The notes beneath the pieces were generated by a model, which was not told the DNA's origin, made no database searches, and saw nothing but the letters and a program-made list of their open reading frames with translations. Source: a virus. Taken from it: a DNA stretch of 64,000 nucleotides. Location of the stretch: positions 1-64,000 of the IMG/VR virus record IMGVR_UViG_3300045988_004573; one strand, written 5' to 3'. Each line of letters starts with the position of its first letter. Positions within the stretch are counted from its first letter, which is position 1. The position numbers were made by a program, and so were the translations under genes. Positions 1 through 64,000 of the stretch are shown here, one piece after another.

Positions 1-58
1 ATACTGAGTTAGTGTTAGGGGCATTAGGACTTATTACTAAAGTTCTTATTGTCTTCAT
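1..58 (-). CDS. 5' end of a leftward CDS running off the window (MKTIRTLVISPNAPNTNSV...)
   Basis: ATG at 58-56, a few nt downstream of the portal stop, open to the window edge; absent from ORF track because partial. Confidence 0.3.
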   Translation of the reverse strand, partial: MKTIRTLVISPNAPNTNSV

Positions 59-63
59 ATCTT

Positions 64-2490
64 TTATTTATTAGTTGTACTACTTTTCTTTCTTAGAGCT
101 TGCCTCTTTATACTTGCATCAGTATTGGCTTTCTCTTTCTCAAGTTTTAATTTATCCTTGTCAAGTTGCAGCTTAAGGTCAAACTCTCTTATCTTCTCAG
201 CAAGATTAGCTTTAGCTTCTGGACTATAATCATCAATCATAATTCCATCATCAAAGTCTGCTTTTGATTCAGCTTGCATTTGAGCTACTATTATCTTAGT
301 CTGATTATCTCTTATATTAGCTTCTTCCTTCTGGAGAAGTTCTGCTTCTTTCTGTTGTTGCTGCATAGCAGCTATTTGCTGTTGAGCTTCAAGTTGTTCC
401 TTCTGAGCCTGTGCCTGTCTTTCTCTAATCTGCTTTTCATCTTTCTCAATCAGTCTTTGCTTTTCAGCCAAGCTGCTTGATGTATAGAGCTTAGTAATAG
501 TAGAGAATGATAAAGTTTGAGTCTGTAATGCAGCCTGAGCCAAAGTATCTAACTTCTGTTGAAGCTCTTGAGTTCCATTACTATTATCTACAACCAAACC
601 ATAATCAGCCTCAGCAAACTCATCACCATCAATATCCATTACTCTGGTTGATGTGTCAGATAAGATATACTGGAACTTCTTACTTCTGCCTCTAAGTGCT
701 ATTTTAGCTGTCTCCAAGAAGCATTCCAATGCTCTCTTCTTAACGTCATCATGTACTACAAACAACCACTCTGTTATATGTGATGACTGCAATGTAGCTC
801 TCTCTACTCCACCTACAGTCTCTCTATTGCTTATCTGACCTTCTCTCTGCTTGGTAATACCTGCAACCTCAGCCATCTCCATCTTAATAAACTCAAGAAG
901 GTTGATTTGCTGTTGGATATAGTTACCTATATTAGTCTCAAGCATACCCTTGCCAGCATTATTCAATGCACCTGCAAGTTTACCAGTTGAAGCTCCTATA
1001 GTACCTTCCTTAAAGCTATCAATAACAGCTATATGGTTAATCTTGGCATAGTACATCCACTTGTCAATAGTCCATCCCTTAGGTACTTTACTCAAGTCAA
1101 GCTCTAGAATAGAACCCCAGTTTGCAGCTAATGCCTTATTAAGCCTGTCATGTATAGCATCATACAGGTAGTTGTAAGGCTTCATCATATCCACTAATGA
1201 GAAAGGTCTGCTATCATTGAGGTTGTAGATTGAACCTACTATACCAAAGTGGCATCTTGATGGATTGCTTAACCTATTGTATTGTACTAGCCTAGGTCTC
1301 ATATTAACAAAGATACCATCCTTGCTATCACCTATCATAGTACCTTCCCAAGCCTCATTTATCCAGAACCTCTGAGCCTCTTCACCTCTATCTTTATCTA
1401 TTACATAGTTCTCAGGGTAGAAGTTATATACTTCTTCACCTGTCTCAGGGTCATAAGACTTAACCTTAAGGATAGCTCTCTTTGACTTCCAATACATTCT
1501 AAGAACTCTAAGGTTTCCTGCCAAGTCATAAGGTAACAATGAAGATGTAACTCCCTCACTGAACAGGTTAGCTGGGTCAAAGTAGTATGAACCATTGACT
1601 GCTGTAACCTCATCACCTATCATACTTGCATTGATGAAGCCATACCTCTCATCAAGGTTATCCATAGAGTCAGTAGCTGCTTGACCAACATGGTCAGGAA
1701 GGTTCTCTATATACTCAATGTCTCTCTTAGTAAGTACATCGTAATAAGTATCTATAACCCTACCAGGACTCCAATAATCCTCTAACAGTATGATGTCAGC
1801 ATCCTCAATCCTATTTGAATAACCTGACTTGAATACTCTAATCTTTAGGGGATTTATCCTCTCAATCACTGGCTCACCACCTACAATATCACATTGGTAA
1901 ATCTCCTCACCAACTGCCATTGCATCCATGAAGCCCTGATTGAATATGAGAGGCATATTAAGCTCCTTGATATAATGGTTCAACAGGGCATTAGCCCTTA
2001 TCTCTCTTATATCCTGCCATTCATAGGTGTAGTAGTCATTCAGCTTCTCAAGCTTCTGGTTGAACTCATCCTCACTTGCTGATGTATCTGCTATAAGCTC
2101 TTGCAATCTTTGGAATAGCTCAGTCCTCTTGTTCTCCTCTATCTCAGATATTGCATTAGGGTTTGTTACAACAACCTTGAAATCAAAGACTCTCTTACTC
2201 TCCTCACCTCTTAGAACATTAAGTTTACTATTCATAATAGGGTAGTGCTGTAACTTATCAGGTATATAACCAGCCTCTATATGGTCTGGGTTAAGTACCA
2301 TCTGCAAGTCTGACATATGCAACCTACCATTGAGCAGGTCATAGTTAATCTTCTTATGAACTACTGACTTCCTAACTAAACTGTAATTGAAGAAGGTCTT
2401 CTGGTTAGCCCATAAAAGGTGGTTTTTCCTCCACTCTTTAGTTTTCTTACTAAAGGAGAGCATTTGTCTTGGAAAATTTATATTATCCAT
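64..2490 (-). CDS. portal protein (crAss-like)
   Basis: 808-aa ORF next to TerL in the packaging block; size and Q/E/K-rich coiled-coil C-terminus fit crAss-like portals; assignment by position and size, not by motif. Confidence 0.6.
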   Translation of the reverse strand: MDNINFPRQMLSFSKKTKEWRKNHLLWANQKTFFNYSLVRKSVVHKKINYDLLNGRLHMSDLQMVLNPDHIEAGYIPDKLQHYPIMNSKLNVLRGEESKRVFDFKVVVTNPNAISEIEENKRTELFQRLQELIADTSASEDEFNQKLEKLNDYYTYEWQDIREIRANALLNHYIKELNMPLIFNQGFMDAMAVGEEIYQCDIVGGEPVIERINPLKIRVFKSGYSNRIEDADIILLEDYWSPGRVIDTYYDVLTKRDIEYIENLPDHVGQAATDSMDNLDERYGFINASMIGDEVTAVNGSYYFDPANLFSEGVTSSLLPYDLAGNLRVLRMYWKSKRAILKVKSYDPETGEEVYNFYPENYVIDKDRGEEAQRFWINEAWEGTMIGDSKDGIFVNMRPRLVQYNRLSNPSRCHFGIVGSIYNLNDSRPFSLVDMMKPYNYLYDAIHDRLNKALAANWGSILELDLSKVPKGWTIDKWMYYAKINHIAVIDSFKEGTIGASTGKLAGALNNAGKGMLETNIGNYIQQQINLLEFIKMEMAEVAGITKQREGQISNRETVGGVERATLQSSHITEWLFVVHDDVKKRALECFLETAKIALRGRSKKFQYILSDTSTRVMDIDGDEFAEADYGLVVDNSNGTQELQQKLDTLAQAALQTQTLSFSTITKLYTSSSLAEKQRLIEKDEKQIRERQAQAQKEQLEAQQQIAAMQQQQKEAELLQKEEANIRDNQTKIIVAQMQAESKADFDDGIMIDDYSPEAKANLAEKIREFDLKLQLDKDKLKLEKEKANTDASIKRQALRKKSSTTNK

Positions 2491-2492
2491 AT

Positions 2493-3197
2493 TTATTCCT
2501 CCTTATATTTCCATATATAGCCATATGCTGTTTTTCTTTTACCATTGCAACAGCAGCTAACATGGTGACCTTTAACATCTAAGTACTGCTCTGCTTCTGT
2601 AGTAGAACTAAATTCTCTTATAATCTCTCCCGTAATCTTATCTATCATCAATACCTTCTTAGATAGAGCTTTTCTTAGCTTCTCCTTTGTAGTATCTGAT
2701 AAATGCTTACCATAGTTAGGATATTCTACTCCAGACTTGAATCCATACTTCAGAAGCTCCTTAAGTCTATGGTCTCTTTGTAGTTCCCAGCATTTTTTAG
2801 CAATTTCTCTTTGTTGCTCAATTCTTTCTCCAGAATGCTTTCTACCATATTGAGATGCTCTTACTCCTCTATATTCTCTAAGTTTAGCTTTAGTTTCTTC
2901 TGAAACTGCTTTAGCTCCTTCTCCCCCATTAGCTATGTTGTAGCTTCTATTGGATTTCCTATATCTGGCTATTAACAACCTCTCTATCCTGCAAGCAGCA
3001 TCTTTGGGCAGTCTTCTAAATAGTATTATATGCTTAAAGTTTTCCCACCCATACTTTATTATAGCAGAGTTTAGATATGGATTGTGTTTATATCCATAGC
3101 CCCATCTTTTGTTAGGATTATGATACTTAGTTATACCTACATAGACCTTAGAGTTAATTATATTTATGTGCAAATATACTATGTATTCATTTTCCAT
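2493..3197 (-). CDS. GIY-YIG homing endonuclease with NUMOD-type DNA-binding repeats
   Basis: N-terminal YIVYLH..KVYVGIT (GIY-YIG), R..R..., YNIANGGEG; repeated SEETKAKLRE / SDTTKEKLRKA (NUMOD3-like) and C-terminal F.STTEAEQYL...YGYIWKY (NUMOD1/IENR1-like). Confidence 0.85.
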   Translation of the reverse strand: MENEYIVYLHINIINSKVYVGITKYHNPNKRWGYGYKHNPYLNSAIIKYGWENFKHIILFRRLPKDAACRIERLLIARYRKSNRSYNIANGGEGAKAVSEETKAKLREYRGVRASQYGRKHSGERIEQQREIAKKCWELQRDHRLKELLKYGFKSGVEYPNYGKHLSDTTKEKLRKALSKKVLMIDKITGEIIREFSSTTEAEQYLDVKGHHVSCCCNGKRKTAYGYIWKYKEE

Positions 3198-3213
3198 GCT
3201 CTATAATTTTATG

Positions 3214-3221
3214 CAAAAGTA
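3214..3221 (-). promoter_or_regulatory. Bacteroidetes-type -7 promoter box TACTTTTG (TAnnTTTG)
   Basis: plus strand CAAAAGTA; lies 17 nt upstream of the GIY-YIG start codon in the portal/TerL gap. Confidence 0.5.
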
Positions 3222-3260
3222 GTCAATCTCACTCATATCTACAAGTAAATAAATGAAATA

Positions 3261-5540
3261 CTAACTAGTTGCCATATCTTTTACTAAATTTACTGGTTTC
3301 TTGAATCTCTTGTCATAGTTATTGGTGAAGAATGGGTCATTGCCTATATAATCCTTTGGAGTAGCATCCTTATCCCTACTAGGATTACCTTGATATAGTA
3401 CCATCTTCTCCTCTCTATATAACATAACCATACCTAATGCCCTGATTCTATCCACATTTATCTCAGGATTGAATGCTATAAGCTCTTCTATCAAGGCTCT
3501 GTTCCTCAAGAAGAACAGGTTCTGAGTAACTACTTCCTGTTCTACTCCACCTATAGTAGTAATCATAGTTACAGGCTTCATCAACCAATCCCTTATAAGA
3601 CCATTGGCATAGTTGTTTATAGCTGCTGTAGCATTGACACCCTTCTGGTTACTACCAAAGGAGCTGTACTTAATCATCTGCTTATCCCTCAGGTACTCAG
3701 GAGTATCAGCTAACAAGTGAGTACAGTTCATCTTTGCAAAGTAGGCATAGATACCCTTCTTATTGGACTCATAGAGGCACTTGGCATTATAAAACAAACA
3801 TAACAATCTCACTATCTCAAAGTTATCCTCTGCAAATGCTTGTCTACCTGTATATTCAGCTACTATCTTGTCAGTCCATAAGTCCAATACAAATGTAGAT
3901 GACAGTGATGATGACTCAGCTTGGTCATTATCTACAGGGTCATGCCCTATTATATACCTAGTGTTGGGTACTTTACCACTCCTATCTTTCTCAGGTAACT
4001 CAAATATCTCTATAGCTCCTGGTGTATCATTCTCTACTCCATACTTTCTGATAGGCTCATCACTAGTAGGTTTGAACTCCACTTCTCCACTCTTATTCAT
4101 AACCAGCTTACCTATATACACATCATCAAATGAGTGAACATCAGTGTCAAGCTGCTGTAGTCTTTCAGTCAATGCTGTAACTGGGAAGAATGCTGCCTTT
4201 ACCTTAATAATAGCCTCAGCAGGTGTAATAGGGTCTTCCGCTATTACTCTAAGAACTGACTTAGGGTCAGCACTATACTTAGCCTTATGCCTTTGCATAA
4301 GTATCTCTATCAGTGCTTTTACTACATCAGATACTCCATCCTTGTTATAACATCCTGCTCTATTTACATATGATGGGAAGAAATAACCAAATGTAGGTTT
4401 ACCTTGCTTAGGTCTATCATATACATTCTCTACTGCAAGTATATTATAAGCCTCTGGGTAATATAATAGAGTCTTAGCTGAGTTAAAGTCTGATTCATCC
4501 TCAGCAGCAGTACCTACCAGATACATGGTAGCAAATGTATAGTCACCATCCTCTACTGATTTTCTGGTAATATCATATAGAGACAGTAGTCCCTTGAATG
4601 AACCCATCTCCTCGAATAGAATCCAACCTCTCTTACCTCTCAGCTTTTCACTATCATCCTTAGCTGATACTGCCAATACCTGATTGAGTGAGCCTCTTTC
4701 AATGCCATACTCATCCTTATAACCCATCTGCCATGACATCTCATTAGGAGAGTTCTTCAACATAAGGTGAGGGAAAGGAGTATGAGAGAAACTAAAGTTA
4801 ATAGCAGGCTTGAACTTAGATAGTGTACCATCCTTATTATCAGATAGATATTCCTTCTGATAAGCAGTCAGTACTGTAATAACCCTTCTTCTGGACTCTT
4901 CTGATTCCCCTAAGATAAGATTATGTCCCATAATAGCTGAGAGTGAGTATGACTTGGCACATCCTCTCTTAGCCAACTCAATAGCATGATGACCTTGCTC
5001 TCTAGCATCAAACAGATAGTAATACCTCCATACATTACCCTCTTGTATAAAAGGGAATGACTCTACTCTGACAGCTTTCTTCCTACCCTCAGTAATCTTG
5101 TTTACCATCATAGGCTGATAGTTCAAGAACCAGTAGTTAAAACCTGAAATCCATGCACCATCTGAGGGTCTTACTAGACCCTCCCAACATCTTCTTCTCT
5201 CCTCATCCCAGAACTTCCTGAACTCAGAGTTAGGATTACTATTGGGTTTTAGGAATGTATAACACCCATGCTTCTGATAGTGTAATGCAGCTTGTCTAAA
5301 GTAGTCAGCATCCTCAAGTATAGGAGGATTAGTTATATCCACTATTGCAGCACCTCTCTCATCCCTAGGTAAATCCTTATAGTAAGGTCTATCTGGAGAT
5401 ATGAGGTTCTTAATGAATTGTATGTTAGTCAGACAATCCATAAGCTGCTCTGCTACCTCACTTGGCAAACTATCAAGTAGCTCCTGTGTGACAGGAGTCT
5501 GATACCTGTTAGTCTGTATCAGTACCTTTATATCTTCCAT
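3261..5540 (-). CDS. terL: terminase large subunit
   Basis: 759 aa; Walker A-like KRGCAKSYS, Walker B-like WILFEEMG, C-terminal nuclease-like IIGHDPVDND; adjacent to portal. Confidence 0.8.
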   Translation of the reverse strand: MEDIKVLIQTNRYQTPVTQELLDSLPSEVAEQLMDCLTNIQFIKNLISPDRPYYKDLPRDERGAAIVDITNPPILEDADYFRQAALHYQKHGCYTFLKPNSNPNSEFRKFWDEERRRCWEGLVRPSDGAWISGFNYWFLNYQPMMVNKITEGRKKAVRVESFPFIQEGNVWRYYYLFDAREQGHHAIELAKRGCAKSYSLSAIMGHNLILGESEESRRRVITVLTAYQKEYLSDNKDGTLSKFKPAINFSFSHTPFPHLMLKNSPNEMSWQMGYKDEYGIERGSLNQVLAVSAKDDSEKLRGKRGWILFEEMGSFKGLLSLYDITRKSVEDGDYTFATMYLVGTAAEDESDFNSAKTLLYYPEAYNILAVENVYDRPKQGKPTFGYFFPSYVNRAGCYNKDGVSDVVKALIEILMQRHKAKYSADPKSVLRVIAEDPITPAEAIIKVKAAFFPVTALTERLQQLDTDVHSFDDVYIGKLVMNKSGEVEFKPTSDEPIRKYGVENDTPGAIEIFELPEKDRSGKVPNTRYIIGHDPVDNDQAESSSLSSTFVLDLWTDKIVAEYTGRQAFAEDNFEIVRLLCLFYNAKCLYESNKKGIYAYFAKMNCTHLLADTPEYLRDKQMIKYSSFGSNQKGVNATAAINNYANGLIRDWLMKPVTMITTIGGVEQEVVTQNLFFLRNRALIEELIAFNPEINVDRIRALGMVMLYREEKMVLYQGNPSRDKDATPKDYIGNDPFFTNNYDKRFKKPVNLVKDMATS

Positions 5541-5847
5541 TCAACATCAAAGTTAAGTTATCATGGTCCAGAAGGAGATTAAAGATAAAGGTAAGGAGTG
5601 ATTCCTCCATGTACTTGGTCATTTCAGACTCTTCCTTTTCAGTAACTACCCTACTGGTATGGGATAATGTAGTTACTTTGAACTTCTCTCCGTTATTTAT
5701 ATACCATAGAGTCCACTTGTACTCTTTATAAGCCTTGCTAAAGCTATTACACTCTATCTCTTTGTGTAGTATGAAATGCACTCCTTTCTTACATCTCATC
5801 CACTCAAACTTGGTATTCAATACTTCTACTATTCCTACTGCATCCAT
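5509..5847 (-). CDS. hypothetical protein
   Basis: 112-aa ORF co-oriented and overlapping the TerL start by 32 nt; no motif recognised. Confidence 0.4.
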   Translation of the reverse strand: MDAVGIVEVLNTKFEWMRCKKGVHFILHKEIECNSFSKAYKEYKWTLWYINNGEKFKVTTLSHTSRVVTEKEESEMTKYMEESLLTFIFNLLLDHDNLTLMLNGRYKGTDTD

Positions 5848-5852
5848 AATGA

Positions 5853-6386
5853 TTACATATCCTCGTAAATACTCTTCTCTTGCGCACCTCTTACCTTATC
5901 ACTCTGTGCTATCTCCTTAGCCAATGCTCTCTCAGCCTCATCTAGGTCTTTAACCATTGATGGCACTTGCTTAATAATAGCACCTAGCTCCTTGACATCC
6001 TTTACATCAAGCTCCGACATATCAGATGTGAGGTCTCTCAACTTATTCCTATAACCATCAACTAAAGCTCTAGTATCTTCCAGTAATAAAGCTGAGGTAG
6101 TCTTGAATGAGGCATATAGCTTCATAGCTTCCTTTACAGTTCCATCAGGTTGCCATGTAGACTTAAGACCCTCACCCTCTTTAATAGCCTTGCTTCTTTC
6201 ATCCCTATCTATGATATACTGGTAATCACTTCTAGGGTCTTCCATGAAATAGCAATATCCCAACTCCATTATAGCCCTTTCCTTAGAGGCTGACTTATCT
6301 CTTACCCATATAGCTCTAAAAGGCTTAAGAGCTAAAGCTTCCTCAGATATGTTGAGGTTATATCCTTCATATTTGAACAGTCTCAT
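5853..6386 (-). CDS. hypothetical protein (helical, packaging-module neighbour)
   Basis: 177-aa ORF tightly packed upstream of the TerL block; no motif recognised. Confidence 0.5.
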   Translation of the reverse strand: MRLFKYEGYNLNISEEALALKPFRAIWVRDKSASKERAIMELGYCYFMEDPRSDYQYIIDRDERSKAIKEGEGLKSTWQPDGTVKEAMKLYASFKTTSALLLEDTRALVDGYRNKLRDLTSDMSELDVKDVKELGAIIKQVPSMVKDLDEAERALAKEIAQSDKVRGAQEKSIYEDM

Positions 6387-6391
6387 ATACT

Positions 6392-6430
6392 ATTAAAATA
6401 AAAGCCCAATCTTGCTTTAAGACTGGGCTT
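6392..6430 (-). terminator. rho-independent terminator (minus strand)
   Basis: minus-strand stem AAGCCCAGTCTT/AAGATTGGGCTT followed by TTTATTTT, just downstream of the 6437..6853 ORF. Confidence 0.6.
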
Positions 6431-6436
6431 ATAGTG

Positions 6437-6853
6437 TTAAACTAGAATCTTTGGTTGTTCAGTGTATATTGCAGGGTTCTCATCAAACTCCTCAACCTCA
6501 GCTACAAACTTAATGTCAGAGTCTTGTAGGTATAGATGTTCAACACCATCTATCTCAACTATGTCAAAGTTGTAACCTATAACTGGGTTGTCCTTGATTA
6601 CCCCATCTTGCAGAGACCCAGGCTTATGTTTCATTACTGCATATCTCTTAGGATTGATAAACACTGTATCTCCTACTTCTATGCCTCTTACCATAGGTCC
6701 AATTGCAACTACAGTTTGGTATTCCTTAACTGTGTTAGCCTTGCTAACATCAATCAGATTACTACCTCTGGCTTTAACTTCACTACCATATCTGTTCATA
6801 GTAGTGATTAACCCATTAAACATGGGCTTGACTTTCTTTATTGTTACTATCAT
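6437..6853 (-). CDS. hypothetical protein, possible GroES/gp31-like co-chaperonin fold
   Basis: 138 aa; pattern V..IGP...GIEVGDTVFINP resembles the GroES signature; weak, by eye only. Confidence 0.45.
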   Translation of the reverse strand: MIVTIKKVKPMFNGLITTMNRYGSEVKARGSNLIDVSKANTVKEYQTVVAIGPMVRGIEVGDTVFINPKRYAVMKHKPGSLQDGVIKDNPVIGYNFDIVEIDGVEHLYLQDSDIKFVAEVEEFDENPAIYTEQPKILV

Positions 6854-7112
6854 CTCTTAGTTTCTTTACATGCTTATACCTATCCTTAATGGCTTTATAC
6901 CTAGGGTAAGTACATGATAACTTACCAATGCTAGGTATATTGAAGTTAGTTCTCAACTTGTTGAACTCCTCCTCACTAAGGTCATCTTTAAGTGGTAGTT
7001 CTGATATGGTGCATCTTATGTACTTCCAATAAGACTCATATGCCTCCTTGACTACTTCTCTGGGTAGCTCAAGCTTATTAGCCACATGGTCTATAGCATC
7101 TTGATAGTTCAT
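6816..7112 (-). CDS. hypothetical protein, possible HU/IHF-like DNA-binding protein
   Basis: 98 aa; N-terminus MNYQDAIDHVANKLELPREVVKEA and later NIPSIGKL resemble HU/IHF layout; tentative. Confidence 0.4.
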   Translation of the reverse strand: MNYQDAIDHVANKLELPREVVKEAYESYWKYIRCTISELPLKDDLSEEEFNKLRTNFNIPSIGKLSCTYPRYKAIKDRYKHVKKLRDDSNNKESQAHV

Positions 7113-7495
7113 TGAAAATCAAATAATAACATCAACTTGAATGAGCCATTCTCCTCAATAACTCTAGGTATATATCTTGGATTAAGCTTACCATCTACTA
7201 TAATGTTATTCTTTCTCAATTTACCCATTATGACTTGGAAGTGAGGAAGAGTTATATTGCACTCTTCCCTTACCTTCCTCTTTGTATCTTCACTCATAAC
7301 GAGTCTGTCAAGAATATCATTATCAGAGACCACCTTACTTAGTTCATATCTCTGCTTGACAAAGGAAGTGGCTACTTCCATTTCCCTTTCTGTAAGATGG
7401 TGAAATGGCTGTAAGAACATAAACCACATCTTAAAGAAAGAGTAGTCAAGCTTACATGGTATTCTCACCACATTGTCCACTCCCTTCTTGACCAT
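7109..7495 (-). CDS. hypothetical protein, possible winged-helix DNA-binding
   Basis: 128-aa ORF with 4-nt overlap to its neighbour; helix-rich LTEREMEV.. and ..HFQVIMGKLRKNNII segments. Confidence 0.45.
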   Translation of the reverse strand: MVKKGVDNVVRIPCKLDYSFFKMWFMFLQPFHHLTEREMEVATSFVKQRYELSKVVSDNDILDRLVMSEDTKRKVREECNITLPHFQVIMGKLRKNNIIVDGKLNPRYIPRVIEENGSFKLMLLFDFQ

Positions 7496-7497
7496 AC

Positions 7498-7815
7498 TTA
7501 ATCCTCCTTATCAGTCTCTGGTGTGTCCTCAGGCTGCTCAGGAGTAGCCATCAAAGTCTCAATCTCATTAGCACATTGCTTCTTGAAGTCTACTGACAAG
7601 TAAGGATTATCCTTATTGATAACTTCAAACAAGTAGTCAAGTCTCTTATATAGGTTAGTCAGGTTAGCTTCATTCAGTGCTATCCTCAACTGCTGGTTCT
7701 GTGCATTAAGCTGCTGAGCCTGCGCACTAAGCTGATGACATACATTCTCTAACTCCTCATAACTGAGCTTCTTAGGTGCTGCTGCACCTGCCTTTGGTTC
7801 TAACTTCTTTTCCAT
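7498..7815 (-). CDS. hypothetical coiled-coil protein
   Basis: 105 aa; Q/N-rich heptad-like LSAQAQQLNAQNQQLRIALNEANL and an acidic tail. Confidence 0.5.
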   Translation of the reverse strand: MEKKLEPKAGAAAPKKLSYEELENVCHQLSAQAQQLNAQNQQLRIALNEANLTNLYKRLDYLFEVINKDNPYLSVDFKKQCANEIETLMATPEQPEDTPETDKED

Positions 7816-7816
7816 T

Positions 7817-8038
7817 TTATTTCATATTTAGATAACTTCCTGCATATTTGGCTGCGTACATTTTCTCCCAATCAAATATATTAGCCTCTTTAGTGTTAGT
7901 ACTACCACACTTCTCACAGTAGTCTATGCCATCTACTGTCAATATCTTTAAGGATAGGCAATCAGCACAGTAGACTACTGGTACAGCATTATACTCATCA
8001 TGCTTATGCTGCTCTTCTACTGTTCTTGAGTTGCCCAT
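7817..8038 (-). CDS. small zinc-ribbon protein
   Basis: 73 aa with CADC...CEKC (two CxxC pairs). Confidence 0.5.
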   Translation of the reverse strand: MGNSRTVEEQHKHDEYNAVPVVYCADCLSLKILTVDGIDYCEKCGSTNTKEANIFDWEKMYAAKYAGSYLNMK

Positions 8039-8261
8039 AAATCTGTCTCTTTATCCTGTTCTCCTTAGTATTGGTGTTACCAAAGGGTCTCTTAGGATAT
8101 ATGACTCCATAAGGAGATACATGACCTCTTCTTATAGCCCTTCTAACACTCTTGAATTTACTTACCGCTTCATAAGTAGCTAATCCTATAGGACAACCTA
8201 CATTGATAATAGGTTCTCTCTTGATACCTTCTGTATCTCCTCCTACTCTAACTTCTTCCAT
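8004..8261 (-). CDS. hypothetical basic protein
   Basis: 85-aa ORF, co-oriented, overlaps the downstream ORF. Confidence 0.4.
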   Translation of the reverse strand: MEEVRVGGDTEGIKREPIINVGCPIGLATYEAVSKFKSVRRAIRRGHVSPYGVIYPKRPFGNTNTKENRIKRQIYGQLKNSRRAA

Positions 8262-8272
8262 AATGCCAGTCT

Positions 8273-8422
8273 TTATTTGTAGAACACCAAGTATATCTGC
8301 CCTCCCAAAGCAAACATACTAACAATATCTTCTCTTGGTATCTCAAGCTCATTGGCTTGAGCAACTATGTTCCTGACTGTCTGACCTACTATACAGGTCA
8401 TCACCTTACCATCTTTAGTCAT
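8273..8422 (-). CDS. hypothetical small protein (start trimmed to MTKDGKV...)
   Basis: the track ORF 8273..8473 runs into tRNA-Met; the internal ATG at 8422 avoids the tRNA. Confidence 0.3.
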   Translation of the reverse strand: MTKDGKVMTCIVGQTVRNIVAQANELEIPREDIVSMFALGGQIYLVFYK

Positions 8423-8440
8423 AGTCTTTAATTTAATTAG

Positions 8441-8513
8441 TTGCGGAGGAGGGACTCGAACCCTCAACCTCAAGGTTATGAGCCTTGCTAGCTACCATTG
8501 CTATCACTCCACG
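8441..8513 (-). tRNA. tRNA-Met(CAU), initiator-like
   Basis: minus-strand cloverleaf read by eye; anticodon loop CUCAUAA; C1xA72 mismatch as in bacterial initiators; T-loop GGTTCGAGTCC. Confidence 0.8.
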
Positions 8514-8519
8514 ATGTTG

Positions 8520-8591
8520 AGCAGATAGAGAGAATCGAACTCTCACCAAAAGATTGGAAATCTCTTATACTAACCTTTATACGATACCTGC
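8520..8591 (-). tRNA. tRNA-Gly(UCC)
   Basis: acceptor GCAGGTA/TATCTGC; anticodon loop UUUCCAA; T-loop TTCGATT. Confidence 0.85.
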
Positions 8592-8993
8592 TTGTTTATT
8601 CTTATAATGTAAGTCTCTATGGCAATTAGCACATAGGACTCTGCACTTTTTAATCTCCTCTTCAAGCTTTCTTGGGGACTCTATCAATTTAACAACCTCT
8701 TTTTCCTTCTCATCAGGATTAACATGATGAAAATCTAAGCACCAAGGTCTGCTTTCCCCACATATCTCACATTTCAAAGTACTTTTATACTCCTCAAACT
8801 CTGCTGTCTTCTTCTTTTTATATTCAGCAGCTTTTGTTTTGTAGTACTCTTTATGTTCCTGATAATGCTTATCTCTGTATATCTTTCTACAAGACTTGCA
8901 ATCTGAGGCATGACCATCCTTTCTTAGTTTATTTATTGCAAACTCAGAGATTGGTTTTAGCTCTCCACATTTACTGCACTTCTTCATTTCCAT
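8577..8993 (-). CDS. HNH homing endonuclease (free-standing, inside tRNA array)
   Basis: 138 aa; Cys-rich N-terminus; LDFHHVNPDEKE ... CANCHRDLH HNH core; 3' end overlaps tRNA-Gly by 15 nt. Confidence 0.8.
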   Translation of the reverse strand: MEMKKCSKCGELKPISEFAINKLRKDGHASDCKSCRKIYRDKHYQEHKEYYKTKAAEYKKKKTAEFEEYKSTLKCEICGESRPWCLDFHHVNPDEKEKEVVKLIESPRKLEEEIKKCRVLCANCHRDLHYKNKQAGIV

Positions 8994-8995
8994 TG

Positions 8996-9068
8996 AGTAG
9001 ATAATCAGATTTGAACTGACCCCTTGACATTGGCAATGTCATATGCTAACCCCTAACACCATATCTAC
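8996..9068 (-). tRNA. tRNA-Gly(GCC)
   Basis: acceptor GTAGATA/TATCTAC; anticodon loop UUGCCAA. Confidence 0.85.
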
Positions 9069-9254
9069 ATAAGCCAAAGATTTGCTATTGGTACTTTGGC
9101 ATTGCAAGTGTCAGCTTAACTTGCACCCTCAATCATCTACACCTCATAAAAGCTTTTTAACTGAATGCCGCAGGTCAGCTCCTGCTGAGGTTTACCTAGT
9201 AGCATTGAGTGTTACTCTCTCACTGTAGGTAAGACAGCTTTTAGTAACTTGTTG

Positions 9255-9328
9255 AGCCTCCTCTCAGAATCGAACTGAGACTTCCTGTTTACAAGGCAGG
9301 CTTGCTAAACCATTAACACTAAGGAGGC
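9255..9328 (-). tRNA. tRNA-Thr(UGU)
   Basis: acceptor GCCTCCT/AGGAGGC; anticodon loop CUUGUAA. Confidence 0.85.
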
Positions 9329-9332
9329 ATAG

Positions 9333-9414
9333 TACCCCTGACAGGATTTGAACCTGCAATCCTCAAGGGCGTTGGTGTTTAAGACCAATGTGTATTCCAT
9401 TCCACCACAGGGGC
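9333..9414 (-). tRNA. tRNA-Leu(UAA)
   Basis: acceptor GCCCCTG/CAGGGGT; anticodon loop CUUAAAC; long variable arm. Confidence 0.85.
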
Positions 9415-9421
9415 ATTATAC

Positions 9422-9874
9422 TTAGTAAGGTCTCAAATCACATAACTCAAATAGGTACTTATATTTCAGTATATTATGTATGAATGTCTCACACTCAGAC
9501 CTAATACCTGCATATAGTGTTCCCTCTGGGATATTCTCATAGAACTTAGTAGTTCCTGCTTTAACCTCATTGATGAAGTCCATAGCATTGAGAGCATCAC
9601 TAGGAGTACCCTTAATCACATTAGGTTGCATATGTCCAAGCAATCCCTGATACTCCTCTGCCAACCCATCCTGATAGTCTGATATAACATCTAGGAACTC
9701 ATCTAGGTAGACATGGATATTCTTCTTAGGAGCTGCCCAATGCAGGTTCTTACACTTAGTCTTCCAACCCTCCAGAAGGTTAATGAAGCTAATGAAGAAC
9801 TGACTAGGGTTCTCATCTTGAGAAGTCTTGAACATCTCATCCATTAGCTGATTATCTAGAAAAACACTATCCAT
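9422..9874 (-). CDS. hypothetical protein, weak Dps/ferritin-like helix pattern
   Basis: 150 aa; KNLHWAAPKKNIHVYLDEF...DGLAEEYQGLLG resembles the Dps helix A/B pattern; by eye only. Confidence 0.45.
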   Translation of the reverse strand: MDSVFLDNQLMDEMFKTSQDENPSQFFISFINLLEGWKTKCKNLHWAAPKKNIHVYLDEFLDVISDYQDGLAEEYQGLLGHMQPNVIKGTPSDALNAMDFINEVKAGTTKFYENIPEGTLYAGIRSECETFIHNILKYKYLFELCDLRPY

Positions 9875-9899
9875 TCCTCTTACTCTTGATTTGATACTG

Positions 9900-9907
9900 C
9901 AAAGTTA
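9900..9907 (-). promoter_or_regulatory. Bacteroidetes-type -7 box TAACTTTG
   Basis: plus CAAAGTTA within CTGCAAAGTTAAGCAAAAT, ~25 nt upstream of the 9874 start. Confidence 0.5.
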
Positions 9908-9960
9908 AGCAAAATATTTAACCTGTGCAAGTAAATTACATTATTTAACTAAAATATCTG

Positions 9961-10043
9961 TACTCTCTAAGGGACTCGAACCCTTACACCTCTCGGCACT
10001 AGAGCCTAAATCTAGCGTGTCTACCAAATTCCACCAAGAGAGC
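9961..10043 (-). tRNA. tRNA-Leu(UAG)
   Basis: acceptor GCTCTCT/AGAGAGT; anticodon loop UUUAGGC; long variable arm. Confidence 0.85.
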
Positions 10044-10051
10044 ATAAGCTC

Positions 10052-10651
10052 TTATAGAGAGCTATATTCTTTTGTAGCATCAAAACTAGGGCAAGCCTTA
10101 TTAGCAAAGTCCCTATGACCATGTATAGATGCTTGAGGGTACTTAGTCTTTAACTCCTTAAGTAACTTAACTAATGACTGCTTCTGCTCAGTAGTCCTAG
10201 TATCTTTAGGTGTCTTACCATCAGAAGCACATCCTCCTATATAGCATACTCCAATAGAGTTAGTATTATGACCAGTGCAGTGCGCACCTATAATAGACTC
10301 ATCTCTACCTATATGTATAGAACCATCTCTATATATTACATAATGGTAGCCTATATCAGAGAAACCTCTTTGAAGATGCCATTGTCTTATAGTATCTACA
10401 CTATAGTCTTTACCTTCTGGTGTAGCACTGCAATGCACTATCAACTCCTTTATATTCCTCTTATTCACTGAGAGATTGAGCTTAGATAAAGTATTAGCTC
10501 CAACAATACCATCCACTTCAAGACCATTAGACCTCTGGAAGTCTTTGACAGCTTCCTCAGTCAGAGGACCAAATATCCCATCTGCCTTTAGGTTCAGCTT
10601 CTCTTGAAGAGCCTTTACCTCATTACCTCTACTACCTAGTTTCAGTACCAT
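10052..10651 (-). CDS. endolysin: PG-binding domain + N-acetylmuramoyl-L-alanine amidase
   Basis: N-terminal GSRGNEVKALQ..DGIFGP.T..AV..FQ (PG_binding_1-like); C-terminal HCSATPEG, GYHYVI, GAHCTGHN, SIGVCYIGG (amidase_2-like). Confidence 0.85.
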   Translation of the reverse strand: MVLKLGSRGNEVKALQEKLNLKADGIFGPLTEEAVKDFQRSNGLEVDGIVGANTLSKLNLSVNKRNIKELIVHCSATPEGKDYSVDTIRQWHLQRGFSDIGYHYVIYRDGSIHIGRDESIIGAHCTGHNTNSIGVCYIGGCASDGKTPKDTRTTEQKQSLVKLLKELKTKYPQASIHGHRDFANKACPSFDATKEYSSL

Positions 10652-10666
10652 ACCTTAATATATTAG

Positions 10667-10741
10667 TGGACATTCATAGAATCGAACTATGTTCTAGGGT
10701 TTTTCAGACCCTCGCAATGTAACCATACCTGCCCAATGTCC
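10667..10741 (-). tRNA. tRNA-Phe(GAA)
   Basis: acceptor GGACATT/AATGTCC; anticodon loop CUGAAAA. Confidence 0.85.
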
Positions 10742-10808
10742 ATATAGCTTATTCTAGTCTCTACCCTAGTCACCACTCATAAGCTAAGAGCAATCCTTTC
10801 TATTGAAG

Positions 10809-10889
10809 TGGGAAGTAAAGGAGTCGAACCTATTCAACCAGAGGTGTCAGATTTACAGTCTGAGGCTATCACCGTGTAGCACACTTCCC
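10809..10889 (-). tRNA. tRNA-Tyr(GUA)
   Basis: acceptor GGGAAGT/ACTTCCC; anticodon loop CUGUAAA; long variable arm. Confidence 0.85.
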
Positions 10890-11069
10890 ATAATTAGTTA
10901 TTATAGTTCCTCATTCAGCAAAAGGGTTATTCCTTGATAATAGGAATACACCCTGTAGGAGTCCAATAGTAACTAGTAGCACTTCTTTCTATATACCACT
11001 TTACTTCTCTTTTCACTAAATTAAGAACTCTTCTCATAACATATAAAATTTGAAGTTAAACATGTTATG

Positions 11070-11142
11070 TTCCCCCACTAGGAGTCGAACCTAGCTCTCA
11101 GGATTAAAAGTCCAGAGCATCCACCATCAATGCTTTGAGGGA
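11070..11142 (-). tRNA. tRNA-Lys(UUU)
   Basis: acceptor TCCCTCA/TGGGGGA; anticodon loop CUUUUAA. Confidence 0.85.
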
Positions 11143-11211
11143 GTGAAGCAGGGTCTTTTATAGAGGTTTCATCTTATTCCTAGGAAAGATTTTACCCTGC
11201 ATACCCTCTAG

Positions 11212-11285
11212 TGCCTCCACAAGGACTTGAACCTTGAGTCCCCTGTTTAAGAGACAGGTGCTTTAACCAATTCAGCTATAGAGGC
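11212..11285 (-). tRNA. tRNA-Lys(CUU)
   Basis: acceptor GCCTCTA/TGGAGGC; anticodon loop CUCUUAA. Confidence 0.85.
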
Positions 11286-11293
11286 TTATATAG

Positions 11294-11368
11294 ACTTGGA
11301 GGTGGGATTTGAACCCACGAATCACCAGTTTTGCAGACTGTGCCCTTAAACCACTCAGGTACTCCAAG
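11294..11368 (-). tRNA. tRNA-Cys(GCA)
   Basis: acceptor CTTGGAG/CTCCAAG; anticodon loop CUGCAAA; slightly irregular variable region. Confidence 0.7.
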
Positions 11369-11369
11369 A

Positions 11370-11774
11370 TTATATCTTAATCAATCCCGCATGAATCTCT
11401 CTATGGCAATTGGCGCAAACCAATATACACTTATCTATTTCTGGTTTGAGAGATTCAAATGACTTAGTCCCTCCACTAATAGTAAAGTCTTTCTCTTGTG
11501 GGTTCAAATGATGAAACTCAAGAGCATTCATACATTTGTTATATCCACATATCTGACATCTACCACCCTTGTACTCTATAAGCCTCTGTTTTACAATACT
11601 TCTATACCTTGAAGTATCTCTTACAGGCTTTATTTGTCTATTAGGTCTTTTCTTAAAAACTATAAACTTTTTTAGAGCTTCATAGGATATATGAAGAGTT
11701 TTCGCTACAACTTTTATATTACCTACTTTGTCATATAGCTTCTGAGCTTCTACTTTTCTATCTTCACTTATCAT
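11370..11774 (-). CDS. HNH homing endonuclease with N-terminal HTH (start trimmed to MISEDRK...)
   Basis: CQICGY..., LEFHHLNPQEKD, CANCHREIH; the first 42 codons of track ORF 11370..11900 overlap two tRNA genes, so the ATG at 11774 is preferred. Confidence 0.8.
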   Translation of the reverse strand: MISEDRKVEAQKLYDKVGNIKVVAKTLHISYEALKKFIVFKKRPNRQIKPVRDTSRYRSIVKQRLIEYKGGRCQICGYNKCMNALEFHHLNPQEKDFTISGGTKSFESLKPEIDKCILVCANCHREIHAGLIKI

Positions 11775-11776
11775 AG

Positions 11777-11853
11777 TACTGGCAGAGGGGATTGAACCCA
11801 CATGCAACCTATTACCCTTTCTACTGTGTATAAGACAGAGGGGATATGCCAGT
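11777..11853 (-). tRNA. atypical tRNA-like gene (no recognisable D-arm; anticodon-like loop CUUAUAC = UAU)
   Basis: perfect 7-bp acceptor ACTGGCA/TGCCAGT and T-arm GTGGG-TTCAATC-CCCTC; the interior folds as one long bulged arm capped by CUUAUAC. Confidence 0.4.
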
Positions 11854-11860
11854 ATATTGG

Positions 11861-11935
11861 GGTGTCTGATGGGACTTGAACCCACACTACTTGGAGCCAC
11901 AATCCAAGGCTCTAGACCAATTAAGCTACAGACAC
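11861..11935 (-). tRNA. tRNA-His(GUG)
   Basis: acceptor GTGTCTG/CAGACAC; discriminator C; anticodon loop UUGUGGC. Confidence 0.85.
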
Positions 11936-11937
11936 AG

Positions 11938-12009
11938 TTCTGATGAGTGGACTCGAACCACTAGCTACTGCCTTATGAGAGCAGCTTTCTACCATTGAAA
12001 TACATCAGA
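11938..12009 (-). tRNA. tRNA-Met or Ile2 (CAU), elongator-type
   Basis: acceptor TCTGATG/CATCAGA; anticodon loop CUCAUAA. Confidence 0.8.
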
Positions 12010-12015
12010 ATATAG

Positions 12016-12087
12016 TTGGCATACATGGAATTGAACCATGATTACTACCTTATCAGAGTAGCTTCCTAACCATTAGAAGATATGCCA
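12016..12087 (-). tRNA. tRNA-Ile(GAU)
   Basis: acceptor TGGCATA/TATGCCA; anticodon loop CUGAUAA. Confidence 0.85.
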
Positions 12088-12096
12088 ATACTCTTG

Positions 12097-12167
12097 CATA
12101 CTCTTAAAGACTCGAACTCTAACCAATGGTTTTGGAGACCATTATGCTACCATTACACCAAGAGTAC
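12097..12167 (-). tRNA. tRNA-Trp(CCA)
   Basis: acceptor GTACTCT/AGAGTAT; anticodon loop CUCCAAA. Confidence 0.85.
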
Positions 12168-12176
12168 ATTCTATTG

Positions 12177-12248
12177 CGGGACCTGTAAGACTCGAACTTA
12201 CATCTGAGGGTTAACAGCCCACTGTTCTGACCTTTGAACTAAAGACCC
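12177..12248 (-). tRNA. tRNA-Asn(GUU)
   Basis: acceptor GGGTCTT/AGGTCCC (one mismatch); anticodon loop CUGUUAA. Confidence 0.8.
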
Positions 12249-12256
12249 AATAATTG

Positions 12257-12330
12257 TTGCTCCTGTAGGAATTGAACCTACGACCTTTTCCTTGTAAGGG
12301 AACTATTCTTAACCACTGAACTAAGGAGCA
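12257..12330 (-). tRNA. tRNA-Val(UAC)
   Basis: acceptor TGCTCCT/AGGAGCA; anticodon loop CUUACAA. Confidence 0.85.
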
Positions 12331-12423
12331 ATGTAGGCTCTCACTGTGGAGAGCCTTTCTACACTAAGAAAAGTGTAGGTGTCCTAACAAACGCTCTAAC
12401 ACTATGAAACACGGAAACTAATG

Positions 12424-12497
12424 TGGAGAATGAGGGACTTGAACCCTGAACTCCTCCTTGCAAGGGAGGTGTGTTAGCCAATTACACCACAAACCCC
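12424..12497 (-). tRNA. tRNA-Ala(UGC)
   Basis: anticodon arm CCTCC-CUUGCAA-GGAGG; G3-U70 pair present; two U-U mismatches in the acceptor stem. Confidence 0.75.
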
Positions 12498-12502
12498 ATT
12501 AG

Positions 12503-12575
12503 TAGAGTAGACAAGACTCGAACTTGCAATATCTGCATCCCAAATGCAGGAGGTTAACCATTACCCAACTACTCT
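12503..12575 (-). tRNA. tRNA-Pro(UGG)
   Basis: acceptor AGAGTAG/CTACTCT; anticodon loop UUUGGGA. Confidence 0.85.
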
Positions 12576-12581
12576 ATATAG

Positions 12582-12668
12582 CGGAGAGCTATGTACTCGA
12601 AACATATACCCATTATAGGTACAATCTGCTTAGCAGGCAGTCCCTAGAACCCTCTAGGTTAACTCTCC
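12582..12668 (-). tRNA. tRNA-Ser(GCU)
   Basis: acceptor GGAGAGT/GCTCTCC; anticodon loop CUGCUAA; long variable arm; unusual U53-A61. Confidence 0.8.
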
Positions 12669-12856
12669 TTCTTCACATACAAGCTACAATGACACTCATC
12701 ATTCTCTCTATAATCTGAGCAAGGACAATGCTTATCAGTACCTGTATTATGACATGGACACTCACCACCATTTAACTCTACTCTCTTCAAGATAGCATTA
12801 ACCACCTTATCATTAGGGTTAAGCATCCAGCTTTCTTTCCTTAATATCTGTATCAT
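12659..12856 (-). CDS. ferredoxin-thioredoxin-reductase catalytic-chain-like mini-protein
   Basis: 65 aa with CPC-x8-CPC-x8-CHC cysteine pattern (FTR beta-chain-like); embedded between two tRNA-Ser genes. Confidence 0.55.
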   Translation of the reverse strand: MIQILRKESWMLNPNDKVVNAILKRVELNGGECPCHNTGTDKHCPCSDYRENDECHCSLYVKKES

Positions 12857-12858
12857 AG

Positions 12859-12950
12859 AGGAGGATGTCAGACTCGAACTGACACACCACTGTTACATGA
12901 TTACTAGTAGTTTTCAAGACTACTGCCTTACCAATTAGGCTTAATCCTCC
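12859..12950 (-). tRNA. tRNA-Ser(UGA)
   Basis: acceptor GGAGGAT/ATCCTCC; anticodon arm GTAGT-CUUGAAA-ACTAC; long variable arm. Confidence 0.85.
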
Positions 12951-13002
12951 ATTTGCCTACCTACCGCTGTAGGATAGGACTTTGGTTCTGTTATAAGTGT
13001 GC

Positions 13003-13073
13003 AGACTATGAGGGAATTGAACCCTAACCTTCACATTGACAGTGTGATATGCAAACCATTACACTACATAGCC
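13003..13073 (-). tRNA. tRNA-Asp(GUC)
   Basis: acceptor GGCTATG/CATAGTC; anticodon loop CUGUCAA; ends +/-1 nt. Confidence 0.8.
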
Positions 13074-13080
13074 TATATAG

Positions 13081-13152
13081 TAGAGTCACTGGGAATTGAA
13101 CCCAGATTTCTGCCTTGAGAGGGCAGTTGCCTAACCTTTAGTAGATGACTCC
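13081..13152 (-). tRNA. tRNA-Glu(CUC)
   Basis: acceptor GGAGTCA/TGACTCT; anticodon loop CUCUCAA. Confidence 0.8.
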
Positions 13153-13158
13153 ATTTAG

Positions 13159-13230
13159 TAGGGAAGTAAGGACTTGAACCTTATCCTCAGCCTTGAAAGA
13201 GCTACGACCTAACCTATAGTCTACATCCCC
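13159..13230 (-). tRNA. tRNA-Glu(UUC)
   Basis: acceptor GGGGATG/CTTCCCT (one mismatch); anticodon loop CUUUCAA. Confidence 0.8.
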
Positions 13231-13239
13231 ATCTCTTAG

Positions 13240-13311
13240 TACCCCCTGAGGGAATCGAACCCCCATTAAAGGCTTAGAAGACCCTTGCATTATCCATTAT
13301 ACTAAGAGGGC
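13240..13311 (-). tRNA. tRNA-Arg(UCU)
   Basis: acceptor GCCCTCT/AGGGGGT; anticodon loop CUUCUAA. Confidence 0.85.
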
Positions 13312-13319
13312 ATTCCTAG

Positions 13320-13391
13320 TTGGGACTAGAGGACTCGAACCTCTGCTATAAGAGCCAAAATCTCATGTGACTACCACTACACCAAGTCCCA
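13320..13391 (-). tRNA. tRNA-Gln(UUG)
   Basis: acceptor TGGGACT/AGTCCCA; anticodon loop UUUUGGC. Confidence 0.85.
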
Positions 13392-13406
13392 TTCTGAATT
13401 ACTCTG

Positions 13407-13414
13407 CAAAGGTA
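13407..13414 (-). promoter_or_regulatory. Bacteroidetes-type -7 box TACCTTTG heading the tRNA array
   Basis: plus CAAAGGTA inside CTGCAAAGGTAAGCAAAAT, 16 nt upstream of the first tRNA (Gln). Confidence 0.55.
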
Positions 13415-13492
13415 AGCAAAATTTTTGAATCTACCAAATTTTACTGTAAGAAATTTAGTTATTAGAGTCCAGAAGAGTATTAAGTAAGTAGC

Positions 13493-13903
13493 TTAAGTGT
13501 TGATACCCATTAGTTTATCTGCCCACTTCTCAGTATAGAAGTGTGAGTAGCCACTCTCTTCATCACATCCTATATAGTCATTAAGCCAAGCATGGAGTAT
13601 AGATGGCACTCCTATTACTATAAGGTATAGAGGACCTAACATCTTAGATTGCTTTACATGACCACACTCATGTTTGATAGTCATGCCTTGGTCTCTATAA
13701 GTCTGACTAATGAACACATACTTACCTAGTGTTACAGCACCTCCAGCCTTTATCAGATAAGCCTTAGCACCTACTGACTCTATATCATCATTACTTATCT
13801 CTGTAATGATGCTATCCTTCTTGATGTTCTTCCATAACACACCTAATAGATTCTGTGGTAATTGCCATATCCAATCAGATACTATTCTACCTATATTCTT
13901 CAT
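13493..13903 (-). CDS. HExxH zinc-metallopeptidase-like protein
   Basis: 136 aa with IKHECGHVKQ (HExxH). Confidence 0.55.
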   Translation of the reverse strand: MKNIGRIVSDWIWQLPQNLLGVLWKNIKKDSIITEISNDDIESVGAKAYLIKAGGAVTLGKYVFISQTYRDQGMTIKHECGHVKQSKMLGPLYLIVIGVPSILHAWLNDYIGCDEESGYSHFYTEKWADKLMGINT

Positions 13904-14185
13904 ACCTTAATTATTAAGCATAGTATATCCCTAGCCTGTGTTGCCAAGCTTGTTTATATTAGTTCTGCACTTCGTTGGACCCGTTCTTGGTTATACCCCT
14001 TAAAGCATATTTACCTGTACCTTTTCCCAGTAGTATTGGTTATGCTAATCCAACTTATAATAGAACACTTTGTACCAGTATTGGGGACACCTCATTCATA
14101 TATTAGAACTACTACCCAACTTCTGCTCCATTACTTGATTACCTCATGGAGGATAGAGACATACTACCTATCTCTCTGGTAGGTG

Positions 14186-14193
14186 CAAAGGTA
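14186..14193 (-). promoter_or_regulatory. Bacteroidetes-type -7 box TACCTTTG
   Basis: plus CAAAGGTA inside GTGCAAAGGTAAGTATAAT; ~280 nt upstream of the 13903 start with no convincing ORF between. Confidence 0.45.
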
Positions 14194-14436
14194 AGTATAA
14201 TATCTGATATAACCAAATATCTTAAGAAAGTTTAACTATACACTATGGTCTAGGTTGAAAATTTTTTAATTTTTTAATTTTTGAGGTACTTCATTGGTGT
14301 GAGGGGAGTATAATATACTCACACCTCCCCTGCCTCTGGCTTGTTGGGGCTTGTCCCCCGTGGGTTGAAATGATACATACTCACATCAGCCAAGATAGTG
14401 ATAACTTATGTTTAACAATCAAATTACCAAATCATT

Positions 14437-14706
14437 ATGAACAGAACAGATTTAGAGTTTCTGCTTGCATTTGCAGACATTGAAGGCTTAATGAATAAGC
14501 CAGTGACAGAAGTCATCAACCTAGCTACTAAGGCTATCAATGCTAGCACCTTAGATGGTGAAATGGCATCTGCTGATGACTACATTGAGTGCTATCTCTA
14601 TCATTACAGATTGATGAAGGAGTATCATCTGGATGCTGAGGTTAAGACCTTAGTCAGATATGGAGGATATGACTTCTTCATGGCTTGTATAGATTGGGAC
14701 ATCTAG
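14437..14706 (+). CDS. hypothetical early protein
   Basis: 89-aa ORF, first rightward gene after the strand switch. Confidence 0.5.
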   Translation: MNRTDLEFLLAFADIEGLMNKPVTEVINLATKAINASTLDGEMASADDYIECYLYHYRLMKEYHLDAEVKTLVRYGGYDFFMACIDWDI

Positions 14707-14770
14707 TGACTAACTCATTTATGCAGGGTGAGGGGACTAACTCTCACCTTGCCTTTGATAACATTCCTAT

Positions 14771-14953
14771 ATGAAGAAGAATACTGTCATTGCAGTATTG
14801 GTACTGGTAGTGCTGATACTTGCAGGTGTTACTCTCTACCAAAGTGAGAGACTGAGTGCTGCCAAGGCTTATATCTATGACCTTGAGACAGACTATCCTA
14901 AGTACATTGATACCACTTCTGGAGGTGATGCTTACTCAGAGTGGTATAACTAA
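14771..14953 (+). CDS. small membrane protein
   Basis: 60 aa; N-terminal TM helix VIAVLVLVVLILAGVTLY. Confidence 0.45.
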   Translation: MKKNTVIAVLVLVVLILAGVTLYQSERLSAAKAYIYDLETDYPKYIDTTSGGDAYSEWYN

Positions 14954-15018
14954 CTCTTTCCTTATAACTGAATAATTAACTTAGAACCTTATGGTGTATA
15001 GGTCAACCGTGTCATATT

Positions 15019-15300
15019 ATGAACTTGTTTTCTAATCTTAAGGTGTATGGTGGTAAGTGGTCTGAGAAGTCATCTCGGAAGTTCTCTCAGGAAGAGCTTG
15101 CTCTTGTAGACAAGGCTCAGGTAGTTGAGAGTCAGTATGGCTCATCATGCTGCTTCTTTATGAAGAATGGTACTACCATGTATGTACCTATGTCTCAGGA
15201 TGCTAAGTCTGAGGTAGGTGACATGGTAGACCTATCTTCTGCTGAGATTGTCACCCTTGAGAAGCAGGGTGAGAAGGACATTCAGCGCATCAGAGGCTAA
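15019..15300 (+). CDS. hypothetical protein, paralog A of a tandem pair
   Basis: 93 aa, same length and a clear majority of residues shared with 15671..15952, while many shared residues use different codons. Confidence 0.6.
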   Translation: MNLFSNLKVYGGKWSEKSSRKFSQEELALVDKAQVVESQYGSSCCFFMKNGTTMYVPMSQDAKSEVGDMVDLSSAEIVTLEKQGEKDIQRIRG

Positions 15301-15317
15301 TAGTCCTCAGACCTCAT

Positions 15318-15354
15318 AGGAGAGTGGGAGTAATCCTACTCTCCTTTATTTTTT
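15318..15354 (+). terminator. rho-independent terminator
   Basis: stem AGGAGAGT/ACTCTCCT followed by TTTATTTTTT. Confidence 0.7.
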
Positions 15355-15360
15355 GATATG

Positions 15361-15620
15361 GATAGTAAACAACAACATACAACTAACAAGCTATTATATC
15401 ATCTAGACAGTGACTAACTATGAGACAACAACATATGATTATATAGAAGAGGCACTAACTCCTCCCTTGATACTAGCTATACTATTTATTAGCTGACAGT
15501 AGAAGTAATAGTAGTAACTAACAACAACAAGATATGATATATTCAAGAGTATCTTTAGAGCAAGGTCACTAACTCCCCCCTTGCCCTTGCCTTGCATAGC
15601 TAATGCTAATAGTAATAGTT
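15361..15620. repeat. imperfect direct repeats in the inter-paralog spacer
   Basis: repeated ACAACAACA-TATGAT-TATAT ... CACTAACTCC-CCCTTG ... TAGCTA units at about 15424-15490 and 15515-15610. Confidence 0.5.
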
Positions 15621-15670
15621 GTGCATGTGTACAAATAACATTTATCAAATAACATTTAACATTTAGCACT

Positions 15671-15952
15671 ATGAATCTGTTTTCTAGTCTGAAAGTGTAT
15701 GGAGGCAAATGGGCTGAAAAGTCTTCCAGAAAGTTCTCACAAGAGGAACTTGCACTTGTAACAAAAGCCCAAGTGGTTGAATCTCAGTATGGAAACTCTT
15801 GCTGTTTCTTCATGGCAAATGGTACAACTATGTATGTGCCAATGAGCAATGATGCAAAGAGTGAAGTAGGTGACATCATTGACCTCAAAGAGGCAGAGAT
15901 AGTTACCTTGGAGAAGAGTGGTGAAAAAGACATCCAGAGAATCCGAGGATAG
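15671..15952 (+). CDS. hypothetical protein, paralog B of a tandem pair
   Basis: 93 aa; see 15019..15300. Confidence 0.6.
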   Translation: MNLFSSLKVYGGKWAEKSSRKFSQEELALVTKAQVVESQYGNSCCFFMANGTTMYVPMSNDAKSEVGDIIDLKEAEIVTLEKSGEKDIQRIRG

Positions 15953-15960
15953 TCTTAGTG

Positions 15961-16000
15961 AAAGAGTATGTATCACACATTGTGGTACATAACTCTTTTT
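15961..16000 (+). terminator. rho-independent terminator
   Basis: stem AAAGAGTATGTA/TACATAACTCTTT followed by a T-run. Confidence 0.6.
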
Positions 16001-16098
16001 ACTGTTTTACAAGAACAACAAAGTAGAGTGGCTTATATAGTCACCCTACTTTGCTTGTTATTTTTCAAACCAGTTATTCACTAAAAAGAGTTAAAATT

Positions 16099-16383
16099 AT
16101 GAGATACCTACTATCAGTACTACTATTTGTATGTGCCTTCTCTTGTGTACAAGCTCAAGACTATAAACAAGAAGGTACAACATTTGTACAAACCACAAGC
16201 AAGAGCAACAGTAGTAAAGCTACTAAGACTGAGTACACATGGGAGAAAGATGGTGTCAAATACCCAATCTATATCTCATCTAAAGGTAAAGCTTATATTA
16301 TCAGAACATCAAAGAAAACTGGCAAGGAGTATAAGCAATATCTGCCAGACACAGTAGCAGAAACAATCAAAAAGAAGAAGTAA
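16099..16383 (+). CDS. secreted protein or lipoprotein (start trimmed to MRYLLSVLLFVCAFSC...)
   Basis: signal peptide with lipobox-like FSC; the track start at 16051 is a TTG upstream of a better ATG. Confidence 0.55.
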   Translation: MRYLLSVLLFVCAFSCVQAQDYKQEGTTFVQTTSKSNSSKATKTEYTWEKDGVKYPIYISSKGKAYIIRTSKKTGKEYKQYLPDTVAETIKKKK

Positions 16384-16481
16384 TGACACTAGGGGAATGG
16401 TTAGGTATAGTCCTATGTACTGCACTTATAATAGGTGCAGTATGGGACATATCTACAGGATATAGCTCTAAAAACAAATAG
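16383..16481 (+). CDS. possible 32-aa membrane micro-protein
   Basis: TAATG overlap with the upstream stop; MTLGEWLGIVLCTALIIGAVWDISTGYSSKNK; below the ORF-track size cutoff. Confidence 0.3.
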   Translation: MTLGEWLGIVLCTALIIGAVWDISTGYSSKNK

Positions 16482-16819
16482 CACTATTATTATTAGGCAG
16501 TTTTACCTCAAGATAGATAGGAACAATAGGACTCACCTAAATGAAAGTCCGCTGTTGAGTGAAAGATTGATGTGAAGGTTAGATGAGTAGGCTCATGGAG
16601 TTGAAAGCAAGTACCGAGGGACTGGGGATCAAGTAGACAATACGCAGTGCATTAGTAGAAAGGAGGCTCTATCAGCAAGGGTACTAATTCTGATGAGTGT
16701 AAAGAGTATGAGGTTTCTATTAAGGAGATGATACTATCAGCCTGACTTATATGGTATCTACTAAACTCTCTGAATATCTTAAAGTACTGGAGGTCACTAG
16801 CTTTAATAAGTACAGTGCT
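16481..16819 (+). ncRNA. candidate ~340-nt structured RNA with an RNase P RNA-like P4 pairing
   Basis: ORF-free; closing helices 16480-16495/16804-16819 and 16505-16515/16775-16794; GAAAGTCCGCTG (16543-16554) can pair with CAGCCTGACTT (16738-16748) followed by AT, resembling CR-I/CR-V. Confidence 0.3.
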
Positions 16820-16821
16820 TA

Positions 16822-16925
16822 AGGTGATTAGCATATATTGGTTAATGCAGTAGTTATCCTATGACATGAGTCTCAGCTTGTTATCTGGATTACTATGCAA
16901 ATAGGCTCAAATCCTATATCACCTA
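16822..16925 (+). ncRNA. tRNA-like RNA with a rod-like extended anticodon arm (no anticodon)
   Basis: acceptor AGGTGAT/ATCACCT; D-arm GCAT-ATATTGGTTA-ATGC; T-arm ATAGG-CTCAAAT-CCTAT; 47 nt between A26 and the variable loop fold as GTAGT.ATCC.ATGACA-loop-TGTTAT.GGAT.ACTAT. Confidence 0.55.
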
Positions 16926-16956
16926 CTATTTATTAACACATTAAATCCACAAGAAA

Positions 16957-17280
16957 ATGAAGAAGTACATTGTTTATGACACCACTGGTAATCCAGTAGG
17001 TGTTCCTTTCAACACATGGAAGGATGCAGAGACCTATAAGATAGTCTATGGGAGACCTGATTGGACTGTCAAGTTAGCACACATTCATATAGACCGCAAG
17101 TCAACTGAGAGACAGAGAAGAGCTGTCTCATTTGTTGAAGAATGGTGTAATATCTCATTTGAAGGTAATATAAATGACTTCTATGAGGTATCAGACTTCC
17201 TTGCAGACTATCTGGACACTGCTAAAGAGATTGCAGAAGATGCTGCTGCATCATATTGGTCAATGATAAATGGTTACTAA
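16957..17280 (+). CDS. hypothetical protein
   Basis: 107-aa ORF. Confidence 0.5.
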   Translation: MKKYIVYDTTGNPVGVPFNTWKDAETYKIVYGRPDWTVKLAHIHIDRKSTERQRRAVSFVEEWCNISFEGNINDFYEVSDFLADYLDTAKEIAEDAAASYWSMINGY

Positions 17281-17524
17281 GATGAACACAGTGAAGAAGA
17301 TATTGAAGGGTGTGTTGCTATGGGTGACAGCCTTCACAGTCATGCTATTCATATCAGGAGTGGATAGTATAACTGACCAAGGTTACTTAGTGCCTTGGTT
17401 GGTAGTTTGTGCCGTTCTATGCTACTTATGCTACAGGTACATATCTGAGGAGGATTTGAATACTCTCTCAGGTGCCAAGTGGCTTGATAAGAAATTAGGT
17501 AGTAGTGATGATGATTTAAGGTAA
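17270..17524 (+). CDS. membrane protein
   Basis: 84 aa with two predicted TM helices. Confidence 0.5.
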   Translation: MVTKMNTVKKILKGVLLWVTAFTVMLFISGVDSITDQGYLVPWLVVCAVLCYLCYRYISEEDLNTLSGAKWLDKKLGSSDDDLR

Positions 17525-17599
17525 TTTGATTGTACACTCCCAGTCTGTGAAGATAGGGAGTGAAATACCTTCATAGTTCAAGGGATAGAATAACTCTAA

Positions 17600-17767
17600 G
17601 TAAATCATTTATACTATTATATAGATGGAAATTCTTGTAATAACAGAGAAGAGAATCTTCAACTGTTATGCCCTAATTGTCATTCTCTTACAGAGAATTT
17701 TGGTAGTAGGAACAAGAATGCTAATAGTGGTAGAAGTATATACTATGGAAGAGCTAGGGCTGATTAG
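17600..17767 (+). pseudogene. HNH endonuclease remnant (C-terminal core only, no start codon)
   Basis: frame reads VNHLYYYIDGNSCNNREENLQLLCPNCHSLTENFG...; opens right after a stop, has no Met, and ends inside tRNA-Arg. Confidence 0.55.
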
Positions 17768-17831
17768 CTCAACTGCACAGAGCGGGGGTTTCCTAAACCT
17801 CAGGTTGGGAGTTGGAGTCTCCCATCAGCCA
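17758..17831 (+). tRNA. tRNA-Arg(CCU) nested inside the interrupted tRNA
   Basis: acceptor GGCTGAT/ATCAGCC; D-stem GCTC/GAGC; anticodon loop UUCCUAA; T-arm GGGAG-TTGGAGT-CTCCC; D-loop lacks GG and the T-loop has G56 (atypical elbow). Confidence 0.65.
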
Positions 17832-18018
17832 CATTTTGCTTAGAGTAGATACTGGTTCGAGTCCAGTTGGAGGTACAATGTCTATTTAACCACTATTTCC
17901 TGACTCTGCTGGGCAAAATGACTGAAAATGTGGTGCTAATGGGTAAGCCATAGTTTCTTGTTTTAGCTTGTACTTTGTTCTTAGAAAAGAAGCAAAGCAA
18001 TTGGGGAATCACATTTGG

Positions 18019-18102
18019 GAATGTATAGCTTAATGGTAAAGCAGCGTGGTACCACTTCAAAACAATGAGAGCAAGATGTAGGTTCAACTCCTACTGCATT
18101 CC
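18019..18102 (+). ncRNA. aberrant 84-nt tRNA-like RNA
   Basis: acceptor GAATGTA/TGCATTC (extendable to 8-9 bp); D-arm GCTT-AATGGTA-AAGC; T-arm GTAGG-TTCAACT-CCTAC; the 34-nt central part does not form a standard anticodon arm and carries GCAG...ACTTCAA as in the insertion family. Confidence 0.5.
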
Positions 18103-18183
18103 TATCTCAATAGTAGTTAAAATGCACAGCCAGCATTGTATCTATGTATCTAACTGGTCATAGTATATGCTGGCACTACTCAT

Positions 18184-18586
18184 GGGGCTGTTTGGTTTTG
18201 ACTGGTGGCTACTGGGTATGAGGACATGCAGAGACTGATGGAGAGACATCAAAACTTTAGGTGGCAACAGAATTTCTGCACCTGTAGCTCTTGCTGCTTA
18301 AGCAATCTACTGAGTTGGTCACTGACTTGGAAACAGAATAGTGACAAAACAAATAAGGTCAAGAAGGAAGTATAATAAGGCTATACCTACTTTCAGTGCT
18401 TAATGGCTGTGATGCACACAGAGGGTGTGACCTTTCAGATTTCTTGCATAGATGAATGCAAGTGGTGGATGATGTTGACAATCCAGTCAACCCCAGCAGA
18501 GAACCAACTGCATAATAAAGTGGTAAGCATGTGTAATCCTTATATTGAGGGCTATTAGGACAGGGGTTCGACTCCCCTCAGCTCCA
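18184..18586 (+). ncRNA. ssrA: tmRNA
   Basis: 5' GGGGCTGTTTGGTTTTGAC; 3' GGACAGGGGTTCGACTCCCCTCAGCTCCA; acceptor with G3-U70; internal tag frame ...GGC AAC AGA ATT TCT GCA CCT GTA GCT CTT GCT GCT TAA (..NRISAPVALAA stop, 18263-18301). Confidence 0.85.
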
Positions 18587-18617
18587 CAATTAACATCAAC
18601 AATTAAATTACATTAGA

Positions 18618-18899
18618 ATGGCAAAGATTGTAAACAATGACAAGGGGTTCAAGGTAATCAGCTTGTCAATCGAAGATGCTGCATCTCTAGGCTTTGGTCT
18701 ATATGGTTCAGGTGCTTGTGTCTGTATGCACTGTAACAAGGGTTGCTTAAGTGGAGACATCTACTATATAGCAGTACTTAATGACACCATGTGCAAGGAC
18801 TGCTATGAGGAGTGGCTCAAAGGTGCTACAAGGTATGTAGATGATGTTCCATATGAGGCACGGAACTTCAACCGTTATAAGGAGGCATTGGGCTTATGA
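18618..18899 (+). CDS. Cys-rich small protein
   Basis: 93 aa with CVCMHCNKGC ... CKDC. Confidence 0.5.
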   Translation: MAKIVNNDKGFKVISLSIEDAASLGFGLYGSGACVCMHCNKGCLSGDIYYIAVLNDTMCKDCYEEWLKGATRYVDDVPYEARNFNRYKEALGL

Positions 18900-19240
18900 T
18901 TATCTTTATATTGGAGTGTATGCTGCTTGGTATAGTAGCTGCACTGACAGGTATCTTCTATAACTACACTCTACAAACAGGTTCTATATTCTGTAAGCTA
19001 GGTGTGATACTGGATGACTGGGCAGAGAATGAGGGTGGCTTCAAAGGTTGGATAGCCAATCCTTTAGGTGCTTGTATATATTGTAGTACTACATGGATAA
19101 CTATATTCATTATGGCTATTTATTGGCTATCATGGAGTAGTTGCCCAGATATAGCTACTATAGTAATATGTACCTTAGCTGCTGTAGGTGTGCAACATCT
19201 TATAATCAGAATATTTGTAGAACTTGACAATAGAGAGTAG
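18896..19240 (+). CDS. membrane protein
   Basis: 114 aa with about 3 TM helices; 4-nt overlap with the upstream ORF. Confidence 0.5.
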   Translation: MIIFILECMLLGIVAALTGIFYNYTLQTGSIFCKLGVILDDWAENEGGFKGWIANPLGACIYCSTTWITIFIMAIYWLSWSSCPDIATIVICTLAAVGVQHLIIRIFVELDNRE

Positions 19241-19385
19241 ATTATGTATTTCAAAGAGGATGAACCAACAGGAGGGCTTATAACAATACCTCTTCCTGAC
19301 CCTACTTATCAGGGTGGTTATTGGTATTAGAGTTAAATTTATGTTAAAGGTAGGTCATTTGTTTGGTAGTATCAAACTTTTGATT

Positions 19386-19393
19386 TACCTTTG
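19386..19393 (+). promoter_or_regulatory. Bacteroidetes-type -7 box TACCTTTG upstream of the Ro60-like gene
   Basis: GATTTACCTTTGCAAAG with TTTG elements about 20-30 nt upstream; 34 nt before the 19428 start. Confidence 0.55.
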
Positions 19394-19427
19394 CAAAGTC
19401 AAACAAGATTAATTTAATTTTAGTGGT

Positions 19428-20840
19428 ATGTGTTCTAAATTAAATCCAAGATTAAAGCCTGCACCTAAGTTTGAGGGCACTCAACTGGCAGGTGGTTATG
19501 GTGCTTTGGCTGCTAGACAATCCAATGTAGCATTGCTTAGAAGAGCAGTGCTGGCTAATCTCCTTTGGGAAGATGTAGCATACATGGATGGAATTTCAGT
19601 AGCCAGTGAGATTAAGAGGTTAATACCTCTGTGCCCTGCTGAGGATGTATATAACATAGCTCTTGAAGCTAGGTTAATGCAGAAGCTGAGACATACTCCA
19701 TTGTTCATAGCAGTGGAAATGTGCAAGTACCCTGAACATAAGTTATTTGTTAAGGACTTGTTACCTAAGATAATCACAAGAGCTGATATGCTCACTGACT
19801 TCTTGGCTATATATTGGAAGGACAAGAAATGCCCTATCTGTAATCAAGCTAAGAAAGGTCTGGCTTTAGCCTTCCACAACTTCAATGAGTATAAGTTGGC
19901 TAAGTATGACAGAGATGCTGCTATCAAGCTCAGAGATGTGATGTTCTTAGTACATACTAAGCCTAGAAACCAATATGAGCAGGAGTTGTTCAATAAGGTA
20001 GCTGAGAGAACTCTTACACCTCCTGAGACATGGGAAGTCATGTTATCTAGAGGTGAGGATAAGAAAGCTACTTGGACTAAGCTCATTACAGAAGGTAAGA
20101 TAGGAGGATTAGCTATGTTGAGGAATATAGCTAATATGCAGAAAGCTAATGTGGATAGAAAGACTATTCAAGATGGTCTTAAAACACTAAGAAGCTCAAT
20201 GCTATTACCTCTTGACTTCTGGAAGGCTGCTAGGATGAACTCAGTATTTGAGAGAGACATTGAGGATGCTATGATTGAGGCATATAAGAACTTACCTAAA
20301 CTTCCTGGTAAGACACTGTTTATAGTGGATGTATCAGGTTCTATGGGTTCTTTAACCTCTGGTAGTTCTCAGTTCAATAGAATGGACCAAGCCTGTGCTA
20401 TGGCTATCTTGGCAGCTAATCAGTGCGAGGACTATGAGCTTGTAGCTACAGCAGGTAATGATGGTTCTAGAAAGAATGCCTCAGAGTGGATTGAATATCC
20501 TAAGAGAGGTTTTGCTCTTGCTCCACAGATAATGGAGACCAGACATAGGATTGGTGGCGGAGGTATATTCACCAGACAATGCCTAGAGTGGTGTAAGGAT
20601 AAGTTCAAAGACAAGAAGTTTGATAGAATTATCATATTCTCAGACTCTCAAGACTGTGACTATCCTGAGAAGAGAGTGCCTAAACCTTTTGGTACTTACA
20701 ACTATATTTGTGATGTGTCAGCACACACAAAAGGTGTAAACTACAGAGGTACATGGACTGCTGAGATAAGTGGTTTCTCGGAGCATTTCATTACATTCAT
20801 TGCAGCAATGGAAGGTGTTCAGAATACCTTTGAAGAATAA
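19428..20840 (+). CDS. rsr: Ro60 ortholog (TROVE domain + vWA/MIDAS)
   Basis: 470 aa; TROVE-like LLWEDVAYMDG, EARLMQKLRHTPLFIAVEM, KYDRDAAIKLRDVMFLVHTKP, LAMLRNIANM; vWA MIDAS FIVDVSGSMGS, GGGG-I-F-T, IIIFSDSQD. These align by eye with recalled human Ro60 motifs ([45 protein letters not shown]). Confidence 0.85.
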   Translation: MCSKLNPRLKPAPKFEGTQLAGGYGALAARQSNVALLRRAVLANLLWEDVAYMDGISVASEIKRLIPLCPAEDVYNIALEARLMQKLRHTPLFIAVEMCKYPEHKLFVKDLLPKIITRADMLTDFLAIYWKDKKCPICNQAKKGLALAFHNFNEYKLAKYDRDAAIKLRDVMFLVHTKPRNQYEQELFNKVAERTLTPPETWEVMLSRGEDKKATWTKLITEGKIGGLAMLRNIANMQKANVDRKTIQDGLKTLRSSMLLPLDFWKAARMNSVFERDIEDAMIEAYKNLPKLPGKTLFIVDVSGSMGSLTSGSSQFNRMDQACAMAILAANQCEDYELVATAGNDGSRKNASEWIEYPKRGFALAPQIMETRHRIGGGGIFTRQCLEWCKDKFKDKKFDRIIIFSDSQDCDYPEKRVPKPFGTYNYICDVSAHTKGVNYRGTWTAEISGFSEHFITFIAAMEGVQNTFEE

Positions 20841-20843
20841 AAC

Positions 20844-20987
20844 AAAGAGTACTGTGTAGTGTTTTGTCAGACTTACTTCATTAACTAAGTGGTATAGTGC
20901 AAAACTTTTAATTTTGATGTCACAGGTTCGAGTCCTGTATGAGATTGGGGAAACCCAAGTCTGACATCTGTTCTCCAGTACTCTTTT
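20844..20987 (+). ncRNA. Y-RNA-like element: tRNA-like cloverleaf enclosed by two long terminal helices
   Basis: starts 4 nt after the rsr stop; 11-bp perfect stem 20844-20854/20976-20986 then TTTT; 8-bp stem 20865-20872/20959-20966; inside: D-arm ACTA-AGTGGTA-TAGT, arm CAAAA-CUUUUAA-TTTTG, T-arm ACAGG-TTCGAGT-CCTGT, plus a GAAA-capped hairpin. Confidence 0.6.
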
Positions 20988-20994
20988 CAATATG

Positions 20995-21125
20995 GAGGAG
21001 TTAGCTCAGTTGGTTAGAGCACTTAATGTTACTCTGTCAAATGTTCCATAGTAATATTGGTGGCAGATAGAGTTACTTCGGAATTGCTAATTCAGTGGTC
21101 ATAGGTTCAAATCCTATACTCCTCC
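20995..21125 (+). tRNA. tRNA gene with ~57-nt insertion after position 26 (anticodon-like loop UUGCUAA)
   Basis: acceptor GAGGAGT/ACTCCTC; canonical D-arm GCTC-AGTTGGTTA-GAGC; T-arm ATAGG-TTCAAAT-CCTAT; insertion ends in AGAGTTACTTC. Confidence 0.6.
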
Positions 21126-21190
21126 CTTACTTTGTTGGATTTTGTGTGTTCTACCTCACTGGTATGTGAATATAGGTGAGGTTTCTACAA

Positions 21191-21328
21191 GGCGGAGTAG
21201 CTAAATGGTAAAGCAACACCCTTACAGGATTTCTCTGGTAAAGCAGTAGTGAGTTGTCAGGGTTACTTCAAGGTTATAGCATTAGTTTTGGGTACTAAAG
21301 TATGTAAGTTCGAGTCTTACCTCCGCCA
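21191..21328 (+). tRNA. tRNA-Pro(UGG)-like gene with ~64-nt insertion between D-arm and anticodon stem
   Basis: acceptor GGCGGAG/CTCCGCC; D-arm GCTA-AATGGTA-AAGC; intact arm TTAGT-UUUGGGU-ACTAA; T-arm GTAAG-TTCGAGT-CTTAC; insertion carries GCAGTAGTGAGTTGTCAGGGTTACTTCAAG. Confidence 0.65.
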
Positions 21329-21532
21329 CTTATTACCTACCTCACCTAGCGTAGTTGTACAGAGTGAGACCTAATAGGAGGCATCAAAGGAACTATCCTA
21401 GTCACACTGGTGTGCTGTTCAGTGAGTGAGAAAATGAGCAGCCCCGAAGCATAGTGGGGATAATGTCAAGGAGTACCATCCTTAAGCAGCTATGTAAAAC
21501 TGGTTGACAATCTGGAAAGACAGATAATAAAT

Positions 21533-21660
21533 GGGGGAGTAGCTAAATTGGTTACAATACTCTAGCTGTTATTCTCTGGAAGCAGTAGTGTTAGCAAAGA
21601 GTTACTTCAAGCATTCATCTGATAAATGAAAGTATATTGGTTCGAGTCCAATCTCCCCCA
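21533..21660 (+). tRNA. tRNA-Ile(GAU)-like gene with ~53-nt insertion in the D-loop region
   Basis: acceptor GGGGGAG/CTCCCCC; intact arm TTCAT-CUGAUAA-ATGAA; T-arm ATTGG-TTCGAGT-CCAAT; insertion carries GCAGTAGTGTTAGCAAAGAGTTACTTCAAG. Confidence 0.65.
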
Positions 21661-21882
21661 CAAGATAGAGGTTAGTGAATGTTACAGTTACTTCATATTA
21701 TGACTAGTATATTTATTTAACATTCAATCAAGAAAGGAGTAGATTTATTTACAACTTTTCAATTCAACCAACTGTGGCAGAGTTGTTCTACCTCTATTAA
21801 GAGGGCTGTGGTAGCAATACTATAGTCCTCTTTCTTTTTGATAACTGTGTTAGCTACATATATTGTATTACTAAAAAAAAGT

Positions 21883-22281
21883 ATGACAAAGACAAAGGAA
21901 AGTGTCGAGAGAGTCGAGGACTTGAAGGCACAAGTGAAAGACCTTCTTGGTGTAGATGCCATGATGGATGAAGATGTGACTAAGGACATGAAGGAAACCC
22001 TTATCACCCAAGCTAAGAACAATGGTGAGGAACACATCGAAGAGGTGATTGACACCATTGAGAAAGCACTTGAGAAGATTAAGGACCCTGGGTTCAAGGC
22101 TATCATCGCTTCTATCATCTGGACTAAGTGTCCTATGGGTATGCAGAAGTCCTGCATTGAACTCCACAACAAGATGCTATGTGCTGCAATGGCTGCTCAC
22201 ATGGAGAAGCAGACTAAGGGCAATCCCCTTGTAGGTCTTGCACTGCTGGCAGCTACATTGAAAAACAAACTGCATGAGTGA
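21883..22281 (+). CDS. hypothetical protein (start trimmed to MTKTKESVERV...)
   Basis: the track ORF starts at a TTG at 21838; the first ATG is 21883. Confidence 0.5.
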   Translation: MTKTKESVERVEDLKAQVKDLLGVDAMMDEDVTKDMKETLITQAKNNGEEHIEEVIDTIEKALEKIKDPGFKAIIASIIWTKCPMGMQKSCIELHNKMLCAAMAAHMEKQTKGNPLVGLALLAATLKNKLHE

Positions 22282-22645
22282 AATCAAGGTGAGTGTCAGT
22301 ATTACACTACAAGGTGGTGTAATGCTGACCCAAGCTGAGGCTGAACAGCTTGAGAAGAACAAAGTAGGCACTGGCTATGACCTGACTAGAATCAAGGTTG
22401 AGGACAAGAAAGGCAATGCTGATGTCATCAACGTGAGAACTAGGAAGTTCAGAACTGCCACACAGACCATAAGCATGTGCAAAGAGGCTTATGAGTACAT
22501 GACAAGCAAGGATAGCTGTCCTCCCAGTATCAAACAGTTTGTATGGGCTAAAATGAAGCCTGTACAGAGACTGGAGGCACATCTGGACTTAGTGTGCAAG
22601 CACCTCAAAGGCATCTCCTATACCTATAAGGTATTTGATGATTGA
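22274..22645 (+). CDS. hypothetical protein
   Basis: 123-aa ORF with 8-nt overlap to the upstream ORF. Confidence 0.5.
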   Translation: MSEIKVSVSITLQGGVMLTQAEAEQLEKNKVGTGYDLTRIKVEDKKGNADVINVRTRKFRTATQTISMCKEAYEYMTSKDSCPPSIKQFVWAKMKPVQRLEAHLDLVCKHLKGISYTYKVFDD

Positions 22646-22676
22646 GTAATAACAACATCACTTATACTGTAGAAGT

Positions 22677-22865
22677 ATGGAGTTTCTTGTGGTATTAGTG
22701 TCCTTATTGGGAGTTATACTCCTGATAAGGACATTTACTAGGTATGACCCTAATCTTGACTTGGTACAGTCAGGTAGAAAGTACATACTGTTCCTGTGGT
22801 ACAACAAGTACAACTGGAGTGGTGAGTATGAGGGCAGGAAGTACATTAAATTGTTTGAGATATGA
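22677..22865 (+). CDS. small membrane protein
   Basis: 62 aa; N-terminal TM FLVVLVSLLGVILLI; 4-nt overlap with the next ORF. Confidence 0.35.
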   Translation: MEFLVVLVSLLGVILLIRTFTRYDPNLDLVQSGRKYILFLWYNKYNWSGEYEGRKYIKLFEI

Positions 22866-23581
22866 TAGAGTTTGGACTTAAAAGAGCCACAAATGGTAAA
22901 AGGTCTAGGTGGTCTAAGAAGTTCCCTCGTAAGAGAATACTCAATAGAGGGGATGAGAAGGCTGCCTTTTGGTTCAGAAGCAATTGGATAGATGATAACT
23001 ACAGGTACTTCAAGGATAACTTGGATAAGTTCCTTAAGTCCAATGTAGGTAGACCAGTTGATAAGGTATTCTCAGAGTTCCTTGATAGGTGTAATAAATC
23101 TGCCAAGGTATATAATCTGAGGAAATGGTTCTATGATATGTTTGAGGAGAAGTCAGAGATTGGCTGGTCAGGTGGTTTCTACATCACCAATGGCATATTG
23201 AACTACAAGAAGAGAACCAAGAAACTTAAGTCCAAGCCTTACATTAGCATAGGTGACTATAACAGACAGATAATGCCTGATATAGTTACTCTGTGCAAAC
23301 AATGTGAGTCAAGTCATCTCAAGCAACCTGTTGGAGAGTTCAAGCTTACCTATAAGGTCCAGAAGAGAGTTTACTTAGTAGAGAGGGAGGTATGGTTAAA
23401 TGACCTAAAGCTACAGTCTCACTATAGGTTATGCTCTATCTATGGAGTAGGTAAGGGAGTATCTAAAAGTATATGGGACTCTCAAGACAAGATGTACAAG
23501 GCTACCTATGAGCTGTGGGATGACTGGAGCTGGTCTAAACTACCTGAGTTTGTATTTATTACCAAGATTGAGAAGATATGA
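22862..23581 (+). CDS. hypothetical protein
   Basis: 239-aa ORF, no motif recognised. Confidence 0.55.
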   Translation: MIEFGLKRATNGKRSRWSKKFPRKRILNRGDEKAAFWFRSNWIDDNYRYFKDNLDKFLKSNVGRPVDKVFSEFLDRCNKSAKVYNLRKWFYDMFEEKSEIGWSGGFYITNGILNYKKRTKKLKSKPYISIGDYNRQIMPDIVTLCKQCESSHLKQPVGEFKLTYKVQKRVYLVEREVWLNDLKLQSHYRLCSIYGVGKGVSKSIWDSQDKMYKATYELWDDWSWSKLPEFVFITKIEKI

Positions 23582-23772
23582 AGAAAGGTCTTATACTAGT
23601 AGTATGGTTCGTGGTGTTTATGGCTTTGCTGACAGGCTCATTGAGTCTTATATCAGCACCTAACACTATAGAGAACTTGCTAGGAGTAGTGGTACTAGCT
23701 GGTACTGTGGCTCTTAGTATTAAAACAAAGTGTTTAACAAACTTAATAATTGAAAGGAAACATGAGAAGTAA
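23578..23772 (+). CDS. small membrane protein
   Basis: 64 aa with two TM helices. Confidence 0.45.
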   Translation: MKKGLILVVWFVVFMALLTGSLSLISAPNTIENLLGVVVLAGTVALSIKTKCLTNLIIERKHEK

Positions 23773-24547
23773 GATTATGGGCTTTGTGTTAGCCCTGTTT
23801 GCAGTAGTCTCCATGACATCATGTATGGAGAAGGTAGATGCAGGTTGTGAAGGCATCAAGGTGAACTTGTATGGTAGTGACAAGGGAGTAGATGATGCTT
23901 CCTTGGTAACTGGTATTGTATGGTACAATCCTTGGACCACTACAGTATATGAGTACCCTACCTATGTACAGACTATTGACTATGAGCCATTTACAATCAA
24001 TGCTAAGGATGGTTCAGAGTTCACTGTAGACCCTACTGTATCATTGAAGATTATAGATGGTAAATCACCTGCTGTCTTCAAGAAATACAGGAAAGAGTTG
24101 AATGAGGTAATCAAGGGTACTCTGTATAACTATGTGAAGGATGCCTTTAGAATCCAGTTGAACAAGTTCACCACTGATGATATTGTAAGTAAGAGGGATA
24201 GTATTGAAAATGCCATTGAGAGATACTTGACCCAAGCACTTGCCAAAGAGAACTTCCAATTGGAACAACTCACTTCTGGATTGAAATATCCTCAAACCAT
24301 TGTAGAGTCTGTGAATGCTAAGAACAAGGCTATTCAACAAGCTATGCAAGTAGAGAATGAGGTAAAAGTAGCAGAAGCCCAAGCCAAGAAGCTCATTGTA
24401 GCTGCTGAGGCAGAGAAGAAAGCCAATGAATTAAGGCAACAGGCTCTCACTCCAGCTATCCTTGAGAAGATGTGGATTGAGAAGTGGGATGGCAAACTCC
24501 CTGTGTATGGTCAAGTGCCTACTATATTCAAAGACATCAGTAAGTAA
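23762..24547 (+). CDS. SPFH/Band-7 (prohibitin-like) lipoprotein
   Basis: signal peptide with lipobox VSMTSC; SPFH-like body and a C-terminal AEAQAKKLIVAAEAEKKANEL coiled coil; start trimmed from the TTG at 23750. Confidence 0.6.
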   Translation: MRSKIMGFVLALFAVVSMTSCMEKVDAGCEGIKVNLYGSDKGVDDASLVTGIVWYNPWTTTVYEYPTYVQTIDYEPFTINAKDGSEFTVDPTVSLKIIDGKSPAVFKKYRKELNEVIKGTLYNYVKDAFRIQLNKFTTDDIVSKRDSIENAIERYLTQALAKENFQLEQLTSGLKYPQTIVESVNAKNKAIQQAMQVENEVKVAEAQAKKLIVAAEAEKKANELRQQALTPAILEKMWIEKWDGKLPVYGQVPTIFKDISK

Positions 24548-24550
24548 GCT

Positions 24551-24871
24551 ATGGGATGGATTATATTAGGTATAGTGTTCCTTGTGGTGACTATATGGTC
24601 ACTCAAGGGCACTACCATCGCTGAGTACCACTATAAGAACAGAGTGGATGAGTACCATGTTCCTGTATGGATTCTGCTTATAGCTTTTGTAATCTACTGT
24701 ATTCCTATTATGGGTATATTGGCATTCATAGCATATCATATATGGTTCTTTGTGCTTGCCAGTAGGAAACCGCATAATGACTATGAGTACTGGATTATAG
24801 AACTATCAAGCAAGAACACACTACACAGGATTCTTGGTGCTGTAGTAAGTGTACTTAACAAAACAATCTAG
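24551..24871 (+). CDS. membrane protein (possible SPFH partner)
   Basis: 106 aa with 3 TM helices, immediately downstream of the SPFH gene. Confidence 0.5.
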   Translation: MGWIILGIVFLVVTIWSLKGTTIAEYHYKNRVDEYHVPVWILLIAFVIYCIPIMGILAFIAYHIWFFVLASRKPHNDYEYWIIELSSKNTLHRILGAVVSVLNKTI

Positions 24872-24872
24872 T

Positions 24873-25343
24873 ATGAAACAGAAGATATTTAACTATATAC
24901 TGCTGTCTTGGATGGTAGTCCTCACAGGATATACTATCATAGAGAGTAGGAAAGCTCCTCCTGATGTTGAGTTTGAGTTAAAGCTCAATGATAGGGAGAT
25001 TATGAAAGACTTGGAAGCTAATGTTACCAATATGCTTGCAGTGTGTGAATACTATGATGTAAAACATCCTAGGATAGTCACAGCTCAAGCCATACTTGAG
25101 TCTGATAACTTTGAGTCTGAGTTATTCAAGGAGTATAATAATCCCTTTGGTCTTTACAACAGTAAGAAGAAGGATTACTTCAAGTTCAAGCATTGGACAG
25201 ATGCTGTAGCAGCCTATATCTCTATGGTAGAGCATAGGTATGCTGGAGGTGATTATTATAGATTCCTTGAGGAGCTTCCCTATGCCCAAGATAGTAGATA
25301 TATAGATAAAGTCAGAATAATAGAAAGTAATTTACCTCCGTAG
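24873..25343 (+). CDS. membrane-anchored glucosaminidase-like peptidoglycan hydrolase
   Basis: TM anchor then AQAILESDNFESELFKEYNNPFGL (FlgJ/glucosaminidase-like); start trimmed from the GTG at 24849. Confidence 0.6.
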   Translation: MKQKIFNYILLSWMVVLTGYTIIESRKAPPDVEFELKLNDREIMKDLEANVTNMLAVCEYYDVKHPRIVTAQAILESDNFESELFKEYNNPFGLYNSKKKDYFKFKHWTDAVAAYISMVEHRYAGGDYYRFLEELPYAQDSRYIDKVRIIESNLPP

Positions 25344-25345
25344 AT

Positions 25346-26530
25346 ATGAATAGAGAAGATGCAAGAGAAGAGATATTGAGATTGACCAATAAGGCAATAC
25401 TCTTGGAACTCCCAACTGGTTATGGTAAGTCATTGATGGGTATGGACTTATGCTTGAGAGACAATCCTCACAGCATTCTTATAGTAGTACCCAGAGTTGT
25501 TCTTATACAGAACTGGAAGGATGAGTTTAAGAAGTGGGGAAATGATGAGTACCTAGACAGAGTTACATTCAGTACTTATGCTGGGTTACACAAAGTTCCT
25601 GATATTCGAGGACACTTTAACTGTGTCATATTGGATGAAGCTCATCACATAACTCCTAGAGTTCAGGATTTGCTTACCTATATAACATATGACAAGATAA
25701 TCATGTTGTCAGCTACAGTCAAGAGAGACCTCAAGTATGACTTGAAGGATATGTTTCCTGACCTATATTGTTATAAGGTGAACATGAAGGAAGCCATAGA
25801 GAATGAAGTCCTTCCTGACCCTATGGTCTATCTGTTACCTCTTACTCTTGATAGCAGATATAATTCAGAGAAGATAGTGAAGCACAGTAGTGGTAAAACC
25901 TCAGTGACTTGCTCCTATAAGGATAGATGGAACTACCTGAGAAACAAGAACATCAAGTTGACTATTGAGTGTACTCAGCTCCAGAAGAGTGTTGAATTGG
26001 ATAATGAGATAAACTTCTGGAAGGATAAGTACATGAGAACTAGGAATGAGATATTCAAGAACAAATGGTTACATCTTGCAGGTCAGAGGTTGAAGTGGTT
26101 ATCAAACCTAAAGAACCCTATTGTGCTTAGTCTATTGGCTCTATTCAGGAATGAGAGAGTATTGACTTTCTGTAACTCCATAGACCAGACCATTGAACTG
26201 GGTAGGAACTGTATCAACAGTAAGAACAAGAATGCAGTGAAAGTGCTTGAATCCTTTAATAAGGGAGAGATAAGGCACATCACAGCTTGTAATATGCTCA
26301 ATGAGGGTATGAACTTGTCTAACTGTAGGATAGGTATATATGCCAATCTCAATAGTTCTGAGATAATCATCAAGCAAAGGCTTGGTAGAATACTTAGGCA
26401 TAAGAACCCAGTGATAGTGATACCTTTCTATAAGGGTACTAGGGAAGAGGAGTTAGTTGCTAAGATGCTTGAGGACTACAATCCTCAACTGATTCGTACA
26501 GTAGAAAACATAACTGACATAAAGATATGA
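25346..26530 (+). CDS. SF2 (DEAH/SNF2-like) helicase
   Basis: motif I LPTGYGKS, motif II ILDEAHH, motif III LSAT, motif VI QRLGRILRH. Confidence 0.75.
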   Translation: MNREDAREEILRLTNKAILLELPTGYGKSLMGMDLCLRDNPHSILIVVPRVVLIQNWKDEFKKWGNDEYLDRVTFSTYAGLHKVPDIRGHFNCVILDEAHHITPRVQDLLTYITYDKIIMLSATVKRDLKYDLKDMFPDLYCYKVNMKEAIENEVLPDPMVYLLPLTLDSRYNSEKIVKHSSGKTSVTCSYKDRWNYLRNKNIKLTIECTQLQKSVELDNEINFWKDKYMRTRNEIFKNKWLHLAGQRLKWLSNLKNPIVLSLLALFRNERVLTFCNSIDQTIELGRNCINSKNKNAVKVLESFNKGEIRHITACNMLNEGMNLSNCRIGIYANLNSSEIIIKQRLGRILRHKNPVIVIPFYKGTREEELVAKMLEDYNPQLIRTVENITDIKI

Positions 26531-26928
26531 GAAACAGAGTTTTAATTACGGAGTCCACTTTCCATGTGGATGAGGCAAACAAGGTAGTGGTATGCACACT
26601 TGAGTGTGATATGCAGCTTCACAAGCATCCTGCTTGGAATGCTATTGACTGTGATATGCTCAAGAAGCTTCCCTATGTAGATTGTCATGGTAGATTTACT
26701 ACCAAGGCTAAGGCAAGATGCAATGCCACTGACACATTTGATGTTGAGACTGGTAAGATGATTGCTGAGAGCAGAGCTAAAGCCAAGATGTTCAGCACCT
26801 CAAGCAAGGTGTACAAGCTTTGTTCAAGTGCCTTGGCTAAACTGGCAAAGGAATGTAGTAACTCATCTGTAGCTTGTGAGCAGGCTATGATGATTGAGAA
26901 TGACCATGTTCTTGAATTAACTAGGTAA
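26527..26928 (+). CDS. hypothetical protein
   Basis: 133-aa ORF with 4-nt overlap. Confidence 0.5.
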   Translation: MRNRVLITESTFHVDEANKVVVCTLECDMQLHKHPAWNAIDCDMLKKLPYVDCHGRFTTKAKARCNATDTFDVETGKMIAESRAKAKMFSTSSKVYKLCSSALAKLAKECSNSSVACEQAMMIENDHVLELTR

Positions 26929-26931
26929 GGT

Positions 26932-27528
26932 ATGACAATAAGCATAAATGAGTCTATCTGTAAGAAGAATAAGTTAAGCCTAGCAGAGTTGCTATCTATT
27001 CTTCTTATTAAGACTGGTGCTGACATACCTAAGTTATTCAAGAGCCTTGAAGAGAAAGAAGTTATAGTCAAGGATGTATTTGGAGGTTATATGATAACCC
27101 AGAGATGGGATGATGTAGCTTCCACTATACTCCTTGATTCTGACAAGGACAGTCAGCCATCAGAAAGACTTGAGAACTTGGCTGTACAACTGGCTGAAAT
27201 ATTCCCTAAAGAGAAGAAGGCAGGTACTTGCCACTATTTCAGAGGTAATAAGAAAGACACCATACTTCGATTGAAGAAGTTCTTCAAGAGATATGGTAAT
27301 AAGTTCACAGATGAGCAGATACTGGAAGCTGCTAGAAGCTATGTAGCTTCTTTCAATGGTAACTACCACTATATGAGGGTATTAAAGTACTTTATATGGA
27401 AGGATGCCAAGAAGGAAGATGCAGATGGTAATCTGTATGTGGATGAGACATCTGACTTAGCAACCCTGATTGAGAATGCAGGTGCTATTGACTCCATTAA
27501 AGAAGATTGGACAACTAGCTTGAACTGA
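26932..27528 (+). CDS. hypothetical protein
   Basis: 198-aa ORF. Confidence 0.5.
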   Translation: MTISINESICKKNKLSLAELLSILLIKTGADIPKLFKSLEEKEVIVKDVFGGYMITQRWDDVASTILLDSDKDSQPSERLENLAVQLAEIFPKEKKAGTCHYFRGNKKDTILRLKKFFKRYGNKFTDEQILEAARSYVASFNGNYHYMRVLKYFIWKDAKKEDADGNLYVDETSDLATLIENAGAIDSIKEDWTTSLN

Positions 27529-27529
27529 T

Positions 27530-28753
27530 ATGGATGTATTTGACAGGTCAATAGAGAAGCTCAAGGTCAGGAGACAAAGGATATTGGATGGACAGATTAA
27601 CTGTATTCCATTACCTTTCCCTAGATTGAGAACCTGGTTGCCAGGTATTGAAAAGAGAAGATATACCATAATTTCCGCAAATCAAAAAATCGGAAAGTCT
27701 AAGTTATCAGATTATCTGTATGTCTATGAGCCTTTCTTCTATATGATAGAGCATCCTGACCAATTAAGGTTCAAGGTGCTTTACTTCACTCTTGAAATGG
27801 GTAAGGAAGAGAAGTTCTATGAGTTTCTCTGCCACCTGTTATATAGGTTGGATAACATAAGGATAAGTCCTACCAACCTTAAGAGTACCAATGCTGACAA
27901 TCCTTGTCCTGAGCATATACTTGAACTCATTGAGAGTGAGAGGTATCAGGAGTATATAAGGAAGTTCAAGGAGACTGTCATCTATATAGATGATATAAGG
28001 AATCCTACTGGTATCTATAAGAGAATCAGAGGGTTTATGCTTGAAAGAGGTCAGTTCCACTATAAGAAAGGTACTGTTAAGGATGAGAATGGTCTACCTA
28101 TGGAGGTAGATGTCATTGATTACTTTGAACATGCTGATGAAGATGAGTATATAGAAGTAATCCTTGATAACTATTCCAACCTCATGCAAGAGCAAGGTAT
28201 GGATAAGAGAGCTACCATTGAGAAGATGAGTAAGTATGCCATTGAACTCAGAGATAAGTTTGATATTCATTTCTGTGCTATCCAGCATCAAGCCCAAGCT
28301 CAAGAAGGTATTGAGAATCAGAAGCTCAATAAGCTATATCCATCATCAGATGGTCTGGCTGACTGTAAGACTACCACTAGAGATGCTAATCTGGTATTAG
28401 GTCTGTTCAGTCCTTTCAAGTATGGTCTCACAGAGTATGAGAAGTATGACATAACCAGATTCAAGAATAACATCAGGTTCTTGTTAGTCATTGAAGACAG
28501 AGACAATGGTGCAGGTGGTCAGGTATGTCCATTACTCTTTGATGGTGAGGTAAGTAGCTTCTGTGAATTACCTCTTCCTGACAATAAGAGGGAGATTGAG
28601 TCAGCACTACAGTATGTAGAGCAAGTCATAAGAAGGAGGGCTACTCCAGTATTTATGATGTTCACAAGAGAGTTCTCAAGAGAGAAAAGAAAAGTAGTTA
28701 AAGGCTTGCATAGGTGGTTCAATAGAAGTATCTTTGCAAGCAGAAACAAGTAA
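27530..28753 (+). CDS. DnaB/gp4-like (SF4) replicative helicase
   Basis: Walker A ISANQKIGKS, Walker B-like EVILDNYSNL, RecA-like core CAIQHQAQAQ. Confidence 0.7.
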   Translation: MDVFDRSIEKLKVRRQRILDGQINCIPLPFPRLRTWLPGIEKRRYTIISANQKIGKSKLSDYLYVYEPFFYMIEHPDQLRFKVLYFTLEMGKEEKFYEFLCHLLYRLDNIRISPTNLKSTNADNPCPEHILELIESERYQEYIRKFKETVIYIDDIRNPTGIYKRIRGFMLERGQFHYKKGTVKDENGLPMEVDVIDYFEHADEDEYIEVILDNYSNLMQEQGMDKRATIEKMSKYAIELRDKFDIHFCAIQHQAQAQEGIENQKLNKLYPSSDGLADCKTTTRDANLVLGLFSPFKYGLTEYEKYDITRFKNNIRFLLVIEDRDNGAGGQVCPLLFDGEVSSFCELPLPDNKREIESALQYVEQVIRRRATPVFMMFTREFSREKRKVVKGLHRWFNRSIFASRNK

Positions 28754-28759
28754 AGTAAT

Positions 28760-29500
28760 ATGGCAAAAGCATTGATTCTAGCTAAGACTGGGTTTGGTAA
28801 ATCCAGTTCATTGGTTGGTGTACCCTCAGCAGGTATATTGGGCTTAGACCCTAAGGAGACTTATCTTCTTAGTTGTGTCAATAAGCCTCTGCCTATCAAG
28901 GGTGCATCGAAGATTTATGTACCTGTACCTATGCAGGGAGTAACTCCAGCGAACCTAGGTTCAGTTATAGGTAAAGGTAACAGGATTATCACCAAAGATG
29001 CCAAGATTGTAGCTGCTGCTATAGAGCTGTTAATCAATTCACCCTTCAAGAACATAGTGGTTGATGATATGAACTATCTATCACAGGACTACTATATGAA
29101 GAATGCCATGAAAGGTGGTTGGGACACTCCTAAGCAGATAGGTTACAACATGGGTCTTATCTTTGACCAGATTGACAATGTGCCAGAGGATAAGAACATT
29201 ATCTGTATGGCTCACTTTGAGACCTATAAGGATAAGAATGGTGACTCTATCTCTTACAAGTACAAATCAACTGGTAACATGGTTGATGAGTACATTACCC
29301 CAGAAGGTAAGTTTGAGACAGTACTCTTTGGAAAGATGTCTTGGGATGACACAGCTAAGGTAGCTGTAAGGCAGTTTGTAACCAATAATGATGGTGAATA
29401 TCCTGCCAAGAGTCCTGTTGGTATGTTTGAATCCCTGTATATTCCTAATGACTTGGGTATAGTAGCTCAGAAGATGCAGGAGTATTATGAGGGAGAATGA
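28760..29500 (+). CDS. RecA-fold ATPase (AAA_24/Sak4-like)
   Basis: Walker A AKTGFGKSS near the N-terminus, Walker B IVVDDMNY. Confidence 0.6.
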   Translation: MAKALILAKTGFGKSSSLVGVPSAGILGLDPKETYLLSCVNKPLPIKGASKIYVPVPMQGVTPANLGSVIGKGNRIITKDAKIVAAAIELLINSPFKNIVVDDMNYLSQDYYMKNAMKGGWDTPKQIGYNMGLIFDQIDNVPEDKNIICMAHFETYKDKNGDSISYKYKSTGNMVDEYITPEGKFETVLFGKMSWDDTAKVAVRQFVTNNDGEYPAKSPVGMFESLYIPNDLGIVAQKMQEYYEGE

Positions 29501-29781
29501 CCAGAGAGGATGTAATCAGGTTAAGCTACGCAGCTAGCAATGGCAACCTGAGCGGTAGTGATGCGAGTACATTGCTACTATCATACTGCTTGGAGAATGG
29601 GAAACCTTATATGGAAAGTACAATGTTTGTAATAGGCTTGGGCAAGATGCCTGAGCTTCTTGCTTATTGTATATCCTATGCTCTTGGATGGTATGAGAGA
29701 AAATATGCCATAAATAAGCTGTATTCAGCACCTAATCCTATGGCATTAGGTGATGGGAGAAGAATAATCTTAATATATTAA
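29497..29781 (+). CDS. hypothetical protein
   Basis: 94-aa ORF with 4-nt overlap. Confidence 0.45.
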   Translation: MTREDVIRLSYAASNGNLSGSDASTLLLSYCLENGKPYMESTMFVIGLGKMPELLAYCISYALGWYERKYAINKLYSAPNPMALGDGRRIILIY

Positions 29782-29786
29782 GTAAA

Positions 29787-30230
29787 ATGAAAGAGTTAAG
29801 CAAATTTGAGATTGCAGCCATCAAGAGGACTGCACAGAATGTGAATGCAATGGTCACTAAGAAGACCAAGCTGAAAGAGAAGATTGATGCACTTCAAGCT
29901 GAGTATGACCAGATTGAAGAGGCACAGGAGCAGTTTGAAGCACCCATCAGAAAGATGACTGGTGGTTATGGTACTGAGGACCTCGTAGTGAAGGTGACTG
30001 AGGACACTGGCAAGCCAGCTAAGTATGTCTTGAAGTACCCTGACACTATTCTTCCTCCTACTATGGATAATGGTGATGGTGTAGTGGATGACACTGAGAA
30101 AGCTCCTGAGGTTGAAGTACCTGCTGAGGATGCAGTTGCTATTGACCCTACAGTAGAATCTCCTCTTGCTCCTGCTATGGAGAACAAAGAGCATGGTACA
30201 GACTCCAGTGACCTTCCCTTTATGAACTAA
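29787..30230 (+). CDS. hypothetical protein (coiled coil + acidic tail)
   Basis: 147-aa ORF. Confidence 0.5.
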   Translation: MKELSKFEIAAIKRTAQNVNAMVTKKTKLKEKIDALQAEYDQIEEAQEQFEAPIRKMTGGYGTEDLVVKVTEDTGKPAKYVLKYPDTILPPTMDNGDGVVDDTEKAPEVEVPAEDAVAIDPTVESPLAPAMENKEHGTDSSDLPFMN

Positions 30231-30250
30231 TCAAACAAAAGTAAATAAGT

Positions 30251-31195
30251 ATGAAAGAACATAATGTAGTATTTATGGCATTTGCACAGGGCAGTGAGTC
30301 TAAGGAAGTTGTAAGAAAGCTGTACATTGGTATAGCTCCTGTCTTTGTGCTGGCTGTCAATCCTAATAAGGAAGAGACAGAGAAGCTCTATAACACAGAG
30401 CTTGATGAAGCTCCTAACTATCTGAGTGAGGCTGAGGTTGGTCCAGAAGGTAATAAGTCTAAAGTACCTCAGGCTAGGATTGACTTTGTAGTCAAGTCAG
30501 ATAAGGAGAAGTGCAATGGAATTGAGATGCTCACCAGAGTAACTTTCTTCCTTAACAAGGCATATAGGTATAACAAGGACAACACCAAGGTTGAGGTAAT
30601 CAACAAGTATGGTGAGACTACTTGGTTGCCTATTGGTGCAGCTAAAGGTACTGAACCTATCCCTGACAACATGAAGTGGTATGATACTTCTGACATGAGA
30701 CCTGCTTATATTGGTGAGGCAGAGCTTACTGACTTCATCAAGAAGTATCTGAACATTCCCAACAAGTCATTCACTAACCCTAAGACTAAGGAGGTTAAGT
30801 TTATTCCTAACTTGGCTGATGCTGAGGCTAGACTTGACAAGATTGAGAACTACTTCAAGGGTGACTTCACTGAGTTGAAGAACATCATCAAGTTGCAGCC
30901 CAACAACAGGGTTAAGGGTATGTTTGGTGTAAGGACTACTGATGATAATAAGCAGTATCAGGCTGTTTATACTCAGAAGTTCCTGAAACTCAATGTTACA
31001 GACTACAGTAAACTTGATGAGGAAATGCAGAACAGAAAGGCTGCTGGGGCATATCCTACAACTGAGTTCAGCATTGAACCTCTGCATGAGTACAATGTAG
31101 CTGCAACTGATTTCAACTCACCTGAGAATGACCCATTGGGTGCAGGTTCAGCACCTGCTAGTACCCCTTGGGATGCTTGGGGCGGTAACAAGTAA
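30251..31195 (+). CDS. hypothetical protein, possibly ssDNA-binding
   Basis: 314 aa between the ATPase and primase genes, with a flexible G/A/P/W-rich C-tail; function is a positional guess only. Confidence 0.45.
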   Translation: MKEHNVVFMAFAQGSESKEVVRKLYIGIAPVFVLAVNPNKEETEKLYNTELDEAPNYLSEAEVGPEGNKSKVPQARIDFVVKSDKEKCNGIEMLTRVTFFLNKAYRYNKDNTKVEVINKYGETTWLPIGAAKGTEPIPDNMKWYDTSDMRPAYIGEAELTDFIKKYLNIPNKSFTNPKTKEVKFIPNLADAEARLDKIENYFKGDFTELKNIIKLQPNNRVKGMFGVRTTDDNKQYQAVYTQKFLKLNVTDYSKLDEEMQNRKAAGAYPTTEFSIEPLHEYNVAATDFNSPENDPLGAGSAPASTPWDAWGGNK

Positions 31196-31216
31196 TAACT
31201 TTTTAAACTATTAGAC

Positions 31217-32218
31217 ATGGCATTTGCATCTGGAGAACATAGCATTACCCTAGAAGATGTCCTAGCAAGAACTACGGAATTTGACATACTATACCATTAT
31301 TTCAATGTAAGTGAACTGCCTACTATAATACATTCACCTTTGAGGCAGGACAACAGACCTTCATTTGGTCTATATACATTAGATGGTAAGAGGGTACATT
31401 ACACTGACTTAGCTACTAAGGATAGAGGTGGACTGTTTGATTTGCTTATGAAGTATTGGGGGGAGAGTTACAAAGATATGCTTAATCATCTTTGGGAGGA
31501 CTTACCCAATTTCTCCAATGCCAATGTCCAGTTTAATAGTGTGAAGAGTGAGAGGTCTTACCAGTACCAGTCTCTCAAGTCAAGGAACATAGACCTTCAA
31601 TGTAAGGTCAGAGAGTGGAGGGATTATGATTTAGAATACTGGGCTTCTTATGGTATATCACTAGAGTGGCTCAAGTATGCTGACATATATCCCATATCGC
31701 ATAAGATTGTAATTAGGGATGGTCAGAGATATGTATTTGGAGCTGACAAGTATGCCTATGCCTATGTAGAGAGGAAAGAGGGTAAAGTAACCCTCAAGAT
31801 ATACCAGCCTTATAATAAAGGTGGGTATAAGTGGAGCAACAGGCATGACAGGAGTGTCATATCACTATGGACTAAAGTACCTGAGTATGGAGATAAAATC
31901 TGCATATGCTCATCCATGAAGGATGCCTTGTGCTTATGGGCTAACACAGGAATACCAGCACTAGCTATTCAAGGTGAAGGCTATGGTATGAGTGATACTG
32001 CTATTGGTGAACTCAAAAGGAGGTATAGCAAGATATACATTCTCCTAGACAATGATGAAGCTGGACTGCAAGATGCAGTGAAACTGTCAGAGTCTACTGG
32101 GTTCACCAATATAGTATTACCCAAAGTGAATGATGCTAAAGACATCAGTGACTTATACAAATCTCTTCAAGACCCTAATAGGTTTAGGGGTATTATCATG
32201 CCCTTATTTAAGGACTAA
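31217..32218 (+). CDS. TOPRIM-domain DNA primase
   Basis: ICICSSMKDALCLW and ILLDNDEAG (DxD) TOPRIM signatures. Confidence 0.65.
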   Translation: MAFASGEHSITLEDVLARTTEFDILYHYFNVSELPTIIHSPLRQDNRPSFGLYTLDGKRVHYTDLATKDRGGLFDLLMKYWGESYKDMLNHLWEDLPNFSNANVQFNSVKSERSYQYQSLKSRNIDLQCKVREWRDYDLEYWASYGISLEWLKYADIYPISHKIVIRDGQRYVFGADKYAYAYVERKEGKVTLKIYQPYNKGGYKWSNRHDRSVISLWTKVPEYGDKICICSSMKDALCLWANTGIPALAIQGEGYGMSDTAIGELKRRYSKIYILLDNDEAGLQDAVKLSESTGFTNIVLPKVNDAKDISDLYKSLQDPNRFRGIIMPLFKD

Positions 32219-32270
32219 GATTGTTTTAGGATAACATTAACAAAAGTTTTAACATTTAACATTTCAAATT

Positions 32271-32957
32271 ATGGAAACTCGTAAAGTAACTATCATCAAT
32301 TCCAAGACCCAGAGCCAGAAGGTAATTCAGGACTCTAAGGCTACAACTCTCGGTGAACTCAAACAGGAAATGAGGGAGAGAGGTATTGACTACACAGGCA
32401 TGACTTTCTTTGAAGGTCACATGAGAGCTGAACTCAAGGATGATGCAGCTCCTCTGCCTACCAACATCCCCTATAAGGGTCAGGTAGTCAATGACTTGAC
32501 ATTCATGTTGACTGCACCTGAGAAGAAGGTTAAGTCTGGTGCTATGTCAAGAGCAGAAGCCTATGCAGAAATCAAGAAGAGAGGCTTGCAGGGTGCTTGT
32601 GTGGATAAGTTCGGTAAGAACTTCACACAGTGTTCCACTGCTGACCTCATCTCTCTGATTGAGAAGAACTCTACCAAGGCAGCTCCTGCACCTAAAGCTG
32701 AGAAGCCTGTAGAAGTAGCAGCTCCTACTGCTCCTGCAAAGGCAGAGGAAGCTCCTGTAGCACCTGAAACTCCTGCCACTGGATGTAACTGTTCAAAGGC
32801 TCTTGCTATCCTCACAGAGGCTCTCTATGAGAATGACACCATTGAGGAGGGGACCTATGATGCAGTCATGGCTACTCTCAAAGGTGGTTCTTACAATGCA
32901 CCTGAGAAGATGAACAAGAGGGAGATTGATGAGATGTTTGGCTTTGTTGAAAGATAA
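32271..32957 (+). CDS. candidate ubiquitin-like (beta-grasp) protein with HeH/SAP-like middle and a LKGG motif near the C-terminus
   Basis: N-terminal KVTIINSK..QKVIQDSKATTLGELKQEMRERGIDYTGMTFFEG...LTFMLTA has a beta-grasp-like strand/helix pattern; P/A-rich linker; ATLKGG at 32877-32888 followed by a 22-aa tail. Confidence 0.45.
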   Translation: METRKVTIINSKTQSQKVIQDSKATTLGELKQEMRERGIDYTGMTFFEGHMRAELKDDAAPLPTNIPYKGQVVNDLTFMLTAPEKKVKSGAMSRAEAYAEIKKRGLQGACVDKFGKNFTQCSTADLISLIEKNSTKAAPAPKAEKPVEVAAPTAPAKAEEAPVAPETPATGCNCSKALAILTEALYENDTIEEGTYDAVMATLKGGSYNAPEKMNKREIDEMFGFVER

Positions 32958-32976
32958 GGTCAGATTGAACAACACA

Positions 32977-33017
32977 GGTGGAGGGTGAGTAGTATGCTTG
33001 CCCTTCACCTTTTTTTT
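32977..33017 (+). terminator. rho-independent terminator
   Basis: 9-bp stem GGTGGAGGG/CCCTTCACC, 15-nt loop, then T8. Confidence 0.7.
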
Positions 33018-33026
33018 ATACACAGT

Positions 33027-34340
33027 ATGAGTGAAGAAGTAACTAATAAGGTAAGGGAGTTATATGACAACATCATGTACTTCCCTAATAAGGTTCTTAG
33101 CATATTCAATGACTTCTTTGGAGAACAGAGAGTGGATATGCAGGGATTCTGGGGCTTTGATGAGTTCCTACGTTCAATGTCTGAGGACAGGCTTAGTTCT
33201 TTCTTCTCCAGTAAGAGTGCTGTACTTAGTAGTCCAGAGTTCAGAAGTGCCAGTAAAGAGAATAAGGCTGTCATAGAAGATATGCTTGATAATGGTGCTT
33301 TGGATAGTGCTGTAACCAGTGATGAAGCACTTGCTACATACTTCCTACCTATAATGTTTACTGCTGTAATGCAGATTATGCCACAAGGCTTCATTCTTGT
33401 GCATTTCCCTCATGTAAGGGTTACTAATGAGAATGACAGGTTTGTGGATATAAACCATCTATGGGTTAAAGTAGGCATAAAGGCAAGTGGTGCAGGCATG
33501 GGTTACTTTGCTGTAAATAGGAGTGAGTATGAACTCTCTCATATGAAGGCAGACTATATGCACAGTCATGTACCAGGAATACCATTTGATAGGCTTACAG
33601 AGTTCAAGTCTCCTTGTCTGGGCAGTGGACCTATCAGAAGTACAGTAGCTACTCTTGCAGTGGAATATGATGAGGCTATATGGCAGTTGTTCTGTCTTGA
33701 ATTGGACAAGTATGTCAGGGTTGAAAGTATCTCTGGAGTACCTTACAGGTATCTGGAGAAGATAGGTACAGGTGGTGGTACAACTAATGGAGAGACTGAC
33801 TTCTCTATGCAGTCTACCACATTCAATGACTACAATACTATATTCTCTAAAGAGGATATGAAGGACTTCGTAAGGCATCTGATAAGAGACAAGAAACTCA
33901 AGTTCAACTTCATCAGAGGAAGCTATGGCTTTGCAATGTCCTACCTTGACTATAGAATACTCATTAGTAATGAGTTCATCAAGTGGTACAACCTGAGATA
34001 TAACTTAGGAACTTCTACTGCAAGTTATAATAACTTAGTTAGTAGGGGAATACTGAAAGAATGTATCATCAACAATGGTAAGATACAGTATTTCAGGAAC
34101 ACAGGGAGAAGTGGTGAGGACTATGGCAGGTATGAGGGTGCTGAGGTGTGTGTATTCAAAGGCAGACCTATCACCATACATATAGTGGATAGTTCTACTG
34201 ATACACTTAATAAAACAGTATTAGTCAGTGCAGGTATTGCTGAGGAAATAGCTAAAGCAGTGCTTACAATAGTAAATTACAAGTATGGAAGAGAACAAAG
34301 AGAAGAAGCTGGAATTAGTACACCAGCAATCTATCTATAA
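33027..34340 (+). CDS. candidate E2-like (UBC-fold) protein
   Basis: 437 aa from the ATG after the terminator; HFPHVRV and YMHSHVPG...FKSPCLGSG (Cys at 33615-33617) loosely resemble the E2 HPN...C layout; sits where E2 sits in Ubl-E2-JAB-E1 operons. Confidence 0.4.
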   Translation: MSEEVTNKVRELYDNIMYFPNKVLSIFNDFFGEQRVDMQGFWGFDEFLRSMSEDRLSSFFSSKSAVLSSPEFRSASKENKAVIEDMLDNGALDSAVTSDEALATYFLPIMFTAVMQIMPQGFILVHFPHVRVTNENDRFVDINHLWVKVGIKASGAGMGYFAVNRSEYELSHMKADYMHSHVPGIPFDRLTEFKSPCLGSGPIRSTVATLAVEYDEAIWQLFCLELDKYVRVESISGVPYRYLEKIGTGGGTTNGETDFSMQSTTFNDYNTIFSKEDMKDFVRHLIRDKKLKFNFIRGSYGFAMSYLDYRILISNEFIKWYNLRYNLGTSTASYNNLVSRGILKECIINNGKIQYFRNTGRSGEDYGRYEGAEVCVFKGRPITIHIVDSSTDTLNKTVLVSAGIAEEIAKAVLTIVNYKYGREQREEAGISTPAIYL

Positions 34341-35487
34341 GATGGTAATCCCTCAGGAGGTTGAGAAGAAGATAAGACTTCTGTGTAGGGAGATACACAA
34401 TGTGGAATGGTCTGGAGTACTGTTCTACAAGGTAAGTGGTTCATTTGAGGATAAGTCTTTGACAATCACTTGTGTAGACTTGTTCCAGATGGATGAAGGT
34501 ACTGGAGGATATACTGAATATGATATGTCCCCAGATGTCATGGGTTATATGGTAGACCATCCTGAGCTGCTTGATGCAGGTGTATATCAGGGACTTATCC
34601 ATAGTCATAACAACATGGCTACATTCTTTAGTGGTACTGATACAGCTACCTTGCAGTCAGAAGGCAGTGATATGAACCACTTTGTATCACTGATTGTGAA
34701 CAATGCTGGTAAATATACAGCAGGAGTGACTAGGAAGGCTAAGCTCAAACAGACAGTCAATGAGGAGTTCACCTATCCCACATGGGGTGATGAGAGAGTA
34801 TCTGGCAATAGAACCTTTACAGTAGAGAAGGAGTATATCCAATGGTTTAACCTTGACATTGAGATTGAAGGAGTCAGTAATGACTTTGAAGAGGAAATGC
34901 TTGCAAGGATTAAGGAGATTAGGGCAACTAAGTCTAGTAAGAGGAACATTGAGAATGTCAGAAGTCCTTACTATGGCGGAGGCTATAAGAAAGAGGAATA
35001 TGGCAAGCACCCAATAGGTTCTTATGGTAATCCTAAGGGATATACAGTACCTGCTGGACCAGCTAATACTCCTATCAAGAGAGAGGTTAAGCAACCTACA
35101 CTCTTTGATGATACTAATGAGGAGTTTATGATTGACTATGAGAAGTTCAAACTCAATGAGGAGATAGTGGACTGGGTGGTTAAGCAGACCATCACTTGTA
35201 GTGTAATCATTCCTAACTCCAGTAACATTGATGTAGAGAAGTGGGCTAGGTCTATGGATTCTCTGTATAAGAAGAGATTTGCAGATAAGAAGGAGTTTGA
35301 AGCCTTTGCATCAAACTTTGTAGACTTTGTGGTTAACTATACAGAAGACCCAGAGGCTGCTGCTTTCTTGGATGCTACAGAGATGGCTGCTGTATTGGCT
35401 TATCAGGTAAGAGAGAAACTGAACACCCTGCCTAAGAATGAATGGCTGGATGCTTGGATGGAATTGTATGATGATTATATACTGTAA
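34285..35487 (+). CDS. JAB/MPN+ (JAMM) metalloprotease
   Basis: upstream Glu in NVEWSG and a complete HSHNNMATFFSGTD (HxHx7Sx2D) at 34600-34641; an alternative start at 34342 directly follows the upstream stop. Confidence 0.8.
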   Translation: MEENKEKKLELVHQQSIYKMVIPQEVEKKIRLLCREIHNVEWSGVLFYKVSGSFEDKSLTITCVDLFQMDEGTGGYTEYDMSPDVMGYMVDHPELLDAGVYQGLIHSHNNMATFFSGTDTATLQSEGSDMNHFVSLIVNNAGKYTAGVTRKAKLKQTVNEEFTYPTWGDERVSGNRTFTVEKEYIQWFNLDIEIEGVSNDFEEEMLARIKEIRATKSSKRNIENVRSPYYGGGYKKEEYGKHPIGSYGNPKGYTVPAGPANTPIKREVKQPTLFDDTNEEFMIDYEKFKLNEEIVDWVVKQTITCSVIIPNSSNIDVEKWARSMDSLYKKRFADKKEFEAFASNFVDFVVNYTEDPEAAAFLDATEMAAVLAYQVREKLNTLPKNEWLDAWMELYDDYIL

Positions 35488-35489
35488 GT

Positions 35490-36662
35490 ATGGAAGATAT
35501 AGTAAGTGAAGTAACTGCTCAGGCTCTTAATCAGTTAGCTGATAGAAGCGTAGAGCAGGCTCGTCAAGAGTTTGAAAGAGCTATGGAGGAAGATACCAAT
35601 GCACTTCCTATCAATGCCTTTGGTGGAACTCTGTCTCCTGTAGGTTCTGCTGGAGAGTTACACTATATATGTACTCTTCTTAGAGACCATAGGGCAGAGC
35701 TGTCAGTTGATGAATTGATAGATAGAGACAATCTTGTCTATAATGTGCAGATAAATGAGGAGAATGGTCAGCACCATGACTATTGGGTCAATGACTATTG
35801 GCACAATCAGTTACTCATAGCTGCTGGAGTTATGGATGAGGTAATGCCTGAGGAGGCTCAGTTGAGTCCAGAAGAGGAAGCAATGTTAGCAGCAGCATTG
35901 GAGAGTGAGCATCAAGAGATACCTGTAAATTCACAGACAATCACTGTAGATGAGACTACAAGTAGATTCAGTGGTGCTATATGGTATGAGCAAATACAAC
36001 AGCAGACTGTCACTTTGGCAGGTGTTGGAGGTATTGGCAGTTATGTAGGTTTCCTGTTAGGTAGATTGAAGCCTCAGAGACTTATCATATATGACCCTGA
36101 CAGGGTTGAGACTGTCAATATGTCAGGTCAGTTGTATGGTCAGACAGATGTTGGTAATTATAAGAGTTTAGCCCTTGCCAATATGGTCAGAAACTATGCT
36201 AACTATAACAATATAGTGGCATTGAATGACAGGTTTGAGGCTAACTCTGAGGCTACTGACATTATGATATGTGGCTTTGACAATATGACAGCCAGAAGGA
36301 CATTCTATGAGAAGTGGAAGCAGAAGGTACTGTCCTATCCTGCTGGTAGTGATAACAGGAAGAAGTGTTTGTTCATAGATGGAAGATTGGCAGCAGAAGA
36401 GTTCCAAGTACTGTCCATTCAAGGAGATGATGAAAGAGCTATGGTGGAGTATGAGGATAAGTGGCTGTTCAGTGATGCAGAAGCTGAGGAGACTATATGC
36501 TCCTATAAGCAGACTACTTTCATGGCTAACATGATAGCATCAGTGATGGTCAATGTCTTTGTGAACTTCGTGGCTAACCAGTGTGGTCCTATCATAGACA
36601 GGGATGTTCCTTTCTTCATATCCTATGATGCAAGTACAATGTTTACTAAAGTTGAAATGTAA
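35490..36662 (+). CDS. ThiF/MoeB/E1-like adenylating enzyme
   Basis: Rossmann LAGVGGIGSYVG (36021-36041), IIYDPDRVETVNMSGQ, CGFDNMTARR, downstream Cys in ETICSYKQTT; ~150-aa acidic N-terminal extension. Confidence 0.8.
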   Translation: MEDIVSEVTAQALNQLADRSVEQARQEFERAMEEDTNALPINAFGGTLSPVGSAGELHYICTLLRDHRAELSVDELIDRDNLVYNVQINEENGQHHDYWVNDYWHNQLLIAAGVMDEVMPEEAQLSPEEEAMLAAALESEHQEIPVNSQTITVDETTSRFSGAIWYEQIQQQTVTLAGVGGIGSYVGFLLGRLKPQRLIIYDPDRVETVNMSGQLYGQTDVGNYKSLALANMVRNYANYNNIVALNDRFEANSEATDIMICGFDNMTARRTFYEKWKQKVLSYPAGSDNRKKCLFIDGRLAAEEFQVLSIQGDDERAMVEYEDKWLFSDAEAEETICSYKQTTFMANMIASVMVNVFVNFVANQCGPIIDRDVPFFISYDASTMFTKVEM

Positions 36663-37462
36663 TGCAAAGAGTGAGTAGTAGAATGAGTTATACTATTGAG
36701 CATATGTATAACTCAAGGGGAGATATAGCTCCCTATAGCAGTCCAGATGCTAGACTAGTCAATTACTCTATGCACACTGTGTTCCCATCATTCTTTAGGG
36801 TTTCCTTACAAGGAGATAAGATTGAGCTTCCTATATTTGCCAAGGAGTATGTGCAAGGCAAGCTCCTTGAAAGGTTGGAAAATAGAGGAAACCCTATGAG
36901 AAGAAGTGACATTATCATACACTTCCACATTGTAGAGAGTAACTATGCTCCCTATAGGACAGCAGATGCTTTAATCAGGAATCTGGTGGAGTTCAACTCC
37001 AGTAGAAGAGGTATGTATCTAACTGCCAGTACCAATAAAGGAGAGACATATCATGGATGTAATGGTACTATATTCAATAAGGATATGGTTCCACTTATTT
37101 TCAATGTCATAGAATGTGAGATTGTGGATAATACTCTTGTATATAAGAGAGTCAAGAGTTACATACATCCATCAGTATTCTATTCTGATGGTACTGTGGA
37201 GAAGTGTATAGCCAACAAGATTATCCCATTTGTCATGCAGAATGGTATAGAGATAAGACCCTATGACTCAAGGGTAGTTGATAACATCAGCTATGTGGGT
37301 ACAGGAAGAATCAGGAAGACTATACCAGAACTGTCAGTTGCCAATGTAGCTGACAGGTTCTTCTGTAAGCCTATTCTTCCCAGTGTGGCATATAGTGATG
37401 ATGACATCAATGATATGCTGAACAGGAACATTGATGATGTATTCAATATCATTGGGTTATGA
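36662..37462 (+). CDS. hypothetical protein translationally coupled to the E1-like gene
   Basis: 266 aa; ATG overlaps the E1 stop (TAATG). Confidence 0.5.
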   Translation: MQRVSSRMSYTIEHMYNSRGDIAPYSSPDARLVNYSMHTVFPSFFRVSLQGDKIELPIFAKEYVQGKLLERLENRGNPMRRSDIIIHFHIVESNYAPYRTADALIRNLVEFNSSRRGMYLTASTNKGETYHGCNGTIFNKDMVPLIFNVIECEIVDNTLVYKRVKSYIHPSVFYSDGTVEKCIANKIIPFVMQNGIEIRPYDSRVVDNISYVGTGRIRKTIPELSVANVADRFFCKPILPSVAYSDDDINDMLNRNIDDVFNIIGL

Positions 37463-38169
37463 CACTTGAGGAATACTTTGGTGATTGGCTTAGAGTGATT
37501 GACAGAGCAGAGTTGGATAAGGTATTGACACTCCTTAACAGGATGTATAGGGTAAAACCTATATGTCCTGCACAGGAGAATGTATTCAAGGCATTCAACT
37601 TGTGTAAGTACCGTGACTGTAAGGTGGTATTCATAGGTCAAGACCCATACCCTCAGAAGGGTGTGGCTACTGGCATATTGTTTGGGAATGATGCAAGTAC
37701 TAGAGAAGATGACTGGTCTCCTTCATTAAAAATTGTTAGAGATTCAGTTATAGACTTGCGCAGACCACATAATTTGATTACCTTTGACCCCACCTTAGAG
37801 TCATGGGCTAAGCAAGGCATCCTTATGATTAACTCTGCTTTGACCGCGGAGATGAATAAGGTAGGCTCACACACTATGTTGTGGAGACCTTTCATCTCAA
37901 AGCTGCTAAAGAAGATGTCTGAGTATGACACTGGTATGATATATGTGTTGTTTGGTGGTACTGCCCGTACCTTCAAGCCATATATAGGAAAGTATAATGA
38001 TGTGATAGAGATAGAGCATCCTGCATGCTTTGCAAGAATCAACCAAGACATGCCCTCAGATATATTCTATGAGATTAACAAACTATTAAAAGCAAGGTAT
38101 AACACCACTATTAAATGGTATGATGAGGAACAGTGCAATGGAGATATGGAAGAGTATAACAGGCTATGA
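37459..38169 (+). CDS. uracil-DNA glycosylase superfamily protein
   Basis: VVFIGQDPYPQKGVATGILFG (GQDPY motif) and IEHPACFAR (HPSPL-like). Confidence 0.7.
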   Translation: MTLEEYFGDWLRVIDRAELDKVLTLLNRMYRVKPICPAQENVFKAFNLCKYRDCKVVFIGQDPYPQKGVATGILFGNDASTREDDWSPSLKIVRDSVIDLRRPHNLITFDPTLESWAKQGILMINSALTAEMNKVGSHTMLWRPFISKLLKKMSEYDTGMIYVLFGGTARTFKPYIGKYNDVIEIEHPACFARINQDMPSDIFYEINKLLKARYNTTIKWYDEEQCNGDMEEYNRL

Positions 38170-38635
38170 TAACTTATATGAAGTAAGTAACCTTGGTAGA
38201 GTAAAGTCTCTTAAGAGAGTACCTAATACTATCTTGAAACCGTCTAGTAATGGTAGGTATTTGCAACTAGTACTGCACAAGGATGGCAGTAAGAGTAAGA
38301 AATACATACACAGACTAGTGGCAGAGGCTTTTATATCTAACCCTTATGGCTTTTCAGAGGTAAATCATAAGGATGAGGACAAAACCAACAATAATGTATC
38401 TAACTTGGAATGGTGTGATAGCACATACAATAACACATATAATCAGAGACATATCAAATCAAGAGAGTCTTTGAAGAAACCAATTATAGTTAGAGATATT
38501 AGTGGGGAGATTATAGCGGAGTATTCTTCAATATCCCAAGCATCTATTGCTCTTAATATGGACAAGAGCAATATATCAAAATGCTGTAGAGGTGTTATGT
38601 GTTCCTATAAAAGTTTAACATTTTCCTATAAATAG
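38120..38635 (+). CDS. HNH homing endonuclease with NUMOD4-like N-terminus and C-terminal HTH
   Basis: WKSITGYDNLYEVSNLGRVKS (NUMOD4-like), EVNHKDEDKTNNNVSNLEW (HNH), SISQASIALNMDKSNISKCC (IENR1-like); overlaps the UDG 3' end. Confidence 0.75.
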   Translation: MMRNSAMEIWKSITGYDNLYEVSNLGRVKSLKRVPNTILKPSSNGRYLQLVLHKDGSKSKKYIHRLVAEAFISNPYGFSEVNHKDEDKTNNNVSNLEWCDSTYNNTYNQRHIKSRESLKKPIIVRDISGEIIAEYSSISQASIALNMDKSNISKCCRGVMCSYKSLTFSYK

Positions 38636-38649
38636 AAGAAAAAAAAAAT

Positions 38650-39183
38650 ATGAACAAGTTGAAACTGAAAGAGACTGGTAAAGAAGTCAAGATGGGTGAG
38701 AAGCTCATCAAAGTTGTGGAATTGTTTGGCGTTCCTGTACCTGTAGCACAAGTAGAGGTCAATGAAACTACTCTTCCTGACCTTATCAAGCATGGTATAG
38801 TAGTAGCGGAGGGTTCTGATAGTGACATTGATGTTACTATTGAGAGTGCAGTACAGCATCTGGCTAATAGGATTGGCTGGAACAAAGAGAACCTTGAGAA
38901 GTACTTCAACAACCTCTATAAGATTAGCCCTGCTGCTGTCTTTGAGATTGTATTGAAGGAAGTGGCTATCCTGCTTGATGAGAGATACCCTGACCACATC
39001 AGCAACAGTAAGGAGATTTGGGTAATCAATAAGGTCAATGGAGAGATTCAGAAACTCAAAGACCTGAGCAAAATCAAGAGCTTCCAGCACTTTGCAGCAT
39101 TCAGAAGCCTTGAGGATGCTCTTGTAGCCAAGAGAGTGATGGCTCCTGCATTGAAGGACTTGTATGGAAAACAGAAGAATTAA
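38650..39183 (+). CDS. hypothetical protein
   Basis: 177-aa ORF. Confidence 0.5.
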   Translation: MNKLKLKETGKEVKMGEKLIKVVELFGVPVPVAQVEVNETTLPDLIKHGIVVAEGSDSDIDVTIESAVQHLANRIGWNKENLEKYFNNLYKISPAAVFEIVLKEVAILLDERYPDHISNSKEIWVINKVNGEIQKLKDLSKIKSFQHFAAFRSLEDALVAKRVMAPALKDLYGKQKN

Positions 39184-39616
39184 AGGTGCTACGCCTTTAG
39201 TTGTTGATGACATCAAGTTTAAGTCCAAGATTGAGGCAAGTGTATATAAGCACTTGCTTCAAGCTGGATTTAACCCAGTGTATGAGGGTATGAAGTTCAC
39301 TATATGGAGTGGCTTCAAGCCTACAGTCCCATTCTATACAAGGATAGGGCGAAGCAATGGGCTTAATATGAAGAAAACTATAGACATCACCTATACCCCA
39401 GACTTTACATTCATGTATAATGGTAAGCTAATTATCATAGAGGTCAAAGGGTTACAGAATGATGTCTTTCCATATAAGTTTAAGATGTTCAGAGGTATGC
39501 TTGAGAGAGAACCTTATGTAGGCAATACCCTACTGTTTGAGATATTCAGCATCAAGCAACTAAAGGAGTGTATAGAAATCATAAAATCTTATGACTCCAA
39601 TACAAAGGCTAAATAG
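39164..39616 (+). CDS. T7 endonuclease I-like PD-(D/E)xK nuclease (possible junction resolvase)
   Basis: ITYTPDFTFMYNGKLIIIEVKG matches the recalled YTPDF...ExKG core of T7 endonuclease I. Confidence 0.55.
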   Translation: MENRRIKGATPLVVDDIKFKSKIEASVYKHLLQAGFNPVYEGMKFTIWSGFKPTVPFYTRIGRSNGLNMKKTIDITYTPDFTFMYNGKLIIIEVKGLQNDVFPYKFKMFRGMLEREPYVGNTLLFEIFSIKQLKECIEIIKSYDSNTKAK

Positions 39617-39875
39617 TTTGGTAAAGTCATTCCCAGAGAAGGATAGGGAATTGATGCAGAAGATGTTAGATGAAAGGAAGTTTGAAGACTTGTGGGAACT
39701 TGTGAAGTCCTCTATCTATATGGTGAGGAAGTACAAGGACAAGTATGAGGCTGACCTTACTGACATGACTGTGTTCAAGTCTGAACTATCCTCCTATATG
39801 GACCAGTTAGGTCTGGGGGATGATGAGGAGTTTGAGGATGAGGAAGAAATGATTGACACTTATGAAGAGTATTAG
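39591..39875 (+). CDS. hypothetical acidic protein
   Basis: 94-aa ORF. Confidence 0.45.
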   Translation: MTPIQRLNSLVKSFPEKDRELMQKMLDERKFEDLWELVKSSIYMVRKYKDKYEADLTDMTVFKSELSSYMDQLGLGDDEEFEDEEEMIDTYEEY

Positions 39876-40899
39876 AGAACTGGCATGGAATGTGGATGAA
39901 CCAACCTATAGGGCTGATAGTGCTATAAGCTACTCAACTCTAAGCAGGTTTGAGAGGGAAGGATGGAGAAAGCTTGGCTCACTCTTTGATAAGATTGAGA
40001 CACCTTCACTCACATTTGGAAGTGCTGTTGATACTAAGCTGACTGATGGGGATGAGGCATTCAATGAAAGGTTCATTGTATGTGACTTCCCACCATTGTC
40101 AGATACATTGATAAGCATTACAAAGTTCCTCCACAAGAACTTCCATGAGAACCATAGGAAACTCAGCATGATAGATGATGCTGAGATAAGCAGGGCTGCA
40201 CTGATGTTCAACTATTATGCTAATCCCAAGTATGAGAACTTTAGGGTAAAGAGTATTAAGGAGAGCTGTGATGAGTATTACTCATTACTCACATTAGCAG
40301 GAGACAAGACTGTGCTATCACAGAATGACTATGCTGATGTAATGGCTTGTGTGGATGAGTTAAAGACCAATCCAGCAACCAAGTACTTCTTTAGCTCAAA
40401 TCCCTTTGAGACTCACATTGAGAAGGTGTTCCAGTTGAAGTTCAGGGCAGAGTTCCAAGGCATACCTGTCAGATGTATGTTTGATGAGATTATTGTAGAC
40501 CATGAGAAGAAGATGATATACCCTATAGACTTAAAGACCACAGGTCATCCTGAGGAAGAGTTTGAAGGGTCTTTCTCTCAATGGAGATATGATATTCAAG
40601 CCAAGTTATATACCTATATATTACAGGAGTGTATCAAGAATGATGAGTACTTCAAGGATTTCAAGATACAGCCCTATCAGTTTGTGGTTATAAACAGAAG
40701 GACTGTAGCTCCTATTGTATGGGTGTATGAAGGGAACTTTGGACAGGTAGACCTTAGAGATGAGAAAGGTAATATATTGAGGGATTGGAGGAAGATACTC
40801 GATGAACTCCATTATTACCTGAGATATGCTGGCAAGTACAGTATAAGGGCAATAGCAAATAACTGTGTATTAAAGATAAGTAATTTGACACCATGTTGA
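39853..40899 (+). CDS. PD-(D/E)xK (RecB/Cas4/YqaJ-like) exonuclease
   Basis: FDEIIVD...IYPIDLKTTG...YDIQAKLY layout. Confidence 0.55.
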   Translation: MTLMKSIRELAWNVDEPTYRADSAISYSTLSRFEREGWRKLGSLFDKIETPSLTFGSAVDTKLTDGDEAFNERFIVCDFPPLSDTLISITKFLHKNFHENHRKLSMIDDAEISRAALMFNYYANPKYENFRVKSIKESCDEYYSLLTLAGDKTVLSQNDYADVMACVDELKTNPATKYFFSSNPFETHIEKVFQLKFRAEFQGIPVRCMFDEIIVDHEKKMIYPIDLKTTGHPEEEFEGSFSQWRYDIQAKLYTYILQECIKNDEYFKDFKIQPYQFVVINRRTVAPIVWVYEGNFGQVDLRDEKGNILRDWRKILDELHYYLRYAGKYSIRAIANNCVLKISNLTPC

Positions 40900-43052
40900 A
40901 AGTAGTTAAGAGAGACGGAAGTATTGAGGACTTTAATGTCCAGAAGGTAGTCAATGCAGTCCAGAAGGCATTTGCATCAGTAGGGTGTGAGCTACCTGAG
41001 TATCTGAACACAATGATACCTGCCTTATTTGAAGAGGGAGATGTCATTGGTGTAGAGGATATACAGGATAGAGTAGAGCAACTACTGATGAATGACAAGC
41101 ACTTCAAGGCTGCTAAGTCATATATCCTGTATAGAGAGAAGCACAAGCAGGCTAGGTTTATCAAGGAGAGGATTGACTATATGGATAAGTACAGTCAGTC
41201 CAATGAGAATGCAGCCACTTCATCAGAGACAGATGCCAATGCAAATGTCACTATGAAGAATGTAGCTAACCTTGAGGGAGAGGTCTATAAGACCACTAAT
41301 AGAGTAGTGCAGAGACAAAGGATGAAGGATGAGCTGAATAAGTTATATCCAGAGGTAGCCAAGCAGTATGAGGAGGATTTGAACCATCATATCATATACA
41401 CACATGATGAGGCTACTACTCCTGTGTTGAAGCAGTATTGTATGGCAGTCTCACTATATCCTCTTATGACAGAGGGTGTAGGTAATATAGATGGAATAAC
41501 TCCTTCTGCTCCTAATGACCTACAGTCATTCAGTGGGCAAATCACCAATCTTATATTCTTACTCTCATCACAGTGTAAGGGTGCAGTTGCAGTAGGTGAA
41601 TACTTTATTGCACTGAACTATTATATTGTGCAGGAGTTTGGTACTAACTGGTATGAGAAGCTGGATGTAGTAACTGCCACAGAGCATTGCAGTAAGCAGA
41701 GAACTGTAAGGGATGCTATCTATAAGGCATTCAAGCAGTTCATCTATGGTGTAAATCAACCTGCTGGTAATAGGTCTTATCAGAGTCCATTCACCAATGT
41801 GTCATACTATGACCATACCTACTTCAACTCTTTGTTCAGTGACTTCTGCTATCCTGATGGTACTAAACCACAGTGGGAAGCTATAGACTGCCTGCAAAGA
41901 CTGTTTATGAAGTTCTTCAATAAGCTGAGAACCAAGCAGATACTTACCTTCCCTGTAGAAACTATGGCTATGGTGTATGACCCTAAGACCAATGATATTA
42001 TAGATAAGGACTATAAGGACTTCACTGCTGAGATGTATGCAGAAGGTCATAGCTTCTTCACCTATATATCAGATAGTGCTGATAGTCTTGCATCATGTTG
42101 TAGATTGAGGAATGAGCTTGCAGAGAATACTTTCAATCCTACATCAGGTCTTACTGGTGTAATGACTGGTAGCTGTAATGTTATCACTCTTAACATCAAT
42201 AGGATTGTACAGGACTGGTTCAAGTCTATAGGAGGTGTTTATCCTATGGATAGATTATCTACTGACTTTAAGTCTTATCTTACATCTATACTTGAAAGAG
42301 TCTATAAGTATCACATTGCCTTCAAGACAATGCTGTATGACCTTGAGGATAGAGGTATGTTTGCTGCTTCTAATGGTGGATATATCAGAGTATCAAAGCT
42401 ATACAGTACCATAGGTATCAATGGCTTGAATGAAGCTGCTAGGTTCTTGTGTCTTGAGGTATCTAACAATAAGGACTATATTGAGTTCTTGCAGTTGGTT
42501 CTTGGTACTATTAAGGAACAGAACAAGTTACACTCTATCCATGACAGGAAGAGACCATTCCTGTTCAATTCTGAGGTAGTTCCTGCTGAGGGATTAGGTG
42601 GTAAGAACTATAGATGGGATAAGGAAGATGGATATGTAGTTCCAGAAGATGAGAATCTGTATAACTCATACTTCTATAATGCACATGATGATACCTCGGT
42701 GCTTGATAAGTTCATACTTCATGGAAGGCAGACTTACCAATATACTGATGGAGGTTCAGCAGCTCATATCAATCTTGAAGACCATCTGAGTAAAGAGCAG
42801 TATCTCAAGTTGATAGACTTTGCCATAGTCAATGGAACTAATTACTTCACATTTAATATTCCTAATAGTAAGTGTGATGAATGTGGTTACATTACTAAGC
42901 ATCCTATCACTGAGTGTCCTAAGTGCCATAGTAAGAACATTACCCAATATACCAGAGTGATAGGTTATCTCAGACCTATCAAGTCATTTGGTAAGGATAG
43001 ACAAATAGAAGCTAACAAAAGAGTTTACAGTAAGGATGTTGAAGTATGTTGA
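40893..43052 (+). CDS. nrdD: anaerobic ribonucleoside-triphosphate reductase
   Basis: N-terminal ATP-cone VVKRDGSIEDFNVQKV; C-terminal CDECG...CPKCH zinc site; glycyl-radical motif TRVIGYLRP. Confidence 0.9.
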   Translation: MLKVVKRDGSIEDFNVQKVVNAVQKAFASVGCELPEYLNTMIPALFEEGDVIGVEDIQDRVEQLLMNDKHFKAAKSYILYREKHKQARFIKERIDYMDKYSQSNENAATSSETDANANVTMKNVANLEGEVYKTTNRVVQRQRMKDELNKLYPEVAKQYEEDLNHHIIYTHDEATTPVLKQYCMAVSLYPLMTEGVGNIDGITPSAPNDLQSFSGQITNLIFLLSSQCKGAVAVGEYFIALNYYIVQEFGTNWYEKLDVVTATEHCSKQRTVRDAIYKAFKQFIYGVNQPAGNRSYQSPFTNVSYYDHTYFNSLFSDFCYPDGTKPQWEAIDCLQRLFMKFFNKLRTKQILTFPVETMAMVYDPKTNDIIDKDYKDFTAEMYAEGHSFFTYISDSADSLASCCRLRNELAENTFNPTSGLTGVMTGSCNVITLNINRIVQDWFKSIGGVYPMDRLSTDFKSYLTSILERVYKYHIAFKTMLYDLEDRGMFAASNGGYIRVSKLYSTIGINGLNEAARFLCLEVSNNKDYIEFLQLVLGTIKEQNKLHSIHDRKRPFLFNSEVVPAEGLGGKNYRWDKEDGYVVPEDENLYNSYFYNAHDDTSVLDKFILHGRQTYQYTDGGSAAHINLEDHLSKEQYLKLIDFAIVNGTNYFTFNIPNSKCDECGYITKHPITECPKCHSKNITQYTRVIGYLRPIKSFGKDRQIEANKRVYSKDVEVC

Positions 43053-43491
43053 TACTAAGGTAGTCTTTGCAGAGATACCTGATGAGATAACTCTTGCCAT
43101 CAATATATCTAATTGTCCATGCCATTGTAAGGGCTGTCATAGTCCTTACTTGGCAGAGGATATAGGTACTGAACTTACTTTCAATGAGTTAAGAAGGTTA
43201 ATCAGGAATAACAGCGGTATTAGCTGTATAGCTTTTATGGGTGGTGATTCTGAGCCAGAGAGAATAGATGCTTTGGCTTCTTTTGTAACCAACCATTATC
43301 AATTGAAGGTAGCTTGGTATAGTGGTAGACAAGAGCTTAGTAAGGATATTGAGCTTAGGAACTTTGACTACATTAAACTTGGTCCATATATAGAGGAACT
43401 GGGTCCATTGAGTAGTAGGACTACCAACCAAAGACTCTATAGAGTAGAGAAAGAAGTGTTAATAGATATAACAAATAAGTTTTGGAAATGA
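43036..43491 (+). CDS. nrdG: NrdD-activating radical SAM enzyme
   Basis: CPCHCKGCHSPY (CxxxCxxC), FMGGDS; immediately downstream of nrdD. Confidence 0.8.
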   Translation: MLKYVDTKVVFAEIPDEITLAINISNCPCHCKGCHSPYLAEDIGTELTFNELRRLIRNNSGISCIAFMGGDSEPERIDALASFVTNHYQLKVAWYSGRQELSKDIELRNFDYIKLGPYIEELGPLSSRTTNQRLYRVEKEVLIDITNKFWK

Positions 43492-43955
43492 AGATAAAAG
43501 TAAAAGAAATAACTGAGGGGTGCTTCCCTGTAAGGTCTAATGGTTCAGCATCAGATTGCTATGACCTGTTCCTTGCAGAGGATGTAACACTCAAGAAAGG
43601 TGAAATATATGTAGCCAAGCTGGGAGTAGCTATGGAGATGCCTAAGGGTATCATAGCTAGAGTATATAGCAGAAGCAGCTCTCCCAGTAAGTTAGGTATA
43701 GGAGTAGCCAATGGGTTAGGATTCATTGATACTGTCTATTGTGGAGACAATGACGAGTGGAAATGTCCTATCATAGCATATAAGGCTGTAACTATACCCA
43801 AAGGCACAAGAGTATGCCAGTTTGAGGTAGCTCCCTCACAGTTTGCCAAATGGCATCAGAAACTGAGATGGCTATTAACTACTCCTCTTCTGGAGCAGGT
43901 TGACCACCTTGGTAATGTAGATAGAGGGGGTATTGGGACTACTGGTACTAATTAA
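43482..43955 (+). CDS. dut: dUTPase
   Basis: SRSS motif and GLGFIDTVYCGD (G.ID..Y.G) motif. Confidence 0.8.
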   Translation: MEMKIKVKEITEGCFPVRSNGSASDCYDLFLAEDVTLKKGEIYVAKLGVAMEMPKGIIARVYSRSSSPSKLGIGVANGLGFIDTVYCGDNDEWKCPIIAYKAVTIPKGTRVCQFEVAPSQFAKWHQKLRWLLTTPLLEQVDHLGNVDRGGIGTTGTN

Positions 43956-43969
43956 AACAAGTATGGAAC

Positions 43970-44470
43970 ATGGAATTTGTATTGAAAATAGTGTTTGTGT
44001 TGCTACTAGTAGGCATTGCTGCCATAGTAGCACATTTCGTTGATTTGGCTAGGAAGAAGATTTCCTATGATAGGATGTCATTCAGAGAGACTATGGACTT
44101 ATGTGAGCTTCCCATAGTAACATTTATGAATAATGGAAAGAAATTGAATTTCCTCTTGGACACTGGTGCAAGTAAATCTGTTATTCATAGTGGGGCTTTG
44201 GATGGGCTTACTTATAAGAGCCTCAATAAGTCTGGTGATGTATATGGTATAGATGGGAAAAGGCAAGATGCCTCATTTATCAGTATGTCTATAGGATATA
44301 GAGGTAAGGATTATAGTGAGGAGTTCCAATCTATTGATATGAGCATCCCATTCAGTAATCTAAAGTCTGACTTTGGTGTTAATCTGCATGGCATTCTGTC
44401 AAGTACTTTCTTTCAGAAGTATAGGTATGTACTGAACTTTGATGAACTGGTAGCTTATTCTATGGTATGA
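43970..44470 (+). CDS. membrane-anchored retropepsin-like aspartic protease
   Basis: N-terminal TM helix, then FLLDTGASKSVI (DTGA active-site motif). Confidence 0.6.
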   Translation: MEFVLKIVFVLLLVGIAAIVAHFVDLARKKISYDRMSFRETMDLCELPIVTFMNNGKKLNFLLDTGASKSVIHSGALDGLTYKSLNKSGDVYGIDGKRQDASFISMSIGYRGKDYSEEFQSIDMSIPFSNLKSDFGVNLHGILSSTFFQKYRYVLNFDELVAYSMV

Positions 44471-44736
44471 AAGACTTGATTAAACTTAAGTCAAGAGGCT
44501 ATGAGGAGAACTACTTGAAGAAGCTAAAGAAACCTGATGGTTCAGAGTCAAAGACTTATGTACTCAAGGTATCTACTCCCTATCTTAGATGTGGGGAAGT
44601 GGAAGGAGGCAGAAAGTTCATTGACCTATCAGGGGGTCCTATGATTGTAGTAGGTGCTTATCTTGAGGAAGCTGAGGCAGTAGTCAAATCAATAGACTTC
44701 ACTGTAGGTTATGGCTACACTATAACATTTGAGTAA
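44467..44736 (+). CDS. hypothetical protein
   Basis: 89-aa ORF with 4-nt overlap. Confidence 0.45.
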   Translation: MKDLIKLKSRGYEENYLKKLKKPDGSESKTYVLKVSTPYLRCGEVEGGRKFIDLSGGPMIVVGAYLEEAEAVVKSIDFTVGYGYTITFE

Positions 44737-46857
44737 TGGATGAGTGGTTTGAAGAAGGAAAGCATGAAGCTATCAAGTACTATGGTGAGCAGATATACTA
44801 TGTGTCTGGAGTTGCAAACTTATTTAGTGATGCAGAGATAGGATGTCCTTATAAGAATATATCAGTAAGGGAATCACTGGAGCTTCTCAGTACACTAAAG
44901 GTTGTAGGATTGGATAGTGAGACTAGAGGTACAGAGATATGGCAAGGTCAGCTGCTGTTACTTCAATTAGGTAACAAGCACTTTCAAGTAGTCATTGACT
45001 GTACCACTGTAGATGTCAAGCTATACAAGGAGTTCCTTGAGAGTGATAGGCTTTTCATAATTCATAATGCCAAGTTTGACCTAAGATGGTTATATAAGGA
45101 GGGTATTGTAATCAGAAATGTATTTGATACTTTCCTTGCAGAGAAGATACTGTTCCTGGGATTTCCACCAGGAATAGTGTCACTCAGCTTGCAGGCTTGT
45201 TGTGACAGGTATCTTAATGTCTACCTTGACAAGACAGTCAGAGGTAAGATTAACTATGGTGTCACTGATGAGGTAATAATCTATTCAGCCAATGATGTTG
45301 TGTTCCTTGAAGATGTCATGGAAGCACAGTTAAAGCAGATAGAGGCTAGAGGTCAGAGAGTCGCCTTAGAGATAGAGAACAGGTTTGTGAGAGTATTGGC
45401 TTATATTGAGTTCTGTGGTATAAGGCTTGACATTGAAAGGTGGAAAGCCAAGATGGTTAAGGATGCTGAAAGGCTGAGAGTAGCAGAGCAGAAACTCAAT
45501 GATTGGGTTGTAGAGTATGTGATGTCCAAAGGAGACACAGATGCTATAGCCTATGATGTTCAGACTAAGAGAGGAAAGGTAAAGAGAGCTAAGGGTACTA
45601 TAGGTAAGTATGTAGCTATAGACCCACAGCAGAACCTCTTTGAGGAGAACAAGCCAAGATGTATCATCAACTGGAACAGTAACAAGCAGGTTATACCATT
45701 GTTTGAGGAGTTAGGGTTCAATGTATGGGCTAAAGACAAGAAGACTGGAAAGATGAAGAAGTCAGTAGACTCAAAGCTGCTTAAACAGCAGTTGGATAAG
45801 AGTCCTCTGGCTAAGTTATATCTTGATTACTCTGGTGAGTTCAAGGTAGTTACTTCATTTGGTCAGAACTTCTTGGATGCAGTCAATCCTGTTACAGGGA
45901 GAATACACCCTACATTCAATCAGATGATGGACACTGGCAGGTTGAGTTGTGGTAAAGGAGGAAAGAAAGGTGGAGGTAAGACTAAGGATGATGACTTTGC
46001 TGAGGAAGAGCAGACTGAGCAGGATGCTGATGTTATCATAGCAGTAGATAAGAGTGTGAATGTTCAGCAGTTGCCATCTGATGCAGAGACTAGAGCTTGC
46101 TTCATACCTGATAAAGACCACATGCTAGTTGATTGTGATTATGGAGACCAAGAAGGTCATGTCTTTACTGAGTTAAGTCAGGATAAGGCATGGATTGATT
46201 TCTATAATGACCCCAATGAGAGAGATGGTCACTCCTTTGTAGCCAAGATGATATTCTCTGATGAGCTAAAGGATATACCAGAGAAGGAAGTAAAGAAGAA
46301 GAGGAAAGACTTGAGGGATGCTGCAAAGCCAGCAAGGTTTACCTTTAATTATAATGGGACAGCCAATGCCTTAGCAGCTAACACAGGTAAGTCTCTTGAG
46401 TTCTGTGAGTTGTGCTTTAAGAAGTACTTCTCAGCATTCAAAGGTATAGCCAGCTACTTTAGAGTGAGTAAGGCTAATATGTGGAAAAGAGGTTATATCC
46501 TAATCTCAAAGTACACTGGACTGAGGGCTTACATCTATGACTATCCTATACTGAAAGGCATAGAGAGAAGAATCAAGAGAATGGGTCAGGAGTTCTGGGA
46601 TTCCTATAGGAAAGCCAGAGACTCTGGTCAAGTCATTGATGATGTCCCTGCTGTGGTTCTTCAACAGATGGCAAGGAAGTTTGCCAATGGAGAACCTATG
46701 GAGGCTATTGCTATAAGGTATGAGTATAAGGTCAAGAAGGGTAAGAAGATTGAGACAAAGTATATTGATATTAACAGGGAAACTGTATTGATTAAACTCT
46801 GGAAGCATCTGGCAAAGAGAAGGTCATCATCTGAGAACCAGTCCTGTAACTATCCCT
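44736..46857 (+). CDS. family A DNA polymerase, exon 1
   Basis: Exo I GLDSET, Exo II IHNAKFDLRWL, Exo III YSANDV; pol motif A VDCDYGDQE; motif B RDAAKPARFTFNYNG; the reading frame leaves the PolA consensus after ..NQSCNYP. Confidence 0.85.
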
Positions 46858-47081
46858 TAATTGTGGGGGCATATAGTGGTGACATTATATGAAAACTCAG
46901 TGAATTGCTGGAAGGCTAAGGAGAAATCTATGCTAATCAGCAGCCAAGACTTGTAGAAATGCAAGTAAGGTTCAGAGACTAATCAAAGTAAGCTAAGGAG
47001 AAATCTATGCTGAAATGGGCAAGAGTGCTGAGTATCTCTTAATTATTTATTTACCCTATTGGATAATTAAGAAATAATTTG

Positions 47082-47089
47082 TATCTTTG
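47082..47089 (+). promoter_or_regulatory. TAnnTTTG box (TATCTTTG) upstream of the intron HNH ORF
   Basis: 25 nt before the 47115 start, inside the intron. Confidence 0.35.
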
Positions 47090-47114
47090 TACTATAAATT
47101 AAAGATAACAAATT

Positions 47115-47690
47115 ATGAAGAGATGTTCAAGTTGTGGTAAGTTAAAGGATGAATCAGAGTTTTATCATTATAAGTCATCAAAGGATGGCTTGACTCACCA
47201 GTGTAAGCAATGTATGTCTGAATATAGGGCTTCTAAAAGAGAGCATTATAAAGAGTATATGGCTTATAGGAGAGAGGTGGATAATGAAACTATAAAAGCT
47301 AATAGGAGAAAGCATTATAGGAATCATCCTGAGAGTAGAATGTTAATGGCAGCCAAGCAAAGAGCTAAGAATCAAGGATTAGAATTTAACTTGACTATAG
47401 ATGATATAGTCATCCCTGATAAATGCCCTTTGTTAGAAGTTCCTTTTGTTGCTGGAGAAAAAGGTAATTATGAATATACACCCTCCCTTGATAGAATAGA
47501 CCCTACTAAGGGATATATTAAAGGGAATGTATGGGTAATTACTAAAAGAGCAAATACAATGAAGAATAATGCAACAAGGGAGGAATTATTAAAGTTTGCT
47601 GATAACATCTATAAATATTTTGGAGATAATGATATAGTCCAACCTATTGAGAAATCAATAGAACTACAGGATAAAGAGCCTGTAGGGTAA
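47115..47690 (+). CDS. intron-encoded HNH-family homing endonuclease
   Basis: Cys-rich N-terminus CSSCGK..CKQC; SLDRIDPTKGYIKGNVWVITKRANTMKNN; paralog of 52570..53115. Confidence 0.8.
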   Translation: MKRCSSCGKLKDESEFYHYKSSKDGLTHQCKQCMSEYRASKREHYKEYMAYRREVDNETIKANRRKHYRNHPESRMLMAAKQRAKNQGLEFNLTIDDIVIPDKCPLLEVPFVAGEKGNYEYTPSLDRIDPTKGYIKGNVWVITKRANTMKNNATREELLKFADNIYKYFGDNDIVQPIEKSIELQDKEPVG

Positions 47691-47699
47691 TAAATATTG

Positions 47700-47953
47700 C
47701 ACAAGGTACAGCAGCAGCTATGACTAAGATTGCTGGTATAATGTACTTTGACTACTTGGTAGAGTCAGGACTTATATTCAAGGTATTGATACCTAATGAT
47801 GTCCATGATGAGTATCTGATAGAACCACCTACTGATATAGCTGAACAGGAAGCTAGGAAACTTAGTGAATGTATGGAAGCATCAGCAGCTATGTTCTGTC
47901 AGTCAGTCAAGATTAAGGCAGTTCCTGAAATTGCAGACCATTGGGTGCATTAA
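47700..47953 (+). CDS. family A DNA polymerase, exon 2
   Basis: (S)QGTAAAMTKIAG... and the motif C DVHDEYLIE; the frame joins exon 1 through the split codon T/CA. Confidence 0.75.
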
Positions 47954-47956
47954 ACT

Positions 47957-48286
47957 ATGGAAGCTTGGAGAATAGCTATTCCTATAGCAGTATTCATATT
48001 ATGTACTATAGGTGCATGGTATGCAATAAAGCTAAGGTGGAAAGAGCTGAGAGACAGAATGTATGTATATCCTAAGAATGGTCATCAATATATGCCACTT
48101 TATAGATGCAGGATGAAATGTCCTGCATCTGGTGAGTGGTTTGATGCACTAATCTATCAGGATTGCAAGACTGAGAACCTGTATGTTAGGGATAGGAAGG
48201 ACTTCCTTGACAAGTTTGTTAAACTAACTGAATGGGAAAATGACAAGGGAAGAGGCAGTAATGGGCTTGATACTCATAGTGATTAG
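47957..48286 (+). CDS. membrane-anchored hypothetical protein
   Basis: 109 aa with an N-terminal TM helix. Confidence 0.45.
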   Translation: MEAWRIAIPIAVFILCTIGAWYAIKLRWKELRDRMYVYPKNGHQYMPLYRCRMKCPASGEWFDALIYQDCKTENLYVRDRKDFLDKFVKLTEWENDKGRGSNGLDTHSD

Positions 48287-48342
48287 TACATTATATGGAG
48301 TGGCAAGCTATTACTATAGTAAACAGTTAAATAAGTATAAGA

Positions 48343-48768
48343 ATGGAAACAACAGTAAACAAGGAGTATCAGAAACTGATTGATATTGTCAAGTCAGTGA
48401 GGGATATGGCTAGCCTTAGTCCTGAAATGTGTACTAGGCTCAAGACAGTAGAGCAGGGTCTTATGAACTTAGGCTCAAGACCTATGCTATCTGATAATGT
48501 GCAGTCCTTTATGGACATAGCCACTAATATGGCTAAGACTTATGCAGCTAAGAACCATGACTATGGTAACTCATTTGAGCAGTCCTGCAATAAGTTTGGC
48601 ATCATAGCATCAGTGGTAAGACTAGGAGACAAGATGAATAGGATTGAGTCTTTAGCTGTCAAGAAAGCTGAGGTTAAAGATGAGTCTATCAAAGATACTC
48701 TTCTGGACCTTGCTAACTATGCTATTATGACTGTAATGTGGTTAAATCAGCAACCTAAAGAGGAATAA
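48343..48768 (+). CDS. DUF1599-like (nucleotide-modification-associated domain) protein
   Basis: KNHDYGNSFEQ...VVRLGDKMNRIESL pattern, recalled from phage DUF1599 proteins. Confidence 0.45.
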   Translation: METTVNKEYQKLIDIVKSVRDMASLSPEMCTRLKTVEQGLMNLGSRPMLSDNVQSFMDIATNMAKTYAAKNHDYGNSFEQSCNKFGIIASVVRLGDKMNRIESLAVKKAEVKDESIKDTLLDLANYAIMTVMWLNQQPKEE

Positions 48769-48770
48769 GC

Positions 48771-49196
48771 ATGGTAATAGCAGTAGACTTTGATGGAACT
48801 TGTGTAACACATGAGTTCCCCAATGTGGGTAAAGATATAGGTGCAGTACCTGTATTGAAGAGACTTGTAGAGAAGGGTCATCATATCATCCTCCATACTA
48901 TGAGAAGTCATAGCAATGGGGAGATTGGCAACTTTGACAAGAATGGCAATCCTATTGAGAGAGATACTTTACAGGATGCTATTGACTGGTTCAAGAAGAA
49001 TGATATTCCTTTGCTTGGAGTCAATGAGAACCCTACTCAGAAGAGATGGACTTCCTCACCCAAGATATTTGCTCATCTGTATATAGATGATGCAGCTCTT
49101 GGAGTACCACTTAAGAGAGACCCTCAGCTAAGTGACAGGCTCTATGTGGATTGGGAGAAAGTGTTGAACTGGTTAGTAATAAGCGGAATGTTATGA
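48771..49196 (+). CDS. HAD-superfamily phosphatase (nucleotidase-like)
   Basis: N-terminal IAVDFDGTCV (DxDGT). Confidence 0.6.
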   Translation: MVIAVDFDGTCVTHEFPNVGKDIGAVPVLKRLVEKGHHIILHTMRSHSNGEIGNFDKNGNPIERDTLQDAIDWFKKNDIPLLGVNENPTQKRWTSSPKIFAHLYIDDAALGVPLKRDPQLSDRLYVDWEKVLNWLVISGML

Positions 49197-49504
49197 CACA
49201 GAGAGGAATTTATGCAGCACCTTGTCAGACTGCCCCTAACAGAGATAGGGTAGATACAAGTGTAGTTGCTTGTAAAGAGATGAGACTCTGGATTGTAGAG
49301 TTCAGTATTAAGGATATAGGTAATGGATGTGCAGTTGTAAAGGCTGATAATCCTAAGCAAGCTGAGGTACTATTGAAGACTCAAGGTACATTCAATGGCT
49401 TGCCCCACCTGTATAGTATCACTCGTATAGAGGAGATTATACCTTCACCTGACTCTATGTTAATCTGTGAGCAGTTAGCAACCAATGTAAAAGATTTGAA
49501 TTGA
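49193..49504 (+). CDS. hypothetical protein (start trimmed to the ATGA overlap)
   Basis: the track ORF starts at 49151 inside the upstream gene; the ATG at 49193 overlaps the upstream stop. Confidence 0.4.
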   Translation: MTQRGIYAAPCQTAPNRDRVDTSVVACKEMRLWIVEFSIKDIGNGCAVVKADNPKQAEVLLKTQGTFNGLPHLYSITRIEEIIPSPDSMLICEQLATNVKDLN

Positions 49505-49505
49505 C

Positions 49506-50045
49506 ATGAACAAGAAGTTAAGATTACTCTTAACTACTAGGTGTCCTAATAAATGTCCCATGTGTTGTAATAACTCATGGGACTTTTCACGACTGCCAGT
49601 AGTTGAGAGATGGGACTATGAGCAGATAATGTTCACTGGAGGTGAGCCTCTGCTCTATCTTGATAAGCTATGTGGATTAGCAGACTCAATAAGAGCTATC
49701 ACTTCTGCTATGGGTACAGAACCAAAGCTCTATGTATATACAGCTTTGTGTGACTGGATGAAACTCAACAGGGTGATTGACCATGTAGATGGTATAGTAC
49801 TCACTCCTCATAGTAAAGAGAGTGCAGAAGCATTCAAGAAGTTCAATGACTTGGTTAATGCCAGCACCATCCTAATCAATAATCCATTGGAGAGTAAATC
49901 ACTCAGGCTTAACTTGTTTCCTGATATTAAGGAGTATCTTAAAGATGAAGACCTCTCAGGATGGCAAGTGAAGGATATGCAGTGGATTAAAGACTGCCCA
50001 GTGCCTGAGGGAGAGGACTTTAGGAGGGTTGCATTACTTTGGTAG
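49506..50045 (+). CDS. small radical SAM protein (second NrdG-sized activase-like enzyme)
   Basis: TTRCPNKCPMCCNN (Cx3Cx2C) and FTGGEPLL. Confidence 0.65.
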   Translation: MNKKLRLLLTTRCPNKCPMCCNNSWDFSRLPVVERWDYEQIMFTGGEPLLYLDKLCGLADSIRAITSAMGTEPKLYVYTALCDWMKLNRVIDHVDGIVLTPHSKESAEAFKKFNDLVNASTILINNPLESKSLRLNLFPDIKEYLKDEDLSGWQVKDMQWIKDCPVPEGEDFRRVALLW

Positions 50046-50047
50046 GT

Positions 50048-50488
50048 ATGAGGCAATATACACAGAGAGAGTTTATCAAGATATGTATAGCTAATGGTTT
50101 CTATTATAGTAGACATAATGGAGACCATGCTATATATGTCAATGATAAAGGAAGGCATATCAGCATCCCATTAAAACTTGAAAGTGTTATTGCAAGAAGA
50201 TTAATCAAAGAGAATAATTTAGAGATAGATATTAAGAAACTTAAAAAGGAAAAGAGGATGAATAATGTACCATTAGGGGCTAATGAAGACCCCAGAGCAC
50301 CTTGGAATGCACCTCTTGATGTAAAATATAAGAGGTTTGTGAGTGTAACCATATCATATTATGATGAGGTTGAATTACCTCCAGATGCAGAGGAGGAACA
50401 GATTAATGAAGCCTTTCATAAAAAGGTAGAAGATGCTGAGTTTCCTAAAGAGTTTGATATTGATGAAGTTGTAGTAATAGATGATTAA
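50048..50488 (+). CDS. HicA-like domain fused to an acidic C-terminal domain
   Basis: REFIKICIANGFYYSRHNGDHAIYVNDKGRHISIPLK...IARRLIKENNL resembles HicA toxins; followed by ~80 additional residues. Confidence 0.5.
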   Translation: MRQYTQREFIKICIANGFYYSRHNGDHAIYVNDKGRHISIPLKLESVIARRLIKENNLEIDIKKLKKEKRMNNVPLGANEDPRAPWNAPLDVKYKRFVSVTISYYDEVELPPDAEEEQINEAFHKKVEDAEFPKEFDIDEVVVIDD

Positions 50489-50491
50489 AAT

Positions 50492-51715
50492 ATGAGATTA
50501 ATTAAACCAAGTTTTTCTATTTGGGACCAACAAGAAGGTCTTGAAGGAATTTACAAACAGATTGAGAGAGCAGGAAGAGTATGTTATAAATCTGAGGATA
50601 AGATAACAGAAGATTCTGCTAAGGACTTTGTAGATAGAATGATTAAATTGGGACATGGTGCTATGTTAGAGCATGGCACTATATACCTCATAATTGATTG
50701 CTCTGGAAGACTGCTCGATGTTGCAAATAAATATGTCAATAACAAGTATTCCGAATGGACTTTACATCCTGACGGAGTACATTACTGCATTACGACTAAC
50801 TATAGAGTACTACTTCAGAATGGTTGGCTTGATGATTTGCAATATTTATGTGAACCTACAGAATATCATGAAAAGAGAGTTACTATACACTTTGTATGTG
50901 ATAGAGGAGTATCCCATGAGTTTGTAAGGCATAGAGTAATGTCTTTTGCTCAAGAGAGTACAAGGTATTGTAACTACTCCAAGGATAAGTTTGGTAATGA
51001 ACTTACCTTTATTATTCCTTGTTGGACTAATTTACCTGAACAAGAATATGGTGATAGAGTTAATCCCAAAGTATTTAATAGAGGAAATACTAATGGTGTA
51101 GAAACAAGTTATGTAGATTCTTTAAGACAGACTGAATATAACTACTTTAACTTACTAAATCAAGGATGGAAGCCTCAACAAGCTAGAGCAGTATTACCTA
51201 ATGCCTTAAAGACAGAGTTAGTAATGACTGGCTTTGTTGATGACTGGTGGGGTGAATATCTTGTTATTGATAAGGCTACAGGTCTTATTGACCAGAGAAT
51301 ACATGGCAAGTTCTATGATGAGCTTAACAATATTGATAGGGATAAGTATAGGGTAGTTGAGAAAGGCTTCTTCCCTCTTAGGTGTTCTAGTGGAGCACAT
51401 CCTCAAGCACAGGAGCTTGCAATACCATTGAGACAGGAATTTATTAACAAAAAAAGATTTGGTAATATGGGAATATTTGGAACTAAAGTAACAACAGAAA
51501 CAGTAGCAAAGCCTACTTTTGCTGAGCAGAAGGCTGCTATTAAGTCAGCCTTCAAGACTGCACATGAGAATGCAAATAATCTTCACTCCCAAATGGAGGA
51601 GGAAATTAAGAGTAAGGAAGCTCAGATAGCTACACTTCAGAGTGATATTGAAACTATCAATGTAACTAAGAAGGAAGCTGAAACTTTCATGGAGAACATC
51701 TCTAAACTCATTTAA
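50492..51715 (+). CDS. thyX: flavin-dependent thymidylate synthase with C-terminal coiled-coil extension
   Basis: ThyX motif RHRVMSFAQESTRY; ARAVLPNALKT; ~70-aa helical tail. Confidence 0.85.
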   Translation: MRLIKPSFSIWDQQEGLEGIYKQIERAGRVCYKSEDKITEDSAKDFVDRMIKLGHGAMLEHGTIYLIIDCSGRLLDVANKYVNNKYSEWTLHPDGVHYCITTNYRVLLQNGWLDDLQYLCEPTEYHEKRVTIHFVCDRGVSHEFVRHRVMSFAQESTRYCNYSKDKFGNELTFIIPCWTNLPEQEYGDRVNPKVFNRGNTNGVETSYVDSLRQTEYNYFNLLNQGWKPQQARAVLPNALKTELVMTGFVDDWWGEYLVIDKATGLIDQRIHGKFYDELNNIDRDKYRVVEKGFFPLRCSSGAHPQAQELAIPLRQEFINKKRFGNMGIFGTKVTTETVAKPTFAEQKAAIKSAFKTAHENANNLHSQMEEEIKSKEAQIATLQSDIETINVTKKEAETFMENISKLI

Positions 51716-51716
51716 T

Positions 51717-51902
51717 ATGGATGAAGTCATAGATGAAACAAACTTACACTTAGAAGTCCAAAAGAGATGCCACAGAGTTCCTTTATATGATACTATTGAG
51801 GAACTAAAAAACCCAACTGGAATACTTGCTGAGGAATATTCAAGAATTATGAAACAATTAAAAGAGAATAAACAATATGAAAACAGGAATTGCAGTAAAT
51901 GA
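51717..51902 (+). CDS. hypothetical small protein
   Basis: 61-aa ORF. Confidence 0.3.
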   Translation: MDEVIDETNLHLEVQKRCHRVPLYDTIEELKNPTGILAEEYSRIMKQLKENKQYENRNCSK

Positions 51903-52497
51903 TGTACTGAGTGAAGTCAGTCACTACAGAGTGATTGGAATCAATGCTGATGATAGTATCAGAGTAGTACATACAGAAAGTGGTGATGTAGTTAATATAG
52001 GCAGAACCTATGTACAGAACTACATCAAGTCAGGTGATAACTTTGTTGAAGAGGTGAAGGTTACTAAAGAGGACAAGAAGGATGGTACTTTAGGGATACG
52101 AAGCATCTTTGAAGGCATCCATTCTGGTCAGGTATTCACCGTGTGCTTTAAGAAGCAGAATAAGCCTAAGAGCAAGAAGAAACTGCAAGAAGAGATTAAT
52201 ACTATCATAGAGCAGTTCTCTAATAGTATTGACTCTATAAAGAACAGTAAGAAGGGGGTTGCAAATGCAGCTAAGAATCTTGTTACTGAACTTGTAGAGA
52301 ATCCTATCCTGCCTTATGAGGAAGGAGAGGAAAGAGTGCTTAGAGGCTATAAGATTCAGTTTGAATCTAGAGATGGCAGGTATGATTGTGTTGATATGGA
52401 TATTACCAAGACTGATAAAGAGTCTGGTATCAGACCAGTTAACATCCTGACTATTAAGTGGCTTATTTATAATGGTATAAAATATATTGTGGAATAA
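51877..52497 (+). CDS. hypothetical protein
   Basis: 206-aa ORF. Confidence 0.5.
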   Translation: MKTGIAVNDVLSEVSHYRVIGINADDSIRVVHTESGDVVNIGRTYVQNYIKSGDNFVEEVKVTKEDKKDGTLGIRSIFEGIHSGQVFTVCFKKQNKPKSKKKLQEEINTIIEQFSNSIDSIKNSKKGVANAAKNLVTELVENPILPYEEGEERVLRGYKIQFESRDGRYDCVDMDITKTDKESGIRPVNILTIKWLIYNGIKYIVE

Positions 52498-52542
52498 GAC
52501 CTACAATTTCACTATAAATTTGCTGGTCTTATTTATTTTATG

Positions 52543-52550
52543 TATTTTTG
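52543..52550 (+). promoter_or_regulatory. TAnnTTTG box (TATTTTTG) upstream of a free-standing HNH gene
   Basis: 19 nt before the ATG at 52570; argues against the track start at 52540. Confidence 0.45.
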
Positions 52551-52569
52551 CATTATAAATAAAACTAGT

Positions 52570-53115
52570 ATGAAAAAGAGTGAGATTATAGAATGTAACG
52601 GAGTCAGCTATAAGAATTGTCCTCATTGTGGTAGAGTACTTCCAGTAAATTGTTTCTCTAAGAGTAATACTTCAGCTTCTGGTTATAGAAGCTGGTGCAA
52701 GGAGTGTATAAACACTTCTAGAAATACTGAAGAGAATAAAGCTAAGTGTAGAAACTACTATAATTCAAGAGGTAGAGAGCTTAGCAGAATAGCTAAAGAG
52801 CATAATATTCAAAAGTATCTATATACATCAGCTAAGGCTAGAGCTAGACAGAGAGGAGAAACTTTTACTATAGATATAGAGGATATTGTAGTTCCAGAGG
52901 TCTGTCCTATACTTGGAATACCACTTAAATATAATAGGGGTATGAAAGGGGATGACTCATATTCTCTTGATAGAATAGACTCTAGCAGGGGATATGTTAA
53001 AGGCAATATATGGGTCATCTCTCTTAGAGCCAATAGGATAAAGAATGACTCTACTGTGGAGGAATTAAGACTTATAGCTGACAAAGTTGAACAAAAACTT
53101 AAAGAAGCAAGATAA
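52570..53115 (+). CDS. HNH-family homing endonuclease (paralog of the intron ORF)
   Basis: CPHCGR..CKEC; SLDRIDSSRGYVKGNIWVISLRANRIKND. Confidence 0.8.
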   Translation: MKKSEIIECNGVSYKNCPHCGRVLPVNCFSKSNTSASGYRSWCKECINTSRNTEENKAKCRNYYNSRGRELSRIAKEHNIQKYLYTSAKARARQRGETFTIDIEDIVVPEVCPILGIPLKYNRGMKGDDSYSLDRIDSSRGYVKGNIWVISLRANRIKNDSTVEELRLIADKVEQKLKEAR

Positions 53116-53294
53116 TGAGTTTGAAGGAACAATGGCAGCAGGAGTCCAGACATGTAAGGAGATTTAAGAATATTTTTGCATTTATGGATTTCTGCTACAG
53201 ATGTAAGATAACTCCTGATAATAGTGAAACATACTATGATGAGGAGGAAGGCTATATGTATTTGAAATATCCTAATGTAACTCAACTATGGTAA
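53115..53294 (+). CDS. possible 59-aa protein
   Basis: TAATG overlap with the HNH stop and overlap with the next start; MSLKEQWQQE...; below the track cutoff. Confidence 0.35.
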   Translation: MSLKEQWQQESRHVRRFKNIFAFMDFCYRCKITPDNSETYYDEEEGYMYLKYPNVTQLW

Positions 53295-53881
53295 GTATAA
53301 CTAAAGAAGATTTGATTGGTCAGATTGCCAACTTCCCGTTGAAGATAGTGGAAGCTATGGTGGCAAATCAAGTGAGACAAGGTAATCCAGCCAATGTAAA
53401 AGTATTCCAAGAAAAGGTAGATGCCTCCTTTGTTGAAGGTGGTTTCAGTTGGAATAAGTCAGCGGAAGGTCAGTTCTTCTGGAGTAAGGTAATCAATGGT
53501 AAGCAATTTCCTAAAGAGATTGTTCCTCCTGATAAGTCCATTGAGCCTGTCAAACCAGAAGAGCCTGTCAATGAGAGTCCAGAAGAGGTTGTTGGAGAAG
53601 CTAAGGAATCATCTGCTTATAAGGTAGGTGATGTCATTAGAGTTAAGGTAGGAAGTAATACAAGGTCAAGGGTAATTATAGGATATTTTCCTGAGATGCC
53701 TAATCCTTATCTTACAATAACTGAGGAATCATTCAAAGACCTTATGAAGGGTAAGACAAGCTGTCATATCAATGTGACTGCTATTGAAGAGCCTAAGAAG
53801 TATGTATATCTGACTCTCAAAGATATATCTGAGGGTAAGGGTGTGGGTATAGACCCAGACCTTATCAAGATAGTACAGTAA
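53288..53881 (+). CDS. hypothetical protein
   Basis: 197-aa ORF. Confidence 0.5.
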   Translation: MVSITKEDLIGQIANFPLKIVEAMVANQVRQGNPANVKVFQEKVDASFVEGGFSWNKSAEGQFFWSKVINGKQFPKEIVPPDKSIEPVKPEEPVNESPEEVVGEAKESSAYKVGDVIRVKVGSNTRSRVIIGYFPEMPNPYLTITEESFKDLMKGKTSCHINVTAIEEPKKYVYLTLKDISEGKGVGIDPDLIKIVQ

Positions 53882-53991
53882 GACATAGGGTAGGGTGTAG
53901 TAATACATCCTACCTTACTGTTATATTATTAAAGGTGTTAGGGGTGGAGTAAAAACAGCCTTAATACCTTGCACAACTACAATTAAATTAC

Positions 53992-53999
53992 TACTTTTG
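53992..53999 (+). promoter_or_regulatory. TAnnTTTG box (TACTTTTG) upstream of the RNAP gene
   Basis: ATTACTACTTTTGCAC; overlaps the track's TTG start and favours the ATG at 54021. Confidence 0.5.
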
Positions 54000-54020
54000 C
54001 ACAAACTAATTAAAGAAATT

Positions 54021-57000
54021 ATGAGTAAGACAACTTGTTATACTCCACTCAAAGGAGTAGATGATGTTATAGCAGCTCAAGTACCTTCATGGAATAGTCA
54101 TTATGTAGCTAACCTTAGAGGTATGTATGAAGAAGCTAAAGGCAAGTCTACTACAGATGTGAATGAGTTACTGGCATTTAGAAGGAGCTTAAATGCTAAA
54201 GATGCCAAAGCTCTTACAGATGCTATCACAAACCCAATAGCAGCATATGACCAGCTAAAAGAAGCCTTCTCTACTCAAGAGAGAGTAGACAGGGTGAATA
54301 TGATAGCCAATACATTCTCAGATGTTGTTGATGCTATACAGGAGAGTAATCCTAGTCTTAGCAGAGAGGACATTATTATGGGCTATAAAGACCAGAATGG
54401 TAAGTTTCAGGGTGGTCCAGCATTCATATACAGTGAGGTTTATAAGACCCTTAAAGCTGAGATGGATGAATATGCTGAGAATGGCTATGAGGAAGAGGTA
54501 GAGAAGTACAGACAGGTGTTCAAAAACTGGGGAGCTTTAGTGACTTATGCTAACACCACTCTTAGAGATACAGAAGGTCTTAAGATAGGTACTAAGCTGA
54601 CTTTTGCTGATTCCTCTACTATTGCTGACTATGATGAGAATACTGCTGTAGAGTCATTTGTAGCTGAGGAAGCACCTAGAGAGTCATGGCAGGAAGTGTC
54701 AGAGTCTGTAAGTCCTTTTGGAAGTACCTCTATACTAGTAAGAAGATTGCTAGGAAGATTATCTGGCTATACTTCTGAGAATGAGGAAGATTATGATGAC
54801 CTTGGTCATCTTAGGAGATTACCTGCTGTGCAAGTGCATCAAGCACTCATGGAGACCCTTAGAGGTATGCAGAGCGAGAGCGACATGGTAGCTATCCTAA
54901 AACAGAATATGGATAGTAAGCCATATATTAGCTCTATACTTGAAGAGTTTGCTAAAGACCCTATACTTAGAACTCAGTTCTTTGTAGACTTTAGTAAGGT
55001 CTTTCAGCTATACTCAATGCAGAATGAAACAAGGAAGGGAGGTATTACTACATATAAGAATAGTGTACTCAATATCCTCTCAAGGAAGAGTGCCTATAAG
55101 AGGTATTCAGCAGCACTGGCAACTAGAACTCTTAAGGCTGATAATGCAGTCTTTAGATATGAGGATGAAGGTACTCTAGTGAATGAAGCTAGAGCAAAGC
55201 AGTTAGCTGACTTCATAGAGAAGTACTTAGGTACTGACCAAGACATCTTCAATAAGTTCAATGAGCAGGGATTCTCTAATCAGGATAGGATAGACTTCTA
55301 TAAAGCTGTACTGCCTGTACTTGGTATTAACCTTACTGAATCTGACTATGATGTCCTTGTAAAGGATAATAAGAGGGTTATGTCTCTCAACAGAACTCTT
55401 AAAGACCTTCCTACTATTCTTAGAAAGGCTAAGGATGGTATGAAGTTCCAAGACTTAATTGACTTAAAGATAGGTCAAGGAGCTAGTGAGGGTTATCTAA
55501 AAGAGAAGATAGGTAAGATATTCCAAGTCACAGAGAGCTTAGACAGCAGTAAGAAAGTATTGAGCAGAGTAAGGTTTCAAGATAATACTTACTACAGTGA
55601 TATACAATCCTCCTATCTTGGCAGATTCAGAGATACTATAGATGCTCTGGCAAGAAAGGGCAATAAGGCAAAGCTACAGTCTTACTTAGATGAGCATTTC
55701 TTGAGAAATGATTTCTTTAGAAGCTCTGATGGTAAGATATATAATAAGTGGCTCCAAGACCTTTACTATAGCAACCTTCAAGACCAGAAGAGCTTTGCTA
55801 ATATGTTCACTTACAAGAAGTTCTTAGGCGATGACAATCAGAAATTTGAGGACTTTACAGGTAAGAAGCAAGCTATAACCCTGATAAATGAGTACTTTGC
55901 AGAGTCTAAGGATTATGCTTGGTATCCAGTATTCATATTAGGTGATAGTGGTGCTTCAAAGTGGATTAGAGCTAAGAGATACTCATCAGACCAGATAGTA
56001 ACAGGTCTCTATAATGTATATCTTCAAGAGAAGATATTCCAGAGAGAGATTAAAGAACTCAAGGAAGGACTTAAGAGAGATGGTAAATCTCTTGGAAGTC
56101 TTGCTAAGATAGATGAGACTAAGTTTGGTCTACTGCCATTCCTAAATGAGAAGAAGTACAGTGATATGATAGACATGACAAATATTGAACAGTCTGTCAA
56201 AGCTGCTATTAAAGCTCATCTAAGAGATGCCTTCAATGAGTATATGGTCAAGTTGAATAGGGCAGGTGTCTTAGGTAAGACTCAGAAAGGTGACTATAAG
56301 TACCTGAGTAAGCTAACTAAGTTCACAACTAAAGATAAGCAGAAGTTGACTGGTGATGAGGCAGTTAGAGCTAACCTTATGGATTACTTCTACAATAGTA
56401 AGTTTGCTACTGTAATGCAGATGCAGCTTATGACTGTCAATCCTATATTCTATAAGAATGGGGATAGCACAGATGCCCAGAAGAGATATAAGGAAATTCA
56501 TGCCTCAGGTAATAGAGTAAGTGTAGAAGCTGTAAATCCCTTCACAGGTGAGAGATTCAGTAATAGAGACTATCAGACTACTGTATATTTTGATGATGTT
56601 GAAGTAAACCCAGAAGATACTAATCCTGAGTTTATGGAGGTCATTGCTAAGGTATATGGTAAGGATAGTGATGTCTATAAGACCTATAGGGATAAGACAT
56701 CCTTCACTGATGGTCAAGGTTATAGAACTCTTAAGTCTTATAGAGCTGTGATGGGAATGGCTGGCAAGTGGAATAAGAAATGTGAAGATGCTTATAATGA
56801 GATTGAAAGCATCAGAGCAGATATTAGGTCACAAGGTGGAGAGATAACTGATGAGCAGGCTCAGAGAATAGCTAGCTTAATGGTTACATTCCAACCTATC
56901 AAGCCATTCACTTATACACTTGAAAGATGGACATTAGGTAATAGTGTGTTCCAGATACCTGTACAGATGAAGTATGCTGAGACAGTTATGATACCTGAGT

Positions 57001-60000
57001 TGATGCAGAAGGGCAGTAAGCTGAGAGATATGCTTGAATGGGCTGAACAGAAGGATGTAGATGTGATTGCAGCTACTACTGCTGTAAAGGTAGGCTCATT
57101 TGGTGCTGTGAATGTGAAGGATGCTACTAATAAGGATGAGCTGAATGCCTCTTTAGATAATGCTATTGTTCACAATCTGAGCTATAATGACTATGTTATT
57201 CAGAATAACATTCCTGAGCATATTCAAGGCTCACAGCTATTTGCCACTCAGAGTAGAAAGCTGATATTTGCTGGTTTACAGCAGGTTGATGCTAATGGTA
57301 ACACTATGTACTATGACCACTACACTGATGGCAATAGGGTTAACTTGGGTAATGGCATGGTCAGACTCAATGCTTACAACCTCAACAGGTTCTATATAAG
57401 TCTTATAGCAGCTAACATACTTGAGGACTTTGAAGAATTTTCTTCTACTATAAAGAATCCTGAGAAAGTAAGGCAAGCCTTGGTTCAGATGACTGTTAAT
57501 AACAGCAGGGAGACTAGGGATAACCTTAGAGGTTATGGTAAAGGCTTAGAGCATGACTTCCTTCTAGCATTATTTGAAGGTGGTATTGAACATGATACAG
57601 CAGCATTGTTACTGAGTATGTTCAAGAAGCAAGTCAACAAACAGAAGATAAATGGAGGAAGTGCAGTTCAGGTATCAGCATTTGGTATAACTGGCTATAC
57701 TGAGGACAATAATCTTAGGTTTATCAAAGACCCTAACAATGATGCTAACATTCTATATGCTGAGTGTGAGCTTCCTTGGGACTTAAGCTATACTGATAGT
57801 AATGGTAACAAGGTTGAGCTACAATTCAGTGACTGGTGTAATGCTGATGGTACACTTAAAATAGGTAAGAATGGGGTTTCTCTACTAGAGACTAAATTCC
57901 CAGGAATCACCTCTTTCATAGCATATAGAATACCTACAGAGGATAAGTACTCTATGTTGAACCTAAGAGTAAAGAGATTTACTCAGAAGGTCAATGGTGG
58001 TGGTACTATTAAAGTTCCTGCTCAAGGTACTACTATTGCTGGATTTGACTTTGATATTGACAAGCTCTACTTTATGAGAAGGGAATATAAGGTCAAGAAG
58101 AGTGATAAAGATGGTGAGCTTGGAAGCCAGATAATCAAAGCACTGTTTGGTGAGTCTGAACATACAGATGTAGCTGATGTGTTTGATATACATGACTTCG
58201 AGGAGTTTGATTATTCTAAGCCTGCTTGGGATAAGAGTCAGAGCAGAGTGGCTAGAAACAATATGCTAATCACTCTTATGCAGAAGAGACTTGAAGACCC
58301 TCAGACTATAAAGGATAGGACTACTCCTGGTGGATTTACTCATGCAAGTGCTGCTGCTAAGTATATCAGAACTCTTATGGGTATAGATAATCTGAATTAT
58401 GATTATTCTGACCCTTGGACTATGGTAGTATATAACCAGCAAAACCAAGTAGCTGGAAAGCTGATTGGTATATTTGCTAATCAGAATACCAATAATGCCA
58501 TTGCTTCCTTGATGAAGGAGTTCAGCTTGGTACAACCTATAGCATTTGGTAATCATCCTAATGGACTAAGTAACCTTCTCAACCCTAATGCTCTGACTAA
58601 GGAGCTGTTGGCAGCATCTGTGGATGCTGTTAAAGACCCTGTGCTTAACTTCCTGAACTTGAATACTATTACAGCAGATAGTGCAGGTATGTTATGTAGA
58701 TTAGGGTATAGCTTTGAGGAGATTGGTCTGTTAATGAACCAACCTATAATAAGAGAACTATGTGATTACTGTATGGATAGTAACATGTCTGATATAGATA
58801 CTGCAATAGATAACTTGTTACAGGATTATGGTGCTAGAGGTGATTACGCTGATATTCCATCCTCAAGACTGACTGTAGATGTACTTGCTAAGAATATAAC
58901 TGACTTTAGGGATAACCCAGACATTATGAACAATAGTAACTATGTGTTCAATCAAGCTCAGGTGTTGGAACTATTCAGAAGTATCTATGCTACAGCTAAA
59001 GAGGTAGGAGCTTTTGTTACTAATACTAAGTTCACTGCATCAAATGCAGTTAAATCTACCTTTGGTGGTATGTATGCTCAGCAGGACAGAGTGATTAGGT
59101 ATGTGAATAACCTTAAGACCTCAAAGAACCCTAGACTAAGTATTATAGTGAGTGACTTTGTTGATAGTCCTATTACACTAGGTCTTAATATAGGTAATGT
59201 TGAGGAATATATAGCACAGATACTCAATAATCCTTTTGGATATGAGCAAGTGATGTATGATGCTAATGTCCAAGCTGTAAAGGAACTTGGCAAGTATTAT
59301 CCTTATGGTAATTCAACATACACTAACATTAGGAGCTTTATGACTGACCTGACTAAATCAGGGCTTGATGAAGCTACTATAGACCAGATACATGAGTATA
59401 TGCTAAGGTATATGATTGGTCTGGATGAACACAGTAAGTTCAATCCTGAATATCCCATCAACCTTGATAATGGGGAGACAGTAAGAGCAGAAGACTACTA
59501 TACCAAGTATGTTCCTTTGAAGGTAAGTAACCTTTTAAGAGCAAATAAGGAGTTGAAGAGTCTGCCTATCTTTAGTCTACTCACATTTGAGGAAGGTAGT
59601 GATGGTAATGTACAAATGAAGATTGCTGATAGTGGTGCTTTAACACCTACCCAGAAAGATGAAGTAAGGGATAGCTGGGAAGTACTATTAACTAACCCTG
59701 AGTTATCTCAGGTGGCTAAAGACCTTTATATGTACTCCTACTATCAATCAGGATTTGGATTTGGAGTTATAGGATTCAATCACTTAGCTCCATTAGAGTT
59801 GAAGCTGCAATTAGACCTTAACGGTGAGACTAGTTATACTAGTTTCTTGGATAATGTGTTGGATAACAACATACCAGTTGATGAGGTCAAGTTTGCTCAG
59901 ATGTTTCTTAATACCCACAGAGATAACAATAGGCTAGTATATGAGCCTAAGTCCAAGCAATATAATTACATTAAGAGTTATGTGTACCAGAATGGTATGC

Positions 60001-60500
60001 CAGTAGATAGCTTCATATTAGATGTTACTACTGACAAGAATAAGGTTAAACCCTTCATACTGAGGTCTACCAAAGAAGAGGTACATTACAGACCTGCCAT
60101 ACTAGTAGATGGACTCTTATATGTTGCCAATGGCAGTGCATTCAACAGAAGCACTTCTGGAGCTATGGAGTATAGGCTTGTCAAAGGCAAGGACAATAAA
60201 AAGGTAAGTTTATCTGATATAGGAGTTCAAGATGACAAATCAAGTACTGCTATTGATGGTGAACCTATTGTTGATATTGACACTATGTCTATTGATAATC
60301 TAGTGGATGAATTAGTTAAGAGTCAAGTTAAGACTGGCACTTTGATGGCTGAGGAAGCAGAAGAGGCTTCTAGAGGTATAAGAAGTAACATCTTACAGAC
60401 TACTAAGGAAGATGCAAGAGAGCAACTGATTGGAGCTTTACTTGAGGAGTATAAGAAACTTGGTGTATCATGTAAGTTAAATGGTGAAAAGATTTGTTAA
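54021..60500 (+). CDS. crAss-like virion-packaged RNA polymerase (two-barrel, DxDxD)
   Basis: ~2160 aa; GFDFDIDKLY with DFDID at 58047-58061, about two thirds into the protein, as recalled for phi14:2 gp66-type RNAPs. Confidence 0.8.
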   Translation: MSKTTCYTPLKGVDDVIAAQVPSWNSHYVANLRGMYEEAKGKSTTDVNELLAFRRSLNAKDAKALTDAITNPIAAYDQLKEAFSTQERVDRVNMIANTFSDVVDAIQESNPSLSREDIIMGYKDQNGKFQGGPAFIYSEVYKTLKAEMDEYAENGYEEEVEKYRQVFKNWGALVTYANTTLRDTEGLKIGTKLTFADSSTIADYDENTAVESFVAEEAPRESWQEVSESVSPFGSTSILVRRLLGRLSGYTSENEEDYDDLGHLRRLPAVQVHQALMETLRGMQSESDMVAILKQNMDSKPYISSILEEFAKDPILRTQFFVDFSKVFQLYSMQNETRKGGITTYKNSVLNILSRKSAYKRYSAALATRTLKADNAVFRYEDEGTLVNEARAKQLADFIEKYLGTDQDIFNKFNEQGFSNQDRIDFYKAVLPVLGINLTESDYDVLVKDNKRVMSLNRTLKDLPTILRKAKDGMKFQDLIDLKIGQGASEGYLKEKIGKIFQVTESLDSSKKVLSRVRFQDNTYYSDIQSSYLGRFRDTIDALARKGNKAKLQSYLDEHFLRNDFFRSSDGKIYNKWLQDLYYSNLQDQKSFANMFTYKKFLGDDNQKFEDFTGKKQAITLINEYFAESKDYAWYPVFILGDSGASKWIRAKRYSSDQIVTGLYNVYLQEKIFQREIKELKEGLKRDGKSLGSLAKIDETKFGLLPFLNEKKYSDMIDMTNIEQSVKAAIKAHLRDAFNEYMVKLNRAGVLGKTQKGDYKYLSKLTKFTTKDKQKLTGDEAVRANLMDYFYNSKFATVMQMQLMTVNPIFYKNGDSTDAQKRYKEIHASGNRVSVEAVNPFTGERFSNRDYQTTVYFDDVEVNPEDTNPEFMEVIAKVYGKDSDVYKTYRDKTSFTDGQGYRTLKSYRAVMGMAGKWNKKCEDAYNEIESIRADIRSQGGEITDEQAQRIASLMVTFQPIKPFTYTLERWTLGNSVFQIPVQMKYAETVMIPELMQKGSKLRDMLEWAEQKDVDVIAATTAVKVGSFGAVNVKDATNKDELNASLDNAIVHNLSYNDYVIQNNIPEHIQGSQLFATQSRKLIFAGLQQVDANGNTMYYDHYTDGNRVNLGNGMVRLNAYNLNRFYISLIAANILEDFEEFSSTIKNPEKVRQALVQMTVNNSRETRDNLRGYGKGLEHDFLLALFEGGIEHDTAALLLSMFKKQVNKQKINGGSAVQVSAFGITGYTEDNNLRFIKDPNNDANILYAECELPWDLSYTDSNGNKVELQFSDWCNADGTLKIGKNGVSLLETKFPGITSFIAYRIPTEDKYSMLNLRVKRFTQKVNGGGTIKVPAQGTTIAGFDFDIDKLYFMRREYKVKKSDKDGELGSQIIKALFGESEHTDVADVFDIHDFEEFDYSKPAWDKSQSRVARNNMLITLMQKRLEDPQTIKDRTTPGGFTHASAAAKYIRTLMGIDNLNYDYSDPWTMVVYNQQNQVAGKLIGIFANQNTNNAIASLMKEFSLVQPIAFGNHPNGLSNLLNPNALTKELLAASVDAVKDPVLNFLNLNTITADSAGMLCRLGYSFEEIGLLMNQPIIRELCDYCMDSNMSDIDTAIDNLLQDYGARGDYADIPSSRLTVDVLAKNITDFRDNPDIMNNSNYVFNQAQVLELFRSIYATAKEVGAFVTNTKFTASNAVKSTFGGMYAQQDRVIRYVNNLKTSKNPRLSIIVSDFVDSPITLGLNIGNVEEYIAQILNNPFGYEQVMYDANVQAVKELGKYYPYGNSTYTNIRSFMTDLTKSGLDEATIDQIHEYMLRYMIGLDEHSKFNPEYPINLDNGETVRAEDYYTKYVPLKVSNLLRANKELKSLPIFSLLTFEEGSDGNVQMKIADSGALTPTQKDEVRDSWEVLLTNPELSQVAKDLYMYSYYQSGFGFGVIGFNHLAPLELKLQLDLNGETSYTSFLDNVLDNNIPVDEVKFAQMFLNTHRDNNRLVYEPKSKQYNYIKSYVYQNGMPVDSFILDVTTDKNKVKPFILRSTKEEVHYRPAILVDGLLYVANGSAFNRSTSGAMEYRLVKGKDNKKVSLSDIGVQDDKSSTAIDGEPIVDIDTMSIDNLVDELVKSQVKTGTLMAEEAEEASRGIRSNILQTTKEDAREQLIGALLEEYKKLGVSCKLNGEKIC

Positions 60501-60503
60501 GTA

Positions 60504-63500
60504 TGGCAGAGAGTTGTGTATTTAAGCCAACTGTCAGAAACAAAGAAGGTAAGGAAGTGAATAGTAGGTTGTTTGACAACCTACTTCACTTCTCTTCCAA
60601 TGACAGGGAGTTTGCTAAAAAGTATTATTTCATAGGTACTAATGATGAGTTCCTAAGAACCAATGCTAGGCATGTAGAGTATGATGAGAATGGTGAGATT
60701 ACATTCAAGTCACTTAAGAACCTAGTATCACTGGATATATCTTCTGAGAAGATTATTGACCAGTTAAACAAAGACATAAGCTCTGGAGAGCATGAGTATG
60801 GAGAAGCAGTATCACTGATGACTAGCTTCAACAATAATAGCCCATATAACGATGAGTATATGGCTACTATAAGTACAGTTGAGGGAGGTAAGGCAAATCT
60901 ACAGGTTGTTAGAAAGACTACAGCTAATCAGACAGCTCTTGAAGAGACATTGACTAACAAAAGCTTGTTTGATAGAATAAAGCAAGCTGTTGAAAGAGTA
61001 GGAGGAAGTATAGACTTTATAGATGAAAGCTATAGCAAGTATGATACTATCAATGCTAAGAAAGCAGAGTCTGGTCTATATAATGTGATATTCCTCTCAA
61101 AGAAAGGCAATCTTACTGCTGATATGGCAGAAGAGGCAGGTCACTTTGCTGTAGGGGCATTAGGTAATAACCCCCTAGTAAAGAGATTGGAAGCACTTTG
61201 TACTCCAGAAGTACAAGAGGGAATACTAGGTGAGCATTACAGAGATGTGCAGGGAAGAAAGAACCCTAGGAGAGAGACTGCTGGTTTCCTAGTTGGTCAA
61301 TATATAATGAATGAGGTAGACCAAGAGTCTACACTTAGCAGACTTGCAGGAAGAATAGTAAATCTAGCTAAGAGAATGTTCTACAGACTCACTCTAGATG
61401 ATGTAGGTAGAATGAGAGAAGAGGCTAAGGCTATAGCTAAGAATATAGCTAGGGGATTTATGTCTGGTGATAATGCTGGTAGTATTGAGAATGCTTTAGA
61501 GAATAGGGAAGTCCTGTATTCATCTGTAGATTCTGTACCAGTTAGTTCCTTCAAGGATGTTATTCAGCAGCTAAACTTACTAGCTTCTGAAATGTCAGCA
61601 GTAGATAAGACATTATATAGGAAGTGGAAGGATATTGAAGCTAATACTGCTATAGGCAGGTTATTTGAAAACCCCTCATTCTTTGCTGATATGGCTGCTA
61701 TAGATGGCTTATCTGTAGCACTAACACAGCTAGCAGATAGTGTTCCTGAAATGATTGACATGTTGGACTCTGTTAACTATAATCCTGATGAAGTTCCTGC
61801 TAATGCTAAGAAGCTGAGACAAGTAAGCCTATTTGTTCAGGAGTCCATTGCTATCATGGGTATTATAGATAATATGCTTACCAGTGATGAGGTACAGTTG
61901 AAGGAGGATGCCAGAGATGCTCTTGATAAAGCATATAAGAACTTAAGCTCTCTTATTAAGGGAGCAGATAAGCTAGAGGTAAACCTACTAAAGAAAGAGA
62001 GGAAGCTATATCTATCCTTCTTAAAAGATATGTATGGGGGTGAGTATGTTGAAAGGGCAGCTAGAGTTGTCTTTAACTTTAACAAGAGAAAGCTTGAAAG
62101 AGTAGCTGAGAGTAGGGAATATCTATCAAAAGCTATGGAATCTCTTGATAGAGATGATAACTTTATGAATAGATACATAGCATCTATGGCTAACAGTAGT
62201 GATATAATCAACCAGTTAGCTTATAAAACCAAAGCTTCTGCCAACAAGTTTGCTGATGACAATACTATTAAAGCGTGGAATGACATAAGAGCTTTGGAAC
62301 AGAGAGTCAAGAAGGCTAAGGTTGATACAAGGAGGCTGTTAGAAGTATCTGCTAGAGATGGTAAGCTGACTGGTAACTATATATCCAAGTATAATTGGGG
62401 TGATTGGGAGAATGACTGGTATGAGTTTAAGAACAAGTGTAAGGAAGATTTCCTCAGTGACCCATCTATTGAGAGTAAGACTCAGATAGAAAGGGAATAC
62501 TTATGGGATGTCTACTTTAGACCTCTAGCTAAGGACTGGCATAAATCCCACTCCACATATGACCAAACCACTCAAAGACCTATGCCTAATGATGGCTATA
62601 GAAACCATAACTATGATAGATTGACAGATACTGAGAAGGCAGCTCTAGATGACATATTGGAGTTGAAGGGGAGTCTTGATGACCTCCTAATCTATCAGTC
62701 TTATAATGGTGAAATGGTTGAAGCAGCTCATACTCATCTTTATAGAATGCCTCAGTTCAGAGGAAGTACTCAGAATAGAATTGAGAACTTAAAGATGACT
62801 AACCCTCTAGGTAAAGCTGTAAGTGGTGCTATAAGGCAAAACTTAATCAATACTTTTACTATTACCAGTGAAGATAGAGACTATGGTAGTGCTATGACAC
62901 ATAATACTATAGATGAGGATGTATTCTCAGATAGGCTTGACTTCGAGAAGGAGAAAGTGAAGAGAGTTCCTTTATATGGTATAAACAAGCTGAAAGATAT
63001 GTCAGAGTTAAGCACTGATATATTCAATGGTTTGTTACAGTATGCAGCTATGGCTAATACTTATGTAGCTACATCCAGTGTAGTAGATATATTGGAGACA
63101 GGTAGGGATGTATTAGCTAATAGAAGAGTGAAAGGTCTAAAGAGAGAAGTAGAGAGGGATAAGAAGTCAAGAGTATTTGGAAGATATTGTGACTTTCTTG
63201 ATGCTCAGGTATATAACCTATATGCAAATAGCAGGTTGAAGTTTGGTCAAATAGCTCTTACTAAGGTGATAGGCTTCTTTGGAGGTTTGGCATCTAAGGT
63301 GTTCTTGGGTGGTAATGTCGCTGGTGGTATGGTCAATGTTATGACTGGCTTTAATGAAATCACTAAGGAAGCTATAGCAGGAGAAGTATATACATTAGCT
63401 GACCTTACTAAGGCTAATGCCCTTTACTTTAAGTACTTACCAGAGAACTGGTTAGAGGCAGGTATGGGTGTGAAGAACAATAAAGTGTCACTCTTTATGA

Positions 63501-64000
63501 AGAGGTTCAATGTTCAGAACAACCTAGATACTGAGACTAGAAACTGGAGTACTAGAGAAAGCAGACTCACTAGGCTTAACCCATTTGGTAATAACCTAAT
63601 GTTGCCCTATAAGAGTGGAGACCATTATATGCAGTCTATGTCCTACTTGGCAGCAGCTAACCATTATAAGTTCTTAGACACTAATGGAGAGACTATATCA
63701 CTATGGGATGCCCTAGAAGTGAAGAACATAGATGATAGTAACCCTAAAGCTGGTAGGACATTAGAGCTTAAAGAAGGAGTACTATATATAGACCCTGAAA
63801 CTAACCAGACTAGAGAATGGAATCTTGATGATGAGGTTAAATTCCAGAACCTATGTAGAGAGACCAACAATAGAATGCACGGTATCTATAACAGAATGGA
63901 TAAGACAGCCTTCCATAACACTTGGTATGGTCAAGCTGCTTTAGCCATGAGAGGTTATGCACTTGGTCTATTATATAGAAGATTCTCTTCTAACCACTAC
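60504..64000 (+). CDS. second giant ORF of the RNAP block (partial, open to window end)
   Basis: ATG at 60504, 4 nt after the RNAP stop; I translated the first ~1.1 kb (60504-~61580) with no stop. The remainder to 64000 is inferred to be open from gene-like composition and from the track listing only short antisense ORFs there. Missing from the track because it has no stop. Confidence 0.7.

Follow-up and report, generated by a model that had tools for sequence, protein, structure and literature searches.

Positions 16480-16925 of the window (the whole 64,000-nucleotide stretch analysed, positions 1 to 64,000 of IMG/VR virus record IMGVR_UViG_3300045988_004573) encode on the plus strand a phage noncoding RNA module that has not been described before and represents a new RNA family. 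We assigned the phage as Kehishuvirus-like (Crassvirales), and the hosts of the module are Bacteroides of the human gut. In general terms, the first-pass annotation had proposed that a phage rich in tRNA genes carries a large structured RNA with a tRNA-like element attached. This idea is supported: the region is noncoding, conserved and covarying, and an analogous cassette is found in related phages. The features are listed below.

16480-16925, plus strand: noncoding RNA module (large RNA of ~340 nt, 2-nt linker, tRNA-like cloverleaf)
16480-16819, plus strand: structured noncoding RNA, 'type A', ~340 nt; no conserved ORF, covariation in 12 homologues
16480-16512, plus strand: 5' strand of the terminal rod, pairing with 16787-16819 (P1 16480-85/16814-19, P1b 16490-16501/16796-16809, P2 16505-12/16787-94)
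16787-16819, plus strand: 3' strand of the terminal rod, stopping 2 nt short of the tRNA-like element
16516-16523 GAUAGGAA with 16714-16721 UUUCUAUU, plus strand: P3 helix, 95.8 % paired, one compensatory pair
16536-16663, plus strand: inner branched domain, three compensatory pairs across its helices
16536-38/16661-63, 16550-55/16644-49 and 16556-60/16591-95, plus strand: inner-domain helices
16567-82 and 16596-16616, plus strand: inner-domain hairpins
16649-63, plus strand: conserved strand GCAUUAGUAGAAAGG in the inner domain
16666-16698, plus strand: hairpin GCUCUAUCAG...CUGAUGAGU, two compensatory pairs
16724-16780, plus strand: variable peripheral hairpin, stem 16730-35/16753-58, tip carrying 16738-48
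16822-16925, plus strand: tRNA-like element without anticodon (acceptor 16822-28/16918-24, D arm 16831-48, rod 16850-16896, T arm 16901-17, discriminator A16925; CCA not encoded)
16926-16956, plus strand: 3' flank with TTATTAACA(C/A)ATTAA, common to type-B cassettes and running, in the alignments, into ORF 16957-17280
19428-20840, plus strand: TROVE/Ro60 (Rsr) homologue (Pfam TROVE 6e-11; phrog_850), in an early module shared with the noncoding RNA

A rod-closed RNA and its tRNA-like neighbour

The support for the fold of the large RNA is comparative, not thermodynamic. The collection of homologues that the first-pass annotation had called for yielded 12 distinct type-A members from human-gut sequences (alignment A5), with 77 % identity across the large RNA. 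In this alignment 96.3 % of the cells are paired and nine pairs show compensatory change, compared to 4.8 ± 1.4 in shuffled alignments (1/500) and one to three in slid controls. The G-U pairs are numerous and compatible with the plus strand only. Taken as a whole, the region is predicted to fold no more stably than its shuffles (z = +0.77).

The nested long-range helices thought to close the region are borne out as P1, P1b and P2. Together they form a rod in which the 5' ~33 nt pair with the 3' ~33 nt in 12/12 homologues, at -17 to -25 kcal/mol. Compensatory changes in the rod, such as AGCACU/AGUGCU to AGUACUAU/AUAGUACU, occur in homologues L223/L224 and L218. In the part enclosed by the rod, the hairpin at 16666-16698 changes from CUC/GAG to CUUG/..AAG in L216, L222 and L050. 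The peripheral hairpin is absent by deletion in L218/L225 (= L002/L014) and most of the remaining homologues carry 37-50 nt more, in a piece that resembles the tRNA-like element's 5' half. Two further candidates were rejected. For the AUUAGUAG strand, pairing partners were considered in the 3' trailer CUACUAUU and in the D arm, but L214, L218 and L223-225 carry uncompensated changes that disrupt these pairings; a hammerhead-like CUGAUGA at 16690-96 is variable (CCUGGUA in L050/L216) and has no Rfam match.

The absence of plausible ORFs from 16482-16956, reported from the letters alone, stands: only two ORFs of at least 25 aa lie inside and neither is conserved. A GTG ORF (16435-16575) enters this interval from upstream, and a minus-strand ORF of 60 aa covers 16652-16834. 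Since the longest ORFs vary in frame, place and length among the 12 homologues, none can be regarded as conserved.

Downstream of the linker, the tRNA-like element has an acceptor stem of 7 bp, a D stem of 4 bp with a GG loop, and a T stem of 5 bp with a 7-nt loop. This cloverleaf is the minimum-free-energy fold of 16822-16925 (z = -2.45), and all its pairs are retained in 12/12 homologues. As first described, a rod takes the place of the anticodon arm, being ~20 bp long and interrupted; it measures 47 nt in the window and 35 nt in L225, while in six homologues the position holds 5 bp and a 3-nt loop. The element has no counterpart of the 5-bp stem and 7-nt anticodon loop that a decoding tRNA carries. 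Neither ARAGORN nor the Rfam tRNA model calls the element in the window or in L216; ARAGORN labels the L014 copy as 'tRNA-Arg(tct)' of 93 nt.

The top half of the element (acceptor, D and T arms) is 97.5 % identical across the 12 homologues, a figure whose T-arm share is biased because the T arm belonged to the search pattern; most type-A homologues were retrieved by this pattern, so that T-arm conservation looks inflated. The loops (T loop CUCAAAU, D loop AUAUUGGUUA) and the variable region are nearly invariant, as are the stems, and because of this invariance the type-A stems show no covariation. The D-stem/anticodon-stem junction had been described as shared with a family of insertions. The part of this claim that stands is the recurrence of GCAGUAGU (seven matches vs 3.3 expected, with 2/100 shuffles reaching seven), but 9/12 homologues have GCAAUAGU at that place. 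An attP or a copy of a host tRNA was considered and rejected: in a set of 185,579 representative genomes of bacteria and archaea, neither the type-A element nor the type-B one described below has a match to its 3' half.

Related cassettes and early expression

Relatives including crAss001 carry at the same position an analogous cassette of RNA plus tRNA-like element, which we call type B. Its covariation is extensive, with 22 compensatory pairs and 116 compensatory cells compared to 40 in shuffles (0/500), and includes the rod and the D stem (GCUC/GAGC to GUUC/GAAC). A long-range helix closes a domain of ~300 nt that ends 5-10 nt upstream of the tRNA-like element. The latter scores 56 bits with the Rfam tRNA model, with an 'anticodon loop' of 24 nt, and is annotated as a pseudo tRNA (tRNA-OTHER t25) in the crAss001 record (MH675552); this phage also has a small ORF inserted within the type-B region. 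The homology of types A and B rests on synteny, common layout and a common 3' flank, and the two are unalignable by sequence: a type-B HMM (nhmmer) finds nothing at 16480-16925. Short motifs are common to both (CACCU..GAAA, GAGGGACU and AUAGUAG), and because they occupy different structural contexts we claim no sequence homology. The TTATTAACA motif of the flank shows no enrichment elsewhere within the window. Type A was unmatched in a blastn search of the locus against annotated phages, and a search with a 14-nt pattern (CATTAGTAGAAAGG) gave mostly chance matches and zero new homologues.

A miniature form in L229 combines an RNA closed by a 25-bp rod, a 4-nt linker and an acceptor/T-arm minihelix (z = -6.0). 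The tRNA-like element is reduced to its 3' half in L031, L041, L049 and L229 and is missing in L015 and L056. In nature the element is dispensable. Because a lone 3' half persists, some of the conservation might have another purpose, for example as a signal for the downstream gene. The cassette swaps along with that gene: type A is accompanied by a 107-aa ORF and type B by Gp103. The 107-aa protein has 52 unnamed homologues and a confident AlphaFold model (pLDDT 91); it belongs to no Pfam or PHROG family and has no fold match in the PDB at E <= 0.001.

The upstream flanking ORF terminates at 16481, and a scan for promoters and terminators gave counts close to those of shuffles, with no site delimiting the RNA. 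The phage has an RNA-metabolism module of tRNAs, tmRNA, Ro60 and polynucleotide kinase. In this module, a true tmRNA is encoded separately (18184-18589) and rsr, the Ro60 gene, lies 2.5 kb downstream of the noncoding RNA on the same strand. Extra-arm tRNA-like genes sit just 3' of rsr. The analogous cassette of crAss001 is located at the upstream end of the early operon. The early genes of crAss001 (transcriptional regulator ... TROVE) are on at 0-10 min post infection and are made, by analogy with phi14:2, by the virion RNA polymerase (PMC8375218).

On balance, the most probable reading is a stable early noncoding RNA that host RNase P, perhaps together with RNase III, would liberate from a polycistronic transcript. 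A long early polycistronic RNA would include the module. The main determinant of RNase P is a 7-bp acceptor stem plus T arm, and the host enzyme would cleave at 16821/16822, the 5' edge of the tRNA-like element. A precedent is the YrlA RNA of M. smegmatis, which is cut by RNase P owing to its acceptor stem and T arm (PMC4201824). The cut would free the upstream RNA with its 3' end held in the terminal rod, which may itself be a processing stalk of the RNase III type as in rRNA operons. The excised RNA would then act as a stable early effector within the RNA-metabolism module. More tentatively, and with low confidence, we hypothesize that rod-closed RNAs with a tRNA-like handle form a modular family of at least three to four unalignable forms that is a new early effector. 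Such an effector, released from the virion-polymerase transcript through tRNA-style punctuation, could be a scaffold independent of Ro60, or a decoy whose near-invariant tRNA upper half engages a tRNA-binding enzyme of the host or a defence directed against tRNAs.

Alternative identities of the module

The region is not RNase P RNA. A phage ribozyme of this kind had been suggested from a single P4 pairing, GAAAGUCCGCUG with CAGCCUGACUU, a reading that the first-pass annotation itself graded weak. The window's GAAAGUCCG does resemble CR-I, and a pairing partner can be proposed for it, but in this window alone, and neither strand is conserved. The 5' strand reads GAAAAUAUACUG or GAAAAUCCACUG in other homologues, and the comparative model has it paired with 16644-53; measured against CR-I (GAGGAAAGUCCG), the 5' motif varies as GAAAGUCC, GAAAAUCC, GAAAAUAU and GAAAAGCC. 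The 3' strand (16738-48) is the tip of the variable hairpin and is missing from some homologues. The Rfam search proposed as a check, using Rfam 15 models for RNase P (RNaseP_bact_a/b, archaeal, type T), ROOL, GOLLD and group I introns, returned no match at the locus at E <= 10, and no RNase P match at gathering score; homologues L018 and L216 likewise match no RNase P, ROOL, GOLLD or intron model. The comparative data refute the RNase P reading, to which we give next to no chance. Ornate RNAs such as ROOL and GOLLD typically lie beside tRNA genes in phages, and are roughly 580 and 800 nt in size. The module resembles them in its phage location beside tRNA genes and in being a large, branched RNA, rich in purines, whose peripheral hairpins vary. 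ROOL and GOLLD are reported to assemble into homo-oligomeric complexes (PMC12286853), which would make the present RNA a candidate for RNA-only multimers. It is smaller, at 340 nt, and the unmatched models also speak against this assignment, which we consider very unlikely. A self-splicing intron, another mobile RNA element or a protein-coding region is scarcely credible. There is a true group I intron elsewhere in the window, and crAss001 has its small ORF inside type B; yet the same Rfam search that recovers this intron (46848-47081) finds no intron family at the locus, split exons are lacking (the neighbouring ORF stops at 16481, and the tRNA-like element is whole by itself), no ORF is conserved, and the sequence is missing from the representative genomes.

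Conceivably, the module partners the phage Ro60/Rsr protein in the manner of a Y RNA, with the rod as the Ro60-binding stem and the tRNA-like element as the effector module, as in YrlA and Yrn1. The TROVE/Ro60 gene is close and on the same strand, although the link is not strict, and in crAss001 the gene for Gp96, annotated as a TROVE protein, shares the early operon with the cassette. Known bacterial and phage Y RNAs are encoded near rsr and combine a 5'/3' stem with a non-decoding tRNA-like domain (PMC4201824; PMC12135203), and the window contains no canonical YrlA. Nothing at the locus matches the YrlA or Y_RNA models, the best match in the window being 21 bits (E = 0.9; gathering score 69) over two adjacent tRNAs at 20896-21053, and the RNA exceeds the size usual for Y RNAs by a factor of three to four. 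The Ro60-binding motif (GNCGAAN0-1G / CGAA) is absent from the closing rod; CGAA or GNCGAA is not conserved, with AACGAAAA in some homologues and AAUGAAAG in the window, where the only CGAA-like site (16541-47) reads AUGAAAG and is not conserved. L185 cleanly lacks rsr and the neighbouring extra-arm tRNA-like genes but retains the RNA, the tRNA-like element and the tmRNA, while L015 and L056 possess rsr and not the element. The extra-arm genes 3' of rsr are also better-placed Y-RNA candidates. A link to Ro60 is possible, weakened by these natural deletion variants, and the Y-RNA reading is doubtful. Another view takes the region as a decayed tRNA gene with a structured spacer, lacking any RNA function of its own and providing only processing or stability signals (an RNase III stalk and an RNase P site) or a 5' leader for the small genes downstream. 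The exchange of the cassette together with the downstream gene, the frequent loss of the element, and the 3' half of the tRNA-like element that with its flank outlasts deletion of the rest would all fit. However, an RNA of ~340 nt whose branched interior and single-stranded motifs are conserved far exceeds the needs of a processing stalk, and the near-invariance of the tRNA-like loops and variable region extends beyond the stems. We regard this explanation as rather unlikely.

Comparison with known systems

The layout recalls MALAT1-mascRNA and MEN-beta-menRNA, where a long structured noncoding RNA is directly followed by a non-decoding tRNA-like cloverleaf and RNase P cutting at the abutting element makes the 3' end of the upstream RNA. 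Setting this 3' end would also be the role of the tRNA-like element here, and the linker measures 2 nt here, 5-10 nt in type B and 4 nt in L229. The mascRNA systems differ in that they are eukaryotic nuclear RNAs of unrelated sequence whose upstream RNA is capped by a triple helix, whereas the 3' end of the phage RNA lies in a 5'/3' rod and its cleavage is predicted. Y RNAs (YrlA, Yrn1, Yrl1/2) share the neighbourhood of a TROVE/Ro60 gene, the 5'/3' closing stem and an anticodon-less tRNA-like domain, which in Yrn1 has the same unpermuted arm order as in the phage element. They are ~100-130 nt long compared to ~450 nt in total here, and their tRNA-like domain is embedded in the stem rather than being a separate 3' module; the phage RNA has no conserved CGAA and no YrlA match, and it survives a natural loss of rsr.

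In rRNA operons, flanks pair as a long stalk cut by RNase III beside spacer tRNAs cut by RNase P. The phage module similarly has paired flanks and a tRNA-shaped neighbour, but here the stalk belongs to the 340-nt RNA and RNase III cleavage is a prediction. The stable RNAs C and D of T4, encoded in its tRNA cluster, are excised from a polycistronic transcript; the proposed excision next to a tRNA-shaped neighbour would be alike. With ROOL and GOLLD the module has in common that they are large branched RNAs of phages or prophages adjoining tRNA genes; it differs in being smaller, in matching no covariance model and in a host range of Bacteroides crAss-like phages. The tRNA-like domain of tmRNA also retains acceptor and T arms and has a long helix instead of the anticodon arm, but the phage element has a full D arm, G3-C70 instead of the G3-U70 alanine identity pair, and no mRNA-like part.

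Few viruses of the human gut are as abundant as the crAss-like phages. Their main model in the laboratory is crAss001, for which a cultured phage-host pair and published strand-specific RNA-seq of infected B. intestinalis (PMC8375218) already exist. If our reading is true, the early operon of crAss001 encodes an unannotated structured RNA of ~300-480 nt together with a non-decoding tRNA mimic. The earliest step of infection would then involve an additional RNA, beside Ro60, tmRNA, odd tRNAs and polynucleotide kinase, and the finding would extend to bacteriophages the MALAT1-type layout of a long RNA ended by a tRNA-like element.

A rod-closed non-coding RNA beside a non-decoding tRNA mimic

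We show that the region contains a conserved structured non-coding RNA of ~340 nt (16480-16819, + strand), closed by a terminal rod and abutting, 2 nt downstream, a tRNA mimic that does not decode (16822-16925). No credible ORF lies between the end of a 32-aa ORF at 16481 and the start of a 107-aa ORF at 16957, in agreement with the first-pass annotation; the ORFs touching the region are a GTG ORF entering from upstream and a 60-aa ORF on the minus strand. Among 12 distinct homologues the longest ORFs agree neither in strand and frame nor in position and length, and they are interrupted by indels of 13, 37 and 54 nt. This lack of conservation rules out a coding region, and the interval between 16481 and 16957 is non-coding. 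The downstream 107-aa protein has no family and, despite a confident model, no fold match, and gives no functional clue.

Relatives of this RNA (type A) were collected by three routes: through the downstream protein, with exact patterns in IMG/VR and in one metagenome scan. The resulting alignment, A5, holds 12 distinct sequences including the window, all from human-gut assemblies, on phage contigs of ~97-104 kb. Most homologues were retrieved with a 21-24-nt T-arm pattern, and conservation of that stretch is therefore partly by construction. The comparative fold consists of the following elements.

Helices and branches of the large RNA
16480-85 / 16814-19, + strand: P1, terminal rod
16490-16501 / 16796-16809, + strand: P1b, terminal rod
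16505-12 / 16787-94, + strand: P2, terminal rod
16516-23 / 16714-21, + strand: nested helix
16536-38 / 16661-63, + strand: nested helix
16550-55 / 16644-49, + strand: nested helix
16556-16643, + strand: branch 1, apical domain
16666-98, + strand: branch 2, hairpin
16724-80, + strand: branch 3, variable hairpin

The two ends of the RNA, ~33 nt each, pair with each other in all 12 homologues (-17 to -25 kcal/mol), which confirms the nested closing helices first noticed in the sequence. Two homologues (L223 and L224) carry a compensatory change from AGCACU/AGUGCU to AGUACUAU/AUAGUACU, and a rival local hairpin (16783-89 with 16813-19) is disrupted in both and in L225. Compensatory pairs in A5 numbered 9, compared to 4.8 ± 1.4 in shuffles (1 of 500 reached 9) and 1-3 in slid controls, while the fraction of paired cells was 96.3 % against 95.2 % in shuffles and 34-39 % in slid controls. 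Because many of the G-U pairs become A-C on the opposite strand, the RNA is assigned to the + strand. Across the whole region, folding is not more stable than in shuffles (z = +0.77 for the + strand and -0.51 for the - strand), so thermodynamics alone gives no signal.

An RNase P-like P4 helix had been proposed between 16543-54 and 16738-48. Its 3' strand is the tip of the variable hairpin, which is missing in L218 and L225 (same lineage as L002 and L014) and 37-50 nt longer in most others; its 5' strand elsewhere reads GAAAAUAUACUG, GAAAAUCCACUG or GAAAAGCCACUG and partners with 16644-53 instead in the comparative model. Rfam 15 gave no match to the RNA at gathering score or E <= 10 (window and two homologues), and no RNase P model matched in the window. 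Since the strands are not conserved and no RNase P model matches, the RNase P reading is refuted; the absence of any Rfam match at E <= 10 also rules out an intron.

At the variable-hairpin tip, opposite window position ~16748, the 37-50-nt insertion (L219, L217, L050, L221 and others; e.g. AUAGCAUAUACUUAGUUAUCCCUAUAU) looks like the 5' half of the tRNA-like element (UUAGCAUAUAUUGG...GUAGUUAUCCUAU), a similarity pointing to duplication or recombination involving both parts.

The tRNA-like element and its remnants

The element folds as a cloverleaf whose fourth arm, in the place of the anticodon arm, is a ~20-bp interrupted rod, much as originally described.

Parts of the tRNA-like element (16822-16925, + strand)
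Acceptor stem: 7 bp, AGGUGAU/AUCACCU
D stem: 4 bp, loop AUAUUGGUUA
T stem: 5 bp, loop CUCAAAU

The discriminator is A and CCA is not encoded. The rod of the fourth arm is shorter in L225, and six homologues have just 5 bp capped by a 3-nt loop in its place; the element lacks an anticodon, and its fourth arm is dispensable. Neither ARAGORN nor the Rfam tRNA model called 16822-16925 in the window. Its upper half is 97.5 % identical compared to 77 % for the large-RNA core (12 sequences, mostly retrieved by the T-arm pattern), and in the same lineages identity of the downstream protein drops to ~50-56 %. The junction octamer GCAGUAGU, thought at first pass to link the element to an insertion family, does recur in the window (7 times versus 3.3 expected) but is replaced by GCAAUAGU in 9 of 12 homologues. 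The 3' halves of both this tRNA-like type and the type B described below are absent from 185,579 representative genomes, ruling out an attP site or a host-tRNA copy.

Degenerate variants (L031 ~410-505, L041 ~3110-3210, L049 ~2625-2725) retain only the tRNA-like 3' half, that is, T arm and acceptor 3' strand, plus downstream flank; the L031 deletion has its junction, between RNA hairpin 2 and the rod, in a short repeat (microhomology). Elsewhere in the window, a tRNA 3'-half remnant (17840-17880; T arm ACUGGUUCGAGUCCAGU and acceptor 3' strand) directly follows tRNA-Arg(cct) and is 100 % conserved in L002.

Analogous cassettes in related phages

Through Rsr, the TROVE/Ro60 homologue, we collected 46 related loci. 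About 25 of them carry a type-B cassette, an ORF-free stretch of ~480 nt followed by a ~90-nt tRNA-like element, at the syntenic position upstream of the homologue of ORF 17270-17524. The type-B element scores 56 bits with the Rfam tRNA model, with a 24-nt "anticodon loop", and its ARAGORN anticodons are mutually inconsistent. The crAss001 record lists it as pseudo "tRNA-OTHER ?(Leu|Ile)(taat)" and leaves the upstream RNA without annotation. In an alignment of 20 type-B sequences (A4), compensatory pairs numbered 22, versus 18.0 ± 1.7 in shuffles (13 of 500 reached 22) and 1-8 in slid controls; compensatory cells numbered 116, versus 40 in shuffles (0 of 500 reached 116) and 1-22 in slid controls. 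Covariation is seen, among other places, in the D stem and the rod of the tRNA-like element and in a long-range helix closing a ~300-nt domain that ends 5-10 nt before it. Types A and B share the 3' flank TTATTAACA(A/C)AUUAA. Because a type-B profile search did not detect type A in the window, we regard the two as analogous in position and architecture and claim no homology.

Type B has further features. An upstream ACCAAUGGGCUAAU (L018 ~2179-2192 with 2571-2584; A4 columns 96-109 / 575-588) is complementary over 13 bp to the acceptor/D-arm side of the tRNA-like element in its own cassette, as well as to many ordinary tRNAs; neither side varies, which puts the pairing beyond the reach of covariation. 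Gp104 of crAss001 (L058 696-830; also listed for L033), a 45-aa 'transcriptional regulator' ORF, interrupts the AT-rich linker of the type-B RNA region as an insertion that most relatives lack. At L229 1779-1935 the layout recurs in miniature: a ~105-nt RNA closed by a 25-bp rod is separated by a 4-nt linker from an acceptor/T-arm minihelix (z = -6.0). The hairpin loop of this RNA reads GUGAAGAAUAGUAG; a covarying hairpin in type-B and type-C RNAs (type C being a further form) is likewise capped by the loop motif UGAAUAAUAGUAG.

Phage context, rival readings and a proposed role

The window encodes a PolA-type DNA polymerase, a 2167-aa ORF and 29 tRNA genes, along with the following.

Other features of the window
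18184-18589: phage-encoded tmRNA, Rfam 90 bits, absent from the ARAGORN listing of the window
19428-20840: TROVE/Ro60 homologue (Rsr), Pfam TROVE 6e-11, phrog_850
46848-47081: group I intron, 65 bits, between ORFs 44736-46892 (PolA-like) and 47115-47690

The intron probably splits the DNA polymerase gene. Rsr is 73-96 % identical across 46 related phage contigs. Because the window protein is 79.6 % identical to TROVE proteins of PhiCrAssBcn phages (among the matches listed) and the crAss001 TROVE gene (Gp96) is syntenic with the window rsr, the window is a Kehishuvirus-like crAss phage of the human gut; crAss001 and the PhiCrAssBcn phages, whose host is Bacteroides intestinalis, belong to Crassvirales, Steigviridae, Kehishuvirus. 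tmRNA tags encoded at related loci include DNTYRVAA* and ASGGLC*. Two paralogous 93-aa ORFs (15019-15300 and 15671-15952; ~86 % identical, no assigned function) flank a 370-nt ORF-free stretch that starts with a terminator-like hairpin.

A Y-RNA-like partner of the phage Ro60 is an attractive reading since known Y RNAs are encoded close to rsr and possess a 5'/3' stem and, in many cases, a tRNA-like domain (PMC4201824; PMC12135203). We nevertheless consider it unlikely: the CGAA motif is not conserved among homologues, YrlA gives no match, and RNA and rsr occur apart. In L185 (3300045988_017028) a clean deletion has removed rsr together with the adjacent extra-arm tRNA-like genes, while large RNA, tRNA-like element and tmRNA persist; in L202 no rsr lies within 9 kb; conversely, rsr is present in L015 and L056, which lack the RNA element. 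The extra-arm genes just 3' of rsr (20995-21125, 21193-21329 and ~21510-21652) are better-placed Y-RNA candidates than the 16480-16925 RNA. Their extra arm of ~60 nt lies between D arm and anticodon arm; the first scores 47.5 bits over 131 nt with the Rfam tRNA model, the second has a perfect acceptor (GGCGGAG/CTCCGCC), and L039, L041 and L043 have the same scaffolds with other anticodon loops. It is also possible that the cassette is a spacer or leader serving processing only, as it is exchanged along with the downstream gene and lost or shortened in several phages, with the tRNA-like 3' half and flank outlasting deletions.

Our literature search found no published description of the RNA, nor does Rfam 15 hold one. 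It constitutes a new RNA family, similar in layout to MALAT1-mascRNA, Y RNAs and ornate RNAs adjoining tRNA genes.

In crAss001 the cassette is flanked by Gp104 and Gp103 and heads the early operon. Early genes of this phage, including "a transcriptional regulator ... and a TROVE domain protein", are turned on 0-10 min post-infection, with the virion RNA polymerase proposed as transcriber by analogy with phi14:2 (PMC8375218). The main RNase P determinant is a 7-bp acceptor stem plus T arm (PMC4201824). Host RNase P may thus cut the type-A transcript at 16821/16822, leaving the 3' end of the large RNA in the rod. This rod may serve a second purpose, as an RNase III-type stalk like those of rRNA operons. 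Once released, the large RNA would have an early role, probably within the RNA-metabolism module of the phage.

Follow-up and report, generated by a model that had tools for sequence, protein, structure and literature searches.

Homing endonuclease genes are thought to spare their hosts either by lying within self-splicing introns and inteins or by occupying intergenic positions. The group I introns of bacterial tRNA genes, such as those of tRNA-Leu(UAA) and of the Agrobacterium tRNA-Arg(CCU), sit in the anticodon loop. Insertion of the homing endonuclease gene mobE in Aeh1 nrdA, a case of "genes in pieces", splits the gene, and the pieces still work; in Allomyces atp6, an organellar endonuclease element brings a replacement gene segment. 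Synthetic "home-and-rescue" or "cleave-and-rescue" drives employ a nuclease that disrupts a needed gene and carry a cleavage-resistant rescue copy of that gene, and the intervening sequences of bacterial 23S rRNA are excised by RNase III without religation. In phage tRNA clusters, free-standing homing endonucleases of the T4 SegB type, which are GIY-YIG enzymes, are encoded between the genes (PMC2330249, PMC13096335). Phage tRNAs are, furthermore, a subject of current work as a counter-defense against tRNA-cleaving host immunity (PMC13096335), which is relevant to the locus described here.

We analyzed a nested tRNA locus within a 64,000-nt stretch of a viral genome (IMG/VR record IMGVR_UViG_3300045988_004573, positions 1 to 64,000; hereafter, the window). 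The source is a crAss-like gut phage, with 67–70% nucleotide identity to cr106_1, PhiCrAssBcn and Kehishuvirus, the hosts of which are Bacteroides, and the window contains 29 tRNA genes, a tmRNA gene and one group I intron (46848–47081). A conserved gene for an 84-aa membrane protein (17270–17524) lies just upstream of the locus, and the tmRNA gene lies ~350 nt downstream. We consider it probable that the tRNA-Arg(CCU) gene of this crAss-like Bacteroides phage was invaded by a mobile cassette consisting of an HNH endonuclease gene and a cargo tRNA gene, which spread by homing and subsequently decayed. A full-text literature search did not return any account of an isoacceptor tRNA gene harboring an endonuclease-tRNA cassette.

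A preliminary description of the locus, made from the nucleotide sequence, had noted two tRNA halves pairing 7/7 and 5/5 around a 244-nt insert at the anticodon-loop position, with a start-less HNH core and a complete tRNA-Arg(CCU) of unusual elbow inside the insert, and all these elements are borne out base for base. The 5′ half of the outer tRNA-Arg(CCU) (nt 1–31; 17567–17597, plus strand, like the other features of the locus given below) comprises the acceptor strand ACCTTCA, U8A9 (TA), the D arm (GTTC AAGGGATA GAAT), A26 and the anticodon-stem strand ACTCT. The 3′ half (nt 39–73; 17842–17875) comprises the complementary strand AGAGT, the 4-nt variable loop AGAT, the T arm (ACTGG TTCGAGT CCAGT), the acceptor 3′ strand TGGAGGT and the discriminator A. 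Across the four stems, 21/21 positions are paired (acceptor 7/7, including one G.U; D 4/4; anticodon 5/5; T 5/5), and the insert (17598–17841) occupies the place of the 7-nt anticodon loop. ARAGORN did not call the outer tRNA, even with introns of up to 400 nt allowed and a lowered score threshold; the only intron-containing calls of the intron-allowing run lay elsewhere and were doubtful.

Comparison with relatives lacking the insertion shows that the flanking halves belong to one and the same tRNA gene and are not unrelated sequences. They match, with 87–96% identity, the uninterrupted tRNA-Arg(CCU) genes of two syntenic relatives, L001 and L008, in which the outer tRNA thus has uninterrupted orthologues. 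The 5′ half of the window and the 5′ part of the L001 gene share 90% identity, and the 3′ half is 100% identical to that gene over 40 nt; the anticodon loop of the uninterrupted gene reads CCCCTAA in L001 and the canonical CTCCTAA in L008. An exact search of IMG/VR with the 5′ half of the window gave no match, and a degenerate pattern was required to find relatives. Judging from these alignments, the outer halves are those of a real resident tRNA-Arg(CCU) gene rather than a chance match, and the insertion point is at the 5′ edge of the resident anticodon loop, after nt 31.

The insert begins with a leader remnant (AAGTAAATCATTTATACTATT; 17598–17618) that aligns with the leaders of two intact elements (L040 and L038) and of two other copies (L049 and L004); the leader sequence TAAATCATTTATACT is common to the window insert and L142. 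This remnant is followed by the 3′ part of an HNH gene, ~50 codons without a start codon (17619–17767), which was delineated by tblastn, by alignment to the L040 ORF and with the Pfam HNH profile, then by the cargo tRNA-Arg(CCU) gene (17758–17831, ending at 17831 or 17832 depending on the caller) and by a 3′ tail (CATTTTGCTT; 17832–17841), the last seven nucleotides of which (TTTGCTT, 17835–17841) pair with AAGTAAA at the other end of the insert (17598–17604). The start-less HNH-like frame is open from ~17606 to a TAG at 17765–17767, that is, nt 8–10 of the inner tRNA. Its translation (..YYIDGNSCNNREENLQLLCPNCHSLTENF..) shares 16/28 identical residues with the HNH core of the endonuclease of Agrobacterium phage Atu_ph07 and is 86% identical to the C-terminus of the L002 copy (tblastn); the match to Pfam HNH, which covers the C-terminal half of the profile, is weak (E = 0.0024, 18.4 bits, under the curated cutoff of 21.4).

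Scanning of metagenomes with the D-arm of the inner tRNA recovered the window's own contig (L044), nested variants, and the intact elements L040 and L038. The intact inserts are 756–758 nt long, and the two loci share one order: 5′ half, ~75-nt leader, 201-aa HNH ORF, cargo tRNA-Arg(CCU), tail of 11–13 nt and 3′ half. The leader (AAGTAAATCATTTATACTATTGCATATTTGAACC...) carries a hairpin that ends at the start codon of the ORF, and the TAG stop of the ORF is nt 8–10 of the cargo tRNA. The encoded protein has a helix-turn-helix-like region at its N-terminus, along with a Cys-rich segment and the full HNH motif, and scores 25.3 bits against Pfam HNH and 25.5 bits against HNH_3, in both cases above the curated cutoff. 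The complete catalytic motif (His-His...Asn...His, with zinc-binding Cys pairs) is present in L040 and L038, which read CQIC...HHIDGD..NLQLLCPNCH, and absent from the window copy, which has YYID in place of HHID and in which the first catalytic His is gone. By sequence alignment, the 244-nt insert represents, in degenerate form, the cassette that is intact in L038 and L040: aligned to L040, it corresponds to the intact element minus 514 nt, with the leader at 17618 joined to approximately codon 150, and the deletion removed the HNH start, ~150 codons and the first catalytic His.

The HNH protein belongs to a large family. We found 1611 relatives at E ≤ 1e-5, and nearly all those examined sit in phage tRNA clusters. 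Among six relatives at 57–72% protein identity whose contexts were inspected, the ORF ends inside a same-family tRNA-Arg(CCU) located between perfect resident halves (21/21) in five (P0009, P0026, P0034, P0013 and P0039); in the sixth (P0010, 65% identity), the ORF also ends inside a cargo tRNA-Arg(CCU), and only the resident 5′ half is detectable alongside. The same arrangement, with perfect resident halves (21/21), was found at two IMG/VR loci (L063 and L064; 56–58% tblastn identity). A scan of IMG/VR with the HNH protein alignment yielded 173 relatives, 80 of which were kept for context; tRNA genes are present within 700 nt of 68 of these 80, tRNA-Arg(CCU) is overlapped by 18, and a few adjoin Arg-ACG, Lys-CTT, Gly or Val tRNA genes. 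Other members are organized differently: P0051 (59% identity) and P0118 (56%) are free-standing beside tRNA genes, with no cargo tRNA abutting the ORF, no tRNA was found within the 900-nt flanks of P0018 (66%), and P0031 (59%), which lies in a tRNA cluster, has neither an abutting tRNA-Arg(CCU) cargo nor detectable resident halves. The identity of the tRNA nearest to P0031 is uncertain, its sequence disagreeing with the anticodon assigned by ARAGORN.

The cargo tRNA is the sole tRNA-Arg(CCU) within the 64-kb window (the whole genome is ~100 kb) and shares the CCU anticodon with the outer tRNA. It was called by ARAGORN and scores 56.8 bits against the Rfam tRNA model (gathering score 29). We aligned 13 members of the cargo family, each 74 nt long and exclusive of the cargo types of L080 and L081; over 22 pairs, 100% of the cells are paired, and 16/22 pairs show compensatory changes. 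The elbow is non-canonical. In the window, the D-loop is AACTGCACA and the T-loop is TTGGAGT; the G19:C56 pair, which is normally invariant in tRNA, is replaced by C19:G56. Among the 13 members, the 19:56 pair is CG in eight, UA in four and AU in one, and never G:C; G18 is mostly kept. The canonical G:C was seen only in the related L080 and L081 cargo types. Given that the 19:56 pair is always Watson–Crick, the elbow is probably intact, though atypical. The family, which also occurs free-standing in other phages, is clearly under constraint and structurally sound, as indicated by the covariation of its stems.

The phage needs a tRNA of this specificity. Arginine coding in the window is based on AGA (29.8 per 1000 codons) and AGG (17.9 per 1000, or 37% of Arg codons), with ~1 per 1000 for all CGN codons together. 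The cargo tRNA is presumably functional, being aminoacylated and used to supply AGG decoding.

To sample the locus without bias, we used the upstream 84-aa gene and obtained 23 syntenic IMG/VR loci, of which 18 carry an uninterrupted tRNA-Arg(CCU), two a variant with a UCU anticodon, one nothing, and two the nested arrangement. With few of the syntenic loci nested and most uninterrupted, the nested state is rare and derived. The same site is empty in L001, L008 and 18/23 syntenic loci, and filled in the window, L004, L002, L045, L049 and L050. Apart from the element, L040 and L038 show no nucleotide similarity to the window, and L038 has another allele of the resident tRNA (acceptor GTTTTCG/TGGAAAC, with GCTC/GAGC as the D stem), the two halves of which match perfectly. 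Thus, the HNH element shows both presence/absence polymorphism at one site and occurrence in unrelated genomic backgrounds, and from this distribution we infer that the cassette is mobile between phages.

The nuclease gene was lost repeatedly, through different deletions: one in the window, an internal one in L045, L049 and L050, a larger one in L004, and one in L002 that removed the outer 5′ half as well. The cargo tRNA is intact in all these decayed copies. For L002, we considered the 30 aa encoded upstream (NNPIKEINY...) as a longer HNH remnant and rejected this assignment; tblastn located this segment downstream of the 84-aa gene in L012–L015, where it is native, and hence L002 is a deletion that took the 5′ half. 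In L050, a tail of the window type is joined to a 3′ half whose T arm is of the L040 type, a hint of co-conversion. The independent losses of the HNH gene, all sparing the tRNA, form the pattern of invasion, fixation and decay expected of a homing endonuclease gene, with selection apparently retaining the cargo.

These observations suggest the following scenario. In a mixed infection, the nuclease would cut the resident tRNA-Arg gene, still uninterrupted, of a phage that lacks the cassette, and repair would copy the cassette from the cassette-bearing genome, with the tRNA halves and flanks serving as homology arms. The insertion would destroy the resident tRNA and would nonetheless be harmless because the cargo tRNA supplies AGG decoding, so that the phage would come to depend on the cargo. 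After fixation of the cassette, the nuclease gene would decay, in the window via the 514-nt deletion. The putative nuclease activity, its target and the homing mechanism are proposed on the model of T4 SegB and other free-standing homing endonucleases of phages.

One feature, a covarying helix at the junctions, is not predicted by a simple model in which the outer halves are a mere scar. Pairing of the outer anticodon stem continues into the first and last 7 nt of the insert, which is thus closed by a helix of 12 bp, and the minimum free energy fold of 17567–17875 contains this helix (z = −3.7). Across 11 elements, the 7-bp junction helix is 87% paired, and six of its seven pairs are changed on both sides. 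The junctions fall into four classes (AAGTAAA/TTTGCTT, TTATAAG/CTTATAA, TTAAAAG/CTTTTAG and TTAGTA/TACTAA); the junction ends of L040 and L038 pair only in a shifted register, with a bulge. Viewed as DNA, the two junctions (each a stem strand plus 7 nt) are reverse complements of each other and constitute 12-bp terminal inverted repeats, again in four classes. A TTATAA found at both junctions of L054 was considered as a target-site duplication and rejected, being palindromic and part of the junction helix. The helix may mean that the outer context has a role at the RNA level, for example, in processing, or that insertion occurs by a route other than classical homing; candidate roles are a signal for RNA processing or insulation and a DNA footprint such as that left by fold-back repair at a palindrome.

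The inverted repeats are an argument for an alternative in which the cassette moves by other means, through fold-back at the palindromic anticodon stem-loop or through an enzyme acting on the 12-bp repeats, with the HNH gene as a passenger. A break inside a palindrome can, by our reasoning, give rise to such repeats through fold-back priming, and their occurrence in four sequence classes would fit. However, the HNH ORF overlaps the cargo tRNA by 6–10 nt, and this linkage is kept across 57–91% protein identity; the cassette carries no transposase or integrase; and members of this HNH family occur hardly anywhere but in phage tRNA clusters, like known homing endonucleases of tRNA regions (PMC2330249). 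We regard this alternative as unlikely.

The helix would also serve a functional split tRNA, in which RNase P and RNase Z free the inner tRNA and the outer halves, remaining paired, decode or act as a scaffold or processing signal; the 12 bp would keep the halves associated, and processing of the RNase III type could take place there; the outer stems, moreover, are perfect in the window as well as in all elements whose HNH gene is intact. Decoding, however, is impossible without an anticodon loop, and mismatches accumulate in the outer halves of decayed copies: C6.A67 and C50.A64 in L004, C3.A70 in L045 and C6.A67 in L050, compared with zero stem mismatches in 11 uninterrupted genes checked. 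Such mismatches are confined to the outer halves of decayed copies and are consistent with relaxed constraint on these halves. Moreover, L002 has no 5′ half at all and still retains the cargo tRNA, and a non-exhaustive look at the neighborhood found no RNA ligase or splicing endonuclease. A split tRNA is very unlikely on this evidence. Of the nested arrangement raised in the preliminary description, in which the released outer halves could still associate, the nesting itself stands, and a working tRNA assembled from the halves is improbable, the loop being gone and decayed copies carrying mismatches. The window's own outer halves have no stem-breaking mutation; their presumed status as a relic is based on the missing anticodon loop, the stems being still perfect.

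The preliminary description had also suggested a decayed group I intron or homing endonuclease insertion, and here the two parts fare differently: the endonuclease part is supported by the intact 201-aa HNH protein of relatives and by presence/absence at the same site, and the group I part is not. The group I model RF00028 gave no match over 17450–18000 at E ≤ 10, nor over L038, L040 and L049 at E ≤ 1, and detected the intron at 46848–47081 of the window, the positive control, with 65.3 bits; at permissive E-values, Rfam reported over the insert only the inner tRNA and noise (for example, snoRNA, CRISPR-DR and Plastid-ycf2). Outside the ORF and the cargo tRNA, the intact element leaves only ~75 + 12 nt, which is too little RNA to hold a group I core. 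Joining 17597 to 17842 leaves no loop, and the insert ends (AAGTAAA.../...TTTGCTT) contain no CCU anticodon; with the 7-nt loop gone, none can be regenerated in the window. The loop that intact elements retain at their 3′ junction (TTACTAA or CTACTAA) is close to the native CTCCTAA, except that A replaces C34 and the anticodon reads ACU instead of CCU. A further possibility, that the GGAGT of the inner T-loop is an intron guide that pairs with ACTCT, was rejected, given that the T-loops of free-standing members read TTGGATT, TTGGAAT and TTAGAGT. Thus, although the anticodon-loop position is the one that group I introns occupy in bacterial tRNA genes, the window has a genuine group I intron elsewhere, and the insert ends pair and extend the anticodon stem as the ends of archaeal and eukaryotic pre-tRNA introns do, a self-splicing or enzyme-spliced intron, the removal of which would restore the outer tRNA so that both tRNAs are made, is highly implausible in view of the silent ribozyme model, the scarcity of RNA for a core, the failure of any combination of the window's insert ends to give a 7-nt loop with CCU, the ACU of intact elements and the lack of bulge-helix-bulge geometry. 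With no detectable group I ribozyme and no regenerable anticodon loop, the outer tRNA is most likely a dead relic for which the inner tRNA substitutes.

If invasion by the HNH-cargo cassette is the correct reading, such cassettes represent a third route by which a homing endonuclease gene can live in an RNA gene, namely, to break the target and carry a complete replacement. This would explain both the exchange of tRNA genes between unrelated gut phages and the presence of a nuclease relic inside a tRNA gene, and the survival of the cargo tRNA in every deletion is consistent with dependence on the element. The window copy is most likely a dead relic with a presumably working cargo tRNA, and its interest lies in the element family that it reveals, with a large family of HNH proteins and a family of tRNAs that freely exchange the G19:C56 elbow pair for others. 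More tentatively, and with somewhat less than even confidence, we propose that these cassettes might be natural home-and-rescue drives, in which the HNH nuclease destroys the tRNA-Arg gene of competitors and installs a cleavage-immune tRNA-Arg(CCU), on which the recipient becomes dependent. The covarying 12-bp helix and the swapped 19:56 pair would then be adaptations rather than accidents; as a testable guess, the swapped pair may confer immunity to nucleases that recognize canonical tRNA genes or tRNAs. Furthermore, because the stop codon of the ORF lies inside the tRNA, cleavage by RNase P would leave the mRNA of the nuclease without a stop codon; expression of the nuclease could thereby be coupled to processing of the tRNA, in a phage that encodes a tmRNA nearby.

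Compared with described systems, the cassette resembles SegB in being a selfish, site-specific nuclease gene (with activity predicted here) inside a phage tRNA cluster, in its presence/absence polymorphism between related phages and in the co-inheritance of neighboring tRNA genes with the nuclease gene; unlike segB, the HNH gene lies inside a tRNA anticodon loop, destroying that tRNA gene, and is fused to the gene of a replacement tRNA with an identical anticodon, which its stop codon overlaps. With the group I introns of bacterial tRNA genes, it shares the anticodon-loop position and the possible presence of an endonuclease ORF, but here no ribozyme is detectable, the exons cannot rejoin into a CCU tRNA, and rescue comes from a second gene instead of splicing. 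The extended helix, here of 12 bp, at the base of an insert that replaces a hairpin tip recalls the 23S rRNA intervening sequences; a tRNA that lacks its anticodon loop cannot, however, function in the manner of fragmented 23S rRNA, and a role of RNase III in this case is conjectural. As in mobE/nrdA and Allomyces atp6, a homing endonuclease gene sits inside a useful or essential gene, and its cost is neutralized without splicing, but in the present case, a complete, divergent cargo gene replaces the whole product, and the target is a tRNA rather than a protein-coding gene. Finally, the logic is that of the synthetic rescue drives, with carriers that are viable and would come to depend on the element, whereas the cassette is a natural phage element with a protein-guided HNH nuclease and a drive behavior that we deduce from its organization and distribution.

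Besides the nested tRNA-Arg(CCU) locus, the window contains two minus-strand ORFs with HNH-type motifs (8577-8993, ..CEICGE..FHHVNP..CANCH; 11370-11900, ..CQICGY..FHHLNP..CANCH; weak tblastn match), both located between tRNA genes of a 25-gene minus-strand array. Therefore, the tRNA arrays of this crAss-like phage carry at least three endonuclease insertions. In addition, a group I intron was identified at 46848-47081 (Rfam RF00028, 65.3 bits).

Another apparently interrupted tRNA was found in locus L061 (about 2230-2378), 3' of P0118, a more distant relative of the HNH protein. The acceptor strand of its 5' part (GGTGATG-TA-GCTC-AGTTGGTA-GAGC) matches that of its 3' part (GGTTCGAGTCCACA-CATCACC) perfectly, and about 70 extra nucleotides lie between the two parts. 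Furthermore, the tRNAs adjoining the HNH relatives in L096, L102, L120/L122, L127 and L132 have other identities (Arg-ACG, Lys-CTT, Gly-TCC, Gly-GCC and Val-TAC); each relative overlaps its tRNA or ends no more than about 2 nt from it. A simple search around these tRNAs found no convincing resident halves.

In the 39 window ORFs of at least 150 aa, AGA (411 codons) and AGG (247) account for nearly all arginine codons, and the four CGN types add up to only 14. In the syntenic relative L001, where the resident tRNA is uninterrupted (2966-3038, minus strand), the anticodon loop is CCCCTAA, with C33 replacing the near-universal U33; speculatively, this change could be a mutation conferring resistance to the endonuclease. 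The equivalent gene in L029 (3307-3379) has the loop CTTCTAA, corresponding to the anticodon UCU. A tRNA on a GC-rich metagenome contig, L043 (about 1488-1562; AACTGCACA / TTGGAAG), shares with the cargo tRNA, the one carried within the insert, both the D-arm and the swapped elbow, that is, a 19:56 pair other than the canonical G19:C56. The anticodon loop of this tRNA, CTACTAA, corresponds to the anticodon ACU; several nested elements retain the identical 7-mer at their 3' junction.

Immediately upstream of the nested locus, a hairpin (ACTCCC-AGTCTGTGAAGATA-GGGAGT, 17536-17561) ends 5 nt 5' of the outer tRNA, and its loop occurs only once in the whole window. The loop GTCTGTGAAGATA, or its variant GCTTGTGAAAGTA, is also present 5' of tRNA genes in L003/L005, L034, L036 and, twice, L040, a locus with an intact HNH and cargo tRNA element; the stems surrounding the shared loop differ and are complementary. 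The window hairpin may be a promoter, a terminator or a processing signal of the phage tRNA genes.

Downstream of the nested locus lies an 86-nt tRNA gene (18018-18103; Rfam, 47.4 bits), which ARAGORN assigned to Trp(CCA) or, when introns were allowed, to Leu(CAA) with a 6-nt intron. Three other loci (L011, L017 and L018) likewise have, at the same relative position, a "Trp(CCA)" gene of 86 nt. In the window, the 86-nt gene is followed by a phage-encoded tmRNA (18184-18589; Rfam RF00023, 90.3 bits), about 350 nt 3' of the nested tRNA, which resembles the annotated tmRNA of phage cr106_1.

Further downstream, a 470-aa ORF (19428-20840) contains a TROVE domain (E=6e-11) and additionally shows a weak match to the vWA domain of Ro60. 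About 155 nt 3' of this ORF, we identified a 131-nt tRNA-like RNA (20995-21125; Rfam tRNA, 47.5 bits), in which 70 nt take the place of the anticodon arm, and a sub-threshold match to the Y RNA-like YrlA spans 20896-21053 (21.4 bits, E=0.055). The TROVE protein and the tRNA-like RNA may represent a phage counterpart of the Ro60 and Y-RNA pair.

What the first reader, a model, noticed from the sequence alone, without database searches (positions are those of the whole stretch)
19386..20987. Ro60 (TROVE-vWA) gene with its own promoter, followed 4 nt later by a Y-RNA-like tRNA mimic
**Seen**
- The 470-aa ORF has TROVE hallmarks (..KLRDVMFLVHTKP, LAMLRNIANM) and a vWA MIDAS motif (DVSGSMGS).
- Directly after its stop lies a 144-nt element.
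- Its ends form a perfect 11-bp helix (20844-54/20976-86, then TTTT) and an 8-bp helix (20865-72/20959-66), separated by an internal loop.
- These helices enclose a complete cloverleaf with canonical D-loop (AGUGGUA) and T-loop (GGUUCGAGUCC), and a loop CUUUUAA.
- The acceptor end is therefore not free.

**Established knowledge**
- Bacterial and some phage Ro60 orthologs are encoded next to Y RNAs.
- One Y RNA class (YrlA) combines a Ro60-binding terminal stem with a tRNA-like domain that lacks a free CCA end.

**Inference**
- This is the phage's Ro60 ligand.
- The cloverleaf duplicates the intact tRNA-Lys(UUU) in the leftward array, so it is free to have a non-decoding role.
Basis: partly seen in the sequence, partly recalled or inferred. 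Interest (0 to 1): 0.85.

Follow-up and report, generated by a model that had tools for sequence, protein, structure and literature searches.

The report
Phage Ro60 operon with Y RNAs
A crAss-like gut phage carries a Ro60 (TROVE) gene followed by five small structured RNAs that share one Y-RNA-type stem, the flagged one wrapping a complete tRNA cloverleaf; this is a new variant of the known Ro60/Y-RNA partnership in a very abundant group of human gut viruses.

Summary
ORF 19428-20840 is a full-length Ro60 homologue: Pfam TROVE, a sequence match to the Thermus phage phiLo Ro60 structure, and a predicted structure whose 13 best PDB matches are all Ro60. Four nt after its stop lies a 143-nt element (20844-20986). 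An 11-bp and a 10-bp helix enclose a complete tRNA cloverleaf. All five share one module: helix P1, an internal loop (UAGUG opposite UGUUCU), helix P2, then UUACUUCA. Both helices covary across about 50 related phages. A motif search that ignored TROVE found the same module beside distant TROVE genes in other phages and in bacteria of at least six phyla. There it is the stem of RNAs with canonical YrlA topology. So the stems are Y-RNA stems. E1 itself is not a YrlA member. It scores below the Rfam threshold, lacks GNCGAA, and its tRNA part is not permuted. E2 is an un-permuted YrlA. E3 and E4 are tRNA bodies with the module inserted. Ro60 binding and expression are inferred, not shown. Verdict: real, a new variant of a known kind, moderately interesting.

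The parts
19362..19393 (+). Bacteroides-type promoter match: -33 TTTG (19362-19365), 20-nt spacer, -7 TACCTTTG (19386-19393)
   Evidence: Pattern TTTG-N18-22-TAnnTTTG. It occurs only twice on the + strand of the window and is conserved upstream of the TROVE gene in 13 of 18 relatives. The consensus itself is from my own knowledge of Bacteroides promoters.
19428..20840 (+). Ro60 homologue (TROVE + vWA, MIDAS DVSGS), 470 aa
   Evidence: Pfam TROVE 42.6 bits against a cut-off of 23. phmmer to Thermus phage phiLo Ro60 (9KOP/9L5Y) gives E 1.1e-10 over residues 111-461. The AF2 model has pLDDT 79.8, and its 13 best Foldseek PDB hits are all Ro60. It is 79% identical to crAss001 gp96.
20844..20986 (+). 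E1 is an open Y-type stem module that encloses a complete tRNA cloverleaf. P1 is 20844-54/20976-86. UAGUG is at 20857-61. P2 is 20865-74/20957-66. UUACUUCA is at 20873-80. The cloverleaf is 20875-20946. The hairpin GGGGAAACCC is at 20947-56. UGUUCU is at 20969-74.
20994..21126 (+). E2 is a tRNA-like body with free acceptor ends (GGAGGAG/CUCCUCC), D arm and T arm. The anticodon loop is replaced by the closed module: P2' 21031-38, AAAUGUUCC 21039-47, GGUG 21059-62, P2 21066-73, UUACUUCGG 21073-81. This is an un-permuted YrlA design.
   Evidence: Rfam tRNA 47.5 bits with a 70-nt insertion. RNAalifold on 13 relatives shows compensatory changes in 12 of 28 pairs. Fold z -2.77.
21191..21328 (+). E3 is a tRNA-Pro(UGG)-like body. 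The closed module (UAGUG 21247-51, UUACUUCAA 21263-71) is inserted between the D arm and the anticodon arm.
21533..21660 (+). E4 is a tRNA-Ile(GAU)-like body. The closed module (UAGUG 21586-90, UUACUUCAA 21602-10) is inserted before the anticodon arm.
   Evidence: P2 covaries in L048.
21664..21798 (+). E5 is an open module with a non-tRNA insert of about 100 nt. P1 is 21664-72/21790-98. UAGUG is at 21673-77. UUACUUCA is at 21688-95. GUUCU is at 21785-89.
   Evidence: It is conserved as the last element in all relatives.
21799..21840 (+). Intrinsic-terminator-like hairpin plus T run that closes the operon
   Evidence: 15-pair stem followed by TCTTTTTGAT. It is conserved in relatives.

Best explanation
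The region 19362-21840 is a Ro60/Y-RNA operon of a crAss-like (Steigviridae) Bacteroides phage.

Proposed mechanism (inferred steps are marked):
- A host-type promoter drives one transcript. It carries the Ro60 mRNA and five non-coding RNAs and ends at a terminator.
- Each RNA carries the same Y-RNA-type stem module. The module is helix P1, a bulged U with an AG:CU pair, an internal loop (UAGUG on one side, UGUUCU on the other), helix P2, and then single-stranded UUACUUCA.
- I infer that this module is the docking site for the phage Ro60 ring. The attached, mostly tRNA-shaped domains would then act as adaptors or gates that link Ro60 to tRNA-binding host or phage factors early in infection.

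The flagged element:
- E1 is the version in which the module encloses a whole, non-permuted cloverleaf through its acceptor end.

Shown:
- The protein family.
- The RNA structures and their covariation.
- Homology of the stem with YrlA-type RNAs next to Ro60 genes elsewhere.

Inferred:
- Transcription as one unit and processing of the transcript.
- Binding of the module to Ro60.
- The downstream function.
For: The protein is Ro60:
- Pfam, sequence and structure evidence agree.

The motif is confined to this locus:
- The two-block motif TAGTG-N10/11-TTACTTC occurs 4 times, against 0.09 expected, and all four lie in 20857-21694 on the + strand. E2 carries a fifth, variant copy.
- In the first 100 kb of the 102.7-kb crAss001 genome, the strict motif occurs only at four sites downstream of gp96 TROVE.

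The helices covary:
- There are 85 unique open modules with 18 different P1 sequences. P1 positions 1-5 are paired in 85/85 and position 6 in 84/85, with 3-6 base combinations at each position.
- Pairing drops from 0.97 to 0.49 when partners are shuffled.
- Cognate helices are 6-10 bp long. Non-cognate pairings average 1.3 and 2.4 bp.
- The E2 family shows compensatory changes in 12 of 28 pairs, with G.U pairs and no A.C pairs. This points to an RNA read from the + strand.

The link to Ro60 is independent of the TROVE search:
- A motif scan of IMG/VR that ignored TROVE found the module next to TROVE genes only 34-45% identical to this one. In three of these four loci (L151, L105, L058) it encloses the canonical T arm, acceptor-like hairpin and D arm of YrlA.
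- Rfam YrlA scores elements at these loci 28-38 bits with full-length alignments. In L151 the hit overlaps the module-bearing element. In L058 the hit is a neighbouring element.
- A scan of bacterial genomes gave 27 loci in at least six phyla. Fourteen have a TROVE gene within the 8 kb of DNA held. For the 11 of these whose full module I checked, the gene is downstream on the same strand.
- At L173, L178, L184 and L189 Rfam YrlA hits of 32-45 bits coincide with those elements; L177's stronger hits (47 and 39 bits) lie upstream of its module.

Context:
- crAss001 TROVE is among the earliest genes expressed (PMC8375218).
- Y RNAs lie within 4 kb of Ro60 on the same strand in more than 250 bacteria and 22 phages (PMC4201824).
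Against: - There are no expression, end-mapping or binding data for any of the five RNAs.
- The literal GNCGAAN0-1G motif, thought to contact Ro60, is absent from 20841-21845.
- Rfam YrlA does not reach its gathering score here or in any relative.
- E1's cloverleaf is nearly a perfect tRNA, so it could simply be released and used as a tRNA.
- Anticodon triplets change among close relatives. This could mean either decoding function under selection or no constraint at all.
- The MFE fold of E1 does not form the acceptor stem. The designed structure has -37.5 kcal/mol against -43.3 for the MFE.
Confidence: 0.7

Rival explanations
1. E1 is an ordinary decoding tRNA-Lys(UUU) gene. The flanking helices would be only a precursor-processing or transcript-stabilising structure, and RNase P and 3' processing would release a working tRNA.
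For: - Rfam tRNA scores 59 bits and ARAGORN calls tRNA-Lys.
- All universal tertiary positions are present by inspection: U8, A14, G18G19, U33, G53-C56, A58, C61 and the G15:C48 pair.
- The T stem and acceptor stem are kept by compensatory changes in L030.
- M. smegmatis YrlA is itself cut by RNase P and receives CCA (PMC4201824).
Against: - The flanks are not generic. They carry the conserved Y-type module shared with four other elements and with YrlA-type RNAs elsewhere.
- The acceptor stem is AU-rich, with a C.A mismatch and a U.G pair, and the discriminator is U.
- No CCA is encoded.
- The anticodon switches between UUU and UCU on the same body.
- The phage already has tRNA-Lys(UUU) and tRNA-Arg(UCU) in its array.
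- In most relatives the same position holds a module with only a small hairpin.
Confidence: 0.12
2. The repeated 24-nt motif TAGTG-N10/11-TTACTTCA is a DNA-level signal. It would be a promoter for the crAss virion RNA polymerase, repeated in front of each small RNA, rather than an RNA motif.
For: - It has two conserved blocks at a fixed spacing, about as long as a single-subunit phage polymerase promoter.
- All copies lie on one strand in the early region.
- Early promoters of crAss-like phages are unknown. None was found in phi14:2 (bioRxiv 10.1101/2020.03.07.982082).
Against: - Sequence on both sides of the motif, including upstream of it, pairs with distant downstream or upstream partners. 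This pairing covaries heavily and includes G.U pairs.
- The opposite side of the internal loop (UGUUCU) is conserved as well.
- The motif is absent upstream of every protein-coding early gene in the window and in crAss001.
- The same motif occurs in bacteria and in non-crAss phages, where I have no evidence of a crAss-type polymerase, inside RNAs that score as YrlA.
Confidence: 0.05
3. The closed modules in E2-E4 are mobile or intron-like insertions in real tRNA genes, and the open ones are leftovers of such insertions. They would be removed or tolerated and would have no link to Ro60.
For: - E3 and E4 keep intact anticodon arms with canonical 7-nt loops.
- Cassettes are shuffled between phages whose Ro60 genes differ, and HNH endonuclease genes sit in this region in several relatives.
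Against: - No known bacterial mechanism splices 40-70-nt non-group-I insertions at position 26 or in the anticodon loop, and Rfam finds no ribozyme or intron here.
- The module is found only next to TROVE within these genomes.
- It is linked to TROVE across phyla.
- E2 has no anticodon loop that could be restored.
Confidence: 0.08

Closest known systems
YrlA (Y RNA-like A; Rfam RF02553; Chen et al. 2014, PMC4201824; structure in Wang et al. 2018, bioRxiv 10.1101/312249)
   Same: - It is encoded next to a Ro60 gene on the same strand.
- It has a long terminal stem with an internal loop, plus a tRNA-like domain with authentic D and T arms.
- The acceptor end is not free in the primary fold.
- The stem signature of E1-E5 (UAGUG / UUACUUC / UUCU) is the one found in bacterial and phage RNAs that have canonical YrlA topology, several of which score as YrlA.
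   Different: - E1's tRNA part is a complete cloverleaf in the normal order, with an anticodon arm, and it joins the stem through its acceptor end. In YrlA the order is T arm, closed acceptor hairpin, D arm, and the Ro60 stem continues from the anticodon stem.
- There is no GNCGAAN0-1G motif.
- The Rfam score is 21.4 against a gathering score of 69.
- E2, not E1, is the true topological counterpart. It is the same parts list circularly permuted, so that the acceptor ends are free.
M. smegmatis YrlA (PMC4201824)
   Same: It has a 7-bp acceptor-like stem that makes it an RNase P substrate and leads to CCA addition. E1 to E4 also have 7-bp acceptor stems.
   Different: It still has the permuted topology, and cleavage opens a closed loop. 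In E2-E4 the acceptor ends are already the ends of the unit.
Thermus phage phiLo Ro60 with Yrl1/Yrl2 (PMC12135203; PDB 9KOP, 9L5Y)
   Same: - It is a phage-encoded Ro60 with adjacent Y-like RNAs.
- Its protein is the closest solved relative of this ORF, by sequence (E 1.1e-10) and by fold (E 1.9e-14).
   Different: - The phiLo Yrls lie upstream of the gene. They are described as stem-bulge-stem RNAs with a CGAA motif and without tRNA-like domains.
- Here there are five RNAs downstream, with a different motif and with tRNA bodies.
Deinococcus radiodurans Rsr / Yrn1 / PNPase complex (as summarised in PMC4201824)
   Same: It provides the working model: the Y RNA stem binds Ro60 and the other domain tethers an effector.
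   Different: No effector is known here, and Yrn1 has a different arrangement of tRNA-like parts.

Membership tests
YrlA (RF02553) | Encoded within about 4 kb of a Ro60/TROVE gene, on the same strand | tested here: met
   E1 starts 4 nt after the TROVE stop on the + strand.
YrlA (RF02553) | Covariance-model score at or above the Rfam gathering score | tested here: not met
   The score is 21.4 bits (E 0.4) against 69. The hit, 20896-21053, joins the T arm of E1 to the D arm of E2. As a control, the CcrColossus YrlA scores 42.3 bits, so the threshold is strict, but a true topology is still detectable.
YrlA (RF02553) | GNCGAAN0-1G motif near the 5' end | tested here: not met
   A regex search finds none in 20841-21845. 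UUACUUCA is present instead; it is UUACUUCG(A/G/C) in the bacterial relatives.
YrlA (RF02553) | Permuted tRNA-like domain: T arm, closed acceptor-like hairpin, D arm, with the Ro60 stem continuing from the anticodon stem | tested here: not met
   E1 has the order acceptor 5', D, anticodon arm, T, acceptor 3'. The canonical order is described in bioRxiv 10.1101/312249.
YrlA (RF02553) | Terminal stem formed by the 5' and 3' ends, with an internal loop, kept by covariation | tested here: met
YrlA (RF02553) | Bound by Ro60 in vivo | not testable with these tools
   This needs immunoprecipitation or EMSA.
tRNA (RF00005) | Cloverleaf scoring above the gathering score, with conserved tertiary nucleotides | tested here: met
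   59 bits against 29. ARAGORN calls Lys-UUU.
tRNA (RF00005) | Anticodon conserved among orthologues, as expected for a decoding role | tested here: not met
   UUU in five relatives and UCU in two (L028, L033), on the same body.
tRNA (RF00005) | Free acceptor end with CCA, and aminoacylation | not testable with these tools
   No CCA is encoded. The ends continue into P2 and a hairpin. Processing is unknown.
Ro60 / TROVE protein | TROVE domain above the Pfam cut-off | tested here: met
   42.6 bits against 23.
Ro60 / TROVE protein | C-terminal vWA domain with a MIDAS motif | tested here: inconclusive
   PF25045 scores 19.8 against 27.7 for this protein. DVSGS is present and aligns with the phiLo MIDAS motif. 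Relatives about 78-79% identical carry PF25045.
Ro60 / TROVE protein | Full-length fold like solved Ro60 structures | tested here: met
   The 13 best Foldseek hits are all Ro60, with E from 1.9e-14 to 3.1e-8 over about 490 columns. The next hit has E 5.7e-3. TM is only about 0.5, so ring geometry is not established.

The most novel reading that the evidence does not exclude
crAss-like phages may have turned the Ro60/Y-RNA system into a panel of tRNA look-alikes displayed on one Ro60-docking stem.
- The panel includes un-permuted YrlAs with free acceptor ends, which could possibly be CCA-tailed or charged.
- It also includes scaffolds whose anticodon triplets change between near-identical relatives: UUU/UCU in E1, GAU/GGU/CAU/AUU in E4.
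- Such a set could serve as decoys, sensors or repair platforms against host anticodon nucleases and other tRNA-targeting defences. It would act together with the phage's own tRNA array, tmRNA and polynucleotide kinase.
- E2 would also be a living intermediate that shows how YrlA arose from a tRNA.
Probability: 0.2. Interest if true: 0.85.

Novelty: new variant of a known kind. Interest (0 to 1): 0.6.

Why it matters
- What the tRNA-like domain of bacterial Y RNAs does is still unknown.
- Here the same Ro60-associated stem is joined to tRNA bodies in four different topologies, in an operon whose crAss001 counterpart is expressed within the first 10 minutes of infection.
- crAss001 and its relatives grow on Bacteroides intestinalis in culture, so Ro60 pull-downs, RNA end-mapping and deletions are feasible.
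- The result also gives a compact, searchable stem signature (UAGUG ... UUACUUC ... UUCU). It finds Y RNAs across phyla at scores where the Rfam model stays below its threshold.
- It assigns a role to about 1 kb of unannotated DNA in crAss001-like genomes.

Tried and rejected
1. Rfam at gathering threshold found no Y RNA family in the window. At E up to 10 the only YrlA hit is a two-tRNA artefact. I therefore did not file E1 under RF02553.
2. The promoter reading of the repeated motif was rejected. The reasons are covariation of the flanks, conservation of the opposite loop strand, and presence of the motif inside bacterial YrlA-type RNAs.
3. The claim that the cloverleaf duplicates the array tRNA-Lys was tested by alignment. 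Only universal tRNA positions are shared.
4. RNAalifold on the seven E1 homologues confirmed P1 and P2 but mis-folded the AU-rich cloverleaf, and MAFFT misaligned L030. For the cloverleaf I relied on the tRNA covariance model and ARAGORN instead.
5. The single-match hits of the IMG/VR motif scan are mostly chance: 92 loci have neither a full module nor a TROVE gene. Only loci with a full module or a TROVE gene were used.
6. The sigma-70 promoter scan found nothing in front of the ORF. The Bacteroides-type consensus did.
7. A resemblance I recalled between the motif and the human Y1 sequence was not pursued, because it rests on memory only.
8. The supplements of Chen et al. 2014 are not held. 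I could not check whether the UAGUG/UUACUUC signature is visible in their alignments.
9. The conserved 200-nt stretch 21331-21533 gave no Rfam hit and a weak fold signal (z -1.3).
Full report
**What the window is**

The Ro60-like ORF is 72-80% identical at the protein level to the 'TROVE domain-containing protein' of Bacteroides phage crAss001 (gp96), the PhiCrAssBcn phages, cr112_1 and cr106_1. These are Crassvirales, Steigviridae, Asinivirinae. IMG/VR holds closer relatives, up to 96% identical. The window therefore comes from an uncultured crAss-like gut phage. In crAss001 the roughly 900 nt after gp96 are unannotated.

**Checking the observation**

- ORF 19428-20840 (470 aa) contains the quoted peptides.
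- 20844-54 pairs perfectly with 20976-86, and 20865-72 with 20959-66.
- Between the helices lies a cloverleaf at 20875-20946. Rfam tRNA scores it at 59 bits (gathering score 29), and ARAGORN calls it tRNA-Lys(UUU).
- A small hairpin, GGGGAAACCC, sits at 20947-56.
- The element folds better than all 200 shuffles (z -3.35).
- The full designed structure (stem, cloverleaf and hairpin) has -37.5 kcal/mol against an MFE of -43.3. One acceptor pair is a C.A mismatch.

**The protein**

- Pfam TROVE scores 42.6 bits (cut-off 23). The Ro60-type vWA model falls below its cut-off for this protein but is recorded for relatives about 78-79% identical.
- phmmer against PDB sequences finds only the Ro60 of Thermus phage phiLo (9KOP/9L5Y). 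The E-value is 1.1e-10 over residues 111-461, with the MIDAS motif DVSGSM aligned.
- An AlphaFold2 model has pLDDT 79.8. Its 13 best Foldseek PDB matches are all Ro60: phiLo, Xenopus, human and Deinococcus Rsr. E-values run from 1.9e-14 to 3.1e-8 over the full length, and the next hit has E 5.7e-3.
- It is a Ro60 homologue. Ring geometry was not established, because TM is only about 0.5.

**Promoter and terminator**

- Together with TTTG at 19362-65 and a 20-nt spacer, this matches the Bacteroides promoter consensus TTTG / TAnnTTTG. The consensus is from my own knowledge.
- The pattern occurs twice on the + strand of the 64-kb window and is conserved in 13 of 18 relatives, although the spacer varies.
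- The only intrinsic-terminator-like site downstream is at 21799-21832 plus a T run.
- I infer one transcription unit from about 19400 to 21840.

TTACTTC occurs five times on the + strand between 20873 and 21694. The two-block pattern TAGTG-N10/11-TTACTTC occurs 4 times in the window against 0.09 expected, and all four copies are here. A fifth copy, in E2, is a variant.

Reading the flanks in the window and in 49 related loci shows a common module:
- helix P1;
- a bulged U followed by an AG:CU pair;
- an internal loop with UAGUGNNN on the 5' side and NNN(U/A)GUUCU on the 3' side;
- helix P2;
- single-stranded UUACUUCA.

The module comes in two forms.
- In the open form, P1 is made by the flanks and P2 encloses an insert.
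  - E1 (20844-20986) has the cloverleaf as its insert.
  - E5 (21664-21798) has a non-tRNA insert of about 100 nt.
  - In crAss001 and most relatives the first two or three elements have only a hairpin of about 45 nt, which gives RNAs of about 90 nt.
- In the closed form, P1 is capped by a loop and P2 opens into a tRNA body that has free 7-bp acceptor ends.
  - E2 (20994-21126) has the module in place of the anticodon loop.
  - E3 (21191-21328) is Pro-UGG-like, and E4 (21533-21660) is Ile-GAU-like. In both, the module is inserted between the D region and the anticodon arm.

**The module is an RNA structure under selection**

- I anchored alignment only on TAGTG and TTCT, with no register fitting. 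In 85 unique open modules with 18 different P1 sequences, P1 positions 1-5 are paired in 85/85 and position 6 in 84/85. Each position shows 3-6 base combinations.
- Shuffling partners lowers pairing from 0.97 to 0.49.
- In ten sequence-distinct families the cognate P1 and P2 helices are 6-10 bp long. Non-cognate combinations average 1.3 and 2.4 bp.
- In E1 the relative L030 changes P1 (CUG/CAG to CUAU/AUAG), P2, the T stem and the small hairpin in a compensatory way.
- In the E2 family, RNAalifold finds compensatory changes in 12 of 28 pairs: the acceptor stem, P2, the P1 cap and the T stem. G.U pairs are present and A.C pairs are not, so the + strand is the folded strand.
- This rules out a purely DNA-level reading of the motif, such as a promoter for the virion polymerase.
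- The motif is also absent in front of every protein-coding gene in the window, and in the first 100 kb of the crAss001 genome it occurs only downstream of gp96.

**Is it a Y RNA? Direct family test**

- Rfam YrlA (RF02553) reaches only 21.4 bits (E 0.4, gathering score 69). The hit, 20896-21053, runs from the T arm of E1 to the D arm of E2. This is the 'dimeric tRNA' false positive that Chen et al. warn about (PMC4201824).
- As a control, the known YrlA-bearing phage CcrColossus gives 42.3 bits (E 2.9e-07) with the proper topology.
- The literal GNCGAAN0-1G motif is absent.
- Canonical YrlA has the order anticodon-stem strand, T arm, closed acceptor hairpin, D arm, anticodon-stem strand, with the Ro60 stem at the anticodon end (bioRxiv 10.1101/312249). 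E1 has the normal tRNA order and joins the stem at the acceptor end.
- So E1 is not a YrlA by its defining features.

**Is it a Y RNA? Evidence from elsewhere**

- I scanned IMG/VR for TAGTG-N6/7-A-NNN-TTACTTCAA without any reference to TROVE. Most single hits are chance. Four hits, however, lie beside TROVE genes only 34-45% identical to this one (L105, L151, L058, L145).
  - In L151, L105 and L058 the same P1, UAGUG, P2, UUACUUC ... GUUCU, P1' stem encloses a canonical T arm, acceptor hairpin and D arm, just upstream of the gene.
  - Rfam YrlA aligns full-length at these loci at 28-38 bits. In L151 the hit overlaps the module-bearing element. In L058 the hit is a neighbouring element.
- A scan of 185,579 bacterial and archaeal genomes for the motif followed by GGTTCGA gave 27 loci. 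They come from Firmicutes, Bacteroidetes, Gammaproteobacteria, Verrucomicrobia, Chloroflexi and candidate phyla.
  - Sixteen loci have the full module.
  - Fourteen have a TROVE gene inside the 8 kb held. For the 11 of these with a full module, the gene is downstream on the same strand.
  - At L173, L178, L184 and L189, Rfam YrlA hits of 32-45 bits coincide with those elements.
- TROVE genes are rare: 63 of 50,697 phage records hold one. This association cannot be chance.
- The stem of E1-E5 is therefore the stem of a widespread, Ro60-linked, YrlA-type RNA lineage. In bacteria the motif reads UUACUUCG(A/G/C). Its CGA core recalls GGUCCGA and GNCGAA, but that equivalence is only a suggestion.

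**How the five elements relate to YrlA**

- E2 has exactly the YrlA parts list in un-permuted order: acceptor 5' strand, D arm, stem strand, P2', UUCC, cap, GGUG, P2, UUACUUCGG, stem strand, T arm, acceptor 3' strand. It is a tRNA whose anticodon loop is replaced by the Y stem-loop, with free acceptor ends.
- E3 and E4 in addition keep an anticodon arm.
- E1 hangs a whole tRNA on the stem by its acceptor end.
- E5, and the short open forms in relatives, are Y RNAs without a tRNA part, like YrlB.
- Cassettes are shuffled. The window's Ro60 is 96% identical to that of L004. Its E1, however, is shared with phages whose Ro60 is only 78% identical (L028, L030, L031, L033-L035).

**Is E1 a working tRNA?**

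- It keeps all universal tertiary positions.
- Against a decoding role:
  - its stems are AU-rich (33% GC);
  - it has a C.A mismatch;
  - its discriminator is U;
  - it has no encoded CCA;
  - it shares only universal positions with the array's tRNA-Lys(UUU).
- Its anticodon is UUU in five relatives and UCU in two, on the same body.
- E4-type scaffolds likewise carry GAU, GGU, CAU or AUU.
- I rate 'ordinary decoding tRNA' at about 0.12. Partial processing by RNase P, as in M. smegmatis YrlA (PMC4201824), remains possible.

**Mechanism and confidence**

The structures, the covariation, the Ro60 identity and the homology of the stems are shown. The following steps are inferred:
- Early transcription from the host-type promoter. 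The TROVE gene of crAss001 is in the earliest class (PMC8375218).
- Processing of the transcript into five RNAs.
- Docking of Ro60 on the conserved stem.
- Use of the tRNA-shaped domains to recruit or gate partners. This follows the analogy with Deinococcus Rsr/Yrn1/PNPase and with phiLo Ro60/Yrl/PNPase (PMC4201824, PMC12135203).

My confidence that these are Ro60-associated Y-type RNAs is 0.7.

**Novelty**

- Ro60 with adjacent Y RNAs is known in bacteria and in 22 phages (PMC4201824), and the crAss001 TROVE gene is annotated.
- I found no report of Y RNAs in crAss-like phages in the searchable literature.
- I also found no report of un-permuted or tRNA-enclosing forms there.
- I call it a new variant of a known kind.

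Noticed in passing
window 17758-18589: A second RNA cluster lies upstream of the Ro60 gene. It holds tRNA-Arg(CCU) at 17758-17832, a tRNA-like gene with a 25-nt insertion at 18019-18102 (Rfam tRNA 47.4 bits; the insert contains CCACUUCAAAAC), and a tmRNA at 18184-18589 (Rfam 90.3 bits). ARAGORN did not call the tmRNA in the window, although it calls tmRNAs in relatives.
   Followed up: partly
window 21331-21533: A non-coding stretch of about 200 nt between E3 and E4 is conserved in L004, L005 and L171. It has no Rfam match and only a weak fold signal (z -1.3). It contains the only CGAA in the cluster, in GCCCCGAAGCAUAGUGGGG.
   Followed up: partly
window 21143-21182: A hairpin, ACCUCACUGGUAUGUGAAUAUAGGUGAGGU, is preceded by GUGUUCU. 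It is conserved in front of E3-type elements in L004, L005 and L007. It looks like a half-module: the UUCU side and the P1 cap, without UAGUG/UUACUUCA.
   Followed up: no
E4 family (window 21617-21623; L005, L007, L042, L048), E1 family (window 20905-20911; L028, L033), E3 family: Anticodon triplets differ between otherwise near-identical scaffolds: GAU/GGU/CAU/AUU in E4 and UUU/UCU in E1. U33 and the loop size are mostly kept. This could reflect relaxed constraint or diversifying selection.
   Followed up: partly
L002, L008, L015, L019, L036, L038 (just after the TROVE stop); L004 4352-4450: An HNH endonuclease gene is inserted between the Ro60 gene and the RNA cluster in several relatives. 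L004 seems to keep only a remnant of that gene, fused to the 3' half of a module. RNA cassettes are exchanged between phages with divergent Ro60 genes.
   Followed up: partly
L085, L135, L118 (IMG/VR contigs): Full modules occur in unrelated phage contigs, near tRNA genes, with no TROVE gene in the DNA held. In L085 the module has the canonical T arm, acceptor hairpin and D arm. Either the gene lies further away or the RNA can exist without a phage-encoded Ro60.
   Followed up: no
window 13438 and 14217 (- strand), 52519 (+ strand): These are the only other matches to the Bacteroides-type promoter pattern TTTG-N18-22-TAnnTTTG. The two on the minus strand lie just upstream of the leftward 25-tRNA array (8440-13391).
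   Followed up: no
window 46848-47081: Rfam matches a group I intron here (65.3 bits, gathering score 50).
   Followed up: no
L179 (MAG labelled 'Bacilli bacterium'): A crAss-like Ro60 gene, 71% identical to the window's, sits in a contig binned as Bacilli. This is probably a binning artefact.
   Followed up: no
crAss001 MH675552 69478-70349: crAss001 encodes a polynucleotide kinase/phosphatase and a polynucleotide kinase (gp60, gp61). These are RNA-repair-type enzymes and could be relevant to a tRNA-damage reading of the Ro60 operon.
   Followed up: no
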